In this document: positions 1-53,287 of the stretch, one piece after another
Position numbering within the stretch: the first letter of the stretch is position 1
How the letters are laid out: each line of letters starts with the position of its first letter
Source: a virus
Lineage: Duplodnaviria; Caudoviricetes
Direction: 5' to 3' (one strand)
IMG/VR virus record: IMGVR_UViG_3300028293_000002
Span: 1 to 53,287 of that record
Length of the DNA: 53,287 nucleotides
The notes under the pieces: generated by a model
The model's database searches: none
What the model was told of the DNA's origin: nothing
Seen by the model: the letters and a program-made list of their open reading frames with translations, nothing else
Made by a program: the position numbers and the translations under genes

Positions 1-127
1 GCTCCGCTTGTTCAAGTAGGCGAGACTCCCTCCGGCCGTCACGTCACCGAGGCCATACGCGGCCCGGTATTCTTCCTTCGCCGCTTCGATCTTGCCTTCC
101 AGTTGGAACATCTGTCCGCGGAGAGCG
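1..127. repeat. 127-bp terminal duplication (copy 1); circular contig overlap
   Basis: 1..127 is identical to 53161..53287, and an ORF continues in frame across the junction. Confidence 0.97.
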
Positions 128-360
128 TGAGCGTGAACTGGTCCGCCCTTTTTTTTCTGCAACGCAGCGCAGGCCACGTCGACTGCCGGCCAGTCCTTCG
201 CCGCGATGGCAAGTTCCGCCTCCGCCCGCAGACCTTTGATAGAACGTGCCATCGCCTCATCCCTTCCCTGTTGAATCGTCACCACCGACCAGCCGACCAG
301 ATACACCGTCGCCACCACAATGACCGACCAGCAAATCCGGCGATGGGTGCGGAGCGTCAC
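1..360 (-). CDS. Origin-spanning 121-aa membrane-anchored protein with a TPR-like helix pair (continues 53160..53155)
   Basis: GTG at 360 overlaps the upstream TGA. Translates MTLRTHRRICWSVIVVATVYLVGWSVVTIQQ...AHALRGQMFQLEGKIEAAKEEYRAAY...LNKRSK*. Missing from the ORF track because it wraps. Confidence 0.75.
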   Translation of the reverse strand, partial: MTLRTHRRICWSVIVVATVYLVGWSVVTIQQGRDEAMARSIKGLRAEAELAIAAKDWPAVDVACAALQKKKGGPVHAHALRGQMFQLEGKIEAAKEEYRAAYGLGDVTAGGSLAYLNKRS

Positions 361-587
361 TTCTTCGCCTCCCACGAGCCCGGCACGACGCGGCGCCGTC
401 GGTATGGCCCGCCCGGCTTCTCGTCGTGCGCTCCCCTGTCTCGTCTCTCCCGCGCTCGCCCGTTCAAGTTCGGCGGCGGATCGGGCTTCGGCTTATCGTC
501 GCCCTTGCGATGCGTGTACAGGAACACGATTGCCGTGATGAGTGCAACAATTGCAACAACCGCAAAGACCAACCCGAGCCAATTCAT
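357..587 (-). CDS. Small single-TM membrane protein (76 aa)
   Basis: N-terminal hydrophobic helix, basic tail, ATGA-coupled to the upstream gene. Confidence 0.7.
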   Translation of the reverse strand: MNWLGLVFAVVAIVALITAIVFLYTHRKGDDKPKPDPPPNLNGRARERRDRGAHDEKPGGPYRRRRVVPGSWEAKK

Positions 588-841
588 GCCTTAACCTTGT
601 CCGCTAGACTTTGGACCGACGCCGCTTGTTTCTCACCAGAACGAGAAAACGCTATCGCAAGATCGAAAATCTGTTGCCGCAACGCCGCCTCGCGGGCGTC
701 CCGGTCGCGCAGGTAATTCACCGTCTTGTTCCATATCGCCGTGATCGCTGCTCCGATGGTGGTCCCTATGGCGGTGAGCTGGCCTATCGTGATGTTGAGC
801 TCCCCGACATTCACGCTAATCAGAGCATCGGCCGCGAACAT
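584..841 (-). CDS. Small membrane/coiled-coil protein, holin-like (85 aa)
   Basis: AGGAG RBS; TM segment followed by a coiled coil; similar layout to 52282..52650. Confidence 0.6.
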   Translation of the reverse strand: MFAADALISVNVGELNITIGQLTAIGTTIGAAITAIWNKTVNYLRDRDAREAALRQQIFDLAIAFSRSGEKQAASVQSLADKVKA

Positions 842-854
842 TCACGAACTCCTT

Positions 855-1070
855 TTATGTCCGTGGGTCGCAGCGTTCCGCCACGCGCGCCGTCCGGGCA
901 CTGCGGGCAAGCGCGGTCTCGACTGCCATCGTCACATCTCGCGGGCTGGGGGCTGTGACCGTTGGTCTCTTGCCGTGCGCCCAATCGTGCCAGCACTGCA
1001 TCAGGTGCCACGTCACGAACGGCGTGCAGAAAACGACCGCGACACACGCGATGATTTCGAGGGTCAGCAT
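855..1070 (-). CDS. Small single-TM protein (71 aa)
   Basis: MLTLEIIACVAVVFCTPFVTWHL hydrophobic N-terminus. Confidence 0.55.
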   Translation of the reverse strand: MLTLEIIACVAVVFCTPFVTWHLMQCWHDWAHGKRPTVTAPSPRDVTMAVETALARSARTARVAERCDPRT

Positions 1071-1131
1071 GGGGTTTCCCCTGTTCGGTCCATTTGGTTC
1101 TCCCAGGAGAAATGCAGCAAACCGCAAGCCA

Positions 1132-1314
1132 TCACTTGCCCGCCCGCTTGAGCATCACCCGCGCCGCCCGCACCGCTTCCTTGCTGTCCTCCGCGAACCG
1201 CGGGTCGCTGTCGTCGTTCACGTCGTCGCCGGTAATGCCCTCGTCGTCAAAGGCCGCGACCAGGGCGGCGATGCAGGTGAGCAGTTCGTCGGTGGTCGGT
1301 TCCATGCGCTTCAC
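1132..1314 (-). CDS. Small acidic hypothetical protein
   Basis: ORF in operon orientation with AGGAG upstream. Confidence 0.55.
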   Translation of the reverse strand: MKRMEPTTDELLTCIAALVAAFDDEGITGDDVNDDSDPRFAEDSKEAVRAARVMLKRAGK

Positions 1315-1318
1315 ACTC

Positions 1319-3733
1319 CTACGGTGCCAGTATGGACACGTCGTCTACCGCCAGTTCGCCCAAATTCGTGTTCGTCCCGATGAACCCGACGATCGTGGCC
1401 GTGTTGTTGGTCACGTCGGTCACAGTCGACGCCGAGAGCACGCCGTTAATGTGGACGGTGAAATTACTGCTCGAATCGACGGACACTTTGACGACATCGT
1501 TTGTCGCCGGCACTTCGGCCAGCGTGGCGAGCACCGATGGGGCGCCAAACGCAACGACCTTCACGAGCTTGTAGGTGTTCGCCGTGACTTGCAGACCGAT
1601 ATAGTTGCCGAAGTTCGTGGCCCGTAATGCCGCCTTCAGCGTGCGGAACTGGATGCCGTTCGATGTTGACTTGTTCGTGAACTGCAACGACACGTTTGCG
1701 TTGGCGTAGTCGATCAGGGCGGCGCTGGGCGTCCCACCCGCGACAAACTCCATCTTGTTCGACTGGACCGTGACCGTGCCCGTTGGCACGCTCCAGGCGG
1801 TTGCCCCGGTCGTGTCAGGCAAACGGGTATCGAAGCTGGTGCCGTCGGTCCCCGAGCAGCCGTCCGCCATCAGCGTGAGCGACGGGTAGGTCACGCTGAC
1901 CTCGCCGCTGTAGCTGCCGGCGCCGGCCGCGTTCGTCGCCTTGATCCGGTAGTACCGGGTGACGCCGTGGAGCGCTGAAATATCACGTTGGTAGCTCACG
2001 CCCTCGCCGCTGAAGACGCTGGCGAAGCCGCTCCCGCTGCCCGTGGACGATTCCTCAAGGGTGTACGATGTGGCGCCCGTCGCGACGTGCCACGTTGCGA
2101 GGCCCGCGGTCGTGACACCCAAGCTCGCCGGCGCCGCGGGGACGCCAACGAGCGGTACGTCGAAGTTATCGAGCGGGCACAAGAGCGCAGCCGGTCCAGA
2201 ATCGAAGTGCGACCACACCCCGAACCGCGTGCCGGCCGGCGTGAGGGTATAGGTGAACTGGCTGGCGCCGTCGAGATGCGCAGTAAGCGTCCCAGCAACG
2301 ACGCAATCGGCCTCGATGGTATGCGCCCCAGCCGCAAGGGTCACGGCTTTGCGGGCCAGGATGTCGATCCGTTGCCGACTCGTGTTCGAGAACGTGATGC
2401 CGGTGTTGTTGCCGCTGTTGGTCGAGTGGCTGGCTTGCATTGCCGCGCCGGTCACGGTCACATGGTCGATCGTGCAAGTGTCGGCGTTGAACGTGTAGAG
2501 CGGATCGAGGATGCCCGCGATCGTCCAGGCACTTGCCGCGGTCGCTGTGATACCCGACCAATAGAGCGAGCCATTGACCGTCCACGTCTTGCTCGCAACG
2601 CCCGTTCGGCTTCCGCCCGTCCATGTATCTTGATCGCGCAGCGTTACGGTTTTGCTGTTACCCGCCAGCGTGCCCCCGGTCTGGACAATACCCAGCGCCG
2701 AAAGGTTAGCCCCAAGCGTCACCGTGCCCGTGCTGACGCCGATCGTGTCAAGCTGCTGGCCGTTGCTATTGATCGTGCAGGAGCCGGCAACATTGATCCG
2801 GCCCTTGCCGTTGCCGTCGACCCACAAGAGCCCGCCGAGGGCTGTATTCAGATCGAACCCGTCAACGGTCAGCGTGGCCCCGGCCGCGTTGTTGTAGGTG
2901 ATGTCGGTGCCGCTGAACCCGTCGTCAACTGCTGTCAGACTGCCGAGACGATAGGTGCCGCTCGTCCAGTAGAAAATCTGGTGAGCCTCGGCGCCTTGAC
3001 GGTACAAGTTGACCACCGCGCCAACGCTGTAGGTGCCAGGAACAAGGTACGTCGTGCTAGTGGGCTTGATGATCCCAAATGCGATGCTCACCAACCCGTC
3101 TTGCTGAAGAAAGCGTGTGGCGCCGGTCAGAATGACGGTGCCCGCCCCGCTCCAGGTGCCCGTGTTGTACACGTCCGTTCGCTTGACGCTGTTGCGCGTC
3201 AGGTTGAGTTCCGAAGCGCTCGACAGCGTACCGGACGTGTGTAGGTCGACGCCGCCTATCTCCCCGTTCTCCTGCGCGTAACTGCCGGTGATGTTCACCG
3301 TGCCGCGACTCGCCCCGCCGCAACTGAGCTTCCCGAGCGATTTTGAAGTACCCGTCAGGTTGACCGTTGCCCCGCCGAAATCGTCCCGGTTCACCGGGCC
3401 CGTGATTGCTGAGTCGTAATTACCAGCGATGTTCCATGTCGAGGCGCCGAAGGCAATCTTGCCATCGGCCGAGCGGTTCAGGTTGCCCGTGATCGCGTGT
3501 GTCAGTGCGCCGTTGCTCGTGATCGTGCCGCTGACGCCAGCCGAGTAGGTATAGCCGGCGTTGACGCTAAAGTCGGCGACATTGATCGCCTCGTCAATCG
3601 TGCAGTTGGCGGTACTGGTGCCGTCGAAGATGACGCTATCGCCCGCCACGGGCTTCGTATTGCTGCTCCAGTTCGCGGCCGTCGACCAGAGCCCATCGCC
3701 GCCGCCGTTGTCCCAAGTGCGTGTCGCGGGCAT
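1319..3733 (-). CDS. Tail fibre/adhesin (804 aa): beta-helix-like N-terminal part, half beta-sandwich, FN3 domain, C-terminal ConA-like beta-sandwich
   Basis: WDNGGGDGLWSTAANWS start typical of beta-helix adhesins; G/T/S/N-rich; FN3 signature (PAAP...W...ATSY...YYRIKATNAAGAGSYS); position at the end of the tail module. Confidence 0.75.
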   Translation of the reverse strand: MPATRTWDNGGGDGLWSTAANWSSNTKPVAGDSVIFDGTSTANCTIDEAINVADFSVNAGYTYSAGVSGTITSNGALTHAITGNLNRSADGKIAFGASTWNIAGNYDSAITGPVNRDDFGGATVNLTGTSKSLGKLSCGGASRGTVNITGSYAQENGEIGGVDLHTSGTLSSASELNLTRNSVKRTDVYNTGTWSGAGTVILTGATRFLQQDGLVSIAFGIIKPTSTTYLVPGTYSVGAVVNLYRQGAEAHQIFYWTSGTYRLGSLTAVDDGFSGTDITYNNAAGATLTVDGFDLNTALGGLLWVDGNGKGRINVAGSCTINSNGQQLDTIGVSTGTVTLGANLSALGIVQTGGTLAGNSKTVTLRDQDTWTGGSRTGVASKTWTVNGSLYWSGITATAASAWTIAGILDPLYTFNADTCTIDHVTVTGAAMQASHSTNSGNNTGITFSNTSRQRIDILARKAVTLAAGAHTIEADCVVAGTLTAHLDGASQFTYTLTPAGTRFGVWSHFDSGPAALLCPLDNFDVPLVGVPAAPASLGVTTAGLATWHVATGATSYTLEESSTGSGSGFASVFSGEGVSYQRDISALHGVTRYYRIKATNAAGAGSYSGEVSVTYPSLTLMADGCSGTDGTSFDTRLPDTTGATAWSVPTGTVTVQSNKMEFVAGGTPSAALIDYANANVSLQFTNKSTSNGIQFRTLKAALRATNFGNYIGLQVTANTYKLVKVVAFGAPSVLATLAEVPATNDVVKVSVDSSSNFTVHINGVLSASTVTDVTNNTATIVGFIGTNTNLGELAVDDVSILAP

Positions 3734-3734
3734 G

Positions 3735-4121
3735 TTACATTACCCCCGCATACTGCGCAAGGGTGAGGAACGCATTGCTCCCGTCGTCATTCGTCGGCAG
3801 CAGCAGATAACCATTGTTTGCGTCGACCACGCCGAAGGACAGGCCCGAACCAAAGTAGATGCCAGATGCCGGTATCGTCACGTCGACCGCGGCGCACCGG
3901 GCGGTTTGCCCTGCATTAGCGGCGGCGAATAGCGGCGTGCCGTCGGTGGCACTTTCCAGCTTGTTCGAGTTGATGACGCCGGCGCCGCCGTAGATCATGA
4001 ACAGCGGGCCGGAGTCGGGAACATAGACGGCGAGGCTGGTGCCGTCCGCCGCGGTGAAGCGCGAAAGTAATGCTGGCAGCGCGTGCCGCGAGATGATCGG
4101 GATCAGCCGGCTTCTCAGCAT
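3735..4121 (-). CDS. 128-aa N-terminal half of a ConA-like beta-sandwich, paralogous to the C-terminal domain of the 804-aa adhesin
   Basis: DGTS..PD.G..SNK.E..GTP pattern shared with residues ~625-670 of the 804-aa protein; start moved to ATG 4121. Confidence 0.65.
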   Translation of the reverse strand: MLRSRLIPIISRHALPALLSRFTAADGTSLAVYVPDSGPLFMIYGGAGVINSNKLESATDGTPLFAAANAGQTARCAAVDVTIPASGIYFGSGLSFGVVDANNGYLLLPTNDDGSNAFLTLAQYAGVM

Positions 4122-4126
4122 GCCGC

Positions 4127-5194
4127 CTATACCCCCAGGCCCACGATGCGGGGCCGGTAGACTTCGCTGTTCCCTGCTGGAGTGAAACCGCCAGCAGTCG
4201 TGAGATACGCAAAGAGACTCGTGCTGCCGTTCAGCTTTAGCTTGCGGTTGATGTTGTCCGTCTGGACATAGAGTGTCGAGCCAAGGTCGACCGGGGTGCC
4301 GAGGTCGATGTAGCCGAGGAAGGCGCTGCGGTCGCCGCTGGGCAAGTCCCAAGGGTCGTTATCGGAAAGGGCGCTCGGCGGCGTTACGTCGTAGAGGTAT
4401 AAGCGGAACGTCGTCATGCCGGATGGGATGGCGGACACGTCGATTTCGAGGTCAGCGCTCGTGATCAAGACATGGCCATCTGAAGGCCCGGCGGTGGTGA
4501 ACGTGATGGCGCCGCCTACCACGTCGCCGGCCGTGTAGGGCGTCGTGTTCGCGGGCCGCGTCACGGTGGGGCGAGAGGTGTAGGCGTTGCCGAGCACAGG
4601 CACGCTGCCTATCCGTTCCGCTCGCGCCGTCGTCGGGGTGATCACGCATAGCGCCGAGGTCAGCGAACCCAGCGAGGTCACGATGAAGTAGTACCAGACC
4701 CCCTCTTCCATCGTCAGCAGAAGCTGGGAAGGCAGGTTATTCTCTGACCCGCCAACATTCACTGACACCTGATTGAAGTCACCGTAGTTGGTCAGCGTGG
4801 CGAGGTCGAAGAAGCGATAGGTGGTGCCCGTCGCTGCAGCAGCGGTGAACGGGTTCACGTCAGCAAGCGTCCCCGAGGTCGTGATCGACTTGAGCGACAC
4901 GCTGGCGATGGGGATGCCGATTGCCCCGTCCACGTTGAGCTTGCCGATTTCCACGACCAGCGTCAGATCCGCGCTCCCGACTCCGGCAAAGTCCAGCATC
5001 AGGGCATTCACGCCTGGCTGGGCCGCGAGGACGCCGCCGATCACGGCTGAGCTGCTGACGATGTTTGCCATCGCCCCGCTGAGCCTGTTCGGCAGCGTGA
5101 CGGTGTATGTGCTGGGCCAGAGCGTCTTGGCCAGCGTGGCGCCGGCCGCAGTGGCGGTGAAGAATGTTACCGGGGTTCCGAGAGTGAGCGACAT
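4127..5194 (-). CDS. Putative virion structural protein (355 aa, beta-rich)
   Basis: T/G/A-rich; TRPANTTPYTAGDVVG motif; tail-module position. Confidence 0.6.
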   Translation of the reverse strand: MSLTLGTPVTFFTATAAGATLAKTLWPSTYTVTLPNRLSGAMANIVSSSAVIGGVLAAQPGVNALMLDFAGVGSADLTLVVEIGKLNVDGAIGIPIASVSLKSITTSGTLADVNPFTAAAATGTTYRFFDLATLTNYGDFNQVSVNVGGSENNLPSQLLLTMEEGVWYYFIVTSLGSLTSALCVITPTTARAERIGSVPVLGNAYTSRPTVTRPANTTPYTAGDVVGGAITFTTAGPSDGHVLITSADLEIDVSAIPSGMTTFRLYLYDVTPPSALSDNDPWDLPSGDRSAFLGYIDLGTPVDLGSTLYVQTDNINRKLKLNGSTSLFAYLTTAGGFTPAGNSEVYRPRIVGLGV

Positions 5195-5227
5195 CGTGCC
5201 CGTCCTATCTCATGCGATCAGTTGTTG

Positions 5228-5256
5228 AGGATACTCGTTAATGTCGGACTGAGCAA
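5228..5256 (-). promoter_or_regulatory. Putative sigma70 promoter TTGCTC-17-TATCCT for the adhesin genes
   Basis: Hexamers and 17-bp spacer in the 5195..5262 intergenic gap. Confidence 0.5.
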
Positions 5257-5262
5257 ACGAAA

Positions 5263-5571
5263 TCACGTCGATCGTCGGTACGCCGCGCTCACCGCGAGTT
5301 GTCGCTTGTCGTCGTAGTTCCCTTGCACGAATGTCACAGTCAGCGTGTAAATCGCCCCGTCCTCCAGCAGCGCCGCCACGACCGCATCAACGATGGCTTC
5401 GTAGTTCCCGTTCGAGGCCGCGACGTAGCTGAGCGTTCCGCTGCCGATGGTCGCTCCCGCCGAATCGGTCAGCGTGTAGCTGCACGTTCCGGTATTGAGG
5501 TACGTCCCGCTGTCGGAGTCCTTCGCCCCGGTGTACTTGATCAGGTTGTCGCACCCGATGTAAATGTTCAC
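5263..5571 (-). CDS. Small Ig-like virion protein (102 aa)
   Basis: Beta-strand pattern; coupled to the LamG-like gene. Confidence 0.55.
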   Translation of the reverse strand: MNIYIGCDNLIKYTGAKDSDSGTYLNTGTCSYTLTDSAGATIGSGTLSYVAASNGNYEAIVDAVVAALLEDGAIYTLTVTFVQGNYDDKRQLAVSAAYRRST

Positions 5572-6350
5572 GCATCGTTCTCGATGGAAAGCGTTGCCGT
5601 GACTCGTGGAGCCACGCTCAGCGTTGCCGTCACGCGAGCGGATACCGACAGTGAGGCGATTACGATGTCGCCCTCGCGGTCTGCCTCGATGTCGAACGGA
5701 TAATCCAACCCGCCGCCGCGGTTGTAGAGCAGGGCCACGTCGGAACCAGCCGCCGCCGCTTGCCCGACACTAGCCCCGCCGTCGGTCAGCACGCCCGCGA
5801 AGATGCCAGCCAGTTGCACCCATTTCTCATCGAGTTGCCCTTGCTGACGACGCCGACCGATAACCATTGTCGGGCTCGTCCCCGCGAACAGCATCACTTC
5901 TGCGGCCGAGGCAACCAGTACGCTGTTCACGTACAGTTTCGATGTCGCCCCGTCGTTTGTGCCGACCAAATGAATGGGGACGCCCGCAGCATATGTCCCG
6001 CCGGTCGCGGCGCCAAAGCCAAGCGTGCCGTCATCGGCCGCGAACAGCAGTTGTCGCTCAAGCTCAGTAGTGCCAAGCGTGGCAAACTGACCTAGCAGAC
6101 CGTGATCGGCTATCGCACTCAACATCGCCCAGCAGCAGAAGCTCAGCGGGGCGGCGCTGACAACCAGGTCGCTCCGGCTCAAGGAACCGAGGCCGTTGGG
6201 AGCGAAGTAAGCGGCCTGCCCGATGACGCCAGCCGTGCTATCGACTCGCGTATTCGTGAGCGTGGCGGCGCCCACGTCATCGGAGGCATTACCGCCGCTT
6301 CCGGTGTCGTGGCATCCCCACCAGGATGTTGCATTGATCGACAGCGCCAA
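5568..6350 (-). CDS. LamG/ConA-like minor tail protein (260 aa)
   Basis: SFCCW, HLVGTNDGATSKLYVNSVL, VIGR and LYN.G.G motifs typical of LamG_3. Confidence 0.75.
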   Translation of the reverse strand: MALSINATSWWGCHDTGSGGNASDDVGAATLTNTRVDSTAGVIGQAAYFAPNGLGSLSRSDLVVSAAPLSFCCWAMLSAIADHGLLGQFATLGTTELERQLLFAADDGTLGFGAATGGTYAAGVPIHLVGTNDGATSKLYVNSVLVASAAEVMLFAGTSPTMVIGRRRQQGQLDEKWVQLAGIFAGVLTDGGASVGQAAAAGSDVALLYNRGGGLDYPFDIEADREGDIVIASLSVSARVTATLSVAPRVTATLSIENDA

Positions 6351-6353
6351 GAC

Positions 6354-6665
6354 TTACTCCCGCTCCAGAATCGCCTTCGTCTCCGATGACGCCAGCACCG
6401 CCGCGATCATCGGCGCCAACATGAACGCGGACACCACAGGATGATTCGTCACCACTGCCGGGTCCGCATGCTGCTGTTCCAGCATGTACGGGAAGCGTGC
6501 CGGGCAGGGAACGATCAGCTTGAATAGTTGATCCTTGCCCTTGCTGGCGATGAAGTGCGTGGCCAGTCTCCGCTCATTCGGCTTGCCCTCGTTCTCGACG
6601 TGCGGCGTTTCTGTCAGCGTCACGCCTTCGGGCAGAATGGCCTTGATGTCGTCGGCGATGCTCAT
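6354..6665 (-). CDS. Hypothetical protein (103 aa)
   Basis: AGGAG RBS; in operon. Confidence 0.65.
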   Translation of the reverse strand: MSIADDIKAILPEGVTLTETPHVENEGKPNERRLATHFIASKGKDQLFKLIVPCPARFPYMLEQQHADPAVVTNHPVVSAFMLAPMIAAVLASSETKAILERE

Positions 6666-6672
6666 GGTTCTC

Positions 6673-6804
6673 CTATTTGAAATCGGACTTGAAGGTCCAC
6701 AGCATGCGAATCAGAACCGCAGCCATCGCAACGACGCATAAGGCACTGAACAATTTAACGCCCCACGGGACCGACTCAAGGGCTTCTTTGGTTACGATGA
6801 TCAT
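6673..6804 (-). CDS. 43-aa single-TM peptide (not in ORF track)
   Basis: MIIVTKEALESVPWGVKLFSALCVVAMAAVLIRMLWTFKSDFK*; ATGA overlap; fills the gap exactly. Confidence 0.6.
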   Translation of the reverse strand: MIIVTKEALESVPWGVKLFSALCVVAMAAVLIRMLWTFKSDFK

Positions 6805-7190
6805 GCGAAGTCCGCTCCGGTCACGGCCACGTCAAACGATTCTGAATTGTACGGGCATGCCTTGAGTATATGGCTACTCGATGGCAGCACGACATCGAAC
6901 GGCAACGGGAATTGCCGCGCCGTGGGCGGCTTGATCGGTGCCGTCACCGTGAACGCATTGACCGGCAGCACGCCGATGAAGCGGTTGTTGCTCCCGTCGT
7001 AGATGAAGAATGCGATCCAGCCGTCCGTGATCGTCGCAATGGGCGTGACCGTGACGCTCTTGATCCGCGTGCCCGCCGCGACCGCCGTGAGCAGACTCGT
7101 CAGGCTCCCCGTCCCGTCGATTGCCGTGTTGCCAGTGGCGATCCGGGTAGTGGTGAGCCGCGCGGTGCGTTCGTAGAGTGCTCCGGCCAT
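6801..7190 (-). CDS. Small jelly-roll-like virion protein (129 aa)
   Basis: Beta-rich sequence; tail module. Confidence 0.6.
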   Translation of the reverse strand: MAGALYERTARLTTTRIATGNTAIDGTGSLTSLLTAVAAGTRIKSVTVTPIATITDGWIAFFIYDGSNNRFIGVLPVNAFTVTAPIKPPTARQFPLPFDVVLPSSSHILKACPYNSESFDVAVTGADFA

Positions 7191-7202
7191 TCGATGCCCT
7201 TT

Positions 7203-8780
7203 CTAGCCGATCTTTGTCCAGAAGTTCGTGGCGCTCGTGTACACATAGCGGACGACGCCACCCGGCGCGATCACGTCGTCGCCGGCCGAGGGGGCATTAG
7301 AAAACTGGTTGGCCGCTGAACTTGACCCGTTCTCCATCTTCAGCTTCACGTTCTGCGTCGCGCCGACGTTCTTGATGATCACTTCCTGCCCGTCGACTTG
7401 TGACATCGACAAGCCGGTAATGTTCTGGTCGCTACCAAGTGTTGCCGAGACACGCAGGAATTTGGCATTGCCGGGGGCGTAGTTGTCGGCCTGGGCGCTC
7501 AAGGCAGTCGGTGTCACCGTGCCGTAGGTAAGCCATGACGGGAACGAGCCAGCGGAAGTCGTTACCCCGCCAGAACCGTCGAGAACTAGCACGGCGCCGG
7601 TCGTGCCAGTCGCCGTGATGTTCTCGATGTCGATCGACACTGGCCGCGTGCCGTCCAGCCCGCCACCGAGGGCCATCCCGAAGCGCGATGTCGCCAGCGC
7701 GGTAGGAAGGGCGTTCGCTACCGGGTTGCCACCACAGGAACCGCCACAGTCGCATGACCCGCCGCACCCGCAATCGCCGGCCATTCCCGTACTGGACTGG
7801 CCTAGCGTTCCGCCCAGCGGACCGCCAAGGATGCCGGCAGACATCGAAGAAGAGGGCATTCCGCCGGCGGAGCGCTGCTGCAACCCTCCACCCCCACCAA
7901 AACAGGCTTCCCAGTTGGAACAGAACTGGCCGCTCAGGCACTTATAGCAGGGGAAATCGGTTACGGGGTTGCAGGGCTGACACGGCACCGGGCCACCACC
8001 GCCGCCCGTCCCGCCGCCCGTCCCGCCGCTCCCAGGGGTGCAACAATTGGCATACGGCGAGAACGGAGCACCAGCGTCGCAGCCGCAGTTGGGAGGTGCC
8101 GGCGGCGCCGGCAGGGGGTTTGTGGTGGGAAAGATCCGCCCGCCGCCGAGCTGGTAGTTCAGACTGCCCGGTATCGTATGGCCAAGCGTCGCTTCAATCC
8201 AACCGTGGCAATCGCCGGCATCCATCCACATCCAGCAGCAGTTTCCGCAGCAGTTGGTCGCCGTGCCGGGAATGACGTAATAATCCCACTGATTATTTGA
8301 GAGGTGTGTCGGATTGCCCCAATACCAGAACGCGTAGGACGGGCAACTGCCGCCGCCGCCGCTGCCGACACAGCAATCGGACTGGTCGTAGACGAATTCG
8401 AGGGCGGGTCGTCCTGATGATGTTCCATACCACGCCCGCACCACCGATCCCGAGGGGACGTTGCTGAAGTTGTTCATCTCGAACGCCGGCAATCGCGAGA
8501 TGCTGCCGACCTTTTCAGCAGAAATGCTCAGCGCTAATTCAGTACGATTGACGAACTGCCACGCATAAGCCGCAGCCCCCACGTCGCCGCCGAGGTTGGC
8601 TGGATTGACCGCGCCAACTCGAATCCAGATGTTGTCGGTTGGTGCTGGCGTCGGCAGTTCACCGGCCCCAACGTCTAAACTCCCCAGCCCGCCGCCCAGC
8701 CCGCCGCGCGATCGCGCTGACTCTTCAGCGATGTCGCCGAGAATGCCGTGCCGGGAAAAGTTTAGAAGCGTCGACATCAC
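7203..8780 (-). CDS. Cys/Gly-rich tail tip or baseplate protein (525 aa)
   Basis: Second gene after the tape measure; central Cys-rich region with Gly linkers; C-terminal fibre-like domain. Confidence 0.6.
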   Translation of the reverse strand: MMSTLLNFSRHGILGDIAEESARSRGGLGGGLGSLDVGAGELPTPAPTDNIWIRVGAVNPANLGGDVGAAAYAWQFVNRTELALSISAEKVGSISRLPAFEMNNFSNVPSGSVVRAWYGTSSGRPALEFVYDQSDCCVGSGGGGSCPSYAFWYWGNPTHLSNNQWDYYVIPGTATNCCGNCCWMWMDAGDCHGWIEATLGHTIPGSLNYQLGGGRIFPTTNPLPAPPAPPNCGCDAGAPFSPYANCCTPGSGGTGGGTGGGGGPVPCQPCNPVTDFPCYKCLSGQFCSNWEACFGGGGGLQQRSAGGMPSSSMSAGILGGPLGGTLGQSSTGMAGDCGCGGSCDCGGSCGGNPVANALPTALATSRFGMALGGGLDGTRPVSIDIENITATGTTGAVLVLDGSGGVTTSAGSFPSWLTYGTVTPTALSAQADNYAPGNAKFLRVSATLGSDQNITGLSMSQVDGQEVIIKNVGATQNVKLKMENGSSSAANQFSNAPSAGDDVIAPGGVVRYVYTSATNFWTKIG

Positions 8781-9865
8781 GAAGCCTTGAATAACAGGTC
8801 TTGATCAGCCAGAGCGTAAATTGGCCTTACCGGCGCAATGCTGTCTCCCCACGACACGCGATAATACTTGCCGTCGGGCGGGTAAAGAAAATGGTTCCAA
8901 CCCTTCGGTATCGTGTCGGTTGCATCGTTTCGATTGTCGCGGTAAAGCCAGCGCAGTTCCACGGTGTACTCGGGGGAGCCAAGCGGCCCCATCCGCTCCT
9001 GCAGTCGCCACGGCTGAAAGAGACAGGTTTCGGCCGGGAACGACAACGAAGTATTGAAGAATGGGAGCAATAGGTCTTTGCTGTTGACGTGGCCGAGCTG
9101 AGGTCGCCACCGGCCAATCAGTGACGTAAGAGCGTCGATCGGGACGCGATACCACGTAGTCACTATTTCCGAAATGGCCCGAATAAACCCGCCGCCTGTC
9201 GCCACCTGAATCGGGGCGTTGGCGTTCGCGATGTAGGCCGGATTGGCGGCATCGTTCCAGAAGATTACAGCACGATCCAGGCTGACATACTCATTCGAGG
9301 CTGTCTGGACCGTCGTCATGTATCTCGCCCGCTCACCATAGTCGCCCCCAGCGCCGACATCGGCATTGGTGGCGATGTGGTACGGAACATGGGCGAACTC
9401 GCAGGTCACGATGGCATAGCGGTACTTTTTTCGTGCCTCGCCATCTTCCAAACTCGGGTCATATTCTGTGACCTGTTGGAAGTACTTCGGATCAATCTGG
9501 CGTGTTGCCGGGTTGTACCCAGATTCGTTCGCGTAGGCCACAGAGGGCACCCCGACGCCTACCATCCCATAGCCGTCGGGGTCGTTGAGCGGAAGGACGC
9601 GGTTCAGTAGGCCAGTGCCATCGGCTGCACCATAACCGATGAAGTTAGCGACGAATCGCTTGATCCAGTGCGGGCTGATGCGGAACTTCCAGCGCCCGCT
9701 GTTGACCCGCCCGTCCGGTGAAAAGGACAACTCCGGCGGTTCCTTGTAGCCGCGCAGGATGTCGCGCGGAAACGGTCGCCCTTCGCTCGTGCGAAATGCC
9801 GGATCGGGGTAATCGGCTGGGAAGCCGACCCCGGAGTGCTTCAGCCGTAAATCCGTACTCGGCAT
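8777..9865 (-). CDS. Putative distal tail/hub protein (362 aa)
   Basis: Immediately follows the tape measure (synteny only). Confidence 0.55.
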   Translation of the reverse strand: MPSTDLRLKHSGVGFPADYPDPAFRTSEGRPFPRDILRGYKEPPELSFSPDGRVNSGRWKFRISPHWIKRFVANFIGYGAADGTGLLNRVLPLNDPDGYGMVGVGVPSVAYANESGYNPATRQIDPKYFQQVTEYDPSLEDGEARKKYRYAIVTCEFAHVPYHIATNADVGAGGDYGERARYMTTVQTASNEYVSLDRAVIFWNDAANPAYIANANAPIQVATGGGFIRAISEIVTTWYRVPIDALTSLIGRWRPQLGHVNSKDLLLPFFNTSLSFPAETCLFQPWRLQERMGPLGSPEYTVELRWLYRDNRNDATDTIPKGWNHFLYPPDGKYYRVSWGDSIAPVRPIYALADQDLLFKAS

Positions 9866-11103
9866 TAATTGAACCCAGGCATCGCGGCTTTAATCGCGGC
9901 GATGATAATTTGTAAGATCGGCGGAGGCACCGTGCCAATCGTGCTGGCCAATATCGCCTGAAAGCCATTCTCTAAAAACGTCTTCAGCATCGTTTCGATA
10001 TTTTGGAGTGAATCCGCAGACCTGATCTGCGGATCTGCCGTCGCTTCCTCACCCGGCCGAGAGGCACGGGCAATCTCTTCGGTCAGCTTGTTGTAAAGGC
10101 TGGCCGGGTCCGTCACGCTGGCGCCACTCCAGCCCAGACCCATTGCCGATTTTTCTTTGCGGCTTACGTCGGGCATCTCAAAGCCGAGCGCGCGAAGAAT
10201 GTTGGTAAGCGGAGCGACTAGCCGCTCAAGCTGCCGCACTGAATACGTCAGCAGTTGCGTGACGACACGAATCATCCCGCCCCAAATTGCCATCTGAACG
10301 GAGAGCAGTTTGGCCCAGTAGTCGAGCTGCAGGGCCGCGAGTGGACGCAAGGCGTCGAAGAGTTCGCGGAGCGATGAGCCGAGCGCGTCGAAGTCGGCGG
10401 ACAGAAGTTCGCGAACGCTGGAAATACTGGCCCATGCCGATTGCACGGCGTCGATGATTCCCTGGAAGAACCCCTCCACGAAGGACAATGCGGATTGCAA
10501 CGCGCTGGCCCCGCCGAGCGTTCTTTTGAACGTCTCGAACAGGTAGACGAACGGCCCGAAAATCGCCTTGACGATCAGCATGGCGCTGCCGAGCGTGACG
10601 AACAAGGTTCCCAGCGCGGCCACAGTTCCGAGGATGGCTGTTGTGCGGGCCAGAGATGCAATAACGCTTTTGAAGCTGGCGGGGAGCGAATACATATAGT
10701 CGGCGAACCGCCGAATGAGATTCGTTACTTCCTGAAGTACCGGCTTGAAGATCACGCCGAACGTGGCCTTCAGGTCTATCAAGGCCCGATTGAACTGAAG
10801 CAGCGTCAGCGGATGGAACAGCCCCACGGTTTCGAGGACGACGGGGGCGAGTTTGTCGAACGTGCTGGTCAGCTTTTCAAAGGCTTCACGAGCAAGGTGA
10901 ATCGGGTTCAACTTGCCGATTAGACCTTTGGCAGACGCGCCGAGTTGATTGAGCGAGCCGGTCAGCTTCCCGATGCCTTGCTGCGCCCCGCCAAGGCTGC
11001 CCATTAGCGCCGACATCCCGCCGCCACCAGCAGCAGCGCCGGCAGCAGCGGTGCCGCCTACGGCTTCGCCGGCCAGCGCCATTGCGGCTACGGGGATTGG
11101 CAT
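9865..11103 (-). CDS. Tape measure protein (short, 412 aa)
   Basis: Ala/Leu/Gly-rich amphipathic helices; follows the frameshifted chaperone pair. Confidence 0.8.
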   Translation of the reverse strand: MPIPVAAMALAGEAVGGTAAAGAAAGGGGMSALMGSLGGAQQGIGKLTGSLNQLGASAKGLIGKLNPIHLAREAFEKLTSTFDKLAPVVLETVGLFHPLTLLQFNRALIDLKATFGVIFKPVLQEVTNLIRRFADYMYSLPASFKSVIASLARTTAILGTVAALGTLFVTLGSAMLIVKAIFGPFVYLFETFKRTLGGASALQSALSFVEGFFQGIIDAVQSAWASISSVRELLSADFDALGSSLRELFDALRPLAALQLDYWAKLLSVQMAIWGGMIRVVTQLLTYSVRQLERLVAPLTNILRALGFEMPDVSRKEKSAMGLGWSGASVTDPASLYNKLTEEIARASRPGEEATADPQIRSADSLQNIETMLKTFLENGFQAILASTIGTVPPPILQIIIAAIKAAMPGFN

Positions 11104-11391
11104 TGCTTATCCAGTCCGTGTTGCTGCCACAGCCGTTCGCAGTCTTCCCAGGTCTTTGCATACCCGCCAACAAGCCAGTGATCGAACTGCCGCTCGCGGT
11201 GAGAACGAGACGGGCCACTGTCCCCGCTCTCTTTCTTCTCTTCCGGCTTCAAGTAGACCTCGAACGCCTCGGCCCGGTTCATCTTCCCGATTACGTCGGG
11301 CGGGAAGCACCATGGCTCACCGCCGAGCGCCCGCCTGATCTCCGTCGTGCTCACGACAGGCCAGACGCCTTCAGGCCACTGACTTTTTTTT
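11088..11391 (-). CDS. Tail assembly chaperone, frameshifted C-terminal extension (gpT-like)
   Basis: Open -1 frame after the A8 run: KKSQWPEGVWP...GEPWCFPPDVIGKM... Confidence 0.75.
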
Positions 11392-11803
11392 CGAGGTCGC
11401 CAATCATCATCTTCCGAGCGTCTTCTGACACCGGAATGACGAGAGCGCATATCTGTAAAACCGCCGCTAGTTCGCTGCCTTTGACAAGTCTGAGCATGAC
11501 CTCATACGACGGGTGCGGGACGGGCATCAGCTTGCGGGCCGCGAGTTCCAGTACCTTCGCCATGCCGCCTATCGTCTGCAAATTTTGCAGTCCGAAGTCG
11601 CTGATAAACCCGCACTGAGCCAGTGAGGCGCCCTTCGACACTTCCGCGAGAAACGGGATGCGGGTTGCGGCGGGCCAATCGCGGCTGAACTCTTCGGCTT
11701 CCGCCATCGCCTGCGACCGCGCCCAGCGTGCCCACTCCTCTTCCCCGTCGAGGGAGATCATGTCGAACTTGTAGGTGATGCTCTCGAATTCCAGCGTCTG
11801 CAT
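11351..11803 (-). CDS. Tail assembly chaperone (gpG-like, 150 aa)
   Basis: Between tail tube and tape measure; slippery GAA AAA AAA near the 3' end; start moved to ATG 11803. Confidence 0.75.
   Translation of the reverse strand: MQTLEFESITYKFDMISLDGEEEWARWARSQAMAEAEEFSRDWPAATRIPFLAEVSKGASLAQCGFISDFGLQNLQTIGGMAKVLELAARKLMPVPHPSYEVMLRLVKGSELAAVLQICALVIPVSEDARKMMIGDLEKKVSGLKASGLS
11384..11391 (-). other. Programmed -1 ribosomal frameshift site (A AAA AAA)
   Basis: CTC GAA AAA AAA GTC; canonical position of the G/GT frameshift. Confidence 0.8.
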
Positions 11804-11814
11804 GCAAGCCTCTG

Positions 11815-12240
11815 TTATGCCGCGTCCGTGAACGTGCCGTCGGTCGTGCCTTCCACTTCCCACTCAATCGCGCCGCCGTTGACGACGCCGGTTTCACGGA
11901 AGCGCTCGACCATGATGACGGCGATGATCTCCAGCACGACGCGGGCGGTGATCTTGATGAACTCGTTCTCGATGGAGATGGGTGGGATCAGCGTTCCCTT
12001 GAAGTACCCCTTGAGCCGGATACGTTTGCCGACCGGGGCGCCGACGCCTTCGAGGAACGGCCCGTCGGTCGTGTCCTGGCGGGCGCGGACCAGTTCGATT
12101 TCCCGCTCGGCGACGTTGAACGAGTAATCGGTGCCGCCCGCCCAGCCGTTGACGCCATCGCCCGCGTAGCTGGCCGGCGTGGTGGTGATGGTGATCGTGC
12201 TGTTCGTGTAGCCGGGTCGCCCCTTTACCGGGTTCGGCAT
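11815..12240 (-). CDS. Major tail tube protein (141 aa)
   Basis: Synteny between terminator and chaperone; beta-rich, ends IEWEVEGTTDG. Confidence 0.7.
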   Translation of the reverse strand: MPNPVKGRPGYTNSTITITTTPASYAGDGVNGWAGGTDYSFNVAEREIELVRARQDTTDGPFLEGVGAPVGKRIRLKGYFKGTLIPPISIENEFIKITARVVLEIIAVIMVERFRETGVVNGGAIEWEVEGTTDGTFTDAA

Positions 12241-12252
12241 CTCTCACCCCTC

Positions 12253-12678
12253 CTATGCGTTCTCTCCGAACTCGATCCGGTAACTCACCTGTGCCTGATA
12301 GATCGGCTTGCCTGTCGTGCTTCGATCAGGCGACCGGCTCACCTTGTACAGCGTCCGCCAGTACCGCGCGTTCGGGTCAAAGTCGAGCACCAGCGCGGCC
12401 GGCGTGAACGTCGACTTTAAGTTTGTGGCCAGCGTCTCCACGGCATCGCTGTCATTCTCCGCGAACAGAAAGAAATCCCACTCGCCGAACACTACCGCCG
12501 GATTACCGTTCGCCTCGTCGTAGCTATCTGGCTGCGGCACCTCGCCGCCATGGATCAACACGCATTGCGGCAGCGTGGCCGCGTGATCTTCCGGCACCTC
12601 GTCAAGCCACAACACCGGCATTCCCGACATCGTGCCGTAGAGCGTCTTAATCGCTTGCAGGAGCGTGGCGCCTGGCAC
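12253..12678 (-). CDS. Tail terminator (141 aa)
   Basis: Synteny; LP.CVL and terminal Y....SY.I pattern. Confidence 0.65.
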   Translation of the reverse strand: MPGATLLQAIKTLYGTMSGMPVLWLDEVPEDHAATLPQCVLIHGGEVPQPDSYDEANGNPAVVFGEWDFFLFAENDSDAVETLATNLKSTFTPAALVLDFDPNARYWRTLYKVSRSPDRSTTGKPIYQAQVSYRIEFGENA

Positions 12679-13032
12679 TTACTTGATCTCCTGCGCTTCG
12701 ATCGTCTGGAATTCGTCCATGTTCCCAATGGCCCGCCGGCTGCTGAAGCTAATGAGCCGGAACGTGCCGAGCGTTCCACCGTCTGACTTCCGCGTGCAGG
12801 TCACGATGTCGCCGTTGACCGCTCCCGAGTATAGGGTGAAGATCCGGTGCGTGATCTTCACCCCGAGACTCAGGTTGACCAGTTGCTGGTCCGCTCGCAC
12901 GTCTTCGACCCGACAGTCTTGTGCCGTGGCCTTCGGTGTCTCCGTCCCGCGCTTCGCGCCCGCCGAATCGACCGACGTGTACGTTGCCGAAAACACGCTC
13001 ATCGAGTGCGGGAATAGCCTGGAAGGGTTCAT
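12679..13032 (-). CDS. Head closure/stopper protein (117 aa)
   Basis: Synteny; THRIFT...GDIV...F.L pattern. Confidence 0.65.
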   Translation of the reverse strand: MNPSRLFPHSMSVFSATYTSVDSAGAKRGTETPKATAQDCRVEDVRADQQLVNLSLGVKITHRIFTLYSGAVNGDIVTCTRKSDGGTLGTFRLISFSSRRAIGNMDEFQTIEAQEIK

Positions 13033-13433
13033 TTCTTGCCGACCACCTGCACCGTGGCACTCGCGGTGACTTCCTTGCCGTCCTTGTCCGTGCCGCTAGC
13101 CGTGACGATGAGCGGGCCTTGCTCGAAGCCGCGTATTCGCACGGGCGAGGTCGTGACCTTGCCCAGCCCGGCGATGATCACGTCCTTGACGCCTTCCGCC
13201 GCGGTCCAGCCGACATCGAATTCCTGATGACAGGGCACCTCGGCCGGCGCGCTCAGTGTCAGCGGGGCATCCTTGACTTCCGCGCCCTTGGCAGCAACCG
13301 GTTCGGGGCCGGCTTCCAAAGCCCCGATCAATTCGTCCTTGTTCATGGAGCTGCGGCCGGCGATGTCGGCTTTGGTAGCCTCGTCGCGCAGTTCTTCGAC
13401 CGACATATCGGCGAAGGCTTTTTTCTTGCTCAT
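13029..13433 (-). CDS. Rho-N/HeH-domain protein with a C-terminal Ig-like domain (134 aa)
   Basis: MSVEELRDEATKADIAGRSSMNKDELIGAL matches the Rho_N pattern. Confidence 0.75.
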   Translation of the reverse strand: MSKKKAFADMSVEELRDEATKADIAGRSSMNKDELIGALEAGPEPVAAKGAEVKDAPLTLSAPAEVPCHQEFDVGWTAAEGVKDVIIAGLGKVTTSPVRIRGFEQGPLIVTASGTDKDGKEVTASATVQVVGKK

Positions 13434-13451
13434 GATGAAACCTCCCAGGGA

Positions 13452-13841
13452 TTACGGAGCGTTGCGGGCCGCACGGATTTCGAGGTTCACCGTCGTCGCG
13501 GCCGTGACAAAGACGCTGGTGATGTCCGCGGCGAACGATGTCGTCGCGTTGCAGAGACTGGTATTCAATTCCCATTCCTTTGGGATGCCGGCAGTCAGAG
13601 GAATTTGCAAAGTCGCCCCGCTCGTGCTGGCGTTGAACGTCAACGTGCAGGCCGCATCCGCCACGGCGTAGAACGCCAGCGCCTGCGCCCGCGTGAAGTT
13701 CATGTCGAATTGCTTGTTCGTCGTGGCGCCCGTCGAGGAGAAGCTGACCCGCTCGTCACCCAGCGCGGCGATGGCCACGCTCTTGCTGATCGTGGTGCTG
13801 CCGTCGTTCATGCTCTTCGTCACGGTGTAGCTGATGCTCAT
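13452..13841 (-). CDS. Small beta-rich virion protein (129 aa)
   Basis: T/S/A-rich; neck region. Confidence 0.55.
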   Translation of the reverse strand: MSISYTVTKSMNDGSTTISKSVAIAALGDERVSFSSTGATTNKQFDMNFTRAQALAFYAVADAACTLTFNASTSGATLQIPLTAGIPKEWELNTSLCNATTSFAADITSVFVTAATTVNLEIRAARNAP

Positions 13842-13850
13842 GTTGACCCC

Positions 13851-14504
13851 TTACTGAAGTCGCAACCGCCGATATCGCACCACGATCTGATTCAGGCTCG
13901 GCTGCAGGAACGGCGCTTGTAGCTTCATCAGGTCCGCCGAGCTGTAGCTGTACTCGCCCAGCGATTCCCCTTGCACCGGCCCGACCGTCGTTCGCTGCAT
14001 TCGCAGCAGTTTGCAAGCCTCGTAAATCGCCAGTTTGATGTCATCGGGGATACTCGTGTACCCGCCCGAGTAAACCACCTTCACATTGCCCTGGCCCGGC
14101 ATGCTCAATGGGGTCAAGTTCCCACGTTCCAGCCAAAGTCCCCGCGGCCACACCGCATTCCGCCGCACGATGATTCCGCTCATGCTGCCGCCGCCCGGCC
14201 GATCCTGTTGCAAGTAGCATTGCGCCGTGGCCGTGTCTCCGATGGTCAAGGCCGTCGTGCTGTCGAAGGCCCGGTTGGAATCCACGTTGACGCTGGTCAA
14301 AGAATTCACTGGCACCTGTCGCACGGAGATAATCGGGCTTCCGGTCCCGTTCAGGTATTCCGTGTACGTCGCCGACTCGATCCGCCAGCCGACTAATCCT
14401 TTGAACGCTTCCTCCGCTCCCGCTCTCACGATGTCGAGATAAGCATCCTCGGTGGTCGTCGTGATCCCGAGATACGTTTTCAGGTCCGCCGTTGTCACAA
14501 GCAC
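13851..14504 (-). CDS. Head-tail adaptor (HK97 gp6/SPP1 gp15-like, 217 aa)
   Basis: LVT.ADLK.YLGI...ED.YL N-terminus; VKVVYSGGY..IPDDIKLAI C-terminus. Confidence 0.85.
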   Translation of the reverse strand: MLVTTADLKTYLGITTTTEDAYLDIVRAGAEEAFKGLVGWRIESATYTEYLNGTGSPIISVRQVPVNSLTSVNVDSNRAFDSTTALTIGDTATAQCYLQQDRPGGGSMSGIIVRRNAVWPRGLWLERGNLTPLSMPGQGNVKVVYSGGYTSIPDDIKLAIYEACKLLRMQRTTVGPVQGESLGEYSYSSADLMKLQAPFLQPSLNQIVVRYRRLRLQ

Positions 14505-14515
14505 GACGCCGCCCT

Positions 14516-15526
14516 CTAGCCGACGCCGTTCGACTCGAACTCACGCAGCAACTCCGGCGGCGCGCCCTCCTCGCAGTCGTCTTCCGGCACGAGCGGCACC
14601 GCGACCTGCTGGCCAATTAGGCTCACCGGGAAATTCTTCGGTGGGGCCGGAAAGCTGTTCCGCGCCCGTACCATCGTCTTCGGCACCTGCGGATTCACCG
14701 GCGGCTCAGCGCCGGCCGCAAGGGCTTCTCTGGTCTGCGCGACAAGGTGCTTCGGCACCCAGGCGTTCGGGTAGTTCTGCGGCTTGCCGATGATCTCTTG
14801 TTTGACGTGACCCGCCCAGGCGTCCCAGTTGCAGTAGAGCACGTTTCCGTACTCTTCCCACAGGTAGGACAGGTTCCGGGTGAACATCACGTCTTCGGTC
14901 GACGCCTTCTGAATCGCCCGCTGGTCAGTCCATTCGTAATCGAAGCGGGGATGAGGCAGCGGCTTCACCGCCCGCATGTCGATGAGGCAAACGCCCGTGG
15001 GCAGGGCGCCGGCCGGCTGAATGCCCGTCCGTAGGGCCGCTTCGTGGCGCGGCACCATGTCGAGCTTGAAGTCGACCTTCACGTCCAACCCGTTCGGCTG
15101 CAGACCGGGGTTGCGGAAGTTCACCCAGTCGAAGACGTACACGCACGCATGCGGCCCCGGTCCGCAGTACGGGGCCGCGATAACCGTGGGCACACCCTTG
15201 CGGGCCACGATATCCGTGGCGAAGTCGAACGACGATTGCCAGAATGGCTTGACGTTCGGCATCGTCGGACAGCCGAGATACAGGTCCGGCAGGTTGTCGC
15301 TGTCGAGCATCAGCACGAAGTCGTAGCCGTGCTCCTCGGCTTCCACGAGGCACTTGTTTCGCAACATCGTGATCGGTGTGTCGCTCTCCTGCCAGATGCA
15401 GTGCCGGATGATGCGCGGGTCTTTGTTCATCTGCTCGGTGGTGCGCACGACATACGTCATGAGCCGGTCGTCAATGACGTGGCCGTAGGGAAACAGAGCG
15501 ATCATCACCGAATACTTGCCGGACAT
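14516..15526 (-). CDS. GT-A fold (GT2-like) glycosyltransferase (336 aa)
   Basis: ITMLRN, YDFVLMLDSD (DxD), TGVCLID, TEDVMF, GHV motifs. Confidence 0.85.
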   Translation of the reverse strand: MSGKYSVMIALFPYGHVIDDRLMTYVVRTTEQMNKDPRIIRHCIWQESDTPITMLRNKCLVEAEEHGYDFVLMLDSDNLPDLYLGCPTMPNVKPFWQSSFDFATDIVARKGVPTVIAAPYCGPGPHACVYVFDWVNFRNPGLQPNGLDVKVDFKLDMVPRHEAALRTGIQPAGALPTGVCLIDMRAVKPLPHPRFDYEWTDQRAIQKASTEDVMFTRNLSYLWEEYGNVLYCNWDAWAGHVKQEIIGKPQNYPNAWVPKHLVAQTREALAAGAEPPVNPQVPKTMVRARNSFPAPPKNFPVSLIGQQVAVPLVPEDDCEEGAPPELLREFESNGVG

Positions 15527-15584
15527 GAACGAGCCTCAAGTGGTAACGGGGGAAACGGGCATCCCTGCCCAGCGCGGCGACCGA

Positions 15585-16004
15585 TCAAGTCGGGCTGTAC
15601 TTCTTCTGCGACATCACGCTGATCATCCCCGTGTACAGCGGGCTGGTGGTGCCGGCGATTGTCGTGACCAGCCGGACGTACCGCTGGTTCCGCTGGAACG
15701 GTCCCACCAACTCGCCCGCGGGCGGGGTAGTGGTCGCGTTCGTGGTGATGCTCGTGATCGACGCGCCGGTGATGTCCGCCCAGCCCGTCGAGCCGTCCGC
15801 CGACTCCTGCAGCTTGGCGTCATACTGCGGGCTGCCCGAGCCGCTGACATAGGCGATGCTGCTGATAAGGCAGCAGGGGCCGTCGGCGTTCACCATGTCC
15901 ACGGTCGGGCCGGTGACGCTGGCGGTGAGGCCGGCGGGGTTGTTGTTGTTGATCAGCGGCTTGTAGATCGCGCTGTGCGGGATATCCCAGAGTTTCGTGG
16001 CCAA
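15585..16004 (-). CDS. Capsid decoration/cement protein (Bbp16-like, 139 aa)
   Basis: Directly after the major capsid gene; KLQESADG..W.D and RYVRL motifs. Confidence 0.7.
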   Translation of the reverse strand: MATKLWDIPHSAIYKPLINNNNPAGLTASVTGPTVDMVNADGPCCLISSIAYVSGSGSPQYDAKLQESADGSTGWADITGASITSITTNATTTPPAGELVGPFQRNQRYVRLVTTIAGTTSPLYTGMISVMSQKKYSPT

Positions 16005-16046
16005 AGGACTTTCCTCCGTTCAGGTGGTGAGCGATGAAGCCGCGAT

Positions 16047-17495
16047 TTACACGCCGCCGTTGTTGGCGAGGCAGTCGGCGATAACGAACGAGGCCGCATG
16101 GCGGGGGCCTGCATCAAGCAGTTGAATCCCGCGCAGCCAGGTTTGGTCGTTTTGCAGCGGGGTGTCGCCGACGGCGCTGGCCAGGAACTCCATCACGCCG
16201 AAGCGAGCCACGATCCAGTCAGCGAAGTTGCCGGTCAGGACGTAGCTCTTTGTCGAGGCCGCGCCGCCGGGGGTCGTCGGGCGGGTCGTGCTGACCTGCG
16301 AGCTGGCGATGACCTTGGCGCCGAGCAGCGTCTGCGGGAGTTGCTGGCCGAGGTCGCGGAACTGGCTGAACAGGAACTGACCGGCCCCGTCGCCCGTGGT
16401 GATGGCGTCGGCGCGGAAGTTCTGGATCGCGGCCCACATGGCGCGCCGCATGATGAAGGCGTTGGGCTGCTGCACTTCGTCGGGCAGCGCCTGAATCATC
16501 GTCTGCAGGTTCGCCGGGGTCAGCGTGTTGGCAGTGATCGTGATGGCGATGAGTTTGTCGACCTGATAGCTCCACGTCGTTTGCGTGTCGTAGGTCAGCA
16601 GTCCCTTGATCTGGACACCGCCGGTGCCTTCCAGCATGCCGAGATCAGCCTTGCGGGCCGACACTCTCGCCATGTCCATCCGCACCATCGCCTCGGCTGT
16701 GGGGCTGGCGTAGCGGATCAGCTCGTTGTTCATTTTGACCAGCACGCCGAGCTTGTGGGCGATCAAATCGAGGTAGCCGGTCGCTTCGCTGCTGTCGGTG
16801 ATCGACGCTGCCTCGCCGACCCAGTACGCCGTAGCGCCGCCGGTCAGTTTGGGGAACTGGATTCGGCCGTTGGGGGGCAGGCCGATTTCCGTGGCGCCGG
16901 CGTTGGCAAACACTTCGAGGTTACGCTGGATGTCGATCAACTCGCCCAGCGTCGGGAAGCCCACCAGCACGCCGCCGGCCGCGTCGGAGATGGTGCCGAT
17001 GGCCTTCTGCAGCGTGCCGATCTGGCCGGCGTTCCAATTGGCCCGGCGCGCCAGGTGAGCGGCTTCGTAGGGGTCGAGTCCGCCGCGGTTCCAGGCGAGC
17101 GCCTTCTCGCGCATCTCGGTCTGCAGCTTCTCGCCCTCGTCATCGCCCGGCATCACCGGCAGATAGGTCGAGGACGCCGGCATACAGAACGAGTTGCCGA
17201 AATGGGATGTCCAGCCGTACTTGCCGAGGTACGACTTGAGCCGGTTGCTCAGGTCGATCTCGTTCTTGCACTGTTCGGGCTTGAGTCGGCCGCTGCAGAA
17301 GGCCACGGCGCGGAGCATGGAGTAAGGCTGCGAGTCCTGACCAGTCGGGCCGGACGTGACCCAAGGGGCACGCTGCGGCTCGGCGAGTTTCTTCTCGATG
17401 GTTTCGAGGCGCGGGCCGATCGCCTCGAGCTGGTTCTTCGTTTCCGTGTTGGACTTGGTAACGGCGTCCATCACGTCCTGCGGAGTGCAAGGCAT
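16047..17495 (-). CDS. Major capsid protein, HK97 fold (482 aa)
   Basis: GGVLV, ATAYWVGEA, HKLGVLVKMNNELI, LEGTG, LLGAKV, GNFAD motifs. Confidence 0.95.
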   Translation of the reverse strand: MPCTPQDVMDAVTKSNTETKNQLEAIGPRLETIEKKLAEPQRAPWVTSGPTGQDSQPYSMLRAVAFCSGRLKPEQCKNEIDLSNRLKSYLGKYGWTSHFGNSFCMPASSTYLPVMPGDDEGEKLQTEMREKALAWNRGGLDPYEAAHLARRANWNAGQIGTLQKAIGTISDAAGGVLVGFPTLGELIDIQRNLEVFANAGATEIGLPPNGRIQFPKLTGGATAYWVGEAASITDSSEATGYLDLIAHKLGVLVKMNNELIRYASPTAEAMVRMDMARVSARKADLGMLEGTGGVQIKGLLTYDTQTTWSYQVDKLIAITITANTLTPANLQTMIQALPDEVQQPNAFIMRRAMWAAIQNFRADAITTGDGAGQFLFSQFRDLGQQLPQTLLGAKVIASSQVSTTRPTTPGGAASTKSYVLTGNFADWIVARFGVMEFLASAVGDTPLQNDQTWLRGIQLLDAGPRHAASFVIADCLANNGGV

Positions 17496-17516
17496 TTCTT
17501 CTCTCCCGGTGGTGAA

Positions 17517-17732
17517 TCACTCCGGTTGTTTGGGCGGGCCAACCGAATCAGCCCGTTTGTATTCGCCGCACCAGCCAGTCGGGGACACGATCACCTTTTC
17601 GCCCATCGGCGGCGGCGGGTATCGCCGGCACTCGCCGAAGTTGCTGCCGCTCACAATGGTCGAGAACCGGCAGGAACCGCACACTTCTAGCCCCGGAGCT
17701 TTGCTGGTGGGCAGCTCCATTCGCTTCGCCAT
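17517..17732 (-). CDS. Small Cys-rich metal-binding protein (71 aa)
   Basis: CGSCRF...GECRRYPP...WCGEY. Confidence 0.7.
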   Translation of the reverse strand: MAKRMELPTSKAPGLEVCGSCRFSTIVSGSNFGECRRYPPPPMGEKVIVSPTGWCGEYKRADSVGPPKQPE

Positions 17733-17733
17733 G

Positions 17734-19218
17734 TCACGCGCCTAGCTTCGCCACGCGGGTCGCGACCGTCGCAACGGTCGCGTCTCGTTCCTTGATCGCG
17801 TTCATCACGTCGCCCCAATCGTCCACGGGCGCCGGCGTGGCGGGCTGTGAGGATTGAACAGCCGCTTTCGCCGGCGCCGTGGTTCCCGTGAGCCGCTTGG
17901 CAAGGCTCGCGGCCTTGGTTCGCTGTCCGTTGCTGATCGGGGCCTTGCTAGTCGCGACCTGCTCCAGAAGCGCCGCGGCATCGCGGACGGTGCCCGTCTC
18001 CGCTTCCTGAACCGCCTTCTGCCGTTCACCCCACCAGCCACGCACGAGGGCACGGGACTTCTGCCGGGCCACGAGTCGCTGTTCGCGCTCATCGTCAGCC
18101 GCGAGTTGTTCGGGAGTGAGCGCCTTGCGCCGCTCGTCGCGCTGCTCCGGCGTCTCCAGCTTGAGGCTCTTTTCGGTGGGCTTGTCGTCTTCCTTCGGCT
18201 CCTCTTCCGGGTCGCCCAGCTTCTCCATGCTGGGGTATCGCTCCTCGTAAACACCCTTGATATGAGACGCAAGGGCATGGATCTTCTCATGCACGCCGCT
18301 GTAGGCTTCGCTGCTCTCCGGCTCCAGCGACTTGCCCTGCTCCTCGGCGAATTCGGACATGGCCAATGCCATTTCGTACATGGCGGCGCCGTACTGGGCG
18401 CCGTGCGGCCGGTGGTCGTCGCTCATGGGCTTGTCTCCATAAAGGCAGGCCGCACCTTTGGCGACCGTGGGTGGCTTGCACTTGTCGCAGCCGCAGTTGG
18501 CAGCGCACGGATGCAACTGTGCGCCGCACGTTTGCAAACGTGCGCCTTGCACGATGGGTGCACGCGCCGGCAGCATGGGCAGGAACAGTTGGCGCAAGCT
18601 GTCCACGACGGGCTTGCCGCCGAGTCCCTTTTCGATGGCAACGACGAGGGCCTCGGGATTGTCGGGAATAAAAACGTGGGACCACTCAAAGAGCAGACAT
18701 TCCTTGATTAGCGCGAACGGCCCGTCACCATTCTTGCTGCGCACCATCTCGATTTGACCGGCCTTCGGCTTGATCTTGATTGACGCACCCGGCAACGCCC
18801 CCATTTCTATAAGCCGGAACGCCTGCTCGCTTTCGAGGGAGTTCTGGAAGAAATACGACGTGCCGAATGTGTCCTCGCCGATCAGTCGCTTGGTGTAGTT
18901 GCCGTCTTGATCTTCTGCGCGAGCAATCGGCATGGTCGCGTTGTGTTGAAGCAAAACGAGCCTATGATGCTGGTGCATTGAATCGTCAATGCCCTTGCCG
19001 ATTACAATGTCATTGCTCAAGTCAGGCGTTGGCGTACTCAGCCTTGACGTTACGCACATCTTCCCAACGTCCACGTCCACCGACTTGGCCGTGTAAGCGC
19101 TAACCATCCCGGCGGGCCATTGCTTCACGCGATAGCCTTCTAGCTGCCTAACGCCTGGTACGCCGCGCGCGGCTAGAAGAAGCTCAAATTGTTCGATGTC
19201 TAAGTTTTTCTCTGCCAT
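17734..19218 (-). CDS. HK97-family prohead protease with a C-terminal scaffold-like extension (494 aa)
   Basis: VLLQHN (His), GASI (Ser), LFEWSHVFIPDNPEA; helical C-terminal half. Confidence 0.85.
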   Translation of the reverse strand: MAEKNLDIEQFELLLAARGVPGVRQLEGYRVKQWPAGMVSAYTAKSVDVDVGKMCVTSRLSTPTPDLSNDIVIGKGIDDSMHQHHRLVLLQHNATMPIARAEDQDGNYTKRLIGEDTFGTSYFFQNSLESEQAFRLIEMGALPGASIKIKPKAGQIEMVRSKNGDGPFALIKECLLFEWSHVFIPDNPEALVVAIEKGLGGKPVVDSLRQLFLPMLPARAPIVQGARLQTCGAQLHPCAANCGCDKCKPPTVAKGAACLYGDKPMSDDHRPHGAQYGAAMYEMALAMSEFAEEQGKSLEPESSEAYSGVHEKIHALASHIKGVYEERYPSMEKLGDPEEEPKEDDKPTEKSLKLETPEQRDERRKALTPEQLAADDEREQRLVARQKSRALVRGWWGERQKAVQEAETGTVRDAAALLEQVATSKAPISNGQRTKAASLAKRLTGTTAPAKAAVQSSQPATPAPVDDWGDVMNAIKERDATVATVATRVAKLGA

Positions 19219-19772
19219 TAACCTGCCTCCGAAAGCAGGCCAAGCAATTGTCCACTGTCTACATCAGGTTCATACAGCCGCAACACGTCTTTCGCATGCG
19301 CCACCAAATCGACCACCCTCTGTCCGGGTGTGTGCTGTTTGACCCACAATTCAAGATTCTCAATTCTGTTGTCGTGTCTGATTCCATTCTTGTGATGGAC
19401 GGTTTCGCCTTTCAGAAGCCTCCGGCCCAAATGAGCCTCCATCACTAACTGATGTTCCTTTACGGATCGTCGTTTACCATCCCTCATAACCCACATCTGC
19501 ACATATCCATTGCTGCAAAATGTTTTCCCGCCTTTCCAATTAGGGCTGGACTCGCCACTTTGCTGGCCTATAGCCATCACTTCAGTTCTCCAGCATCCGC
19601 AACTTCTTGTTGCTCCAACCCTGAAACTTCCGTGACTAACTATTTTTGTGTTCCCGCAATCGCACTTTGCTATCCACGTCGACCTGTTGCGCTTGTCTCT
19701 TGGCCCGCGAGCGATAATAACGAGCCGGCCTTTTCGCTCGCCAATTCGACACTTAGGCGGTGGCATAGCCAC
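19218..19772 (-). CDS. Free-standing HNH homing endonuclease (184 aa)
   Basis: KCDCG...SCGC N-terminus; PNWKGG; VHHKNGIRHDNRIENLEL; visibly AT-richer than the genome. Confidence 0.9.
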   Translation of the reverse strand: MAMPPPKCRIGERKGRLVIIARGPRDKRNRSTWIAKCDCGNTKIVSHGSFRVGATRSCGCWRTEVMAIGQQSGESSPNWKGGKTFCSNGYVQMWVMRDGKRRSVKEHQLVMEAHLGRRLLKGETVHHKNGIRHDNRIENLELWVKQHTPGQRVVDLVAHAKDVLRLYEPDVDSGQLLGLLSEAG

Positions 19773-21370
19773 TAGTTCACCCCCGCGCCGACGTGGAAGC
19801 CGTTGAGAAGGTGCTGGTACATCTTGTCGCGCACCGACGGCCCGGCCGGCTTCTTCTTGACGCCAGTGCTGCTCTCGTCCGACGCGTCGTTACCGGCATC
19901 GCCTTCGCCCACCTGCACGCCGGGCAGGTCGGGGTTGCTATCGTCTTCGACCTGCTCCCGCAGCGACTTCCGCACGCCCACGAACTCGTCATCCCGCTCG
20001 TCGCCGAAGGGCGGCAGGCCGATCTGCGCCCGGAACTCTTTCACCGTGACCGCGTTGCCAGCCTGGATCATCACGCCCAGCCGGCGGTCCATGACTTCCG
20101 GGTCGTCAAACGACTTGGCGGAAATTTGCACTTCGAGCGATTCGTCGCCGCTCTCCTCATGGAGCAGGCGGGTCAACTCGCTGGCAATGAGATCCAACTC
20201 AGGCTGAATGGTCAGCTCGATAGCTTGCTTCAGTTGCACATAGTAGGCGCTGTAGGTGCCGGTGTCGCTCGGCATCCCGCACGCCACGCCGGGCATGCCT
20301 TGGATCGACAGCACTCCATCGCGGGCCTGGGTGCGCGAGTCCTTGTAGTCGAGTTCGGCCGGCGAGCGGTGGACCTGCTCCGGCTTGCAGTCCTGAATGA
20401 TCCAGATTTTCCCGCGACCCGCACTGCCTCCGCGGTTCGCCTTGATCATTTCTTCGATGCGGTCGAGTTCGGGCGCGTCGACCTGTTGCGTGCCGTTGAT
20501 AGACAGGATCACGCTGGGGTCAACGACATTGTTCATCGCCGCCCACGCCGCCTGGTCAATCTCTTCCGCGAGGTCCGTCTGCACGCTGCCGGCGTTCAAC
20601 GGGGATTGCCCGTCCGCCATGAGGATGGCATGCGGCCAGCGGATCGGGTGCATGTCGCGAGCGTCGATCAGGATGCCCGCTGCGGCGCCAACACTGCTGC
20701 CGCTGGGGATCGGGGCTAGCCCGCCCGTGAGCGTGAACAGTCCCGTCGCCGTGACCCAGTAGGCGCCCAGCGGGTACGAAGCGCTCGGCATCTGCGGCCG
20801 GGCAAGCGCCGTGGGAATCACCCACAACTCGCTCAGCTTGCCGCCCCGGTCACGCACCTTCCAGAGCAACGCCGAGCCAGTCAAGTCGAGCTGCTGAATG
20901 ATCTGGTAACGCCAGAGCGCACCAGACCACCTCGGGTTAGGCTTCTCCAGAAGCCGCACGAGGTCATTCGCGGGCGGGAGCGGGGTGCGGTCGTATTCCT
21001 GCTGGTCGTGGGCACTCGACTTCGTGCGCGTTGTGTCGTCTGGCTTTTTCGGCGTCCGCTTAAAGACACGGATGGACGCTTGCGCGGCTTGCTTTGCCTT
21101 GCTGTGAATGGCGCAGTAGTTCCAGCTTGTAAAGTGCTGGGCCTCTTCGGCATGGTCGCTGGCCCACCAGCCCGGCCCCTGTCCCATCATGGACATGCGG
21201 AGCGTTTCGTTCACCTGCTTGCTGTGATCGGCCTGCTTCTCGGTGAGCGTGTTGGGTCGGTCGGCGGAACCATAGACGGTGCGGGCGCGGGTCTTTTCGG
21301 CGCGCGGCGGCACGGCGTTCGGCTTTTCGCCACGCCAGCCCAACCACCGCTTTAGACCCGCGAGTGCCAT
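19772..21370 (-). CDS. Portal protein, HK97-like (532 aa)
   Basis: LL..PNP, LDLTGSA, LSELW.IP, GQSPL, T.KEFRAQIGLPP motifs. Confidence 0.92.
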   Translation of the reverse strand: MALAGLKRWLGWRGEKPNAVPPRAEKTRARTVYGSADRPNTLTEKQADHSKQVNETLRMSMMGQGPGWWASDHAEEAQHFTSWNYCAIHSKAKQAAQASIRVFKRTPKKPDDTTRTKSSAHDQQEYDRTPLPPANDLVRLLEKPNPRWSGALWRYQIIQQLDLTGSALLWKVRDRGGKLSELWVIPTALARPQMPSASYPLGAYWVTATGLFTLTGGLAPIPSGSSVGAAAGILIDARDMHPIRWPHAILMADGQSPLNAGSVQTDLAEEIDQAAWAAMNNVVDPSVILSINGTQQVDAPELDRIEEMIKANRGGSAGRGKIWIIQDCKPEQVHRSPAELDYKDSRTQARDGVLSIQGMPGVACGMPSDTGTYSAYYVQLKQAIELTIQPELDLIASELTRLLHEESGDESLEVQISAKSFDDPEVMDRRLGVMIQAGNAVTVKEFRAQIGLPPFGDERDDEFVGVRKSLREQVEDDSNPDLPGVQVGEGDAGNDASDESSTGVKKKPAGPSVRDKMYQHLLNGFHVGAGVN

Positions 21371-21822
21371 TAGTGGATTTTCAACTCCCGCATGACCGAG
21401 TTACCCCGCGCCCGCTCTGCTGTCGCCAGGATGCCGGCGCCAACGGACATGAACCCGCCCCATTGCGTGTAGCGGCCCTTGAGGTAGCTATTGAAGAACC
21501 GACCCCAGCTACCCGCCGTGATCCAGGCGCGGAACGTCGTGAAGCCCATGCCGCCGAAGGTGTAAATCTTCCCGCCCCGCCGGACCCGCATTTGCGCGTA
21601 ACCGGCAACGGGGTTGAACCGTAACGCAGCGATCCACGAACTGCTGCCGCTCTGCCAATCCCGGTACTTCATCTCTTCCGGGTTGGCGTTGGACAGGAGC
21701 GCTTGCCGTTCGTTGGGGGTGAGCAATCGCGGCGTCGTCGTTGCCGGCGAAGCAGAGGCTGGCGCCGGGGCCTCTCGACCCCCGCCGCGAATGGCTCGGA
21801 AAAGGAATGAAAGCAGTCCCAT
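21370..21822 (-). CDS. KTSC-domain protein
   Basis: SSSWIAALRFNP...GGKIYTF...AGSWGRFFNSYLKGRY matches the KTSC pattern; start at ATG 21822 (or GTG 21834). Confidence 0.8.
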   Translation of the reverse strand: MGLLSFLFRAIRGGGREAPAPASASPATTTPRLLTPNERQALLSNANPEEMKYRDWQSGSSSWIAALRFNPVAGYAQMRVRRGGKIYTFGGMGFTTFRAWITAGSWGRFFNSYLKGRYTQWGGFMSVGAGILATAERARGNSVMRELKIH

Positions 21823-21841
21823 TCTCGGGTACACTTACCCC

Positions 21842-22093
21842 ATGAAATTCGACTTTAGTTCCATCCCCGGCTGCGTCGTCTGGATCGAAACCAGCAAGGC
21901 GCAAGGCGCGGTCAATAAACTCCGCGAGATTAAGGGCACGGCCGGCGACTTCTTTTGCTGGGAAGATCCCAACGAGGAAGGCGAGGGTCTCGTCGTTGCC
22001 TATGATCGAACGCTGACCGCGGAGGAAAGCGCCAAGGTCGAAGCGGCCATAGTTGAATCACGGCAACCGCCCATGACGGACCTACCGGGATAG
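21842..22093 (+). CDS. 83-aa counter-oriented protein, probably leaderless
   Basis: ATGAAA-17-TACACT-6-ATG upstream; fills the gap between KTSC and rSAM-GT. Confidence 0.6.
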   Translation: MKFDFSSIPGCVVWIETSKAQGAVNKLREIKGTAGDFFCWEDPNEEGEGLVVAYDRTLTAEESAKVEAAIVESRQPPMTDLPG

Positions 22094-22136
22094 GGTAAAG
22101 CGGTGCGTTTGCTGTTAACAAGAAAGAAGTGAGAAA

Positions 22137-23990
22137 TTATTCTCGGTAGTAGGCCACATGCACATGATACTCTTCCCCGATGTCCAGCCCGCAGAACAGC
22201 AGCCCGCCCTTGCCGTTGCTGTCCACGATGGTCTGCGGGATCGTGCCGTCAGCCACTTCGATCTCAACTGACTCCCCGTCGCGCGTCTCGGTCAGCCGTA
22301 ACCGATGCGGGCCGGTGCCGCTGAGTTCTTCCGTGGCGACGTACTGACCGCTCGGGCAAATCATCCCGCACTGACGCCAGCCGGCGCGGTTGCCGTTCCA
22401 CCCGTCGCCCAGGTGGGCCTCATGGGCGATATGAACGCAGGCGAGCTCGGGCACAATCACCCGCTTGTCGCGCGGCCAGCGCTGGAGGAAAAAGCTGTCC
22501 ACACCGCCGGCACTACAGAACGTCTCGGGCATCACTGGCCACTCGCGGCCGGCTAGGGCGGAGGCGCGAGGGTGCCAGAGGGCGAAGTAGCCGTTCGGTT
22601 CGGTGTTGATGCCGGCGAGCGGGCCGTTTTTTTTGTTCGTGTTCTCCGCTGGCCACAAACCCGTCTCGGCGATCGTCTCAGGAACGCCGTTCCCGTGATC
22701 GTGCCGTGGCACGCCGTACAAAACCCCCGGATTCCACGAGTGCCCGTAGAAGTGCTCCCGCAGCCCAGGATTCAGGAACACGTCGCACGTCACCCACAGA
22801 ATCCAGTCGTGCCCCGGTGCCAACCGCCTCAGCCCGTCGTTCTGTATCTTCCCCAGGTTGAAGGCATCGCCGCCCTCGTGGCAGCGGTTGCTGATGACCG
22901 TGACGGCTTCCGGGTTCTCGCCCAACACGCGCTGCGTTTCAACATCGTCTTCGGTCGTCACCACGATCAATTCATCGACCAGCTTGAGATTGTGCGGGAG
23001 CGTGAGCCGCAGGTGCTCGGCACGGCCGACGCAGACGGTGATGGCGGAGAGTTTCTTCGGGCGAACGTGGGGGTTGTCGACGGCAACGCGAGGACCAGCG
23101 GTATAATTGTCCTTTGTGGTCACGCTGCGATTCTCCGCGATATGCTCGGGTCCGTAGGCGTCGAAGCGGTTGCCCTTGATGGCTGGCGATCCCACGAGCT
23201 GCAAAGCGACGCGGTTCCGGTCGCTCACAATGTCGCGGTCACGGGCGTCTACGGATGACGGCCCACGTTGGGCAAGGGAGCAATTATCGCACAGCTTGAG
23301 CATGTCGCCGAAGTCTTTCGGCTCGCGCTTCCACCAGCCTGGCTCGACTTTCCAGGCATGTTTGCCTCCGTAGAACGTGCGGTCGATGCTGGCCATCACT
23401 TCGCACGGGTACGCGCCGTGCGGGTTGATCGTGGCGCTCCAGAGGTTTTGGACCCAGCAGGCATCGCGCGCCGCTTCCCAGGCTTGAGCGGTTGTTCCAG
23501 TAGCTGCGCAGTAATCGTCACGATGAATGAGTGCGGCCTGATGAAGTCCGCCCGCGGTATGATCATTCGGGTTCCAGTGGGAAAACGTGTCATTAATTGC
23601 TTCAACATGGTCGCGGAAGCGAGGTCCAAAGCTCGTCCAAAGGCCGCGCCCGTTTCCTCGGTCGAATAATCGCCGCCGAGCAAAGGCATCGAAATCCTGT
23701 ATCGGATTCCTTCCTTCAATGCAGTCCTGCCCCGGTCGCCACTCGGCTTTGAAGACATCGCACATCTCCTCGAATCGAGAATGCACCGTCGGCTCGCCAC
23801 CGATGAGGCCCACGACCCGGCCCGGCGCGTCCCAGCCGCGCAACGACCGCAGCGCCGCGCGCAACTGCTCCGGCGTCATTTCTTCCGTCTTCGACTGGTG
23901 GGCGATGAGGCGCGTGCAGTTGCTGCAGTTCAGGAAGCAGCGATTGGTGATGTCGGCGAGGATGATGTCCATCGCGGCGGGCGAGCGCAT
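22137..23990 (-). CDS. Radical SAM / glycosyltransferase (GT-A) fusion protein (~617 aa)
   Basis: ITNRCFLNCSNC (CxxxCxxC), GGEPTVH, twitch-like CWVQ...YPCEV...CDNC; C-terminal LSAITVCVG...DELIVVT...DWILWVTCD...PNGYFALW. Confidence 0.85.
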   Translation of the reverse strand: MRSPAAMDIILADITNRCFLNCSNCTRLIAHQSKTEEMTPEQLRAALRSLRGWDAPGRVVGLIGGEPTVHSRFEEMCDVFKAEWRPGQDCIEGRNPIQDFDAFARRRLFDRGNGRGLWTSFGPRFRDHVEAINDTFSHWNPNDHTAGGLHQAALIHRDDYCAATGTTAQAWEAARDACWVQNLWSATINPHGAYPCEVMASIDRTFYGGKHAWKVEPGWWKREPKDFGDMLKLCDNCSLAQRGPSSVDARDRDIVSDRNRVALQLVGSPAIKGNRFDAYGPEHIAENRSVTTKDNYTAGPRVAVDNPHVRPKKLSAITVCVGRAEHLRLTLPHNLKLVDELIVVTTEDDVETQRVLGENPEAVTVISNRCHEGGDAFNLGKIQNDGLRRLAPGHDWILWVTCDVFLNPGLREHFYGHSWNPGVLYGVPRHDHGNGVPETIAETGLWPAENTNKKNGPLAGINTEPNGYFALWHPRASALAGREWPVMPETFCSAGGVDSFFLQRWPRDKRVIVPELACVHIAHEAHLGDGWNGNRAGWRQCGMICPSGQYVATEELSGTGPHRLRLTETRDGESVEIEVADGTIPQTIVDSNGKGGLLFCGLDIGEEYHVHVAYYRE

Positions 23991-24457
23991 CAATCGTCCT
24001 CCAATCCGAGCGCCGCGTATTCCTCCGGCGTCACTTTGGCACGCACCGAGTCCAGTAGCTTACGCCGTTCAAGCGCACGCTCACGGCGCTGGCCTTCAAA
24101 GCGCTCCCGCTCCTCATCGGCCTTTTTCTTGGCTTCCGCCCTCTGCTCGTCTGACCACTGAGAGAACCGCTGCCCGTGGTCAGACGGAAGGCATCGAATA
24201 ACGGAGCCGGGGTCAAGGCTCATGATCGTACCGTCTTCCCAAAACAGTCGCCCGCCAAGCGCCTCGAATCGACCGCCATCGGGCGAGAAGTACAGACCGT
24301 CTGCAATGTTCATCACGGCTCCCTCCAGCGCCTCGATTCGTTCGGTGAGACGATACATCGGCACGTCGATCATATGCGGAATGTCGCGCATACACTCTGT
24401 ACAAGTGTTGGAACCGCACCGCCGCTTGCTCTCGGCCAGCAGTTCAGCGTCTGTCAT
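23990..24457 (-). CDS. Hypothetical protein (155 aa)
   Basis: Coupled ORF; coiled-coil C-terminus. Confidence 0.65.
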   Translation of the reverse strand: MTDAELLAESKRRCGSNTCTECMRDIPHMIDVPMYRLTERIEALEGAVMNIADGLYFSPDGGRFEALGGRLFWEDGTIMSLDPGSVIRCLPSDHGQRFSQWSDEQRAEAKKKADEERERFEGQRRERALERRKLLDSVRAKVTPEEYAALGLEDD

Positions 24458-24675
24458 CGCCCCAGCCTCCCCATCTCGCTATCCTTCGCCAGCAGCATCA
24501 GCGTCAGCACGAACAGCACTGCGACCCCGCACACCGACACGGTTCCCACCACCACCAGCCGCACCCACAACGGCATCCCGCGCCACTCGTCCCGGTGCCC
24601 GATCAGTTCCAACGGCACCTGAATGAGCCGGCAGACGGCATAGGTGGCGACGAGCAGGCCGAGGATGGTGATCAT
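24454..24675 (-). CDS. Two-TM membrane protein (73 aa)
   Basis: Two hydrophobic helices; ATGA overlaps. Confidence 0.65.
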   Translation of the reverse strand: MITILGLLVATYAVCRLIQVPLELIGHRDEWRGMPLWVRLVVVGTVSVCGVAVLFVLTLMLLAKDSEMGRLGR

Positions 24676-24902
24676 GCCGGCGCCATCTCGGCCTCGATCT
24701 CGGCGATGAGGTTGTCGGCCACGTCCTCCGTCAGCTTCTCGCCGACGACGATCTGGCCTGTGTTCTTCAGGTACAGCAGCACGGTGAACTGCTTTTCGAG
24801 CATCGTGGTGTATGTCGTCTTCTTCTCCGTGGCGATGATCTCGCTCTTGCGGACACTGAACTCGCGCTCCTTGTTGACACGATGCTTTACCCAGTCGGAC
24901 AT
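24672..24902 (-). CDS. Hypothetical protein (76 aa)
   Basis: AAGGAG RBS; coupled. Confidence 0.65.
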   Translation of the reverse strand: MSDWVKHRVNKEREFSVRKSEIIATEKKTTYTTMLEKQFTVLLYLKNTGQIVVGEKLTEDVADNLIAEIEAEMAPA

Positions 24903-24915
24903 TTCGGCTTCTCCT

Positions 24916-25836
24916 TTAGGGGAATTCCACGTCGACCAGTTCGCGTGCCTCTGCGATCATGCTATTCGTCTCGTGCAGCTTGCAACAGACCTGGCAGTTG
25001 TGTGCCACCGGCACCGACGCCGGCGCACGGGCCAGGATGCTCGGCAGCGACTCCTGATCCAGCCGCCCGAGTATGTACTCGTCGCCCTTGCCACGCATGT
25101 ACGCGCAGACCGACACCTCGCTCGTCTCCCACACGAACACGCCGCCAACGTGATACCCTTCGCACTGGCTGTACCCGTGCCGCTTGCGGGCCTCGGTGAA
25201 CTTGTAATCCGTGACCTGCAACAGCGGATGTTCGATCCGTGGCGGTTCGATGTCCACCGTCTCGCCGTTCTGCTTGAGGGCCGGGCGTATTTGGACGTAA
25301 TCCGCTTGCACGTCTTCAGCCAGGTGCAAAGTCTGCCATAGATAGTCGTCATCCTGCGGGCCAGCATAGTTGAACGCGAACCCGAGTGTCTTGGCGGCGC
25401 GGAGCGGCTTGATGCAGTCGGGTTTGTACGGCTTGTCGGTCATCGTGACGCGAATCCATTCCATCAGCGACGGGTCGTAGCGCGGAGCGGCGAGAGCGTT
25501 GGTGAACATGCCTTGCTTGAGGCGAAGGCAGTGAGCCGCAATAACAGCTGCGGATATGTGCGGGTAAAGCGACGGTTCGCCGCCACCCGTCCACGAAATC
25601 GACTTAACCCCCATCACGGACGCGTCGACCAGCATGTAATCGAGGACATACCAGTCGAGCATGACGTTTCGGTGCGAGCCGATGGCGCCGCTGGAATACC
25701 CGCAGAAATCGCACGACGCCTGGCACAACCCGGACGGACTGACCTCGATATTCACCGGCACGACGGGCTTGCCGGCCATGTATGCCGAGAACGACGGCGA
25801 GAGAGCGAGCTTCAGGCGCGGGGCGAAGTGGATCAA
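24916..25836 (-). CDS. Radical SAM enzyme with a twitch/SPASM-like C-terminus (306 aa)
   Basis: SGLCQASCDFC, WTGGGEPSL, FTN, SQC...VCAY...LG.L...CQVCC. Confidence 0.9.
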   Translation of the reverse strand: MIHFAPRLKLALSPSFSAYMAGKPVVPVNIEVSPSGLCQASCDFCGYSSGAIGSHRNVMLDWYVLDYMLVDASVMGVKSISWTGGGEPSLYPHISAAVIAAHCLRLKQGMFTNALAAPRYDPSLMEWIRVTMTDKPYKPDCIKPLRAAKTLGFAFNYAGPQDDDYLWQTLHLAEDVQADYVQIRPALKQNGETVDIEPPRIEHPLLQVTDYKFTEARKRHGYSQCEGYHVGGVFVWETSEVSVCAYMRGKGDEYILGRLDQESLPSILARAPASVPVAHNCQVCCKLHETNSMIAEARELVDVEFP

Positions 25837-26063
25837 GCCTTCGGCCTTCCCGTGGTAATTGTCGTTAATTCGATAACCAGCTTTGCCAGCAGATCATCGC
25901 TCAAAAGATGCTGATCATGATCGGCGTAGTAGACGTTCCAATGCAAGACGGCTTCAATGGCCTTCTGGATCATTTCTGACTCGACAACAGCAACTGCTCG
26001 CCGTTCGGCATTTCGGCTCGCTTCGCTGAGCTGTTCATGAGTGAATGGCTCGTCGCTTACCAT
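25833..26063 (-). CDS. Hypothetical protein (76 aa)
   Basis: In operon; TTGA overlap with the rSAM gene. Confidence 0.6.
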   Translation of the reverse strand: MVSDEPFTHEQLSEASRNAERRAVAVVESEMIQKAIEAVLHWNVYYADHDQHLLSDDLLAKLVIELTTITTGRPKA

Positions 26064-26067
26064 CGCC

Positions 26068-26415
26068 TCACCCCCTCCACCACGCCGCCAGCCCCACGCC
26101 CCCGATCACCGCGAGCACGATGCCCACGACCACGCCGCACAGCATGCCAGCCCCGAAGGCGTAGACGTACTGCATCACCCCTTCCTGCAGCTCGGTTAGG
26201 CCGGGGCGGGTGACGCCGGAGCGAAAGCGATTGACTCTCCTGTCGTTCTCTTCGTTGGCACGCCGGATTTCTTCGGTGGTTGGGATGTGCCAGCGCGAAA
26301 CTTCGACGGGCTTGCCATCAGGCCCGGCAACGCTCTCTGTGCAGCCGCTGACCAGCGGCTGACCCGTCAAGTGCCAGTTATTTGGCGCGGTCAGGTCTTT
26401 GCCGTCCCAACTCAC
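26068..26415 (-). CDS. Hypothetical protein with a C-terminal TM helix (115 aa)
   Basis: GTGA overlap; hydrophobic C-terminus. Confidence 0.65.
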   Translation of the reverse strand: MSWDGKDLTAPNNWHLTGQPLVSGCTESVAGPDGKPVEVSRWHIPTTEEIRRANEENDRRVNRFRSGVTRPGLTELQEGVMQYVYAFGAGMLCGVVVGIVLAVIGGVGLAAWWRG

Positions 26416-26567
26416 TTCAGCCCCTCCCTGCCGTATTGCTTCTTGAGGACGCCTTGGAGCTTTTTCTTCAGCGGCTTTAGTTTCTTAGCGACTGCAACAT
26501 TTCGAGCGCTTGCCGATTGCATGAAATGCACCAATTCCTCACCGTACTGCTGGCCAAGCGGCTTCAT
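26412..26567 (-). CDS. 51-aa basic protein
   Basis: MKPLGQQYGEE...YGREGLK*; ATGA overlap within the junction motif. Confidence 0.6.
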   Translation of the reverse strand: MKPLGQQYGEELVHFMQSASARNVAVAKKLKPLKKKLQGVLKKQYGREGLK

Positions 26568-26692
26568 TTCAGCCCCTTCCGTCGTTTCTTCCATTCGAGG
26601 AATCCGAATACGAGCAACGACCCACCTTCGGCAACCGCGAAGATGATGCCAGCGCCCCAAATCAGGTAGGCCAGCAACAAATCCTCTCTCAC
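26564..26692 (-). CDS. 42-aa TM peptide
   Basis: MREDLLLAYLIWGAGIIF...KKRRKGLK*; GTGA overlap. Confidence 0.6.
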   Translation of the reverse strand: MREDLLLAYLIWGAGIIFAVAEGGSLLVFGFLEWKKRRKGLK

Positions 26693-26895
26693 TTCAGCAC
26701 CTTCAATTCGTTTGCCCGGCAATAAAATGAGCCGGTGCCATCGGAGACGCGGATTTGCTCTCCGTACCAGTCTGTTCCGTAGACACGGACAATTCGCCCC
26801 GAAGGCAGGTGCCGGCATTCGTCAAGGCATTCCGGCATGTTTGCTGGGCGCTTCCACCGGTGACGCCAGATCAAGTCGATAAGCCAGCCGATCAC
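26689..26895 (-). CDS. 68-aa protein, SH3-like strand pattern
   Basis: MIGWLIDLIW...RANELKVLK*; GTGA overlap. Confidence 0.6.
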   Translation of the reverse strand: MIGWLIDLIWRHRWKRPANMPECLDECRHLPSGRIVRVYGTDWYGEQIRVSDGTGSFYCRANELKVLK

Positions 26896-27104
26896 TTCAG
26901 CCCCTTCTCTCTCAGGAACGTGTCGAGCATCTTCTGCGCCTCGCCTAGTGTCCGCGCCGTGCCAAGATACTGCTGGCACTTCAAGGACGGTATCCAGGCC
27001 CGTACCACGAACACGCCGACGCCCCTGGCTCGGTAAATCTGGCGGTACGGATCGTGCAGCCGGTGAAGGCCCGGCCGGCGCCGGTAGCCGCCTGGTTGGC
27101 TCAT
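26892..27104 (-). CDS. 70-aa basic protein (AP2-like YLG motif possible)
   Basis: MSQPGG...QQYLGTARTLGEAQKMLDTFLREKGLK*. Confidence 0.55.
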   Translation of the reverse strand: MSQPGGYRRRPGLHRLHDPYRQIYRARGVGVFVVRAWIPSLKCQQYLGTARTLGEAQKMLDTFLREKGLK

Positions 27105-27150
27105 GGAGTGTGTGGGTGCCGCATGGGATAACCTCATCTGGACGCCTAGT

Positions 27151-28365
27151 CTACAGTCGGACGGCGCGGAAAGCAATTGTGCGTTTGGTGGTGAGCGCAT
27201 TCAAGGCCGCGCTGGCTGCGTCCACCATGTCGTCATGGGAACCGAACGGGAACATCTCGGCTTCGTCCAGAAAATCCTTGTTCCACAGACCGCGCAACAG
27301 TTTGCACGCCCCGCCCTCGGCCTGCGCCGCCAGCGGTTGCGCCCGGTCCGCCTTGTGCCCTGTGGCCCGTTCTGCGACGAACCGATAGCCGGCCAGCACA
27401 TGACGCCGGTAATGATCGACTACGGCCACTCCGGCGCTGCCAGGCTCTTGTTCCAGCCGGATCATCACGCCGCGGCCGTCCTGCTCTGCTGTGGTTCGCA
27501 CCAGTTCCTGTACCTGTTGCGGTGTTCCCCGGATACGTCTCACGTCGGTGATGACGTTCACGCCGTCCTCGGTGCGGCCCATGCGGACGCCCGCTGTCCA
27601 GTCGGGATCACGGGCTTTCTCTTCGTCCAGCGGGGTCGCGGCCATGTCCCAGGCCCGCACTTCGCTCTTGAACACAGGCGGCTCGTCAACCATCCCGAAC
27701 CAGTACCGCTTGAACATCATCCCGCCGCTGTCGATGAACTCGCCCTCTAGCTCCTGCGCCGCGAGCGTGCTGGTGTACTGCCCCCGAACGGTGGGGGTAA
27801 ACTCGGCCGGCAGGAACGGATTGTCGCTGGTGCGCGCCCGAAAGATGGCGGTATTCTCCTTGCCCGTGGCAAACGTCTCAAACGTCCAGTGCAGTCGACC
27901 TTTCGGAGTGAACGTGGCCGTGAGCCACCCTTGCTCGCCGCCTTCCCGCAAACGACCGATGGCGATGGTAAACGCCTCCTGCATCATCAAAGACGCCTCG
28001 TCCATCCAGATCCCGGACAGATTCGGCCCGCGGAGCTTTTCCGGGTCGTCGGCACTGCGGAAGATGACCTCGGCCCCCGTCCGCAGCTTGATGAAGGGTG
28101 GGGCACTCGGCTTGATGTCAGCGATCAGGTCGAGATCGGTCGCCAGAGCTTTGAAACTGCGGAACGTGGCGTCACTCAGCATCGAATAGGTCGGCGCCAT
28201 GACGAGGTAAAGGCGATCGCGCTTGGCACGCCGGATTATGTCGTAGGAGCCAGCAAAGCTCTTGCCGCTCCCGATGCCGCCGGTGAAAGCGCGAAAGATG
28301 GCGTTCGACTGAAGGAAGTCGTATTGAGCCTGGTGGAAGTCGAGAACGCGATCAGTGGTGTCCAT
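27151..28365 (-). CDS. terL: Terminase large subunit (404 aa)
   Basis: Walker A GGIGSGKS, LRGPNL, Walker B IWMDEA, TPKG, nuclease WDMA...DWTAG...HDDMVDA. Confidence 0.96.
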   Translation of the reverse strand: MDTTDRVLDFHQAQYDFLQSNAIFRAFTGGIGSGKSFAGSYDIIRRAKRDRLYLVMAPTYSMLSDATFRSFKALATDLDLIADIKPSAPPFIKLRTGAEVIFRSADDPEKLRGPNLSGIWMDEASLMMQEAFTIAIGRLREGGEQGWLTATFTPKGRLHWTFETFATGKENTAIFRARTSDNPFLPAEFTPTVRGQYTSTLAAQELEGEFIDSGGMMFKRYWFGMVDEPPVFKSEVRAWDMAATPLDEEKARDPDWTAGVRMGRTEDGVNVITDVRRIRGTPQQVQELVRTTAEQDGRGVMIRLEQEPGSAGVAVVDHYRRHVLAGYRFVAERATGHKADRAQPLAAQAEGGACKLLRGLWNKDFLDEAEMFPFGSHDDMVDAASAALNALTTKRTIAFRAVRL

Positions 28366-28687
28366 TCCCGTTGGCAGGAATCACCCGCTCCTGAATAGGG
28401 GGCAGTTCGACGGCGGAGCGACTGGTGACGACACGCTCGATGATGCGGAGCTCGAGCGCCTGACCATCCATGCCGCTGAGTTCCACGGCCTTCGGCACGA
28501 TCAGCGGGAAAATCTTCGTCCAAAACAGCGTCGGGTTTTCCTTCCCCCATGCAAGCAACGCCTTTTGCCCGCCCATCCCTTTGACGGCAAATTCAATCAC
28601 GGCCCGCATTTCGGTCGTAACCTTATTACGGGTTCCCTTCTTACGACCTCCGAGACGCTCGCCAGGCTTCGGATTTAGCAACGGCAC
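28352..28687 (-). CDS. terS: Terminase small subunit (111 aa)
   Basis: GGRKKGTRNK motif; VELSG.DG..L C-terminus; overlaps terL. Confidence 0.8.
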   Translation of the reverse strand: MPLLNPKPGERLGGRKKGTRNKVTTEMRAVIEFAVKGMGGQKALLAWGKENPTLFWTKIFPLIVPKAVELSGMDGQALELRIIERVVTSRSAVELPPIQERVIPANGNGHH

Positions 28688-28750
28688 CCGCTATTTCTCC
28701 ACTATCCGCCCGCTATTTTGGGCTATTTTCGGGCCGGACTGTCGCCCCTC

Positions 28751-28779
28751 ACTTTACCCCGCCCGCCCGCCGTCCGCAA
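28751..28779 (-). promoter_or_regulatory. Putative promoter TTGCGG-17-TAAAGT for the late arm
   Basis: Hexamers in the divergent intergenic region upstream of terS. Confidence 0.5.
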
Positions 28780-28911
28780 GGGGGTGGCAGGAAAATCTGG
28801 ATTTGTGAAACTTGCCCCGTTCTTCGCGGGTACGCACTCGGTTCGCCGACGCATCCGAAGACTGAGGACAGAGAACAAGACTCCTCACTCTTCGGCGAAT
28901 ACTCTGACATC

Positions 28912-29691
28912 ATGTCCCCCGACTTCGACGCCCTGTTGCGGTGCGTGCTGGAGAGGCCCGACGACGACGGTCCGCGGCTGGTCTACGCCGATGCGTTGAT
29001 GGAGAGTAGCGCCGGTGGGCATGACCGCGGCGAGTTCATCCGAATCGGCTGCCGTATCGCCAAGCTGGAGCGATACACCGTTGGCGACGAGATTATGGAA
29101 TTAGCCTCGCTCCGCCAACGCGAGCAGGAGATCCTTCAGCCCAACGGTTTCGCTCTTGCCTTCCCGTGCCATGAATGGGCAGGCACGGCGGTTCTGGCCT
29201 GCGTCAATCACTACCCAACGGCGGGGCGGTACGAATGGCGGCGCGGGTTCGTGGAAGAGATCACTTGCGACTGGCCGGCGTGGGGCGGTGGTGAGTGCCG
29301 ACGATGCTGGAACCACGGCTCGGCAGACGGCGGGGACGACATACGAGCGAGAAGGGCGCCTTGCCCGATTTGCTCCAACACCGGCCGCACTCCCGGCCAC
29401 GCCGCCGCGATCCTCGCCGCCCAGCCCGTCCGCCGCGTGAAGCTCACTTCGATGGCGAACATGGAAGCCGGCATCCGCGATGGTGACTTGTGCTATTCCG
29501 ATTGTGACGGTCAGCATCGCGGGCCGAAGATCGACTACGAAAAACCGTGCGGCCGTCTGGACTTGCTGAAGATGGCGTTATCACATCAGGCGACAAGGAT
29601 GGGGGCGGCGCCCGGCGTCACGTTTGAGCTGCCGGCAAGAGTCGACACGACCACCAGCAGCTATCACGAAACGGTCGGCGGCTTCCGCTGA
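28912..29691 (+). CDS. TIGR02996-domain protein with an inserted Zn-finger-like segment (259 aa)
   Basis: DFDALLRCVLERPDDDGPRLVYADALME...RGEFIR...WRRGFVE; CRRC...CPICSNTG. Confidence 0.88.
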   Translation: MSPDFDALLRCVLERPDDDGPRLVYADALMESSAGGHDRGEFIRIGCRIAKLERYTVGDEIMELASLRQREQEILQPNGFALAFPCHEWAGTAVLACVNHYPTAGRYEWRRGFVEEITCDWPAWGGGECRRCWNHGSADGGDDIRARRAPCPICSNTGRTPGHAAAILAAQPVRRVKLTSMANMEAGIRDGDLCYSDCDGQHRGPKIDYEKPCGRLDLLKMALSHQATRMGAAPGVTFELPARVDTTTSSYHETVGGFR

Positions 29692-29760
29692 GTTTGCCCG
29701 ATCCTTCTCTCCCCCTCGCGGCGGCGGGGCGCGGGGGCTAGGCATCGCGGAGCCAGCAAG

Positions 29761-29973
29761 CTACGCGGGCTGGAGCTGGCCAAAGGTGATATTGTTCTCG
29801 CGGGCGATTTCGTCTAATCTGCCCATCGTCTCGAATCGCGGGTGGTGCCCGCCCGATTCCCAGCGGCAGGCCGTGGCCTCACTCACACCAACCAGTTCGG
29901 AGAACGCTTTGAGCGTAAGTCCTAGCTGGCTGCGGAGTAGTGCAATTTCAGTCGAACCCCATCGCATGTTCAT
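29761..29973 (-). CDS. XRE-family HTH repressor (70 aa)
   Basis: LRSQLGLTLKAFSELVGVSEATACRWESG...P. Confidence 0.9.
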   Translation of the reverse strand: MNMRWGSTEIALLRSQLGLTLKAFSELVGVSEATACRWESGGHHPRFETMGRLDEIARENNITFGQLQPA

Positions 29974-29979
29974 ACCCTA

Positions 29980-30008
29980 ATCCTATCCGCTACTTGGGAA
30001 AAAAGCAA
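29980..30008 (-). promoter_or_regulatory. Leaderless promoter of the XRE gene, TTGCTT-17-TAGGAT-6-ATG
   Basis: Spacing read directly; no Shine-Dalgarno room before ATG 29973. Confidence 0.65.
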
Positions 30009-30033
30009 GAAACTTAGGAAAAAAGCAAGAAAC
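29997..30033. repeat. 17-bp direct repeat GGAAAAAAGCAAGAAAC x2 (period 20), candidate operator
   Basis: Copies at 29997..30013 and 30017..30033 between divergent promoters. Confidence 0.85.
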
Positions 30034-30037
30034 GGGA

Positions 30038-30066
30038 TTGACTCGTTCTTTCGCGGAGCGTAAGAT
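30038..30066 (+). promoter_or_regulatory. Early sigma70 promoter TTGACT-17-TAAGAT with A-rich UP element
   Basis: Near-consensus hexamers with 17-bp spacer. Confidence 0.8.
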
Positions 30067-30106
30067 GCCTTCAGTGGTGAAACGAAACGCTGAACGGGAG
30101 ACGGAA

Positions 30107-30343
30107 ATGACCTTCACGAAAGCCGCAAACGAACTGCAAGCCATTCGCAACGAACTGGTCCGCGGCAATGATCGCAAGGCTCTGCTGGCCCGCTGTGACG
30201 CTGTTGGCCAGTGGGCCGCGAAGCAGAAGTACACGGACCGCATGGGCCGTCTGTGCCGAGAGGCAAGCGAAACGGCTGACCGCATTACCGGCAGCGTGAA
30301 CCTGCCCGATGTGCTGGAAGGCAAAGCTTTCATCCTGAACTAA
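30107..30343 (+). CDS. First early gene, hypothetical (78 aa)
   Basis: GGGAG RBS; downstream of the early promoter. Confidence 0.65.
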   Translation: MTFTKAANELQAIRNELVRGNDRKALLARCDAVGQWAAKQKYTDRMGRLCREASETADRITGSVNLPDVLEGKAFILN

Positions 30344-30548
30344 CCGACCACCACAGGGGCACGGACGCCCTTTTCTTGGAGTACCCGCCATGTTCATCGT
30401 AACCGCAATCCTGACCGCCGCCTTCCTGACGCTGGTTGTCGTGGCGACGCGGCGTATGGACGCGGCCGACCTGGACTTGGCCCGCCGGGTAGGCAAGGCT
30501 CGCGGGGTGAAGTGAACCGCAATCGAAAACGCCGAACCGGAGACGACG

Positions 30549-30809
30549 ATGATTCAGAGACTTACCTACAACTGCCCGCCCGACTCGCTTAACGGCATCA
30601 GCCAAGTCGATTTTGTTGATGCCCTCGAAAACGAATTCTCCACCAACCCGCGATTTCGTGAGTGTGACTTGACCGTGACGTTCAACTCGTCAGTTCAGGG
30701 GACGGTTAGCGGAGTGTCGGTCACGGACGAAGACAGCGATGATCCGGCCGACTACGAGGAAACGATTCGCCACATGGCCGAACGCGCCTTCGCCGCTTGC
30801 TGCCACTGA
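30549..30809 (+). CDS. Acidic hypothetical protein (86 aa)
   Basis: GGAG RBS. Confidence 0.65.
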   Translation: MIQRLTYNCPPDSLNGISQVDFVDALENEFSTNPRFRECDLTVTFNSSVQGTVSGVSVTDEDSDDPADYEETIRHMAERAFAACCH

Positions 30810-30841
30810 CCCCCGCCCGCCGCTTACCGGAGACACGACCA

Positions 30842-31372
30842 ATGCCCGCGACGACCCTGTTTCAGATCAGCGACGACCTGCGAGCGCTCGCCGACCTCGT
30901 GAACGATTACGAGGGCGACATTGACGACCCGCTCATGGCGTCAGCCTTTGATGCGTGGTTCGCCGAACTGGAAGCCGCGCAGGCCACGAAACTCGACAGC
31001 TACGTCGGGTTGATTCGGCAATGGGAGATGGAAGGCGCGGCCGCGAAAGAGGAATCGGAGCGCTGGGCGATGAAGGCCAGCGTGCGGGCGAACCGCGTGC
31101 AGCGTCTGAAGGCCCGGCTGATGGACTACATGACGCTGACGGGGCAACCGAAGCTCACCACCGCCGAGGGCCGGACGATTGCGGTTCAGAAGAACGGCGG
31201 CGTGCTGCCGATCATCCCGGCCGGCTGGGAAACATCGGTCGACCTCGATACCTACCCGCAGTTCTCCAAGCGCGTGCTGGACCCGAAGGCGGTTCGCGAC
31301 GCGCTGGCCGATGGGCAGGCTGTGCCGTTCGCCGCGTTGGGCGAGCGCGGGTCGCATGTTCGGATTAAGTGA
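30842..31372 (+). CDS. Siphovirus Gp157-family protein
   Basis: TLFQI..D, KLDSY..LIR..E, RLK..LMDYM, KL.T, IAVQKNGG, LD.KAVRDAL..G..VP.A.L..RG.HVRIK. Confidence 0.85.
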   Translation: MPATTLFQISDDLRALADLVNDYEGDIDDPLMASAFDAWFAELEAAQATKLDSYVGLIRQWEMEGAAAKEESERWAMKASVRANRVQRLKARLMDYMTLTGQPKLTTAEGRTIAVQKNGGVLPIIPAGWETSVDLDTYPQFSKRVLDPKAVRDALADGQAVPFAALGERGSHVRIK

Positions 31373-31865
31373 GGCAATGATCATGATCACCCGCCACCTG
31401 ACCACCGACGCCGCCCGCGCCGAACGTCTGCAAGCCGCCGACGACCTCGGCGTGCTGGACGAACAGCCGGCCAGCGATGTCGTGCGGGATGCGATGCAAT
31501 CGGATTACTGGCAGTGGGCCGACAGCGTTGACGCGACGATTCCGCCCAGCGAGCCAGAGCATTACGACGGCTGCCCTTGTGCCGACTGCGTGAAGCTGCG
31601 GGAGTACAAGCCGAGCGGACATTCGCACGGCATCGCGTTCTGACCGGGGAGCCAGCGCCCGGCCCGCCGCCCGGTGACGTGGGCGCCATCGGCGGCGGTG
31701 TCCGGGCCTGGAGTGGGGAGCGAGGGACCGCATGAGCGACTCAACGCTGATCCTGTTGTGCGTGGTCGCCATCGTCTCGCTCTACGCGGCGGCAGTGACG
31801 GCCCTGGCGGCGAGTGAAGAACCGGCGGACAGGGAGTCCGCTGTCAACCCCACGGAGAAAGACAA

Positions 31866-32189
31866 ATGAAGCCGTTACCAATGGACAAGCCGACCCGGCG
31901 AACCATCGAGGAACTGTTTCGCGAGTTGGCTAATTCGTCAAATCGCTGGGACAACGATGAAATTCAGGCCATTAGCCAAGAACTTGACCAATTGAAGGAC
32001 GAACTTCATAACGTTCCGCCGGTCAAGAAGCTGGAGCGGCGATTGTGCGAAGCGCGGAGAAAGCACCACCAGATTAAGGACGCGGTAAAGGAGAAACTGG
32101 TGAAGGTTCGCCGTCGCTACTTGGCGAAGGGACTCACGCCGTCCGTGCTGAAGGAAATCGAGAAGCTGGTCGAGACCGCCAACAAGTGA
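31866..32189 (+). CDS. Coiled-coil hypothetical protein (107 aa)
   Basis: GGAG RBS; charged helical sequence. Confidence 0.65.
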   Translation: MKPLPMDKPTRRTIEELFRELANSSNRWDNDEIQAISQELDQLKDELHNVPPVKKLERRLCEARRKHHQIKDAVKEKLVKVRRRYLAKGLTPSVLKEIEKLVETANK

Positions 32190-32485
32190 CCGACATGGCG
32201 TCGTGCGGAGCGCGACCGGAACCAACCAAAGGAGTGACGAGATGCCGACGACTTTACCAGAATGGGCCGACTTGTTCGAGGCACTGGCCGCGGCGATCCG
32301 CGAGTTCTGCCGGGCACGCCGGGAACAGGTGAAAGCAACGAGGATACCGTGAGCAACGCGATTCGATCTATCAAGAGAAACATGGGCGTACACAAATCAA
32401 ACAAGTTCGGTGACAAACGCCGACGACGCGCGGTGTCGCTAGGCCGCGTGAAGCCGGCGCCGCAACACAAGTCGAAAGGGAAATC

Positions 32486-32719
32486 GTGATCACCCCGTTC
32501 CTCGCCGTCACGCCCGCCACTGCGGCCGAGATGGACAAAGACCTCGCTGAGATGGTCTACCCGCACGGTGCCTTGCTGCGATGCGAGAAGTGCGGCCGTC
32601 GGATGAACGCAAGCCGGCAGCAATGCGTGGCGCGGATGGGCAACTGGTGGACATGCTGTTCGATTCAGATGACGACCGAGGCGCGGGTGCCGCTGCCGGC
32701 GAAGCAGGAGAAACCATGA
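32486..32719 (+). CDS. Small Zn-ribbon protein (77 aa)
   Basis: CEKCG...WTCC. Confidence 0.55.
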   Translation: MITPFLAVTPATAAEMDKDLAEMVYPHGALLRCEKCGRRMNASRQQCVARMGNWWTCCSIQMTTEARVPLPAKQEKP

Positions 32720-32959
32720 TCGCGGTCGAATCGAAGCGGCAACGGGACCGGGCGAAAACCGTCGCCAAGCTCAAGCCGGGCGACGTGATTGGCACGTCAT
32801 TGCTCCGCTACCGGGTGACGTGGGCCTTCGGCAGCGCGATTAATGGCGTGCTGGTCGCGGTCTGGAACGGGGCGGGCTGGGCGCCGCCGCGGGGACCGCA
32901 AGCTGAAGAATCGCTGTGGCTGGACGGTGGCGAGTGGCGGGTGGTGTGAGGACAGAAAC

Positions 32960-33406
32960 ATGAGCGCGGACAGCCTGACCCTGACCATACCCGTTGACGG
33001 CGACGAGCTGCGCCCGTCCGCGATGCAGCAGGCGAACATGACCGGGTTCCTGCGCGGCCGCAACGGCAAGACGGTGACGATCACGCTGGAGCGTCCTTAC
33101 GAAAAACGGACGGACGCCCAAAACAGATTTTATTGGGGCGTCGTGTTGACCATCATCGGGAACCACACCGGAAACTCCACGGAGGATCTGCATGAAGTAA
33201 TCAAAGCCAAATTCCTACCCCGGAAGTTCATCACGCTCGGCGGTCGAGAAATCGAAATCGACAAGTCGACCAAGAAGCTGTCAGTCACGGAATTCACTCA
33301 GTACCTGGAACAAGTCCAGGCATGGGCAGGCCAAGAACTCGGCATCGAATTTCCCGCACTCGAACAAACCACAACCCGCACCAGAACCAGACAGGTGACC
33401 CGATGA
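32960..33406 (+). CDS. NinB/Orf-like recombination protein
   Basis: KRTDAQNRFYWG...LHE..K..F...ST.KLSV.EF.QYLE. Confidence 0.75.
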   Translation: MSADSLTLTIPVDGDELRPSAMQQANMTGFLRGRNGKTVTITLERPYEKRTDAQNRFYWGVVLTIIGNHTGNSTEDLHEVIKAKFLPRKFITLGGREIEIDKSTKKLSVTEFTQYLEQVQAWAGQELGIEFPALEQTTTRTRTRQVTR

Positions 33407-33924
33407 AGATGAACCAAATGTTCCCGAGCAACTGGCTCGCGAAGGAAGACATCACGCACCCCATCCGCGCCACGATAAAGGCCGTGACGCAGGAAGAAAT
33501 CAAGGGGGAGAGCGGCAACGAAACAAAGAACATCCTGCACTTCAACGGCGACGTGAAGCAGATGATTCTGAACCGCACGAACGCGGAATTCCTCGTCGCG
33601 GCCTTCGGCGACGACTCCGACCACTGGCTCGGCAAGACGGTGGAAATCTACGTCGACCCGAACGTGATGTTCGGGGGCAAGCGCATCGGCGGCGTGCGGG
33701 TGCGTGCCGTCCAGCAGCAGACCGCCTGGACGTGGCCGCAAGCTATCGCCGAATGTGCCAAGGTCGGCATCAACGAGCAGCAGCTTAAGGATGCGCTCAA
33801 GCAAGCTGGGCTGTCCGCCTACAACGCCCAGCGCGACACGCCGACGGTGCAGCGGATCATTGACGAAGTGAGCGGGGTAGCGCTGGGCCCGCCGGGCGGC
33901 GACAACGGCGAGATTCCTTTCTGA
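33403..33924 (+). CDS. Putative phage ssDNA-binding protein
   Basis: FPSNWL..ED, ILN.TN, FG.D...W.GK, FGG....G.RVR; acidic tail ending EIPF like SSB. Confidence 0.65.
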   Translation: MKMNQMFPSNWLAKEDITHPIRATIKAVTQEEIKGESGNETKNILHFNGDVKQMILNRTNAEFLVAAFGDDSDHWLGKTVEIYVDPNVMFGGKRIGGVRVRAVQQQTAWTWPQAIAECAKVGINEQQLKDALKQAGLSAYNAQRDTPTVQRIIDEVSGVALGPPGGDNGEIPF

Positions 33925-33931
33925 CCTACCC

Positions 33932-33972
33932 CACCGGGCCGGTGACTTCCCACCACCGGCCCGGTGCCTTTC
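33932..33972 (+). terminator. 13-bp perfect hairpin after the SSB-like gene
   Basis: CACCGGGCCGGTG (33932-33944) / CACCGGCCCGGTG (33954-33966), followed by CCTTTC. Confidence 0.55.
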
Positions 33973-33983
33973 GAGGCCGTGCC

Positions 33984-34289
33984 GTGGACCTGTTCGACTA
34001 CATTTCCGAGCCGCTCCCGCCCTACGTTCAGGGCAGCGCCACGAGCCGCGAGTCCGCGGAGTCGATGGAACCTCGGTCGGCCACGCTACGGCGCAAGGTG
34101 CTGGACTACCTGCGCCGGTGCGCCGACGGGGCAACCGATGAGGAAATGCAGCGCTGGTGCAACATGCCGGCGAACACTCAGCGGCCTCGAAGGGTGGAGC
34201 TGGTCCGCGCCGGCCTGGTGGTCGACAGCGGCCGGACGCGGCAGACGGGGAGCGGTCGCAAGGCGGTGGTGTGGGTGGCGACTTCGTGA
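33984..34289 (+). CDS. Winged-helix DNA-binding protein
   Basis: TS..SA...VL..L...GATDEE...RPRRVELV..GLV.DSG..R.T.SGR.A.VW. Confidence 0.75.
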   Translation: MDLFDYISEPLPPYVQGSATSRESAESMEPRSATLRRKVLDYLRRCADGATDEEMQRWCNMPANTQRPRRVELVRAGLVVDSGRTRQTGSGRKAVVWVATS

Positions 34290-34297
34290 AACTGACC

Positions 34298-34326
34298 TTG
34301 ACGGTGAATTTCGGCAGGCGTAGAAA
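34298..34326 (+). promoter_or_regulatory. Promoter TTGACG-17-TAGAAA driving the structured leader and replication genes
   Basis: Hexamers with 17-bp spacer just upstream of the structured leader. Confidence 0.6.
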
Positions 34327-34395
34327 TGGTGTCAGCGGGAAACCTGTCGCTACAGGCCCTGCATCTCTTTGGCGCACGAGTCCTCAATGTCAACA

Positions 34396-34501
34396 CAACG
34401 AAAAACCGAGTCACTGCACGAATCGGATCGGTCCCTGAGCGTGCGCCGTCAGGTCTAAAGGCCGGTAGCGTCCGACCGTGCAGTGACTCGGTTTTTCGTT
34501 G
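34396..34501 (+). ncRNA. Putative c4/CI-like antisense RNA (long stem with bulges and apical loop)
   Basis: 25-bp perfect inverted repeat (34396-34420 / 34477-34501) enclosing further stems; loop and bulge complementary to flanking sites. Confidence 0.65.
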
Positions 34502-34540
34502 CAATCAAGGCGCACACAATGCGCCGCGAACGGCTGCGCT

Positions 34541-35260
34541 ATGGCCGGTGATTGGATAAAGCTTGAGCATGTCACCCCTGACAAGCCTGAAGTACATCTC
34601 ATCGGCGAGCAGATGGGCGTTGACCCAAACGCCGTACTTGGCGCCCTTATTCGCATCTGGATTTGGGCCGATCAGCAGACCATAGTCGGTAACGCTCCCA
34701 GCGTTACAGATTCGCTCATTGATCGCATCGCTTGCGCACGCGGGATCGCCAAGGCGATGCAAAAAGTTGGTTGGTTGCGCCTCACAGACGGTGGCGTGGA
34801 GTTCCCGAACTTCGACCGACACAACGGAAGTACTGCAAAAACAAGGGGTTTAACGCTCAGACGGGTCAACAAGGTCCGTAACGCATCGAGCGTTACAAAA
34901 GCGTTACCAGAGGTAGAGGTAGTGTGTTCTTCTCCGAAGAACACACTTAGAGAAGAGGTAGAGTGTGCAACGCACGAATGCCCGCCAGAATTTTTAGTTG
35001 AGCTCAAAAGACTGGCGAAGCTATTCGCGAAGCTTTATCCAGGTCCACCAGAACGGGCGCCGTTGCGTCCAGACGAAGTGGAAAAATGCTTCAAGCGATT
35101 CGAGAGTTGCGCTCTCAGCATCGCCGAAATTGAAGCCGAACTCGAGAAAAAAGGTCGCAAGCCGGAGTATCCGCGTGAGTTCGTCAGCCGTTTGCTGGGC
35201 GAGCCGAGTAACGCGAATGGCTTCAGCGCGAAACTGAAAGCGAGGCTTGAACGTGAGTGA
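34541..35260 (+). CDS. Phage replication initiator / replisome organiser (239 aa)
   Basis: MAGDWIK...PDKPEV...LG.L.RIW.WAD...VGWL...PNFDRHNG.TAK.R family pattern; internal iterons. Confidence 0.8.
   Translation: MAGDWIKLEHVTPDKPEVHLIGEQMGVDPNAVLGALIRIWIWADQQTIVGNAPSVTDSLIDRIACARGIAKAMQKVGWLRLTDGGVEFPNFDRHNGSTAKTRGLTLRRVNKVRNASSVTKALPEVEVVCSSPKNTLREEVECATHECPPEFLVELKRLAKLFAKLYPGPPERAPLRPDEVEKCFKRFESCALSIAEIEAELEKKGRKPEYPREFVSRLLGEPSNANGFSAKLKARLERE
34689..34907. repeat. GTAACGC/AGCGTTAC iterons, candidate replication origin
   Basis: GTAACGCT 34689, AGCGTTAC 34700, GTAACGC 34878, AGCGTTAC 34889 and 34900. Confidence 0.65.
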
Positions 35261-35915
35261 CTGGTTCCGTCAATGGGCCGACCGGCACGCCGCCATCTTC
35301 GGGCTGACCAGCCCGCAAGATTTGGAAATGTTCGCGGCTTGGCGAGGAGCCTTCGTCAGCGCTGGCTTCACGTTTTCGGAACTGAACGCGGCGACGGACT
35401 GGATGGTCAAGCAAAGCGCCCCAGAGTTCCGCAACGAACATCTGAAGATGATCCAAACATTCATCCGGCAACGGCGAGACGAGCAACGGCGATTCGAGCA
35501 GCAGACCGCGGCACCGATGGGGAAAAGCTACTGCTCGCTTTGCGGTGGAACGGGCATGGTCGTTGTTCCTCATCCGCGGTTCGTGATCGACGGCGAATGG
35601 ACGATGAATAGCAGCTACCAGCCGACGGCCGCGGTGTCTTGCTTGTGCGAAGTCGGCAAGCGCATCGAGCAAGCGCAGTTCAACAAAGAACGCAATCAGA
35701 AGCTGATGAGCCTTGGGCTTTACGAGACGCGGATACCTCGCGGGCTATGGACCGCGCTTTTGCACCACAAGAGCAAAGCGGCTGGCGCAAACAAGAAAGC
35801 CGAAGAGGCGACCAGGGCGGCGGACAAGCGGGGCAAGGTTAGGAAGCCTGCCGCGCTGGCGGAAACCGAAGAAGCACCGGCAATTACAGGCTCTGACGAC
35901 GATACGCCATTTTGA
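35253..35915 (+). CDS. Putative helicase-loader/replication accessory protein with Zn finger
   Basis: Follows the initiator; CSLCGGTG...CLC; acidic DDDTPF tail. Confidence 0.55.
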   Translation: MSDWFRQWADRHAAIFGLTSPQDLEMFAAWRGAFVSAGFTFSELNAATDWMVKQSAPEFRNEHLKMIQTFIRQRRDEQRRFEQQTAAPMGKSYCSLCGGTGMVVVPHPRFVIDGEWTMNSSYQPTAAVSCLCEVGKRIEQAQFNKERNQKLMSLGLYETRIPRGLWTALLHHKSKAAGANKKAEEATRAADKRGKVRKPAALAETEEAPAITGSDDDTPF

Positions 35916-35925
35916 GGGAGCCGAT

Positions 35926-36321
35926 GTGATTTACTTCATTCAGGAAAACGACACGGGCAACATCAAGATCGGCTACACGGCAAGCAAATGCGCCGATTCA
36001 AGACTCAAGGCGTTGCAGACTGGTAACCCGGAACGGCTGACGGTGCTGGCGACGTTCCAGGGAGACGAACGAGCCGAGCGGTGGATGCACGCCGAATTCT
36101 CTCAGTTCCGCGTGGCTGGTGAATGGTTCAGGCCAGCGGCTCCGCTGATCAAGTTCATCATCGACACCGTGAGAGAAGTTGCCGAATGCCGCAAAAACGT
36201 CGAAGGATCATGCGCGTTTTGCACCGAAACGATAACCGAGCAACAACTCGAAGACAGCGAACTCTACTGCCCTCACTGCTTCACGACGATCAAAGCGAAT
36301 CTCGTTAAACAAAAATACTGA
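35926..36321 (+). CDS. GIY-YIG (T5orf172/MUG113) nuclease-domain protein
   Basis: IYFIQ...IKIGYT...RLKALQTGNP...E...H..F...R..GEWF; C-terminal CxxC...CxxC. Confidence 0.88.
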   Translation: MIYFIQENDTGNIKIGYTASKCADSRLKALQTGNPERLTVLATFQGDERAERWMHAEFSQFRVAGEWFRPAAPLIKFIIDTVREVAECRKNVEGSCAFCTETITEQQLEDSELYCPHCFTTIKANLVKQKY

Positions 36322-36327
36322 ATCCTG

Positions 36328-36356
36328 TTGACTTCCACAAGCTAACCGCTTAGTAT
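36328..36356 (+). promoter_or_regulatory. Leaderless promoter TTGACT-17-TAGTAT-6-ATG
   Basis: Spacing read directly. Confidence 0.75.
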
Positions 36357-36362
36357 CTCACC

Positions 36363-36515
36363 ATGAGCAGCCGTCTATCCCACTCTGAGTTTTCTCGCCG
36401 CGGCGGCAAGCGCTGCCTCGAAACGATGACGCCCGAGGCTCGCCGGGAGCGGGCGCGGCTGGCGGGGCTGGCGAGCGCGGCGGCGCGGCGGAAGCGGGCC
36501 GGCAAGAAGCGCTGA
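36363..36515 (+). CDS. 50-aa basic KGG-like peptide (not in ORF track)
   Basis: MSSRLSHSEFSRRGGKRCLETMTPEARRERARLAGLASAAARRKRAGKKR*. Confidence 0.7.
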   Translation: MSSRLSHSEFSRRGGKRCLETMTPEARRERARLAGLASAAARRKRAGKKR

Positions 36516-36583
36516 ACCGCTCCGCCTCGCCCTTGGAGACGAAGGGGGTAGCGACGAGCCAGCGGATGTAAGCGAGATCGCCC

Positions 36584-36778
36584 ATGCAGGTACAGAGAGC
36601 AAGAAAGGCGCCCAAGGTTCGGTACTGGTATCGCCGGCACGTTGGCGAGTGTCCTGTGTGCGGACGCGATCAGTCGTATCGGGAGCGGGTGTATGGGCCA
36701 AAGCCGAAGCACCCGACGCTGCTGGTGGTCCAGTTGACGGATTTTCAAAGTTATGACGGCTGCTTGGAGCGGGGATAG
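36584..36778 (+). CDS. Small Cys-containing protein (64 aa)
   Basis: ECPVCG...YDGC. Confidence 0.6.
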   Translation: MQVQRARKAPKVRYWYRRHVGECPVCGRDQSYRERVYGPKPKHPTLLVVQLTDFQSYDGCLERG

Positions 36779-36780
36779 CG

Positions 36781-37305
36781 ATGCCGACGGTGAAGACGTG
36801 GCCGACAACCTGCCGCCCCCTCGAAGAGCTTACCGCCGAAGGGCGGGTGAGTGACGGGGCGAAGCTGCCGGCAGAGCAAGGGCCGAAGCCGCGTAAACGC
36901 CCCGCCCCGGAACTCGTCGCCCCCGGCTTCATCGCCCCGGCAACGTGGATCATCCCGCTCGTGACCGCGAGCGAGGCGAACGGGCGGGAGTGGCGGAAGC
37001 GGTCGAAGCGGACGGATCTGGCGTGGCGGGCTGTCAGCAAGGCACTAGGGCCGCATTTGGTAAGCGCCGCCCTTGCCGCGGCCCCGTATCACCGGGGCGA
37101 GCCGATCAGGGTGTTCCTGACGCGGTTGGGGGGACGGCTGCTGGATCGGAGCAACCTGCCCATGGCGCTAAAGGCCACCGAGGATGCGTTGGCGTTTATT
37201 CTCGGCTGCGATGACGGCAACCCACTGTGGCAGGCGGAGTGGTTCCAGAAGTGCGGCGGACCGTGCGGGGTCGAGGTCGCGATTGGGCCGGGGACGAGGG
37301 GGTGA
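36781..37305 (+). CDS. RusA-like Holliday junction resolvase
   Basis: P..T.SEAN, LTR....LD.SNL..ALK..ED.LA..LG.DDG. Confidence 0.7.
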   Translation: MPTVKTWPTTCRPLEELTAEGRVSDGAKLPAEQGPKPRKRPAPELVAPGFIAPATWIIPLVTASEANGREWRKRSKRTDLAWRAVSKALGPHLVSAALAAAPYHRGEPIRVFLTRLGGRLLDRSNLPMALKATEDALAFILGCDDGNPLWQAEWFQKCGGPCGVEVAIGPGTRG

Positions 37306-37550
37306 GGGCGATGGCAGAGAAGATCGTAACGAAGCGAGACCTGAAGGCATTCCACACAGCGGCGAAGGCCATCGTGAAGCGGATCGCGGACGCCCGCGAC
37401 GACCTGCGAAACCTGATGAGCGATTACGCCGACATCCTCAACAGCACCGACGGCGCGCTGGACGAGTTTGAGGGCGTAATCGACAAGCTGTCCGAGTTGC
37501 TTTGACGGTTATGAGAGTGTGCTGAACACAAGGGTTCACTGGAGGACGAC

Positions 37551-37766
37551 ATGACGGACCTGAAGCATACGAACGTGGCCGCAATTCATCTGGAGGCCAG
37601 GGCCGGTGGCGAAATCAGCCGCTGCTTGAGAGAGGCGTTGGCAGTGGCCGTAACCGAATGGAGAACCGTTCGGCTTCTCCACAATGGCCGATCATACATC
37701 GTGCCGATTTCCTCCCTCGAAAAGCTTTTGGAAAACGTGAACGTGACGGCTGTTGTCGAGAAGTGA
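37551..37766 (+). CDS. Hypothetical protein (71 aa)
   Basis: GGAGG RBS. Confidence 0.65.
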   Translation: MTDLKHTNVAAIHLEARAGGEISRCLREALAVAVTEWRTVRLLHNGRSYIVPISSLEKLLENVNVTAVVEK

Positions 37767-38066
37767 GAACTAGCCAGGTGGAAAGGTTCCCAATGGACAC
37801 GTTGACCGACGCCGAAAAGGCAAAGCTAGTCGAAGTTCTGGAGCGAGCGAGCCACGAAATCGAGAGCCGACTTTATTACAGTCGTCGCAATTTCGAGAAC
37901 ATGGTCCGGTGGTTCGGCGGGAAAGAAAAGCGAGAAGCAGACATCAATGAACTCGCGGCAGAGGCTGACATGATCGGCGCTCTGTGTGTGAAGCTCGGTG
38001 CGAAACGACAGACGATGGAAGACTGAACGCGCGTAGTCGACTAATTAGGATGACAGGAGTTAGACA

Positions 38067-39560
38067 ATGACAATCGAACTGGATCGCTTTAGTCGGCCGA
38101 GCGCGGTCTATCGCGAGTTCCTGAAAAAGAAGCTACAACTTCGCCACGATGGCGGGTTTACGCCGACGTTCATTCCCGACCAGCTTTTCGACTTCCAGAA
38201 GTTCCTTGTCGAATGGGCGGTGAAGCGGGGCCGCGGGGCCGTGTTCGCCGACTGCGGGCTTGGGAAGTCGTTCCAAGCCCTGGCGTGGGCTGAGAACGTC
38301 GTTCGGCACACGAACAAGCCGGTGTTGATCCTGACCCCGCTCGCCGTGGCTCACCAATTCGTCACCGAGGGGGCGAAGTTCGGTATCGAGTGCTGCCGCT
38401 CGTCAGACGGGAAGTACGCGGCGAAGATCGTGGCCACGAACTACCAGCGGCTGCACTACTTCAACTCGGCCGACTTTGCCGGGGTGGTCTGCGACGAAAG
38501 CAGCATCCTCAAGAATTTCGACGGGTCAACGAAAGCCGCGGTGACGGAGTTCATGCGGCTTATTCCCTACCGTTTGCTCTGCACGGCCACGGCCGCGCCG
38601 AATGACTTTGTGGAACTCGGCACGTCATCCGAGGCCCTGGGGGAATTGGGCTTTCAGGACATGGTGACGAAGTTCTTTCGGAAGGAAACCGCCAAGGATT
38701 ACCTGGGGTGGGGCCGGACAAAGTACCTGCTCCGCACGCACGCCGAACGGGATTTCTGGCGGTGGGTTTGCTCGTGGGCTCGTGCGTGCCGGAAGCCGTC
38801 CGACCTGGGGTTTGACGACGGCAAGTACATCCTGCCGCCGCTGACGATCAATGAATTCGTGGTCGAGGCGAAGCAGAAGCGGGCGGGTCATCTGTTCGAT
38901 GTGCCGGCTCAAGATCAGCGGGAACTTCAAGAGGAACGTCGCCGGACGGTTGGCGAGCGGTGCGAGAAAGCGGCTGAACTGGTCAACGGCACTGGTCAGC
39001 CGGCCGTGGTCTGGTGTCACCTGAACGATGAAGGCGACTTGCTCGAGCGCCTCATTCCCGATTCGGTTCAGGTGTCCGGCTCAGACGATGACGACGCGAA
39101 AGAGGAACGGCTTGACGCTTTCGCTCGCGGGCAAATCCGCGTGCTGGTGACGAAGCCGAAGATCGCACAGTTCGGCCTGAACCTGCAAGTATGTGCCCAC
39201 GCAGTCTACTTCCCGTCCGACTCTTTCGAGAGTTGGTATCAGAGCATCCGCCGATGCTGGCGGTTCGGCCAGACGCGGCCGGTCGTCGCCGACGTGATCG
39301 CGAGCGAAGGACAAGCCGGCGTGCGGGCGAACCTGCAACGGAAGCAAGACAAGTGCGAGACGATGTTCCGCAACTTGATCGCCCTGATGAATGAACACCT
39401 GCAAATCAAACTGGATGACCGATTCACGAAGAAAGCGAGCGTGCCGACGTGGCTCTGTGGTACTTCGTCTGCTGCTGCGGTGCCAAATGGTTCGGGAAAC
39501 GGCAAGCCGCGTCGTGCCCGCGGTACGGAGAAAACCGACGAAGCCGTGGAAAGCAAGTAG
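38067..39560 (+). CDS. SNF2-like (SF2) helicase (497 aa)
   Basis: ADCGLGKS, VCDESS, TATAAPND, FGLNLQ, YQSIRRCWRFGQ. Confidence 0.92.
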   Translation: MTIELDRFSRPSAVYREFLKKKLQLRHDGGFTPTFIPDQLFDFQKFLVEWAVKRGRGAVFADCGLGKSFQALAWAENVVRHTNKPVLILTPLAVAHQFVTEGAKFGIECCRSSDGKYAAKIVATNYQRLHYFNSADFAGVVCDESSILKNFDGSTKAAVTEFMRLIPYRLLCTATAAPNDFVELGTSSEALGELGFQDMVTKFFRKETAKDYLGWGRTKYLLRTHAERDFWRWVCSWARACRKPSDLGFDDGKYILPPLTINEFVVEAKQKRAGHLFDVPAQDQRELQEERRRTVGERCEKAAELVNGTGQPAVVWCHLNDEGDLLERLIPDSVQVSGSDDDDAKEERLDAFARGQIRVLVTKPKIAQFGLNLQVCAHAVYFPSDSFESWYQSIRRCWRFGQTRPVVADVIASEGQAGVRANLQRKQDKCETMFRNLIALMNEHLQIKLDDRFTKKASVPTWLCGTSSAAAVPNGSGNGKPRRARGTEKTDEAVESK

Positions 39561-39586
39561 TCCCCTGGAAGAAAGGCAATTGACCA

Positions 39587-40633
39587 GTGGCCATCATCGA
39601 CCAAGTAATCACCGACCGCTACGCTTTATACAACGGCGATTCGTGCGAGTTGTTGCCGACTCTGCCGGATGAGTCGGTCCACCTGACGATCTACTCTCCA
39701 CCGTTCGCCACGGAGGACGGCGGGGCACTGTACCACTACAGCAGCTCCGAACGCGACTTGTCGAACTCGCGGACCTACGGCGAGTTCTTCACCCACTACG
39801 AATTCATCGTCAGGGAACTCTACCGCCTGACGCTGCCGGGCCGGATTACCGCCGTGCATTGCATGGACGTGCCGCGCGACGGGGCGAACCAATGCTCCTA
39901 CGTCGACTTCCCCGGCGACATTATCCGCCTGCACGAAAAGGTCGGTTTCGAGATGCTGCCCCGCATCTGCATCTGGAAGGAACCGCTCGCGGTGCGAAAC
40001 CGCACGATGAGCAAAGCACTGGCTCATCGGCAGATCGTAGAGGACTCGACGCTCACGAACGTCGCCGCGGCCGACTACCTCATCCCGTTCCGCAAGCGCG
40101 GCACGAATCCCGTCCCCGTGGTTCATCCTCACGGGCTCATGTCCTACGCAGGGGCTCGAAAGATGCCCCACGACTTGCTGAAGTACCGGGGCTGGAAGGG
40201 CAAGCAGACAGGGAATCGCTACTCGCATTGGATTTGGCGACAGTACGCTTCGGCCGTCTGGAACGACATCCGCGGCAACCTTGGGACCGACGACAAAGAG
40301 GGCGGCATTCGGCAACGTGGAGTGCTTCCCTATCAGGACTGCAAGGAAGCCGAGGATGAGCGGCACATGCACCCGTTGCAGCTTGATGTGATCGAGCGGG
40401 CCGTGGTGCTGTGGAGCAATCCCGGCGAGACGGTACTTACCCCGTTCGCCGGAGTCGGCAGCGAAGTCTACGGGGCCGTCATCAACAGTCGCAAGGGCAT
40501 CGGCTGCGAACTGAAGCCGAGTTACTGGCGTCAGTCTGTGGCGAACCTGAAAGACGCTCCCGACTCGCCGGTAGAGGAAGAGAACGCGGACCTATTCGCG
40601 GCCGTGGCGGATGCTCAAGAGGACGACGAGTGA
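39587..40633 (+). CDS. DNA amino-methyltransferase (N4/N6, beta class; 348 aa)
   Basis: YSPPF catalytic motif; H..PLQL; VLTPFAGVGSE SAM-binding motif. Confidence 0.92.
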   Translation: MAIIDQVITDRYALYNGDSCELLPTLPDESVHLTIYSPPFATEDGGALYHYSSSERDLSNSRTYGEFFTHYEFIVRELYRLTLPGRITAVHCMDVPRDGANQCSYVDFPGDIIRLHEKVGFEMLPRICIWKEPLAVRNRTMSKALAHRQIVEDSTLTNVAAADYLIPFRKRGTNPVPVVHPHGLMSYAGARKMPHDLLKYRGWKGKQTGNRYSHWIWRQYASAVWNDIRGNLGTDDKEGGIRQRGVLPYQDCKEAEDERHMHPLQLDVIERAVVLWSNPGETVLTPFAGVGSEVYGAVINSRKGIGCELKPSYWRQSVANLKDAPDSPVEEENADLFAAVADAQEDDE

Positions 40634-40809
40634 AACGTGATGCTCGAGCTGTTCGGGTCGAGAATCGCCGCTTGCGTCGGCTGGTGATGGCAATGGCCCA
40701 GCGAATGTACCTGATGAGCCAACACCTGACCTTGATCGCGGAGCGGCAGACGCGGAACGACAGACTTAAACGAGGGTGAGACTTATCACCCGCAAACAGG
40801 AGTACCGCA

Positions 40810-41169
40810 ATGAGTCGAGAAACTGAATTGGAAGACTCAATCGTCGTCCTGATTGGCGAACGCAACGACGCCCTCGACAAACTAGCCGCCGCTCAGCAGC
40901 GGGAAGCGGGGTGGCGGGCCTTCCTCGACTCGGCGATCAACGAACTCGACCCGGAAATGCGGCGGGCCGACATCGTTCGACTTCGAGAAGAAGGAATCCG
41001 CTTGCGTGCCGACCTCGCGGCCAGCGAACCGGCCCGGCCGAGCATGAGCAAGGAAACCGCGGCCGAAGCCTACTCTGCGCTGTTTGGAGAGCCGCCGTCA
41101 GTGACCGGCACGGCTGGTACGGAGATGCCGCCAAATGTCGGCTGTCCGTCGATGGACGACGGCGAGTGA
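40810..41169 (+). CDS. Coiled-coil hypothetical protein (119 aa)
   Basis: AGGAG RBS. Confidence 0.65.
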   Translation: MSRETELEDSIVVLIGERNDALDKLAAAQQREAGWRAFLDSAINELDPEMRRADIVRLREEGIRLRADLAASEPARPSMSKETAAEAYSALFGEPPSVTGTAGTEMPPNVGCPSMDDGE

Positions 41170-41209
41170 ACCGCCCGGCCTAGGTAATTAGTCAAACGGA
41201 GAAACGAAG

Positions 41210-41554
41210 ATGACCGACGAACAACACGACCAGAACTGCGAACGGCGCGAGGCATTGGTTCGCCAGATCGGCGCCATCATGGGCTGGGACTACCACCAGT
41301 CACCCATCTACGCCGGCCTGCGGAAAGTGGCGATCGCCGACGCCACGGTAATCGGGCTCGACAAGCTAGAGCAGATAATCGGCCGGCTGGAGGGCCTGAC
41401 CTCCATCGCGGCCGGGCACCAGAAGGCAGTCGAACTGCTGGAGCGCGTCGTCGTCGCTTCCCATATGCGACAGCACGCGGCGTTGCGCGGACCGACGTTT
41501 GAGGAATGCCGCGAAGGATTCTGCGGCGAGTACCACAAGCTAGCCGCGAAGTGA
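41210..41554 (+). CDS. Hypothetical protein; C-terminal His/Cys module shared with 42498..42842
   Basis: AVELLERVVVASHMRQH...C...FCGEYHK. Confidence 0.7.
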   Translation: MTDEQHDQNCERREALVRQIGAIMGWDYHQSPIYAGLRKVAIADATVIGLDKLEQIIGRLEGLTSIAAGHQKAVELLERVVVASHMRQHAALRGPTFEECREGFCGEYHKLAAK

Positions 41555-41581
41555 GAACGTGTTCGGCGTGGAGGTTCCCCG

Positions 41582-42073
41582 ATGATTGGTCCGTTTATCT
41601 TTCTCGACATCGACGGCGTGCTGAACGGACACCAGCAGCACGACAACCGCTACTGCGGCACCGACCCTGAGAGCGTCAAGGTTCTCAACGGGTTGCTGGA
41701 CGCCACTAAGGCGAAGATCGTGCTGGTGAGCGCGTGGCGGTACTTCATCCTCCGCGGCGAGATGACGCTGGCCGGGTTCAACGGGCTAATGCACACCCAC
41801 GGGCTCAACTTCCATAGCGTCGTTGACCACGTTGGCCCGGATCGCGGCTGGCAGATGGATCGCGCCTTCCTGATCCGCGAGTGGTTCGATAACCGCTACG
41901 GCACGGCGCACGCGGTCAACTTCGCGATCCTTGACGACATGGACCTTGGATACAGCGGCTCGCTCTTGAAGCACTTCTTTCAGACTGACGGCAAGGTCGG
42001 TCTGAAGGGGTTTGGCCCGGAGAAACTCGACAGGCTTGAGAGCTTGCTGCTTGGCAACAGGAGAGCGATGTGA
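41582..42073 (+). CDS. HAD-superfamily phosphatase (HAD_SAK_2-like)
   Basis: IFLDIDGVLN, IVLVSAWR, FAILDD, GL. Confidence 0.88.
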   Translation: MIGPFIFLDIDGVLNGHQQHDNRYCGTDPESVKVLNGLLDATKAKIVLVSAWRYFILRGEMTLAGFNGLMHTHGLNFHSVVDHVGPDRGWQMDRAFLIREWFDNRYGTAHAVNFAILDDMDLGYSGSLLKHFFQTDGKVGLKGFGPEKLDRLESLLLGNRRAM

Positions 42074-42330
42074 CCCCAGCCGAGAAACTCGCGAAGAACA
42101 AGCCCGCTCGCGCCAACGGCCGCATCAAGGCAGTGTGGGTGTGTCGCTTGGAAGAGATTCGCACGAACCTGGGGCTATCGACTCGCGACGTTGCTAAGGC
42201 AATCGGATCGAACGCCAGCAATTACTGGCGCATCGAACAAGGGGCTGAAACGTCCCTCACGAACGCCCGCAAGATCGCGGCGTTTTTCGGGAAGAGCATC
42301 GAAGAGATTTGGCCCCGCGCGGCCGGCTGA
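42070..42330 (+). CDS. XRE-family HTH regulator (86 aa)
   Basis: R..LGLS..DVAK.IG......RIEQG...SL.NA.KIA.FFG.SIEEIW. Confidence 0.88.
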   Translation: MTPAEKLAKNKPARANGRIKAVWVCRLEEIRTNLGLSTRDVAKAIGSNASNYWRIEQGAETSLTNARKIAAFFGKSIEEIWPRAAG

Positions 42331-42497
42331 GGAATGCTTTCAACGCAAGGGTGCAAAATGAAAAGCGGGGTCGGTGGTGATTGCGTCACCTCGGCCCCGC
42401 CGAGCGCCTAGGCGGCAAGCTCTGCACTGGAGATTCTATCCGTGGACCGGATGAACGCAACGACAGTAGCACGAAAAACGCGGGAGATTCCACGCGC

Positions 42498-42842
42498 ATG
42501 AGCGACTACAAACCCGAACCCTGCCCGCCGAACCTTGACGCCGACGGCCGCTCTCTTTGGGAGCAGTGCGAGTGGATCATTTCGGGCGGCAAGATCGCCA
42601 CGGCCGCGGAACTCCAGATGCAGGCGCTGTACATCCGCCGCGAGCTTCGGCAGGAGAGTCGGGCTAACGCGGCGGTCGACCTGCTCAAGCGTGTCGTCGT
42701 CGCGAGCCACCTGCGGCAGCACGCATCGTTGACTGGCCCAGTGTTCGAGAAGTGCCGCCAATGTTTCTGCGGCGAGTGGCACAAGTTCGTGGAGAGGAGC
42801 GAGCATGAACGCCAAGAAAAAGACGAAGCCGCCGCCGTCTAA
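42498..42842 (+). CDS. Hypothetical protein with the shared His/Cys module
   Basis: AVDLLKRVVVASHLRQH...C...FCGEWHK. Confidence 0.7.
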   Translation: MSDYKPEPCPPNLDADGRSLWEQCEWIISGGKIATAAELQMQALYIRRELRQESRANAAVDLLKRVVVASHLRQHASLTGPVFEKCRQCFCGEWHKFVERSEHERQEKDEAAAV

Positions 42843-43038
42843 CTACATCGCATACTTCACGCTGATTCAGGAGATCGGCGGGCGCCTAGAGGACAGCGGG
42901 CGCGGCATCACGAAGATGGCGGCGTTCGCGCCCGTGTTCCGCGACCAGATTCTGACGGAACTGGCGACCGTCAAAACCTTCTGCGATCAAGCGGCGAAGG
43001 CGATCGACGCGGCCGAGAAGGATTGGGCGGCGAGATAG
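42805..43038 (+). CDS. Hypothetical protein (77 aa)
   Basis: AGGAG RBS. Confidence 0.6.
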   Translation: MNAKKKTKPPPSNYIAYFTLIQEIGGRLEDSGRGITKMAAFAPVFRDQILTELATVKTFCDQAAKAIDAAEKDWAAR

Positions 43039-43068
43039 CGAACCTTTGAACGCGGGAGATTCGAGGGG

Positions 43069-43881
43069 ATGAGCAGCGTCAAGGACAAGGCCGTAGTGAC
43101 AACGCCGATGAACACGGCCCAGCTAATGGCCGCGCTCGCGGCGAAGTACAAGGCGCCGGAGTGGGCATTCATGCCGCAGGTTGCCGACGCCACTGGCTTC
43201 GCCAAGGCCCGAACGGCCGATGCCCTGGCCATGAGCCTCTGGCCGAGTCGTGGCCTGTCTCTGCACGGTTTCGAGGTCAAGGCGTCGCGCGGGGATTGGA
43301 AGAAGGAACTCGACAACCCCGCCAAGGCTGAATCCATCTGCCAGTTTTGCGACTACTGGTGGGTGGTCGTCGGCGAAGCGAAGATCGTCCAAGAGGGCGA
43401 GCTGCCGCCGACGTGGGGGCTGCTGGCTCCGAAGGGCAAAACGCTGGTCGTCGTCAAGCAGGCCCCCGAACTGAAGCCAGCGCCGATGACGCGGCTGTTT
43501 CTCGCAGCGATTCTGCGGAAGGCCGCGGAGTACATCGCGCCAAAGTGGGTGGAGCCAGTTCGCCAGATCGAAACCGACGAATGGAAGTTGGCTTACGATG
43601 GCGGGTACAAGGAAGCCGAACGGAACGCCGAAGACAAGGTGAGGTTGGCCCAACAGGATGTAGCCCGCATGCGCGAGGCGGCTGAGAAGTTCCAGCAAGC
43701 ATCCGGCCTTTATATCGACAATTGGAATGCCGGCCGGATCGGAGAGGCTGTTGCCGTGTTCATGAACCAGACGCGGCGGGGTGAAGTCCTTGAAGACCTC
43801 AAGCGCCGGCTGTTGACCGCAGAGCGCGAGGTCAAGCACTGCCGAGAGCAACTGGCGGCTGTCGAGGACGCAGTGAAGTGA
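43069..43881 (+). CDS. MmcB-like PD-(D/E)xK nuclease (270 aa)
   Basis: R.ADA..M.LWPSRG...GFEVKASRGDW..EL..P.K...CDYWW...ELP..WGLL. Confidence 0.8.
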   Translation: MSSVKDKAVVTTPMNTAQLMAALAAKYKAPEWAFMPQVADATGFAKARTADALAMSLWPSRGLSLHGFEVKASRGDWKKELDNPAKAESICQFCDYWWVVVGEAKIVQEGELPPTWGLLAPKGKTLVVVKQAPELKPAPMTRLFLAAILRKAAEYIAPKWVEPVRQIETDEWKLAYDGGYKEAERNAEDKVRLAQQDVARMREAAEKFQQASGLYIDNWNAGRIGEAVAVFMNQTRRGEVLEDLKRRLLTAEREVKHCREQLAAVEDAVK

Positions 43882-43908
43882 ATCCGTGTGCCAGAGGAGT
43901 GAGGCGAG

Positions 43909-44253
43909 ATGGCCAAATACCAGAGTTATTTTGAGAAGGTGCGCGACTTTCTGCGCGAGCATGGCCCATGTCGGGCAAAGACGATAATTGCCCAAACTGG
44001 CTGCTCGCGGAGCAGCTTGTCGCAAATTCTATTCAGATCGCATCGTGGGTCGTTCGTGTCGTCGCCATTGAACGGGTACAGCCGAGCCAAGCTCTGGTCT
44101 CTAGCGGCAGATACGGACCCAGGATTTGCTCAGTTAACCTTGAGACTCCCGAAAGAGGTTGTCGGGAAAATCCAAGCCATCGCTGATCAGCTCGACATCA
44201 GCGAGGCGGCGGTTGTGTCGCTGCTTCTGGAGCGTTATTTAGGTGACGGGTGA
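43909..44253 (+). CDS. HTH plus ribbon-helix-helix DNA-binding protein (114 aa)
   Basis: N-terminal wHTH pattern; QLTLRLP.E....I..IA....IS...VV..LL. Confidence 0.65.
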   Translation: MAKYQSYFEKVRDFLREHGPCRAKTIIAQTGCSRSSLSQILFRSHRGSFVSSPLNGYSRAKLWSLAADTDPGFAQLTLRLPKEVVGKIQAIADQLDISEAAVVSLLLERYLGDG

Positions 44254-44686
44254 GAACGTATCTACACCGGAGATGAACGAGATGTTTGACACTCAACTCG
44301 AAAATCGGATGAAGCGACACCTGAGCGTCGTCACCTGGGAGGACAACAAAGTCCTCTCCGAAATCCCGATTGACGACCCGTTCCACCACACACGCATCAA
44401 CTACGAGGTTAGGCTGACGCTGTGGGAGCGGATCAAGCTGCTGTTCGCCGGCCGGATCACGGCTGAGTTCCGCGTCCACGTTCGGAGTGACGGCGTTTCG
44501 CAAGGGCGGTGGTTCCAACGGGCCATCATCTGCGACAAGTGCAAGCGCAACCGAATCGACGACCCGCGGCACCCACCCGAGCACGACCACGGCTATCACC
44601 ACGGCGATGAGCGCTGGTGTGAGGACTGCTACTACGAAAGGACCATCGAATCGAAGCCGACGGGGCTCACCAACAACGCGAAGTGA
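44243..44686 (+). CDS. Hypothetical protein with CxxC motifs
   Basis: CDKC...CEDC. Confidence 0.6.
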   Translation: MTGENVSTPEMNEMFDTQLENRMKRHLSVVTWEDNKVLSEIPIDDPFHHTRINYEVRLTLWERIKLLFAGRITAEFRVHVRSDGVSQGRWFQRAIICDKCKRNRIDDPRHPPEHDHGYHHGDERWCEDCYYERTIESKPTGLTNNAK

Positions 44687-44716
44687 ACTACCGCATCCCA
44701 ATCGTGTGAGGCGAGC

Positions 44717-44932
44717 ATGGCACCAGAAGAACTAGCGAAGCTGTCGAACGAAGAACTTGTCAAGCGGATCATGGGCTCGATTCGTGAGACCATTGACGCC
44801 GCTCGCCGTGAGGCCGCCGCGGAGGAGCGCGAGGCGTGCGCTAAGTTGGCTGACGAGCAGGAAATCGACGCCTTCGGCGAAAACGGCCAGCTTCGCCAGT
44901 ACATCGGCAACGCCATCCGCGCTCGGAAGTGA
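44717..44932 (+). CDS. Hypothetical protein (71 aa)
   Basis: EREACAKLAD...IGNAIRAR motif common in phage small proteins. Confidence 0.7.
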   Translation: MAPEELAKLSNEELVKRIMGSIRETIDAARREAAAEEREACAKLADEQEIDAFGENGQLRQYIGNAIRARK

Positions 44933-44965
44933 ACTCCCGCAGCACGCTCATACTCCGAGGACAGC

Positions 44966-45187
44966 ATGACAGACGAGCAGCTTTCCGAGATCGAGGCTCG
45001 CCAGGACATCCCCGCACTCATCGAGGAAGTTCGCAACCGCGGACAGCGACTGGCTGAAGCTAAAATTCAGATTCGGAACCTTCTTCTTAGCGCTGATGCG
45101 ATGTGGGAAGAACAACGCATGGGCCACGACTGGGCCGAATCCTGCAAAGAGGCTCGCGCCTTTATCCGGTCAGAGAGTGGAAAGTGA
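44966..45187 (+). CDS. Hypothetical protein (73 aa)
   Basis: MTDEQL.EIEARQDIPALIEEV motif. Confidence 0.7.
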   Translation: MTDEQLSEIEARQDIPALIEEVRNRGQRLAEAKIQIRNLLLSADAMWEEQRMGHDWAESCKEARAFIRSESGK

Positions 45188-45212
45188 ACCATTCGATTTA
45201 GGAGATGACGCC

Positions 45213-45617
45213 GTGGCTTCTCGTCATCACGACCGCGTTGCTCGCGGGCTCTGCGCAAAGTGCTCAAGCCCGCCCATGCCGGGCCGGGTGATGTGCGAGG
45301 GGTGCCTAAAGAAGTTGGTGGAACACACAAAGCGCTACAAACAGAAGGCAGTGGCGGCCGGCATCTGTTGTTGGGGCGGATGCGACCAACCTGCGACGAA
45401 CGCTCGGCACTGCGAGGCTCATTTGCAGCAACACCGGGCAACGGTCAGGCGGTTGCGGCACCAGAAGAGGGCGGCAGGGATTTGTATGGCGAGCGGATGC
45501 AAGCTGAAAGCACGCCACGGGCAAGTCCTCTGCGATGCCCACGCCAAACTAAATAGCGAACGGGCGTCTGCTTATGCCAGGGCAAGGCGAGCGGTGGCCC
45601 GAGAATCCAGGAAGTGA
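45213..45617 (+). CDS. Triple Zn-finger repeat basic protein
   Basis: Three G(L/I)C..C...C..(C/H) units separated by basic helices. Confidence 0.7.
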   Translation: MASRHHDRVARGLCAKCSSPPMPGRVMCEGCLKKLVEHTKRYKQKAVAAGICCWGGCDQPATNARHCEAHLQQHRATVRRLRHQKRAAGICMASGCKLKARHGQVLCDAHAKLNSERASAYARARRAVARESRK

Positions 45618-45650
45618 ATTACAGTCGGTGAACCTTTCGAGGGACAAGCG

Positions 45651-45860
45651 ATGGGCGAGATGATTTGCGCGGGCCAGCGATTCCTTCCGAACGGCGACTT
45701 GCTCATTGCTTGGCATCGGCCGCGGAATCGAATGCTGGTTCAGGTACGCGGATTTCGGCATGGCGAGCTTGTGTTGGTCGATTCGTGGGTCGAGCCGACC
45801 TGTCCGGCGTGCGGCGCCCCGTTCGGGACGCATGCGAGCATTTGCAAACTACGGAAGTGA
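45651..45860 (+). CDS. Hypothetical protein (69 aa)
   Basis: CPACG...H...C. Confidence 0.55.
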   Translation: MGEMICAGQRFLPNGDLLIAWHRPRNRMLVQVRGFRHGELVLVDSWVEPTCPACGAPFGTHASICKLRK

Positions 45861-46146
45861 GAACCACAGGCGGGAGATGATGCACATGAAAAACGACGAC
45901 GCTATGAAACAACTCGGCCGAAACCTGGCCGGGTTGACGGCCGACTCCGATCAGCACATGGCGGCAATGGTGCAAATGCTCGGCAGGATGTCAGCCGCCC
46001 AGGTCATGGCCCTCGCGGCGGCGATCGCTGACTCCAATAATTCGCTACTTTCCGGGCTGGCGTTGCTCGGATTAGTCAAGGCTATCGAGAGCATGATGGG
46101 CCAGCGCATCGAGACGTGAATAACCTTCAGAGAAGGACTAACCACG

Positions 46147-46419
46147 ATGGATCAGCCAACTCCCGAATGGGCGAAAGACCCGCGAAATGCGTTCATCGAA
46201 ACCGACGGGCTGGAGCGCGTCGATACAGCGATCAGCGCGGCCTACGATCAACAAACGCGGGACCACATTCTCAAGCCGCTCCGCGTCGAATTGGATCGCC
46301 TTCGCGCGGCTGTGGCGGAACTGGTGAAGGAAGGCGAGTTGATGATGGGCAACTGGACGAACGTCAAAGCCCGCGACCGCTTCAGTGCCACCCTCGCGAA
46401 GCACGCGGCAGCGAAATGA
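46147..46419 (+). CDS. Hypothetical protein (90 aa)
   Basis: AAGGA RBS. Confidence 0.6.
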   Translation: MDQPTPEWAKDPRNAFIETDGLERVDTAISAAYDQQTRDHILKPLRVELDRLRAAVAELVKEGELMMGNWTNVKARDRFSATLAKHAAAK

Positions 46420-46449
46420 GGCACGTACCAGCAGGGGAGGTTAGGCTAA

Positions 46450-46821
46450 GTGGCCACCGAGGACGACTTTCACCGGCTGCTCGACGCGGAGCCCGACAAC
46501 TTCGACGCCCGCGGCATCTTCGCCGACTGGCTTGAGCAGTGCGGAGACTGGCGCGCGGCCGGGTATCGGTGGATGTGGGAGAAGGAGAAGGTTCCGCAGC
46601 ATTTTGTCTTTAACGGGGTCGATGATTGGAATTGGCGAGCGGACAACTACTATCTCGACGGTCAAGGCAAAGTGTACACCGCCGGAGTCGGCGAGTTCTT
46701 TCTAATGCTGACCGGGTTTTATGACGAGCGGCACGCTTGGAGGGCCTGGCTCACCCGTCGGGAGGCCGAAGAGGCCCTTTGCCGCGTGATCCACGAACAG
46801 CAACTCGCCGCCGTGGCGTGA
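46450..46821 (+). CDS. Second TIGR02996-domain protein (123 aa)
   Basis: TEDDFHRLLDAEPDNFDARGIFADWLEQCGDWRA. Confidence 0.82.
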   Translation: MATEDDFHRLLDAEPDNFDARGIFADWLEQCGDWRAAGYRWMWEKEKVPQHFVFNGVDDWNWRADNYYLDGQGKVYTAGVGEFFLMLTGFYDERHAWRAWLTRREAEEALCRVIHEQQLAAVA

Positions 46822-46845
46822 AGTGAATCCCCGCAGCAGAAGGAT

Positions 46846-46883
46846 GAAAGCCCGGCCGGCGGGTAACTCGCAGCCGACCGGGC
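46846..46883 (-). terminator. Hairpin terminator between the convergent arms
   Basis: GCCCGGTCGGC / GCCGGCCGGGC stem followed by TTTC on the minus strand. Confidence 0.55.
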
Positions 46884-46897
46884 GAGAAGTGCAACGC

Positions 46898-47494
46898 TCA
46901 GCCGCCGCCCTGCAAAACCTTTAAGACCTCGGCGATCCCACCTTTCACGAACGCCATGAGCAGCCCCAGCCAATCGACGTTCGCGCTCCCGCCGACGCTG
47001 GCCTCGTGGGCCGCGAGTTTGGCCTCTGGAACGCCGTGCTTGACGAGGAAGGCACGAATGGCCCGGTGGTCACGGAATGGCCCGCCCACGACGTTCGGGG
47101 CCGCTGTAGCGACAGGCGCAACGGTAACGACCGTTCTGGCGCCAGTCGTCGGCATCATGGCGTAGCCGCCACCTGTGCAGCCGGTTGCCTGGACCTTCAC
47201 CGCCACGCCGCACGAGCCGACGCAGCCGGTGGAGCGATGTTCCATTCTCGCGCTGCGGTTTACGGCGGCTTTGTCGAGCGCCTCGCCCACGCGCTCCGCG
47301 AACCGGGCGGCGAAGTGCGGGCGTGCTTCATTGATGGCGCCGAACAGGCCGGTGCCGCGCTCGCGGACGGTGACACGCACCTCGTGGACCGCGGCCACAG
47401 TGCGGCTGCCGAAGCTGTAGCCGACGCAGCCTTGCGCGGTGGCGAAGCTGTTGATGGCGAGCAGGGCGGCGATGGTCAGGGTCAGAGTCTTCAT
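46898..47494 (-). CDS. Signal-peptide protein with GCxG repeats (198 aa)
   Basis: MKTLTLTIAALLAINSFATAQ; GCVG x2, GCTG; amphipathic C-terminus. Confidence 0.7.
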   Translation of the reverse strand: MKTLTLTIAALLAINSFATAQGCVGYSFGSRTVAAVHEVRVTVRERGTGLFGAINEARPHFAARFAERVGEALDKAAVNRSARMEHRSTGCVGSCGVAVKVQATGCTGGGYAMMPTTGARTVVTVAPVATAAPNVVGGPFRDHRAIRAFLVKHGVPEAKLAAHEASVGGSANVDWLGLLMAFVKGGIAEVLKVLQGGG

Positions 47495-47603
47495 TGGTCT
47501 ACTTCTCCGAAGGATGTTTCCCTACAATTCACGGTGGCAACTCAAGGTGTTGTCTCTCAGAACGGGCCTCGTCAGTGCTGGTCACTGGCGGGGTCTTTTC
47601 ATC

Positions 47604-48068
47604 TCACGGCTTCGGCACGGTCGGCACCGCGGGCTTCGGCGGTATCGTCGCTTTCTTGATCTCTTCGGTCTTCTTGTTTAGTCCGTCGACCTTCTTGTCC
47701 AGGCGGTCGACGTTCTTCGCGTGCAGGTCTTTGGCCGCGTCGATCTTGGTTGAGTTCTCCGCGGACTGGTCCTTGGCGGCGACGGCTTCCTTCTTCACTT
47801 CCTCAGTCTTTTGGATCACGTCGGTGTGATTCCACGCTTGCCGCACGGCAACGACGCCAGTCACGATGCCGGTCACGAGAACGCCCGCCGCGGCGATCAC
47901 GGCGGAGATCCGCGAAATGAACGTGAACCACGACGCGGGCACTTCCAGCGGCGTCCACGGCACCGGGGCGGGCTGCGTAACAACGGCAGGCGCCGGGTGC
48001 GGCTGCTGCGAGGCGAGCCAGTCCATGAACCACTTCGGCGGTTGCTCGGCGGGGGCGGTATCGGCCAT
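47604..48068 (-). CDS. TM plus coiled-coil protein (spanin/holin-like, 154 aa)
   Basis: One TM helix followed by a Lys-rich coiled coil and Pro-rich tail. Confidence 0.6.
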   Translation of the reverse strand: MADTAPAEQPPKWFMDWLASQQPHPAPAVVTQPAPVPWTPLEVPASWFTFISRISAVIAAAGVLVTGIVTGVVAVRQAWNHTDVIQKTEEVKKEAVAAKDQSAENSTKIDAAKDLHAKNVDRLDKKVDGLNKKTEEIKKATIPPKPAVPTVPKP

Positions 48069-48076
48069 GAGAACTC

Positions 48077-48310
48077 CTATGGGTTTCGTTCGCCCTTCTT
48101 GTCGATCTTGATCGGACTACCGCAGTATTTGCACGGCTTTTCGAGGTCAGGCCAGAATGCCGGGCGCCAACAGTGTTCGTTGCTGCATTGACCCGTTGGG
48201 CTCCCGGCCGCATTCCATGCTTGGAAGTCCGCCAGCGATTTGAAGCCGAGATCGCCGGCTACTTCAGCCTCTGAAACGATTTTGCCTTCGATGTCGCCGC
48301 CACGGCTCAT
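48077..48310 (-). CDS. Small Zn-ribbon protein (77 aa)
   Basis: CSNEHC...CKYCG. Confidence 0.6.
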   Translation of the reverse strand: MSRGGDIEGKIVSEAEVAGDLGFKSLADFQAWNAAGSPTGQCSNEHCWRPAFWPDLEKPCKYCGSPIKIDKKGERNP

Positions 48311-48347
48311 GGTGCGGTCCTTTGGTTTGGCCCATCGTGCGGGCGGT

Positions 48348-48590
48348 TCATCGCTTCAGCGCATTAACGATCTCGTTCCCGACGCCGAACGCCCAGCGCT
48401 CCGCCGCGGTCTGCGCCTCTTCCAGCGTCAGATACCCGGCCGGGTCGACGGTGTAGTTGCTCATGGCGAACCACTGCCCATCGCGCTCCTCGACCACGAG
48501 GCCGAAGATGCCGACGATACGCTCCCAGCGGCCCAGCTTGGCATTCCACGTCCAGCCCATCGCCGTCAACTCCCTGGGGCTGTTGGTCAT
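48348..48590 (-). CDS. Hypothetical protein (80 aa)
   Basis: ATGA overlap; TLEEAQ..AE motif. Confidence 0.6.
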   Translation of the reverse strand: MTNSPRELTAMGWTWNAKLGRWERIVGIFGLVVEERDGQWFAMSNYTVDPAGYLTLEEAQTAAERWAFGVGNEIVNALKR

Positions 48591-48820
48591 GCGGACGGCG
48601 GTTCGCCCTTGCCGCGAATCATGTTGCCGTTCCGGTCCTGCCACCACCAAATCGGCGGCGGTGGCACGCGGTTCAAGTCCTGTAGCTGCTCGTCGCGGAT
48701 TCGGTTTTCTTCGATCCAAGCCTGTTGCCAGCGATTCGCCGCGACAACGGCACCGATCCAAAAGCCGACCGTGAAAATCAGCAGCACCCAGCCGACGAGA
48801 ACGAATCGGTTCATGCTCAT
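48587..48820 (-). CDS. Single-TM protein (77 aa)
   Basis: FVLVGWVLLIFTVGFWIGAVVAA. Confidence 0.6.
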   Translation of the reverse strand: MSMNRFVLVGWVLLIFTVGFWIGAVVAANRWQQAWIEENRIRDEQLQDLNRVPPPPIWWWQDRNGNMIRGKGEPPSA

Positions 48821-48852
48821 CTCCACTGCCCGACCGGGCACGCCCCGCCCGG

Positions 48853-49476
48853 TCAGCGACGTTGCATCTGGTAGACGGGCGTGAACTGCTGGACGGTTCG
48901 CGCTGGGGTCGCCGCAAGCAGCGGATTGTGATCGCGGCAGTTACCCGCCTTGCACTCCTCATGAGGAAGACAATGGCACCCGTGGCCGGTCGCGGCGCAG
49001 GCACAAGGCTTCCTTGGGTCAGTCGGCGTATTGAGCGGCTGGGCGAGCCATGCGGCGATAGGGTCTGGGGTCGCCGAGGTTCGCTTGGCGACGCCACCTT
49101 CCCTTGCGCTGCCGAACGCCTTGAGGAGCAGTTTTGCCGGCGGCAAACTCGGCGGGTCGCTGAACTCCGCGGCCCATCCCTTGCCGGACACTTCCCGATA
49201 GTCGCCCGCCGCGTTCATCGCCCCCACCATGGCGCCGCTACTGAGCCAGCAGAGATTGACCTGCCCCGGCGTCCGCGCGTCATAGGTCCAAACTGTAACA
49301 TCGTCAGCCCCGACATGGCCGGCGGGTTGCGCCCGAGTCCGTTCGGGCGCCGTTCGCTCCGTGGCGCTGGCTTGTGCTTGAGCAAGGGCGAGCGCGGCCC
49401 GCGCGCCGGCGTCGTCGGCGAAGCAAGTCGACGAGAAGGCCAGTTTCAGGGCCAGCAGAATCGTAAGTCGTTTCAT
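48853..49476 (-). CDS. Signal-peptide protein with a Cys-rich C-terminus (207 aa)
   Basis: MKRLTILLALKLAFSSTCFA; CAC...CHC...C...C. Confidence 0.65.
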   Translation of the reverse strand: MKRLTILLALKLAFSSTCFADDAGARAALALAQAQASATERTAPERTRAQPAGHVGADDVTVWTYDARTPGQVNLCWLSSGAMVGAMNAAGDYREVSGKGWAAEFSDPPSLPPAKLLLKAFGSAREGGVAKRTSATPDPIAAWLAQPLNTPTDPRKPCACAATGHGCHCLPHEECKAGNCRDHNPLLAATPARTVQQFTPVYQMQRR

Positions 49477-49530
49477 GGCAATGCCTTTGTCTAGTCGACG
49501 ACCACCATTTCAGGGGCGTCCCTGAAATGG

Positions 49531-50445
49531 TCAATTCCAGTCGACTGGCGGACCCCAATCCACGGGCGGCACGGGCGCCGGCGCCGGCGGGAAAGGCGAT
49601 ACTGGTAGCCTGTTTCCGCCGCACGCGACCCACCACGCGGCTTTCTGTTCGTAGCTCTCGCCGTCGGGTGCCAGACCCGTCGCCGGGTCGAACATCTCGA
49701 TCGAGAATTGCAGCGTGATTTCCGGGTCGCTTGCCGCCACGCCGGCCGTGGTCAGCATGATCGGCGTGCCGAAGCCCCATGTCTCATCGAAGTAGTAGTC
49801 GGCGGGCGAAGGCGTGCCCCCCACGAGGCTTTTGACCTTGAACGGGAGCGGCGCCCCCTTGGCAACGAAGCCCGACAGGTGCATGGCGTGGCCCGCGTTC
49901 CTGTCCGCGTGGCCCATGCCGGCGTCCCACACAACGCCAGGGCCGGCGTTGCTGAGCCAGCCGGTGAGCAGCGAAGCCGTGTAGCTGCCGCCGAAGAACT
50001 TCCAGAGGCCGAACCGCACGGACTCGACATCCGAAGTCTTGACGGTCATTTCGTCAAGAATCTTGTGGCCGAAGATGCCTTTCTTCCACGCCGGGAAGAT
50101 TTGATCGTCGCCCAGCCCGTTGTCGCCGCCGCTGAGCTGGTGATAGAGCTTCAGCACGGCGGACGTGTCGAACTGCGGCGGCACGCTCACGTTCCCGAGC
50201 CACGTTTGGATGCAGTGCAGCGCATCGACAAGGTAACAGTCGCCTTCCTGGTCGTTGCCAAGGATGGGGTATTGGATCGCGCGGGCCTTCGACCCGTCGA
50301 ACGAAGGCGGCGCTGGCGGCATGGAGGCCATGAGCGCCTCCAGGTGCCGGGGCAGGCTGAAGCGCCGGCCGTGCATCTTGAACCGCAATTGCTCGCGGTC
50401 CACGAGTTGAACGGGACCGACGCCGGGGATGTTGACCACGGGCAT
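49531..50445 (-). CDS. Papain-like cysteine peptidase, candidate endolysin (304 aa)
   Basis: ILGNDQEGDC (catalytic Cys), GHAM (His), TWG. Confidence 0.7.
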   Translation of the reverse strand: MPVVNIPGVGPVQLVDREQLRFKMHGRRFSLPRHLEALMASMPPAPPSFDGSKARAIQYPILGNDQEGDCYLVDALHCIQTWLGNVSVPPQFDTSAVLKLYHQLSGGDNGLGDDQIFPAWKKGIFGHKILDEMTVKTSDVESVRFGLWKFFGGSYTASLLTGWLSNAGPGVVWDAGMGHADRNAGHAMHLSGFVAKGAPLPFKVKSLVGGTPSPADYYFDETWGFGTPIMLTTAGVAASDPEITLQFSIEMFDPATGLAPDGESYEQKAAWWVACGGNRLPVSPFPPAPAPVPPVDWGPPVDWN

Positions 50446-51194
50446 TACTTCAACTCCGAAAGGTGTTTGGCCACGTTCAGGAACGAATCCGCGATCTTGT
50501 CGCGAGTCGCATCGTCCAGCGGCTTGTTTTCGAGGACAAGAATAAGTTCCGCGTCTTGCTGCTTGCGAATGGCCTCGATGACATGCGGGAGCGAGCCTTG
50601 TAGGAAGGCGTCGCGCGCGGTTTTGAAAATGTCGTGGACTTTCTTGCCCGTGTCATTGGCCGCGAGGTAGATCGTCCCGTTCGGCTTCGTCGCCGCGACT
50701 CGATAGATGCTGACAAGATCGCCAATGCGCGCCTTATCCGCGGTCGTTTCGAGTGCCCACGCATTGGCCAGGGCCTTCGCGAACGGGTCAACGGGGGCCG
50801 GCGGTCCACCGGGCGGACCTTGCGGGACGACAGGCCCTTGCGGTCCAGCCGGCCCCGGATCACCTTTCGGACCAGCAGGTCCGCGTGGCCCCGGCGGTCC
50901 CGGACGGCCCACCCCCATCGCCTCGACTTGCCCCGCGCTCGCCCCGAGCTTGGCGAGCTCGGCATTGAGCGCCGCCACCATCGCCGCTTCCTGCTTCACC
51001 ATCTCCGCGATCTTCGCCCGCATGGCGAGGATGTCGGCCACGGTTGGCGTTGGTGCTGGTGCGGGGGGCGGCGGGTCCGCTTTCGGCGCCGCTTGCGCCA
51101 CGACGCGGGCAGTGCGGCGTGCCTCATCCGCGGGCCAGGCGGGAAGGGTCAGCAAGATGGCGGCGAGGGCCGCTGTGCGGAGTCGGCAGGTCAT
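50445..51194 (-). CDS. Signal-peptide protein with a collagen-like repeat (249 aa)
   Basis: N-terminal signal; GRPGPPGPRGPAGPKGDPGPAGPQGP. Confidence 0.75.
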   Translation of the reverse strand: MTCRLRTAALAAILLTLPAWPADEARRTARVVAQAAPKADPPPPAPAPTPTVADILAMRAKIAEMVKQEAAMVAALNAELAKLGASAGQVEAMGVGRPGPPGPRGPAGPKGDPGPAGPQGPVVPQGPPGGPPAPVDPFAKALANAWALETTADKARIGDLVSIYRVAATKPNGTIYLAANDTGKKVHDIFKTARDAFLQGSLPHVIEAIRKQQDAELILVLENKPLDDATRDKIADSFLNVAKHLSELK

Positions 51195-51469
51195 GTTTTT
51201 TCCTCTCCACAGATGAAGCACCAGCCGCGTTCCGACCATTCGTGTTCGCCCACGGCACAGTTTTCGAGGCATGGGCAGTCGTGTTTCAAATGATCGCGGT
51301 GAGCTTCGCAAAAGTACCCGCCGCAACCGTTCTCGCCGCCGTGCATCGTGCCGCAGCAGTAGGCCAACCCGCGATCAATGCGAACTGTGCAACCCGGCTG
51401 GTCACACGTCGCGGTGACAGCGTAACCGACCTCACGACCGTCTGCGGTAGTTCCGTGTCCCCATCCCAT
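51191..51469 (-). CDS. Cys/His-rich metal-binding protein (92 aa)
   Basis: MGW...GY.V.ATCD.PGC...IDRGLAYCCG..HG...GCGGYFC..H. Confidence 0.75.
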   Translation of the reverse strand: MGWGHGTTADGREVGYAVTATCDQPGCTVRIDRGLAYCCGTMHGGENGCGGYFCEAHRDHLKHDCPCLENCAVGEHEWSERGWCFICGEEKT

Positions 51470-51654
51470 CAGTGCGGTTTCTCCAACACCTTCATCACTG
51501 CCAATCGGATCATCGTCTTCACCATGCGGCGCCGGTCAGGGTCTTCTTCGGCGTCCTGCCAATAGTCCAGTGCGTTTCGGAACAGCTCCGACTTCAGCAG
51601 CCGCTCCATCGCGTCGTCAATGTCGCGTTCCAGGGCGGTACTCTCGTCGCTCAT
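51469..51654 (-). CDS. Hypothetical protein (61 aa)
   Basis: Coupled ORF. Confidence 0.55.
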   Translation of the reverse strand: MSDESTALERDIDDAMERLLKSELFRNALDYWQDAEEDPDRRRMVKTMIRLAVMKVLEKPH

Positions 51655-51845
51655 CACGTCCGCTCCGGTACGTCGCCCCACACCGGCGGCAGGCCCTTGA
51701 GCCGCCGGTTCTCCAGAATCAGTTGCAGCAGTTCCTGCGGTGGCACGAGCCACTTGTCTTGCAGGCTGCTCCAGACCGCGCCGGGCAGCGACTGCCGGAT
51801 CGTGCGGGCGATGGCGGATTCGGAGAGTGGCGGCGAAGGCGTCAT
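51654..51845 (-). CDS. Hypothetical protein (63 aa)
   Basis: ATGA overlap. Confidence 0.5.
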   Translation of the reverse strand: MTPSPPLSESAIARTIRQSLPGAVWSSLQDKWLVPPQELLQLILENRRLKGLPPVWGDVPERT

Positions 51846-52003
51846 AGGTCGTTGCCCCGGTTGCGCCCCATCAGCACATAGATGATTACGACGAGGAGCA
51901 CCACAAACAGCAGTCCGCCGCCGCCGCCGTATGGGCCACCGATGTAGAACCCACCGCCGCCGAACGCGAGGATGAGCAGGATTAGGAGCACGAGCAGGAT
52001 CAT
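51842..52003 (-). CDS. DUF3309-like two-TM Gly-rich peptide (53 aa)
   Basis: MILLVLLILLILAFGGGGFYIGGPYGGGGGLLFVVLLVVIIYVLMGR. Confidence 0.7.
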   Translation of the reverse strand: MILLVLLILLILAFGGGGFYIGGPYGGGGGLLFVVLLVVIIYVLMGRNRGNDL

Positions 52004-52227
52004 GGGCGCACGATCCTCTCTTCCACGACGACGGGCCGACGGGCGCCGGCGCCATCGTTGAACGGGTTTCCCCAAATCCCGTACCCGCACAGCGCGAGCA
52101 GAATCCAGAGCAGGAACGAGAAGCCGTAGTAGCGCCGGCCGGCGGGGTCTGCCGAGAACCCGAAGAAGCCGCCGAAGAGAACGGCGACGATCATTAAGAG
52201 CCAGAAGAGAATTCCAGTGAATGACAT
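52000..52227 (-). CDS. Two-TM membrane protein (75 aa)
   Basis: Two hydrophobic helices; GAGGTG RBS. Confidence 0.7.
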   Translation of the reverse strand: MSFTGILFWLLMIVAVLFGGFFGFSADPAGRRYYGFSFLLWILLALCGYGIWGNPFNDGAGARRPVVVEERIVRP

Positions 52228-52281
52228 TTGGTCACCTCTTCCGGGGATTCGAGGTTCATTCCCCACGCCGCACGTCGGCGG

Positions 52282-52650
52282 TCATTCCCGCGCCGGCACC
52301 CCGAGCGCGAGCTCCAGCGCCGTCAGACGCGCTCGCGCCGTCGCCAGCTTCGCTACATCCCGCTGTTCCCCGGTCATGGGCGAACGGTGTTCCGGCACCA
52401 CGGGAGCCAGCGCCGCGGGCAGCGTCTTGCCCTCCGTCGCCAGTTTCGCCTCCGCCTGCACCGTCAGCACCGTCAACGCCCGCTCGGATATTTGCTCGTA
52501 GGAGTTCACGCGGTTCACCAGGGACGATATTCGCGCGTCGACAGCCTTCTGGTACTGCCAGAACAGCACGCCGATGGCAGAAGCCAACGCGATCAACAAC
52601 CCGCTGATCGCTACTGTCGCTTCGGTGCTGAATGACACGTCGGCGAACAT
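52282..52650 (-). CDS. TM plus coiled-coil protein, holin-like (122 aa)
   Basis: VAISGLLIALASAIGVLFW followed by a coiled coil. Confidence 0.6.
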   Translation of the reverse strand: MFADVSFSTEATVAISGLLIALASAIGVLFWQYQKAVDARISSLVNRVNSYEQISERALTVLTVQAEAKLATEGKTLPAALAPVVPEHRSPMTGEQRDVAKLATARARLTALELALGVPARE

Positions 52651-52982
52651 CACGGCTTCTTTTTCTCCTCAAGCACCGTCACGCGGCTGGCCAGCGTGAT
52701 GATCTGCTGATGCAGGAACGCAATTTGAGCCGCCGTCGTCTTATTGAACTCCTTGGCTTCCTTCGCCTCCTTGGCGAGCGCCTCTAACGCCGCGGCCGAT
52801 TGCACCTGCGTCTCGGTACTCTTCGTCGCCGCGTCCGCCGCCGTGGACTGCTTGATCGTGCCGAAGATCGACGCGCCGCCCTGCGTCACGACGTAGGTGA
52901 GCAGGATCGGGATCAGCCACTTCGGAATATGGAAGTGGCCGTTCCCGTCGTGGTGCGGGGCCGGCGTTGGCATCGTCGCCAT
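52650..52982 (-). CDS. TM plus coiled-coil protein (110 aa)
   Basis: AAGGA RBS; WLIPILLTYVV; coiled-coil C-terminus. Confidence 0.65.
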   Translation of the reverse strand: MATMPTPAPHHDGNGHFHIPKWLIPILLTYVVTQGGASIFGTIKQSTAADAATKSTETQVQSAAALEALAKEAKEAKEFNKTTAAQIAFLHQQIITLASRVTVLEEKKKP

Positions 52983-52997
52983 GCGGATTCCTTATGG

Positions 52998-53150
52998 TTA
53001 CGGCAGCCCGCAGTTGGTGGTCGTCTGGTCCCCGTAGTTCACGCCGGGCGTCACCGGCTCGGGGCACTCTTGCCCCTCTGGACAACGGTGCGGGTAGACG
53101 GGCGACTCTACCCAATTGATGTTGTTCCAGAACCAAATACAGCTTTGCAT
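52998..53150 (-). CDS. 50-aa Trp/Cys-rich peptide (not in ORF track)
   Basis: MQSCIWFWNNINWVESPVYPHRCPEGQECPEPVTPGVNYGDQTTTNCGLP*; fills the gap exactly. Confidence 0.6.
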   Translation of the reverse strand: MQSCIWFWNNINWVESPVYPHRCPEGQECPEPVTPGVNYGDQTTTNCGLP

Positions 53151-53160
53151 GGGGTCACTT

Positions 53161-53287
53161 GCTCCGCTTGTTCAAGTAGGCGAGACTCCCTCCGGCCGTC
53201 ACGTCACCGAGGCCATACGCGGCCCGGTATTCTTCCTTCGCCGCTTCGATCTTGCCTTCCAGTTGGAACATCTGTCCGCGGAGAGCG
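53161..53287. repeat. 127-bp terminal duplication (copy 2)
   Basis: Identical to 1..127. Confidence 0.97.

Follow-up and report, generated by a model that had tools for sequence, protein, structure and literature searches.

Can a single small folded domain be divided between two adjacent genes and still be made? A tail locus of a soil phage raises this question. The window analyzed is the complete 53-kb phage genome (53,287 nucleotides), and the locus consists of a gene for a 128-residue protein (P0002) directly followed by a gene for an 804-residue fibre/adhesin protein (P0001). The first-pass annotation had proposed that these genes carry the two halves of one β-sandwich, separated by a module of about 450 codons that brought its own start codon.

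Gene layout and reading frames at the junction

The features that define the gene pair are as follows.
3735..4121 (stop codon included), minus strand: gene for the 128-residue small protein, P0002 (open reading frame and translation).
1319..3733, minus strand: gene for the 804-residue fibre/adhesin protein, P0001 (open reading frame and translation).
3731..3750, minus strand: gene junction (direct reading of the sequence).

The large gene had been described as starting one nucleotide after the stop codon of the small gene, and the coordinates and this junction are as described. The last codon of the small gene, ATG, is followed by the stop codon TAA at 3737-3735, a C at 3734, and the ATG start of the large gene at 3733-3731. 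A Shine-Dalgarno-like run of five Gs at 3747-3743 precedes the junction. The related gene pair on a metagenome contig (L013) has a TAG stop codon that overlaps a GTG start codon by one base, again with a G-run upstream. Each large gene starts at a codon of its own, with the G-run ahead of it at Shine-Dalgarno distance.

Open reading frames that are one nucleotide apart or overlapping, with a G-run ahead of the junction at both loci, could be joined into one polypeptide by a programmed frameshift, a hop, or read-through, and the domain would then be nested rather than split. In L013 the G-run could conceivably allow a −1 slip, as the frame of the large gene stays free of stops for the 9 codons ahead of its start. 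In the window, the frame of the large gene has a TAA directly behind the G-run, three codons ahead of the ATG, and slippage on this run therefore cannot produce a fusion. In tail chaperone frameshifts of the G/GT type, relatives keep both the slippery site and the frame relation, whereas the frame of the large gene relative to the small gene shifts from +1 in the window to −1 in L013. The presence of a separate start at Shine-Dalgarno distance in each large gene also argues against a fusion, as do two homologues, P0034 and P0035, whose called starts lie right at the motif that opens the large protein. Joining of the two frames into one chain is very unlikely.

Complementary halves of a CBM66/ConA-like sandwich

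The two proteins were divided into the following modules.
3744..4073, minus strand: N-terminal half of the split sandwich, P0002 residues 17-126, about nine strands, ending in a hairpin turn (profile and AF2 model of the intact copy).
2384..3733, minus strand: N-terminal module of P0001 (the "insert"), about 450 residues, β-rich and putatively solenoid-like (motif common to bacterial proteins).
2153..2371, minus strand: C-terminal half of the split sandwich, P0001 residues 455-527, about six strands (profile, shuffles, and hhalign).
1889..2146, minus strand: FN3-like seven-stranded β domain, P0001 residues 530-615 (AF2).
1322..1876, minus strand: complete contiguous copy of the sandwich, P0001 residues 620-804 (profile, AF2, and Foldseek).

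Homologues that carry the domain in contiguous form had been named as a check on the split, and 14 full-length relatives were found that form a family profile of 185 positions. A profile of the family together with the intact C-terminal domain of P0001 matches the CBM66 chains 4b1m, 4azz, and 4b1l over nearly their whole length (E 3.5e-12 to 5.1e-12). CBM66 of Bacillus subtilis levanase, a member of the ConA-like lectin/glucanase superfamily represented by these three structures, is the closest solved kin of the family. CBM66 binds fructan. The C-terminal domain of P0001 matches profile positions 3-180 (E 5.5e-14), and its AF2 model, with a pLDDT of 86.5 overall and mostly above 90 and a pTM of 0.77, predicts a two-sheet jelly roll. 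Foldseek returned 200 PDB matches to this model at E ≤ 0.001; the CBM66 structures gave TM-target values of 0.71-0.74, with 4b1l at 0.74 and an rmsd of 3.1 Å. The intact copy is modeled as a CBM66-like sandwich and is probably the distal, putatively sugar-binding tip. The Pfam neighbors of the family are PF06439 (3keto-disac_hyd) and PF13385 (Laminin_G_3). The full-length member P0025 narrowly clears the PF06439 threshold (27.1 bits, with 26.8 required), neither P0001 nor P0002 alone passes any Pfam model, and a profile of the short forms alone found no solved relative.

In P0002, a short, variable N-terminal tail of about 16 residues leads into the N-terminal half of the sandwich. Its residues 17-126 match profile positions 4-113 (E 6.7e-28), and hhalign against the family gave a probability of 99.7%. 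The proposed resemblance of the 128-residue frame to the first half of the C-terminal domain of P0001 held in direct comparisons as well. BLASTP aligned P0002 residues 26-63 with P0001 residues 630-669 (14 of 40 identical, E 0.001), and the Smith-Waterman score of 61 for the first half, compared to 31.9 ± 5.8 for shuffled sequences, was reached by 2 of 500 shuffles.

The second half had been placed within P0001 by pairwise resemblance, and this pairwise evidence did not stand. P0001 residues ~446-535 aligned to the protein's own C-terminal domain with a score of 31 compared to 29.2 ± 5.0 for shuffles, and 169 of the 500 shuffles reached it, which is the chance level. The family profile, however, recovered the match in the register originally proposed (LTAHLDG, TRFGV, LDNFDV). 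Residues 460-526 match profile positions 119-183 with 10.4 bits in the context of the whole protein. The isolated segment scored 16.6 bits, and none of 1000 composition-preserving shuffles reached this value (shuffle maximum 9.0). The same segment from three homologues scored 17.2, 31.3, and 34.3 bits, again with 0/1000 shuffles for each, and an hhalign comparison of the family with the alignment of this segment from all four sequences gave a probability of 97.4% and an E value of 9.9e-12. The proteins behind the C-terminal half of the profile were picked on their resemblance to P0002 alone, which makes that half independent of P0001. The pairwise result would fit a resemblance due to chance or composition, but the shuffles in all four homologues and the hhalign statistics speak against it, as does the position of the match, which begins where that of the small protein stops; we regard a fortuitous resemblance as highly improbable. 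When all 532 stop-to-stop segments of the window were scanned with the profile, E values below 0.01 were obtained only for the P0001 and P0002 genes. The matches are complementary: P0002 covers positions 4-113 and P0001 covers 119-183, and they lie in two separate open reading frames in different frames. The split point corresponds to a β-hairpin turn of the intact copy, between strands 192-197 and 204-209 of its AF2 model.

The module between the two halves opens with the motif TW-NGGG...W...NW. This motif and the first 40-290 residues are common to bacterial proteins, being found in 195 of 600 pattern-matching stretches of genome contigs and in P0036 and P0037. The labels first given to P0001 were a β-helix for this module and FN3 for the domain that follows the split sandwich, and no family model agrees with either. 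Scans with Pfam, PHROG, and NCBIfam detected no β-helix or other family in the N-terminal module, and its Atlas neighbors with LRR_5 or Beta_helix_4 have TM scores of 0.26-0.39, below the bar for naming. Single-sequence AF2 of the whole 804-residue protein gave a pLDDT of 35. The Pfam fn3 model (PF00041) did not match P0001 even at E 10, and the Atlas feature neighbors that bear the FN3 name, with scores of 0.76-0.78, are no more than a lead. What stands of the FN3 label is the AF2 model of a seven-stranded β domain (strands within residues 8-86 of the model, pLDDT blocks of 54-86).

Relatives and conservation of the pair

The contig L013 came from the second metagenome scan, with P0009 as the query. 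This relative, about 35% identical, carries a 132-residue gene directly followed by an 852-residue gene with the same order of modules. The large proteins of the two loci are 37% identical over 675 aligned columns (P0001 residues 3-642). Homology to P0001 ends at the C-terminal domain, which is a different one in L013, and the genes upstream of the pair are unrelated in the two loci (E 0.34). The gene-order evidence covers these two loci. Among the homologues of P0001, P0034 has 74% identity, P0035 68%, and P0038 37% over 675 aligned columns. The identities for the C-terminal half of the split sandwich are 70, 61, and 30%, compared to 77, 72, and 41% for the N-terminal module; this half is kept about as well as the neighboring modules.

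Six of the 29 non-self phmmer matches are stand-alone proteins of 125-148 residues. These short forms cover only profile positions 4 to 86-112, the same end point as P0002. The six short forms and P0002 fall on one side of a branch with an SH-aLRT of 93, below the 95 mark, and their branches are long (0.27-0.94 changes per column). The short forms and the C-terminal domains occupy separate branches of the tree, so the two sandwich copies of P0001 are not recent duplicates.

Other searches returned few relatives. A blastn search in distant mode of the GenBank phage collection gave no match, and a word-index search at near lengths found P0002 itself alone among 47 candidates. None of the 7998 candidates in a word-index search for longer proteins with the short-form alignment was a match, which is weak evidence against any fused form. 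Scans of viral contigs with P0001, P0002, P0004, P0005, and P0035 found no relatives, and scans with P0032 and P0038 found one locus each, both without the sandwich family. The first metagenome scan, with the four-sequence alignment, yielded no relatives among 595 stretches. The genome-contig scan gave 80 loci that have only the N-terminal motif region in common, and the sandwich family was present in 0/80 (93 loci scanned). At 11 loci found via the upstream 355-residue gene, the pair was not syntenic.

A recent disruption would make the locus a pseudogenized fibre gene, an assembly error, or, as the first-pass annotation had suggested as its alternative, a site with an insert that is excised or varies in the population. 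Nothing beyond the stop codon within the domain favors this reading. Contigs from two sequencing runs of two studies carry the stretch without a single difference, joint, or loose end, and as these data are contigs only, rare variants could escape. A search confirmed that no direct repeats flank the insert. Both open reading frames are intact in the window and in L013, and the six further short forms, likewise intact, belong to one long-branched group. A recent disruption is hardly credible in light of these findings, which support an old and conserved split. Taken at the level of sequence comparison, the data show that the two pieces are homologous to complementary halves of one domain, that their arrangement is conserved, and that their reading frames are separate. 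The central proposal, one sandwich divided between two genes with a module that has its own start between them, is supported by the complementary profile matches, L013, the shared motif, and the position of the split in a hairpin.

A predicted two-chain sandwich and its setting

Complex modeling of the 128-residue protein with the region of P0001 that carries the second half had been put forward as a check, and its outcome agrees with the proposal. The two halves modeled together gave ipSAE values of 0.87, 0.87, and 0.84, compared to 0.00 for the best of three controls. Among 80 solved complexes, 58 reach the ipSAE mark, as do 2 of 110 mismatched pairs; this calibration is rough for the custom alignments used here. 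The runs agree in at least 86% of their 348-364 contacts, and the partner pLDDT is at least 75. The modeled strand pairing across the two chains joins strand 118-122 of P0002 to residues 459-464 of P0001. The pLDDT of each half is 75-83 with the true partner compared to 49-53 with unrelated partners. These scores may in part reflect the model's memory of solved single-chain ConA-like folds. Re-assembly of the two halves in trans is a prediction of this modeling, and the profile alignment and the complex model point to a jelly-roll fold in the split copy.

The small protein might instead be a self-sufficient, compact, lectin-like tail protein that acts alone or as a homo-oligomer, with P0001 residues 455-527 as a decayed remnant or linker. 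P0002 alone was modeled in the Atlas with a pLDDT of 0.70 and a pTM of 0.63. Small ConA-like domains are similar to this model (TM by query 0.51-0.73), so some fold of its own is possible for P0002, and the structural neighbors of the model include clusters of 121-123 residues (TM 0.52-0.62). The low bit score of the second half within whole P0001 and a weak PHROGs match of P0002 to "tail protein" (E 0.011) are also consistent with this idea. However, the small proteins break off at about position 110 of the 185, midway through a sandwich in which both halves contribute strands to the sheets. The second half is kept about as well as the flanking modules and scores 31-34 bits in two homologues, gene adjacency has been kept at about 35% identity, and the pLDDT of the halves rises only with the true partner. 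We consider a self-sufficient small protein improbable.

The two genes probably form a conserved cassette that is translationally coupled and encodes a two-chain tail fibre, in which one CBM66/ConA-like sandwich is built from two polypeptides. The 128-residue protein would give roughly the first nine strands, and P0001 residues ~455-527 would give the last six. The break would lie in a β-hairpin turn, exactly at the joint of the solenoid-like module of ~450 residues to the second half, and the inserted module would be of a kind common in bacterial surface proteins. Both products would co-fold into one heterodimeric sandwich, which would make the small protein an obligatory subunit. The far-apart ends of an elongated solenoid appear unfit for a tight hairpin with both junctions covalent, so the chain break may be tolerated and perhaps required. 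The least certain part of this explanation is the architecture on the virion, where the composite domain might serve as a structural joint, the fibre might be docked by way of the variable N-terminal tail of P0002, and the solenoid arm and the FN3-like-plus-lectin arm might point outward. In a stronger version, to which we give slightly less than even weight, the cassette is transferable, and the bisected lectin sandwich is a non-covalent snap fastener of nine plus six strands that holds a solenoid adhesin of host origin, together with an exchangeable lectin tip, on the tail, with the break required by the solenoid.

In CBM66 and the remaining relatives encountered, the CBM66/ConA-like domain lies on a single contiguous polypeptide; the split copy departs from this rule, as two proteins share it and a 450-residue module sits at the break. 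The products of split phage enzyme genes are known to re-assemble. The passages of PMC2988022 on phage "genes in pieces" describe Aeh1 nrdA split by mobE, the T4 topoisomerase 39/60 split by mobA, and the phage 25 DNA polymerase 43A/43B, in which a coding region that is contiguous in relatives is cut in two by inserted DNA and the pieces must re-assemble. In those examples the inserted DNA is either an untranslated spacer or a free-standing gene for a homing endonuclease, and the interrupted genes encode enzymes (PMC2988022). The pieces studied here are likewise homologous to consecutive parts of a contiguous gene, but no mobile homing-endonuclease gene or intron lies between them. No endonuclease was found at the junction, Pfam, PHROG, and NCBIfam scans detected no nuclease family in the intervening sequence, and the sole HNH gene of the window is at 19218-19772. 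The insert is instead a structural module translated with the downstream piece, and the divided unit is a small virion-fibre β-sandwich.

Folds completed by a second chain are known from other systems. In the donor-strand complementation of chaperone-usher pili, an incomplete fold is completed by a strand of another chain. Pilins lack one strand, whereas about 6 of 15 strands would come from the partner here. Inteins ligate their flanks and then leave. In split inteins, too, an incomplete fold is completed by the partner chain; PMC2677866 deals with such inteins. A split intein was rejected for the present locus; Pfam scans of both proteins contained no intein or Hint family. The branched receptor-binding systems of Klebsiella and CBA120-type phages use a docking peptide or N-terminal domains to join fibre proteins (PMC13352976, PMC13579863, and PMC7506556). 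Joining there is non-covalent, through a conserved interface, and the distal binding domains are swapped (PMC13352976, PMC13579863, PMC7506556), and the cassette keeps its core but exchanges its C-terminal domain. The interface in those systems is between complete domains or peptides, whereas the proposed interface here would be the interior of one fold made of two chains. A search of open-access full text found no description of a single small virion-fibre β-sandwich shared by two proteins and kept across distant phages.

The locus carries a warning for annotation, as short "hypothetical" genes upstream of fibre genes may encode half-domains. If the halves co-fold, they would be a natural protein-fragment-complementation pair that fixes a 1:1 stoichiometry of the fibre and its partner. 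They would also be an example of an elongated module "inserted" into a compact domain, and a possible handle for swapping receptor-binding parts in phage engineering.

The gene pair and its genome

The window, 53,287 bp long, is an entire virus record; it has direct terminal repeats and a completeness rating of 100%. No tRNA genes were found in it, and no DNA-level match to it was found among GenBank phages. The structural module lies on the minus strand from ~28 kb down to 1.3 kb and encodes the large terminase, portal, major head protein, head-tail adaptor, and a tape-measure-like protein. Its last two large genes encode P0002 and P0001.

Minus-strand features of the structural module
1319-3733, minus: P0001, 804-aa fibre/adhesin protein; start 1 nt past the P0002 stop
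3735-4121, minus: P0002, 128 aa; start 5 nt past the stop of the 355-aa gene
4127-5194, minus: 355-aa protein; its C-terminal 140-150 residues are kept in 11 viral contigs (27-68% identity) with differing downstream genes; this part may be a conserved domain for fibre attachment or in the baseplate
5568-6350, minus: 260-aa protein passing Pfam Laminin_G_3 (30.3 bits vs 27.6), another ConA-like module in the tail-fibre cluster
6801-7190, minus: 129-aa ORF with a marginal sandwich-family match (positions 106-145, 8.0 bits, sequence E 0.048) that could be another sandwich fragment or chance
7203-8780, minus: 525-aa protein, Gly/Cys-rich over long stretches, with a weak Phage_depo_C match at its C terminus (15.4 bits, cut-off 25)
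19218-19772, minus: HNH endonuclease gene (phrog_20891, E 4.4e-32) within the head module, flanked by the portal gene and a 494-aa ORF
22137-23993 and 24916-25836, minus: terminase-portal interval ORFs with weak radical-SAM/Fe-S oxidoreductase PHROGs matches (E 4.5e-5 and 2e-5), unusual content for a packaging/head region

Complementary homology to one sandwich family

The first-pass annotation proposed that one sandwich domain is divided over these two genes by an inserted beta-helix module. The likeness of P0002 to the first half of the P0001 C-terminal domain is real but modest (BLASTP 14/40 identities, E 0.001). Its Smith-Waterman score (z = 5.0) was reached by 2 of 500 shuffles, and its DNA trace is two imperfect repeats (D4, D8) at a spacing of 2200-2206 nt. 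The second-half likeness did not hold in the pairwise comparison of P0001 residues ~446-535 with the protein's own C-terminal domain, where 169 of 500 shuffles reached the score, and the annotation's own evidence for this half, taken alone, is not sufficient for the key step. It did hold against the family profile.

An exhaustive phmmer search of 1.84 billion representatives with P0002 returned 30 proteins at E ≤ 0.001, P0002 included. The majority contain one to five complete domains of ~180 residues each. Another six, P0004-P0009, are separate proteins of 125-148 aa whose alignments with P0002 run end to end. P0014 and P0026 extend beyond the split point or have no start and so resemble truncated pieces of full domains; P0019, a repeat protein judged unrelated, was left out. 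A 185-position HMM was derived from 14 full-length domains, and its C-terminal part is independent of P0001 because the source proteins were chosen by similarity to P0002 alone. P0002 residues 17-126 matched positions 4-113 (E 6.7e-28), P0001 residues 460-526 matched positions 119-183 (10.4 bits), and P0001 residues 620-798, the intact copy, matched positions 3-180 (E 5.5e-14). The partial matches of P0002 and P0001 complement each other to within five positions of the profile. A scan of every stop-to-stop segment in the window (532) gave E below 0.01 for the P0001 and P0002 genes alone. The alignment of the short forms matched the family by hhalign with a probability of 99.7% over template columns 9-111 (of 187).

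Besides one identical copy, four relatives of P0001 residues 1-535 were found. P0034 and P0035 align across the entire region, and P0036 and P0037 over the N-terminal 9-12% only. The C-half is found in four large proteins: P0001, P0034, P0035, and P0038 from metagenome contig L013. Each C-half was excised and scored alone (aligned profile positions 105/124-183), and none was matched by its 1000 shuffles. The four sequences together matched the family by hhalign with a probability of 97.4% (E 9.9e-12, template columns 127-186 of 187).

Excised C-halves against the family profile (protein; score; shuffles reaching it; top shuffle)
P0001; 16.6 bits; 0/1000; 9.0 bits
P0034; 17.2 bits; 0/1000; 7.9 bits
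P0035; 31.3 bits; 0/1000; 11.3 bits
P0038; 34.3 bits; 0/1000; 8.6 bits

The AF2 model of P0001 residues 530-804 (17-row alignment; pLDDT 86.5, pTM 0.77) consists of an N-terminal seven-stranded beta domain and a two-sheet sandwich. Foldseek groups the intact sandwich with ConA-like modules (CBM66 4b1l, TM-target 0.74, rmsd 3.1 Å); other matches were GH43 and GH32 C-terminal domains and a mycobacteriophage central fibre. The family profile also matches CBM66 chains by sequence (E 3.5e-12). Profile positions 113-119 map to the turn between AF2 strands 192-197 and 204-209 of the intact copy; therefore, the split lies in a hairpin.

Conservation, junction, and inserted module

The arrangement recurs in L013, a 7108-bp contig encoding P0009 (132 aa, 29-32% identical to P0002) and, directly after it, the 852-aa P0038; the TAG of the first gene and the GTG of the second share one base. 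Across 675 aligned columns (P0001 residues 3-642, E 1e-85), P0038 has 37% identity to P0001, and the two have in common the motif at the N terminus, the module, the C-half, and the FN3-like part. Their homology stops at the start of the C-terminal domain, and the genes upstream of the two pairs are unrelated (E 0.34). The pair therefore moves as a cassette whose tip can be exchanged. L013 also encodes a 670-aa fibre-like protein (143-2155, plus) two genes upstream of the split pair, a position with no window counterpart.

Identity to P0001 by region (P0034; P0035; P0038)
N-terminal module: 77%; 72%; 41%
C-half: 70%; 61%; 30%
FN3-like part: 84%; 80%; 35%
C-terminal domain: 71%; 38%; 18%

Judged by these identities, the C-half is not decaying. 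The tip of P0035, an 816-aa metagenome protein, is 38% identical to that of P0001 and the remainder 61-80%; it is probably swapped or fast-evolving and looks like mosaic exchange between close relatives. A tree built from 39 N-half sequences puts all seven short forms to one side of a branch (SH-aLRT 93, mark 95) and gives the intact C-terminal domains of P0001, P0034, and P0035 a branch of their own (support 98). A split that arose once, long ago, is favoured rather than proven. None of the 29 non-self phmmer matches has the N-half followed by another module in one chain, and a word-index search yielded no relatives of greater length, which is weak evidence.

The large gene has its own ATG (3733) just past the small gene's stop (3735), as annotated. 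Relative to the P0002 gene, the P0001 gene is shifted to frame +1; the large gene of L013 is in frame -1. A TAA stands in the P0001 frame three codons before the ATG, right behind a run of five G. A conserved frameshift joining both ORFs into one product is therefore unlikely. A G-run lies at Shine-Dalgarno distance from both large-gene start codons, a placement that would fit translational coupling of two products.

The annotation's alternative, an insert that is excised or variable in the population, found no support. Two soil-metagenome-labelled runs from two studies contain the window stretch, and one may be the source of the window DNA. Their contigs had 0 differences, joints, or loose ends, although rare variants could escape contigs. 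Repeat analysis gave no direct repeats flanking the insert.

The module's first 40-290 residues, with the motif TW-NGGG...W...NW, turn up in numerous bacterial assemblies, where relatives made up 195 of 600 pattern-matching stretches. P0037 (573 aa) has the motif at its start and ends shortly past a G-N-T-N-W-N-F-S stretch resembling the module end of P0001 and P0038. Thus, the insert looks like a complete module of cellular type. Its putative beta-helix fold is plausible. The sandwich family was absent from the best 80 of the 195 motif loci. These 80 loci (L014-L093) lie in assemblies labelled Chloroflexota, Saccharibacteria, Planctomycetota, Acidobacteriota (Pyrinomonadaceae), and others, with no clear host signal.

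A modelled complex and its possible role

The short-form alignment was modelled against residues 440-535 of the large-protein alignment. The claim that the halves reassemble in trans gains support from this complex model only. The ipSAE values were 0.87, 0.87, and 0.84, and the best of three controls was 0.00. The ipSAE mark was attained by 58 of 80 solved complexes and by 2 of 110 mismatched pairs; the two parts of a divided fold may pass it via likeness to solved single-chain structures, and both alignments were made in this analysis. The runs gave 348-364 contacts with at least 86% agreement and a partner pLDDT of at least 75. Strands of the small and large chains interleave (118-122 with 459-464; 64-67 with 504-508; 79-80 with 471-472 and 521-524). 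With unrelated partners, the pLDDT of each half drops to 49-53. The model supports binding of the halves and is not a demonstration of it.

Donor-strand complementation is among the closest known kinds of system to the split sandwich. Split inteins and phage genes in pieces (PMC2988022) are also among the closest kinds, as are branched receptor-binding-protein systems. The open-access literature searched gave no description of two fibre proteins sharing one lectin sandwich.

The two chains probably co-fold into a single sandwich. A chain break would be required, since an elongated solenoid presumably has widely separated ends. More tentatively, the composite sandwich may serve as a joint, with the variable N-terminal tails of the short forms (14-40 residues) as docking peptides specific to each phage and the CBM66-like domain at the C terminus as the distal sugar-binding tip.

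Follow-up and report, generated by a model that had tools for sequence, protein, structure and literature searches.

A recurrent leader-RNA cassette before phage replication initiator genes with a possible role in attenuation

Ahead of a phage replication initiation protein gene (rep) lies a leader dominated by one long, perfectly paired hairpin, and the question raised by this arrangement is whether, and how, the leader RNA controls synthesis of the initiator. RNA control of initiator synthesis is textbook knowledge for plasmids, P4 and P1; to our knowledge almost nothing similar has been described in ordinary tailed phages outside Proteobacteria. We analysed the whole stretch of phage DNA that carries the leader (53,287 nt, referred to here as the window), together with loci bearing homologous initiators. 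A preliminary description of the locus had proposed a c4/CI-like antisense RNA with four targets in an integrase-less phage. The downstream gene is indeed a replication initiator, as indicated by its phrog_2509 match (Table 1), and the N-terminal 125 amino acids of the protein are 41–69% identical to those encoded at 143 loci; because all homologues begin with MAGDW, the ATG at 34541 is taken as the start. Since the best Rep matches fall in Pirellulaceae genomes, the phage probably infects a planctomycete and not a proteobacterium. Searches for a tyrosine integrase, a serine recombinase and ParB gave no match, in keeping with an integrase-less phage, and the genes beside rep differ between the window and the related loci. 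An ORF of 77 amino acids across the leader (34326–34559) was treated as non-coding, having no syntenic homologue in the related loci; its best match (E 0.002) falls within a rep gene but on the wrong strand. A tRNA/tmRNA scan returned no match. The sequencing runs listed for the sequence comprise two DNA runs of soil metagenomes, possibly its source, and no RNA run.

Table 1. Features of the rep leader and gene, in window coordinates.
Feature	Position	Strand	Description
Promoter-like site, TTGACG-17 nt-TAGAAA	34298..34326	+	predicted start about 34333; read from sequence
HP1, 5' hairpin	34335..34362	+	GCGGG/CCUGC and CCUGU/ACAGG, loop CGCU; MFE folds, −13.5 kcal/mol
Box A (CGCTACAGGCC)	34348..34358	+	HP1 loop and 3' arm; 10/11 complementary to A'
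Box B (GGCGCACG)	34371..34378	+	8/8 complementary to apical loop B'
HP3, long hairpin	34396..34501	+	perfect 25-bp basal stem, structured 56-nt interior
B', apical loop region of HP3 (GCGTGCGCCG)	34439..34448	+	sequence and fold
A' (GGCCGGTAGCG)	34460..34470	+	inner-stem 3' strand and bulge GUAGC
U-rich 3' end of HP3 stem (TTTTTCGTTG)	34492..34501	+	adjoins 15-bp GC-rich stem; terminator-like tail
Spacer and translation start region	34502..34555	+	small hairpin GGCGCA/TGCGCC (34509–25); weak ATG hairpin closed by CAATCA/TGATTG
Replication initiation protein gene (MAGDWIKLEH...)	34541..35260	+	phrog_2509, E 1.2e-48

The basal stem of HP3 is a 25-nt inverted repeat (34396–34420/34477–34501) with arms that are 100% complementary and 56 nt apart, which confirms the perfect stem described earlier; its outer 10 bp are A/U-rich and its inner 15 bp GC-rich. 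The RNA between 34390 and 34510 folds at −66 kcal/mol (z = −8.74), a stability equalled by none of 200 shuffles, and the whole 231-nt leader has a z of −5.69. In the MFE fold the interior consists of the stems UCGGAU/GUCCGA, CGGUC/GGCCG and CCUGA/UCAGG, an apical loop around GCGUGCGCCG and a bulge on the 3' side; stems and apical loop agree with the earlier account, but the bulge is GUAGC (34465–69) and not AGCG exactly. HP3 is present as a single copy in the phage genome. It resembles a terminator, a feature absent from the preliminary description: the GC-rich 15-bp stem is followed by UUUUUCGUUG, the U-run in the window sitting within the stem. A scan that required loops of 3–8 nt made no terminator call at this hairpin. 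The counterpart of the U-rich stem end, at the same place in the related locus L005, reads ATTTTCTTTTG.

A promoter stands ahead of the hairpin, as had been proposed, and homologous promoters occupy the matching place in relatives: L005 has CCTTGACG-17-TAGGGT at the same relative position, and a −10-like hexamer lies 6–10 nt upstream of the first RNA element in 14 relatives. The window promoter was not called by a consensus scan, its −10 hexamer having no T at position 6; as a −10 hexamer TAGAAA is poor. The consensus scan found no promoter-like site on the − strand of the window leader or of four relatives. Over 18 hairpins we counted 37 G-U pairs on the + strand and 13 on the − strand, and the + strand was the more stable in 12 of the 18, strongly so in L005, L021 and L068. 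The homologous stems of L005 and L021 keep their pairing through G-U on the + strand only, and the helices between box A and A' (A:A') in L005, L021 and L030 each contain one G-U pair that would be A-C on the opposite strand. Because of this G-U bias, the + strand stability and the G-U pairs in the A:A' helices, the comparison supports the view that the element works at the RNA level and belongs to the sense strand of the leader before rep.

The sample of metagenome relatives of Rep comprised 80 of 477. A terminator-like hairpin was found 10–95 nt ahead of rep at 27 of 130 loci, and every one of these 27 hairpins is matched in its upstream leader by an uninterrupted complementary run of 7 nt or more; in controls, the hairpin rule selected 0/128 sites at +900 nt and 4/128 on the reverse strand. 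By the same rule 103 of the 130 loci have no such hairpin, and a rough estimate from ORF gaps puts rep no more than about 10 nt from an upstream ORF at many loci; this estimate is untrustworthy where the DNA is G+C-rich and fails to register the leader of the window itself. On these grounds the cassette is dispensable. Where it occurs, a sigma-70-type promoter comes first. Next are A, which is either a 5' box or a hairpin loop, and a terminator-type hairpin with A', complementary to A, in its loop or interior; the initiator ATG follows after 16–60 nt. In all four relatives that were scanned, a single + strand promoter (9–11 of 12 consensus positions) and a single + strand intrinsic terminator flank the leader RNA, giving a predicted length of 92–113 nt from the −10 box to the end of the hairpin and a distance of 15–49 nt from the RNA end to the ATG; from the U-tract to the ATG there are only 15–20 nt in several relatives. 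The comparison indicates that the window leader represents one version of a previously undescribed cassette of leader RNA that these relatives also carry.

Two classes can be distinguished by the position of A', which is the apical loop in a three-hairpin class and lies in the 3' side of the hairpin interior in a long-hairpin class. The latter consists of the window, L005, L021, L030, L060 and L064, all six with A' on the 3' side and with A:A' helices of 9–12 bp; the window belongs here by its promoter, 5' box, 3'-side A' and a hairpin that ends 40 nt before the ATG. In L021 the U-run is absent altogether. The window leader had no blastn match in the phage collection, and a DNA pattern of the common stem arm occurred, among viral contigs, in the L005 contig only. 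A covariance model of the three-hairpin class (R1; HP1, HP2 and terminator HP3), run with default filters over 100 sources, gave 17 matches at E ≤ 1, 15 of them on the + strand, and 13 of these 15 lie in rep leaders, the exceptions being window 33832–33973 and L020. The best match in the window (33890–33973) was set aside as an ordinary terminator-like hairpin after the preceding gene. Against the window leader itself, with filters off, R1 scored 5.3 bits (E 0.24), which does not place the leader in the three-hairpin class; because R1 detects no homology, the link between the window and the three-hairpin class rests on common architecture and on L005. The cassette also moves as a module between non-homologous replication genes: in L151 and L152 an unaltered L083 cassette precedes a gene that is not homologous and lies directly upstream of a DnaB-like helicase.

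The pairing between the 5' part of the leader and the HP3 interior is the feature common to all forms. In the window both upstream boxes are present as previously described, with the upstream CGCT displayed in the loop of the CCTGT/ACAGG hairpin, and the arrangement recurs in relatives. Pairing of boxes A and B with B' and A' is collinear and keeps register (31 nt versus 31 nt) in a duplex of −37.7 kcal/mol, and the A' 11-mer, with at most one mismatch allowed, has two complementary-strand matches in 53,287 nt, one of which is box A. Taken for the window alone, complementarity of the HP3 interior to the upstream leader is marginal by shuffling (p = 0.08; p = 0.07), and across 14 distinct leaders it reaches a Fisher p of 4e-11. 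Box A had no detectable pairing with the translation start region (Fisher p about 1).

Covariation gives a second line of evidence. Between the window and L005, 14 of the 23 aligned pairs of the basal stem are the same, eight have changed on both sides and one is broken; no pair has a one-sided change. The covariance-model alignment of relatives has 12 distinct rows, with 94% of its cells paired and both-side changes in 34 of its 37 pairs; the covariation score is 0.748, compared to 0.195 for shuffled alignments (0/500 reach 0.748) and 0.14 or less when the alignment is slid. The upstream pairing co-varies as well: five of the seven pairs of the A:A' loop-loop helix, which is outside the model, changed on both sides, the kissing-helix score being lowered by a spurious minus-strand row (L082) and by L061, L067 and L052, which are misaligned in loop A. 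MAFFT leader alignments (A2–A4) were left out of the counts, as they place HP1 out of structural register. The notion of hypervariable loops was dropped, since variability in the loops does not exceed that in the stems; between L082 and L083 identity is 5/7 in each loop, 29/32 in the HP3 stem and 4/16 in the HP1 stem.

The preliminary description had assigned a wider role to the HP3 interior, as a c4/CI-type antisense RNA, excised from the leader as HP3 or its upper part, that would act in trans through its loop and bulge on two upstream and two downstream targets, the last over the rep ATG, and would block translation or transcription of the initiator, resulting in immunity or copy control. 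The layout does resemble the P4 CI leader as described in PMC4825925, the upstream complementarity is real and conserved, the translation start region is folded (−21.1 kcal/mol) and downstream matches can be located in the window (GGCGCAC at 34509–15, 7 nt; CGCTA-TGGCC at 34537–46, 9/10 nt). However, complementarity of the interior to the downstream region is not above chance in the window, either by longest perfect run (p = 0.18) or by duplex energy (p = 0.34), nor is there any such tendency among relatives (14 leaders, Fisher p = 0.57); in addition, the downstream boxes stand in inverted order (B2, then A2), wrong for a collinear duplex with B'...A'. We therefore rejected targeting of the ATG and downstream region: of the four proposed targets, the upstream pair is retained, while the downstream pair, including the ATG box, is present as sequence but unconserved. 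Membership of the Rfam C4 family, whose mature RNAs arise by processing of the leader (RNase P and others), found no support, as cmscan of 33500–35500 against Rfam at E ≤ 10 gave three unrelated weak matches only and no C4, the whole window gave 0 matches at the gathering score, and 14 related loci gave no relevant match, neither C4 nor ctRNA, at E ≤ 1. Lysogenic immunity would also be without visible context here, with integrase, serine recombinase and ParB all unmatched. Taken together, a c4/CI-type mode of action appears unlikely.

The reading that we prefer, with middling confidence, is that 34298–34540, at the head of the replication module, constitutes a self-contained cassette on the sense strand: an attenuator combined with a small RNA, by which read-through into rep is controlled. 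Transcription from the sigma-70-type promoter would produce an RNA with boxes A and B in its 5' part, ending at the stable, terminator-like HP3, the interior of which bears B' and A'. Because there is no room for a second promoter before rep, the gene would be transcribed solely by read-through of HP3, and the cassette would therefore be a transcription attenuator. Terminated transcripts would yield a small RNA of about 170 nt (100–115 nt in relatives), and read-through transcripts would serve as rep mRNA. The functional core is presumably the conserved, co-varying A:A' pairing, which may set either the termination efficiency of HP3 or the lifetime of the short RNA. An effect of A:A' on termination lacks a classical explanation because A' is the loop or 3'-side interior, not the 5' arm; classical antiterminator competition, which would need A to pair with a stem arm, was rejected on the same ground. 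Nascent leaders of phages belonging to one type may, moreover, be recognised by the short RNA of that type, which would make initiator control dependent on dosage. More tentatively, the cassettes could form a widespread, uncatalogued family of phage leader RNAs, placed where replication modules begin, in which 7–12 bp of co-varying A:A' pairing act as an 'address' that lets the short terminated RNA identify nascent leaders of its own type and tune read-through into the initiator gene.

Alternatively, the cassette could be passive punctuation, that is, a strong and possibly bidirectional terminator insulating the replication module, with a short unit that merely yields a stable by-product RNA or, through local transcription, activates a nearby origin, and an A:A' helix that only stabilises the fold or protects the 5' end. 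The A-tract/GC-stem/U-tract symmetry of the window hairpin would serve both directions, and in long-hairpin relatives box A coincides with the predicted 5' end or lies no more than about 15 nt from it, which fits end protection; candidate origin palindromes lie 150–350 nt downstream, within rep, and complementarity between the cassette and the rep start region is lacking. Yet the promoter is located upstream of the terminator, which argues against a simple end-and-restart of the upstream operon, and the 15–20 nt between U-tract and ATG in several relatives would leave rep without a promoter of its own. A long-range helix of 7–12 bp that co-varies over many lineages and a constant position before initiator-type genes also point to a specific role, and we consider passive punctuation improbable.

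Cleavage by RNase III, for which the lambda N leader and T7 early RNA provide precedents, would split rep mRNA from upstream RNA and alter its stability or translation. Stems of 23–27 bp are long enough for the enzyme, and the uninterrupted duplexes of at least 23 bp in the window (25 bp), L005 (23 bp) and L021 (27 bp) would qualify; other members of the cassette architecture have stems of only 9–16 bp, so stem length is not the conserved feature, and with the co-varying A:A' pairing left unexplained we regard this possibility as very unlikely. Least probable is a DNA-level element, such as a cruciform, a single-strand initiation site or protein-binding inverted repeats of an origin or operator, for although the window stem is a perfect palindrome of similar stability on the + and − strands (−64.9 versus −62.2 kcal/mol) and GGCGCA(C) occurs four times within 155 nt in alternating orientation, the stems of L005 and L021 pair through G-U on one strand only, a promoter and a U-tract terminator bracket the element in relatives, the 10-mer around GGCGCAC occurs 9 times in the window against an expectation of 23 and so lacks enrichment, and the palindromes within rep are better origin candidates.

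A cassette supported by covariation thus recurs before initiator-type genes in contigs of many sources. If the leader is an attenuator with a self-complementary address, it could be used as a small, transferable module for controlling gene dosage and as a signpost to where phage replication modules begin, and it would make recognition by a terminator loop open to experimental test. If, in addition, the A:A' helix works as an address, the cassette would be the sense-strand, self-addressed counterpart of plasmid antisense copy control, with the capacity to determine replication dosage and perhaps also whether related phages exclude one another.

The open-access literature contains no description that we could find of a rep-leader RNA of the cassette type, and Rfam 15 has no such entry. 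Among plasmid systems, ColE1 RNAI/RNAII and R1 CopA/CopT control replication through loop-loop (kissing) antisense contacts, and IncI-alpha/IncB repZ is controlled through an activator pseudoknot. The cassette shares with ColE1 and R1 the 7-nt hairpin loops, a variable core with conserved flanks and loop-to-loop pairing, and with IncI-alpha/IncB repZ a co-varying long-range pairing inside the rep leader; unlike in ColE1, R1 and IncI-alpha/IncB, both partners are on one strand of one short transcript, and one of them is a terminator loop. IsrK of Gifsy-1, which is filed with C4-like RNAs, provides a precedent for one promoter giving a short RNA that ends at a Rho-independent terminator and a read-through mRNA, the short form acting on the long form (PMC4825925) and opening a ribosome-binding site. 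The cassette likewise has a single promoter with a proposed short terminated RNA and a read-through mRNA, but start-region pairing is not detectable and the conserved pairing is within the short RNA itself.

In pT181 and pIP501, attenuation of rep is driven by a countertranscript, according to the account in PMC5703833. The likeness consists in a terminator-type hairpin just before the initiator start, an upstream complement to the hairpin and control of initiator dosage (PMC5703833). The terminator directly before rep is found in the relatives; in the window its candidate equivalent is the 15-bp GC stem with its U-run, uncalled by the scan. In contrast to the pT181/pIP501 pre-emptor, the complement in the cassette is the loop or 3'-side interior and not the 5' arm; the consensus scan found no opposite-strand promoter for a countertranscript, and the carrier is a phage, not a plasmid. 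According to PMC4825925, P4 CI RNA is a processing product of an untranslated leader; by pairing with two sites, seqA upstream and seqC downstream, it stops expression of the replication genes. Unlike C4 RNAs, which are proteobacterial, the cassette probably has a planctomycete host, and a downstream target equivalent to seqC or a2b2 is unsupported in the window; unlike P4 CI, the RNA of the relatives stops at its own predicted intrinsic terminator and is not cut out. As in P4 CI and P1/P7 c4, a sense untranslated leader follows the promoter and a stem-borne box is complementary to an upstream box, and as in P4, where the output is premature termination (PMC4825925), the controlled downstream genes include replication functions. 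The best reading of these sequence comparisons is that the cassette, a member of neither family, works in the manner of P4 CI or pT181 control.

The hairpin before the start codon of rep, the replication-initiator gene, is present in the window as first described: all the sequence letters are there, the 25-nt inverted repeat (34396-34420/34477-34501) is perfect with its arms 56 nt apart, and RNA folding of the 121-nt stretch gave -66 kcal/mol (z = -8.7, 0/200 shuffles as good). The 25-bp stem clearly exceeds chance. In the interior of this terminator-like hairpin, HP3, three short stems form, with an apical loop and, on the 3' side, a GUAGC bulge. The basal stem of HP3 carries a GC-rich 15-bp helix between GAAAAA and UUUUUCGUUG, the anatomy of an intrinsic and possibly bidirectional terminator. 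The loop limit of the terminator scan was 8 nt, which placed the window HP3 outside its reach. The pairings of the leader boxes A and B with A' and B' inside HP3 are collinear and in register (31 nt vs 31 nt), and the long-range duplex (-37.7 kcal/mol) roughly equals in stability the local structures that it would displace (-13.5, -18.8 and -2.6 kcal/mol).

Leader boxes and initiator gene in the window
Feature	Position	Strand	Remark
Box A	34348-58	+	in loop and 3' arm of small hairpin HP1
Box B	34371-78	+	upstream of HP3
A'	34460-70	+	complementary to A, 10/11
B'	34440-47	+	complementary to B, 8/8
Replication initiator (rep)	34541-35260	+	phrog_2509, E 1.2e-48

Loci for comparison were found by the initiator N-terminal domain (24 viral, 39 genomic and 80 of 477 metagenomic relatives), which is the only shared part; synteny does not extend to the neighbours of rep. 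At many loci rep lies about 10 nt or less from the upstream ORF, according to a rough ORF-gap estimate that is unreliable in G+C-rich DNA and gives -19 for the window itself. Where a leader is present, its design is recurrent, with a near-consensus promoter followed by a short structured RNA and a U-tract hairpin ending 15-60 nt before the ATG. All four relatives scanned had exactly one promoter and one terminator on the plus strand and neither on the opposite strand. A mechanical rule (stem of at least 9 bp, T-rich tail, 3' end 10-95 nt upstream of the ATG), run on the 130 loci having enough upstream sequence, matched 27, and in every one the hairpin interior and the upstream leader are perfectly complementary over at least 7 nt; controls gave 0/128 at +900 nt and 4/128 on the reverse strand. 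It does not capture the window, L021, L030 or the L098 group, in which the stem either has bulges or includes the T-run.

The leaders form two classes. Leaders of the three-hairpin class display box A as the apical loop (7-9 nt) of their first hairpin; next comes a short middle hairpin, and then a 16-bp terminator whose 7-8-nt loop is A'. A covariance model made from one such member retrieved further members. The resulting alignment has 14 rows, 12 of them distinct, and still includes a spurious row from the minus strand and three in which loop A is misaligned. Within this alignment covariation was borne out: 94% of cells are paired, both sides change in 34/37 pairs, and the score of 0.748 compares with 0.195 for shuffles (0/500 reach 0.748), while slid controls do not exceed 0.14. 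Because the loop-loop helix is absent from the model, it cannot have been fitted; 82% of its cells are paired, with both-side changes at 5/7 positions. Three of the 27 rule matches lie on bacterial-genome contigs (L110, L114 and L129), and L114, the only one of these put to the model, matches it. The same loop pair, GTACGAG/CTCGTAC, occurs in L099 and the L036 group on otherwise different three-hairpin scaffolds, so that one 'address' is found on different backbones.

The long-hairpin class (window, L005, L021, L030, L060 and L064) has no middle hairpin and is linked to the first class by architecture, with no model match. Box A lies at the predicted 5' end or within about 15 nt of it, A' occupies the 3' side of the longer hairpin's interior, and the A:A' helix spans 9-12 bp and includes one G-U pair each in L005, L021 and L030. 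The window and L005 have the -35 context CCTTGACG in common, and gapless comparison of their basal stems gave 14 identical pairs, 8 both-side changes, no one-side change and 1 broken pair.

The box statistics of the window are marginal when the family is left aside, with p = 0.07-0.08 for the upstream boxes alone in window shuffles. With up to one mismatch, the A' 11-mer matches the complementary strand at just two sites in the entire window, and box A, at a distance of 102 nt, is one of them. The window shows no enrichment of the 10-mer around B'. Across 14 distinct leaders of both classes, complementarity between upstream leader and hairpin interior is strongly supported (Fisher p = 4e-11). 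The preliminary description had added two downstream targets, making a c4/CI-like antisense RNA that gates the initiator. These are not supported: p = 0.18-0.34 in window shuffles, Fisher p = 0.57 in the 14 distinct leaders, and an order wrong for a collinear duplex. Box A gave no pairing signal with the start region either. We consider the four-target model unlikely.

Across 18 hairpins, 37 G-U pairs fall on the plus strand vs 13 on the minus strand, and HP3 is more stable on the plus strand in 12/18, by 14-23 kcal/mol in L005 and L021. Judged from sequence, these biases, together with promoter and U-tract, place the structure in the sense RNA, not in DNA or an antisense transcript. The U-tract lies just 15-20 nt from the ATG in several relatives, and for this reason rep would be transcribed by read-through of the hairpin, in which case the unit would be an attenuator, with a small RNA as its terminated product. 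The window leader may well be such an attenuator, a reading we hold with belief and doubt in balance. The A:A' pairing most likely modulates terminator efficiency or short-RNA stability, and it may also enable the short RNA to recognise nascent leaders of its own type, the logic of P4 CI (PMC4825925) and of the short and long isoforms of IsrK. The pre-emptor logic of pT181-type attenuation (PMC5703833) does not fit, as the conserved A:A' pairing contacts loop or interior and no stem arm. A passive terminator plus a stable RNA is improbable, and an RNase III site very unlikely. A DNA-level element is hardly tenable given the promoter, U-tract and G-U bias.

The cassette, by comparison of loci, is a mosaic module at the head of replication modules, because L151 (640-3035) and L152 (the same sequence, minus strand) carry the L083 cassette unchanged (promoter, three hairpins, terminator) into the first part of the spacer and then, in place of the MAGDW-type initiator, a non-homologous 346-aa ORF that immediately precedes a DnaB-like helicase (phrog_19, E 1e-60). 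This ORF gave no PHROG or Pfam function match. Within rep itself, the 17-bp palindrome pattern TAACGC-N5-GCGTTA occurs twice (34689-34707 and 34878-34896), both in frame for (G/R)-N-A-x-S-V-T, with a half-site at 34900-34907. The exact pattern is found in 95/153 fetched loci, some being duplicates or the window itself, typically 150 nt past the ATG and a second time 190-230 nt further on, and is kept while the proteins are only ~40-69% identical. The fixed third-codon positions point to constraint at the DNA level, and the palindromes are candidate initiator-binding or origin sites.

The record is complete (53,287 bp, direct terminal repeats, G+C ~61%), with minus-strand genes, large terminase among them, at 1-28.4 kb and plus-strand genes at ~28.9-46.8 kb, including Gam-like and NinB-like genes, the initiator and an SNF2-type helicase. 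No tyrosine integrase, serine recombinase or ParB domain was found in the window. The host is likely a planctomycete, since the best bacterial-genome matches of the initiator N-terminal domain are Pirellulaceae (61-65% identity). An ORF at 35713-36321, overlapping the end of the ORF next after rep, encodes a T5orf172/MUG113 (GIY-YIG-like) domain (Pfam E 1e-9 to 2e-10); it may represent an insertion of homing-endonuclease type into the replication module. Directly before the promoter lies a small ORF of unknown function (33942-34289, phrog_1123), with no homologue beside rep in related loci except one distant match, L145. A second terminator-like hairpin (33932-33966; 13-bp perfect stem, 9-nt loop, tail CCTTTCG) sits just past the stop of ORF 33403-33924 and overlaps the listed start, GTG 33942, so the true phrog_1123 start is probably further downstream. 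The three-hairpin-class RNA model scores this second hairpin weakly (17.8 bits), and its loop has no visible upstream complement.

Membership in C4 did not hold, as neither the window nor the 14 relatives matched any Rfam 15 family, and a full-text search of open-access literature found no description of such a rep-leader RNA. The unit would work like P4 CI and plasmid rep attenuators while belonging, by the features tested, to neither: unlike P4 CI/c4 it has no C4 model match and no supported downstream target, and unlike plasmid rep attenuators it has neither pre-emptor nor antisense promoter. It would be a form of RNA control of initiator synthesis, a general kind already known.
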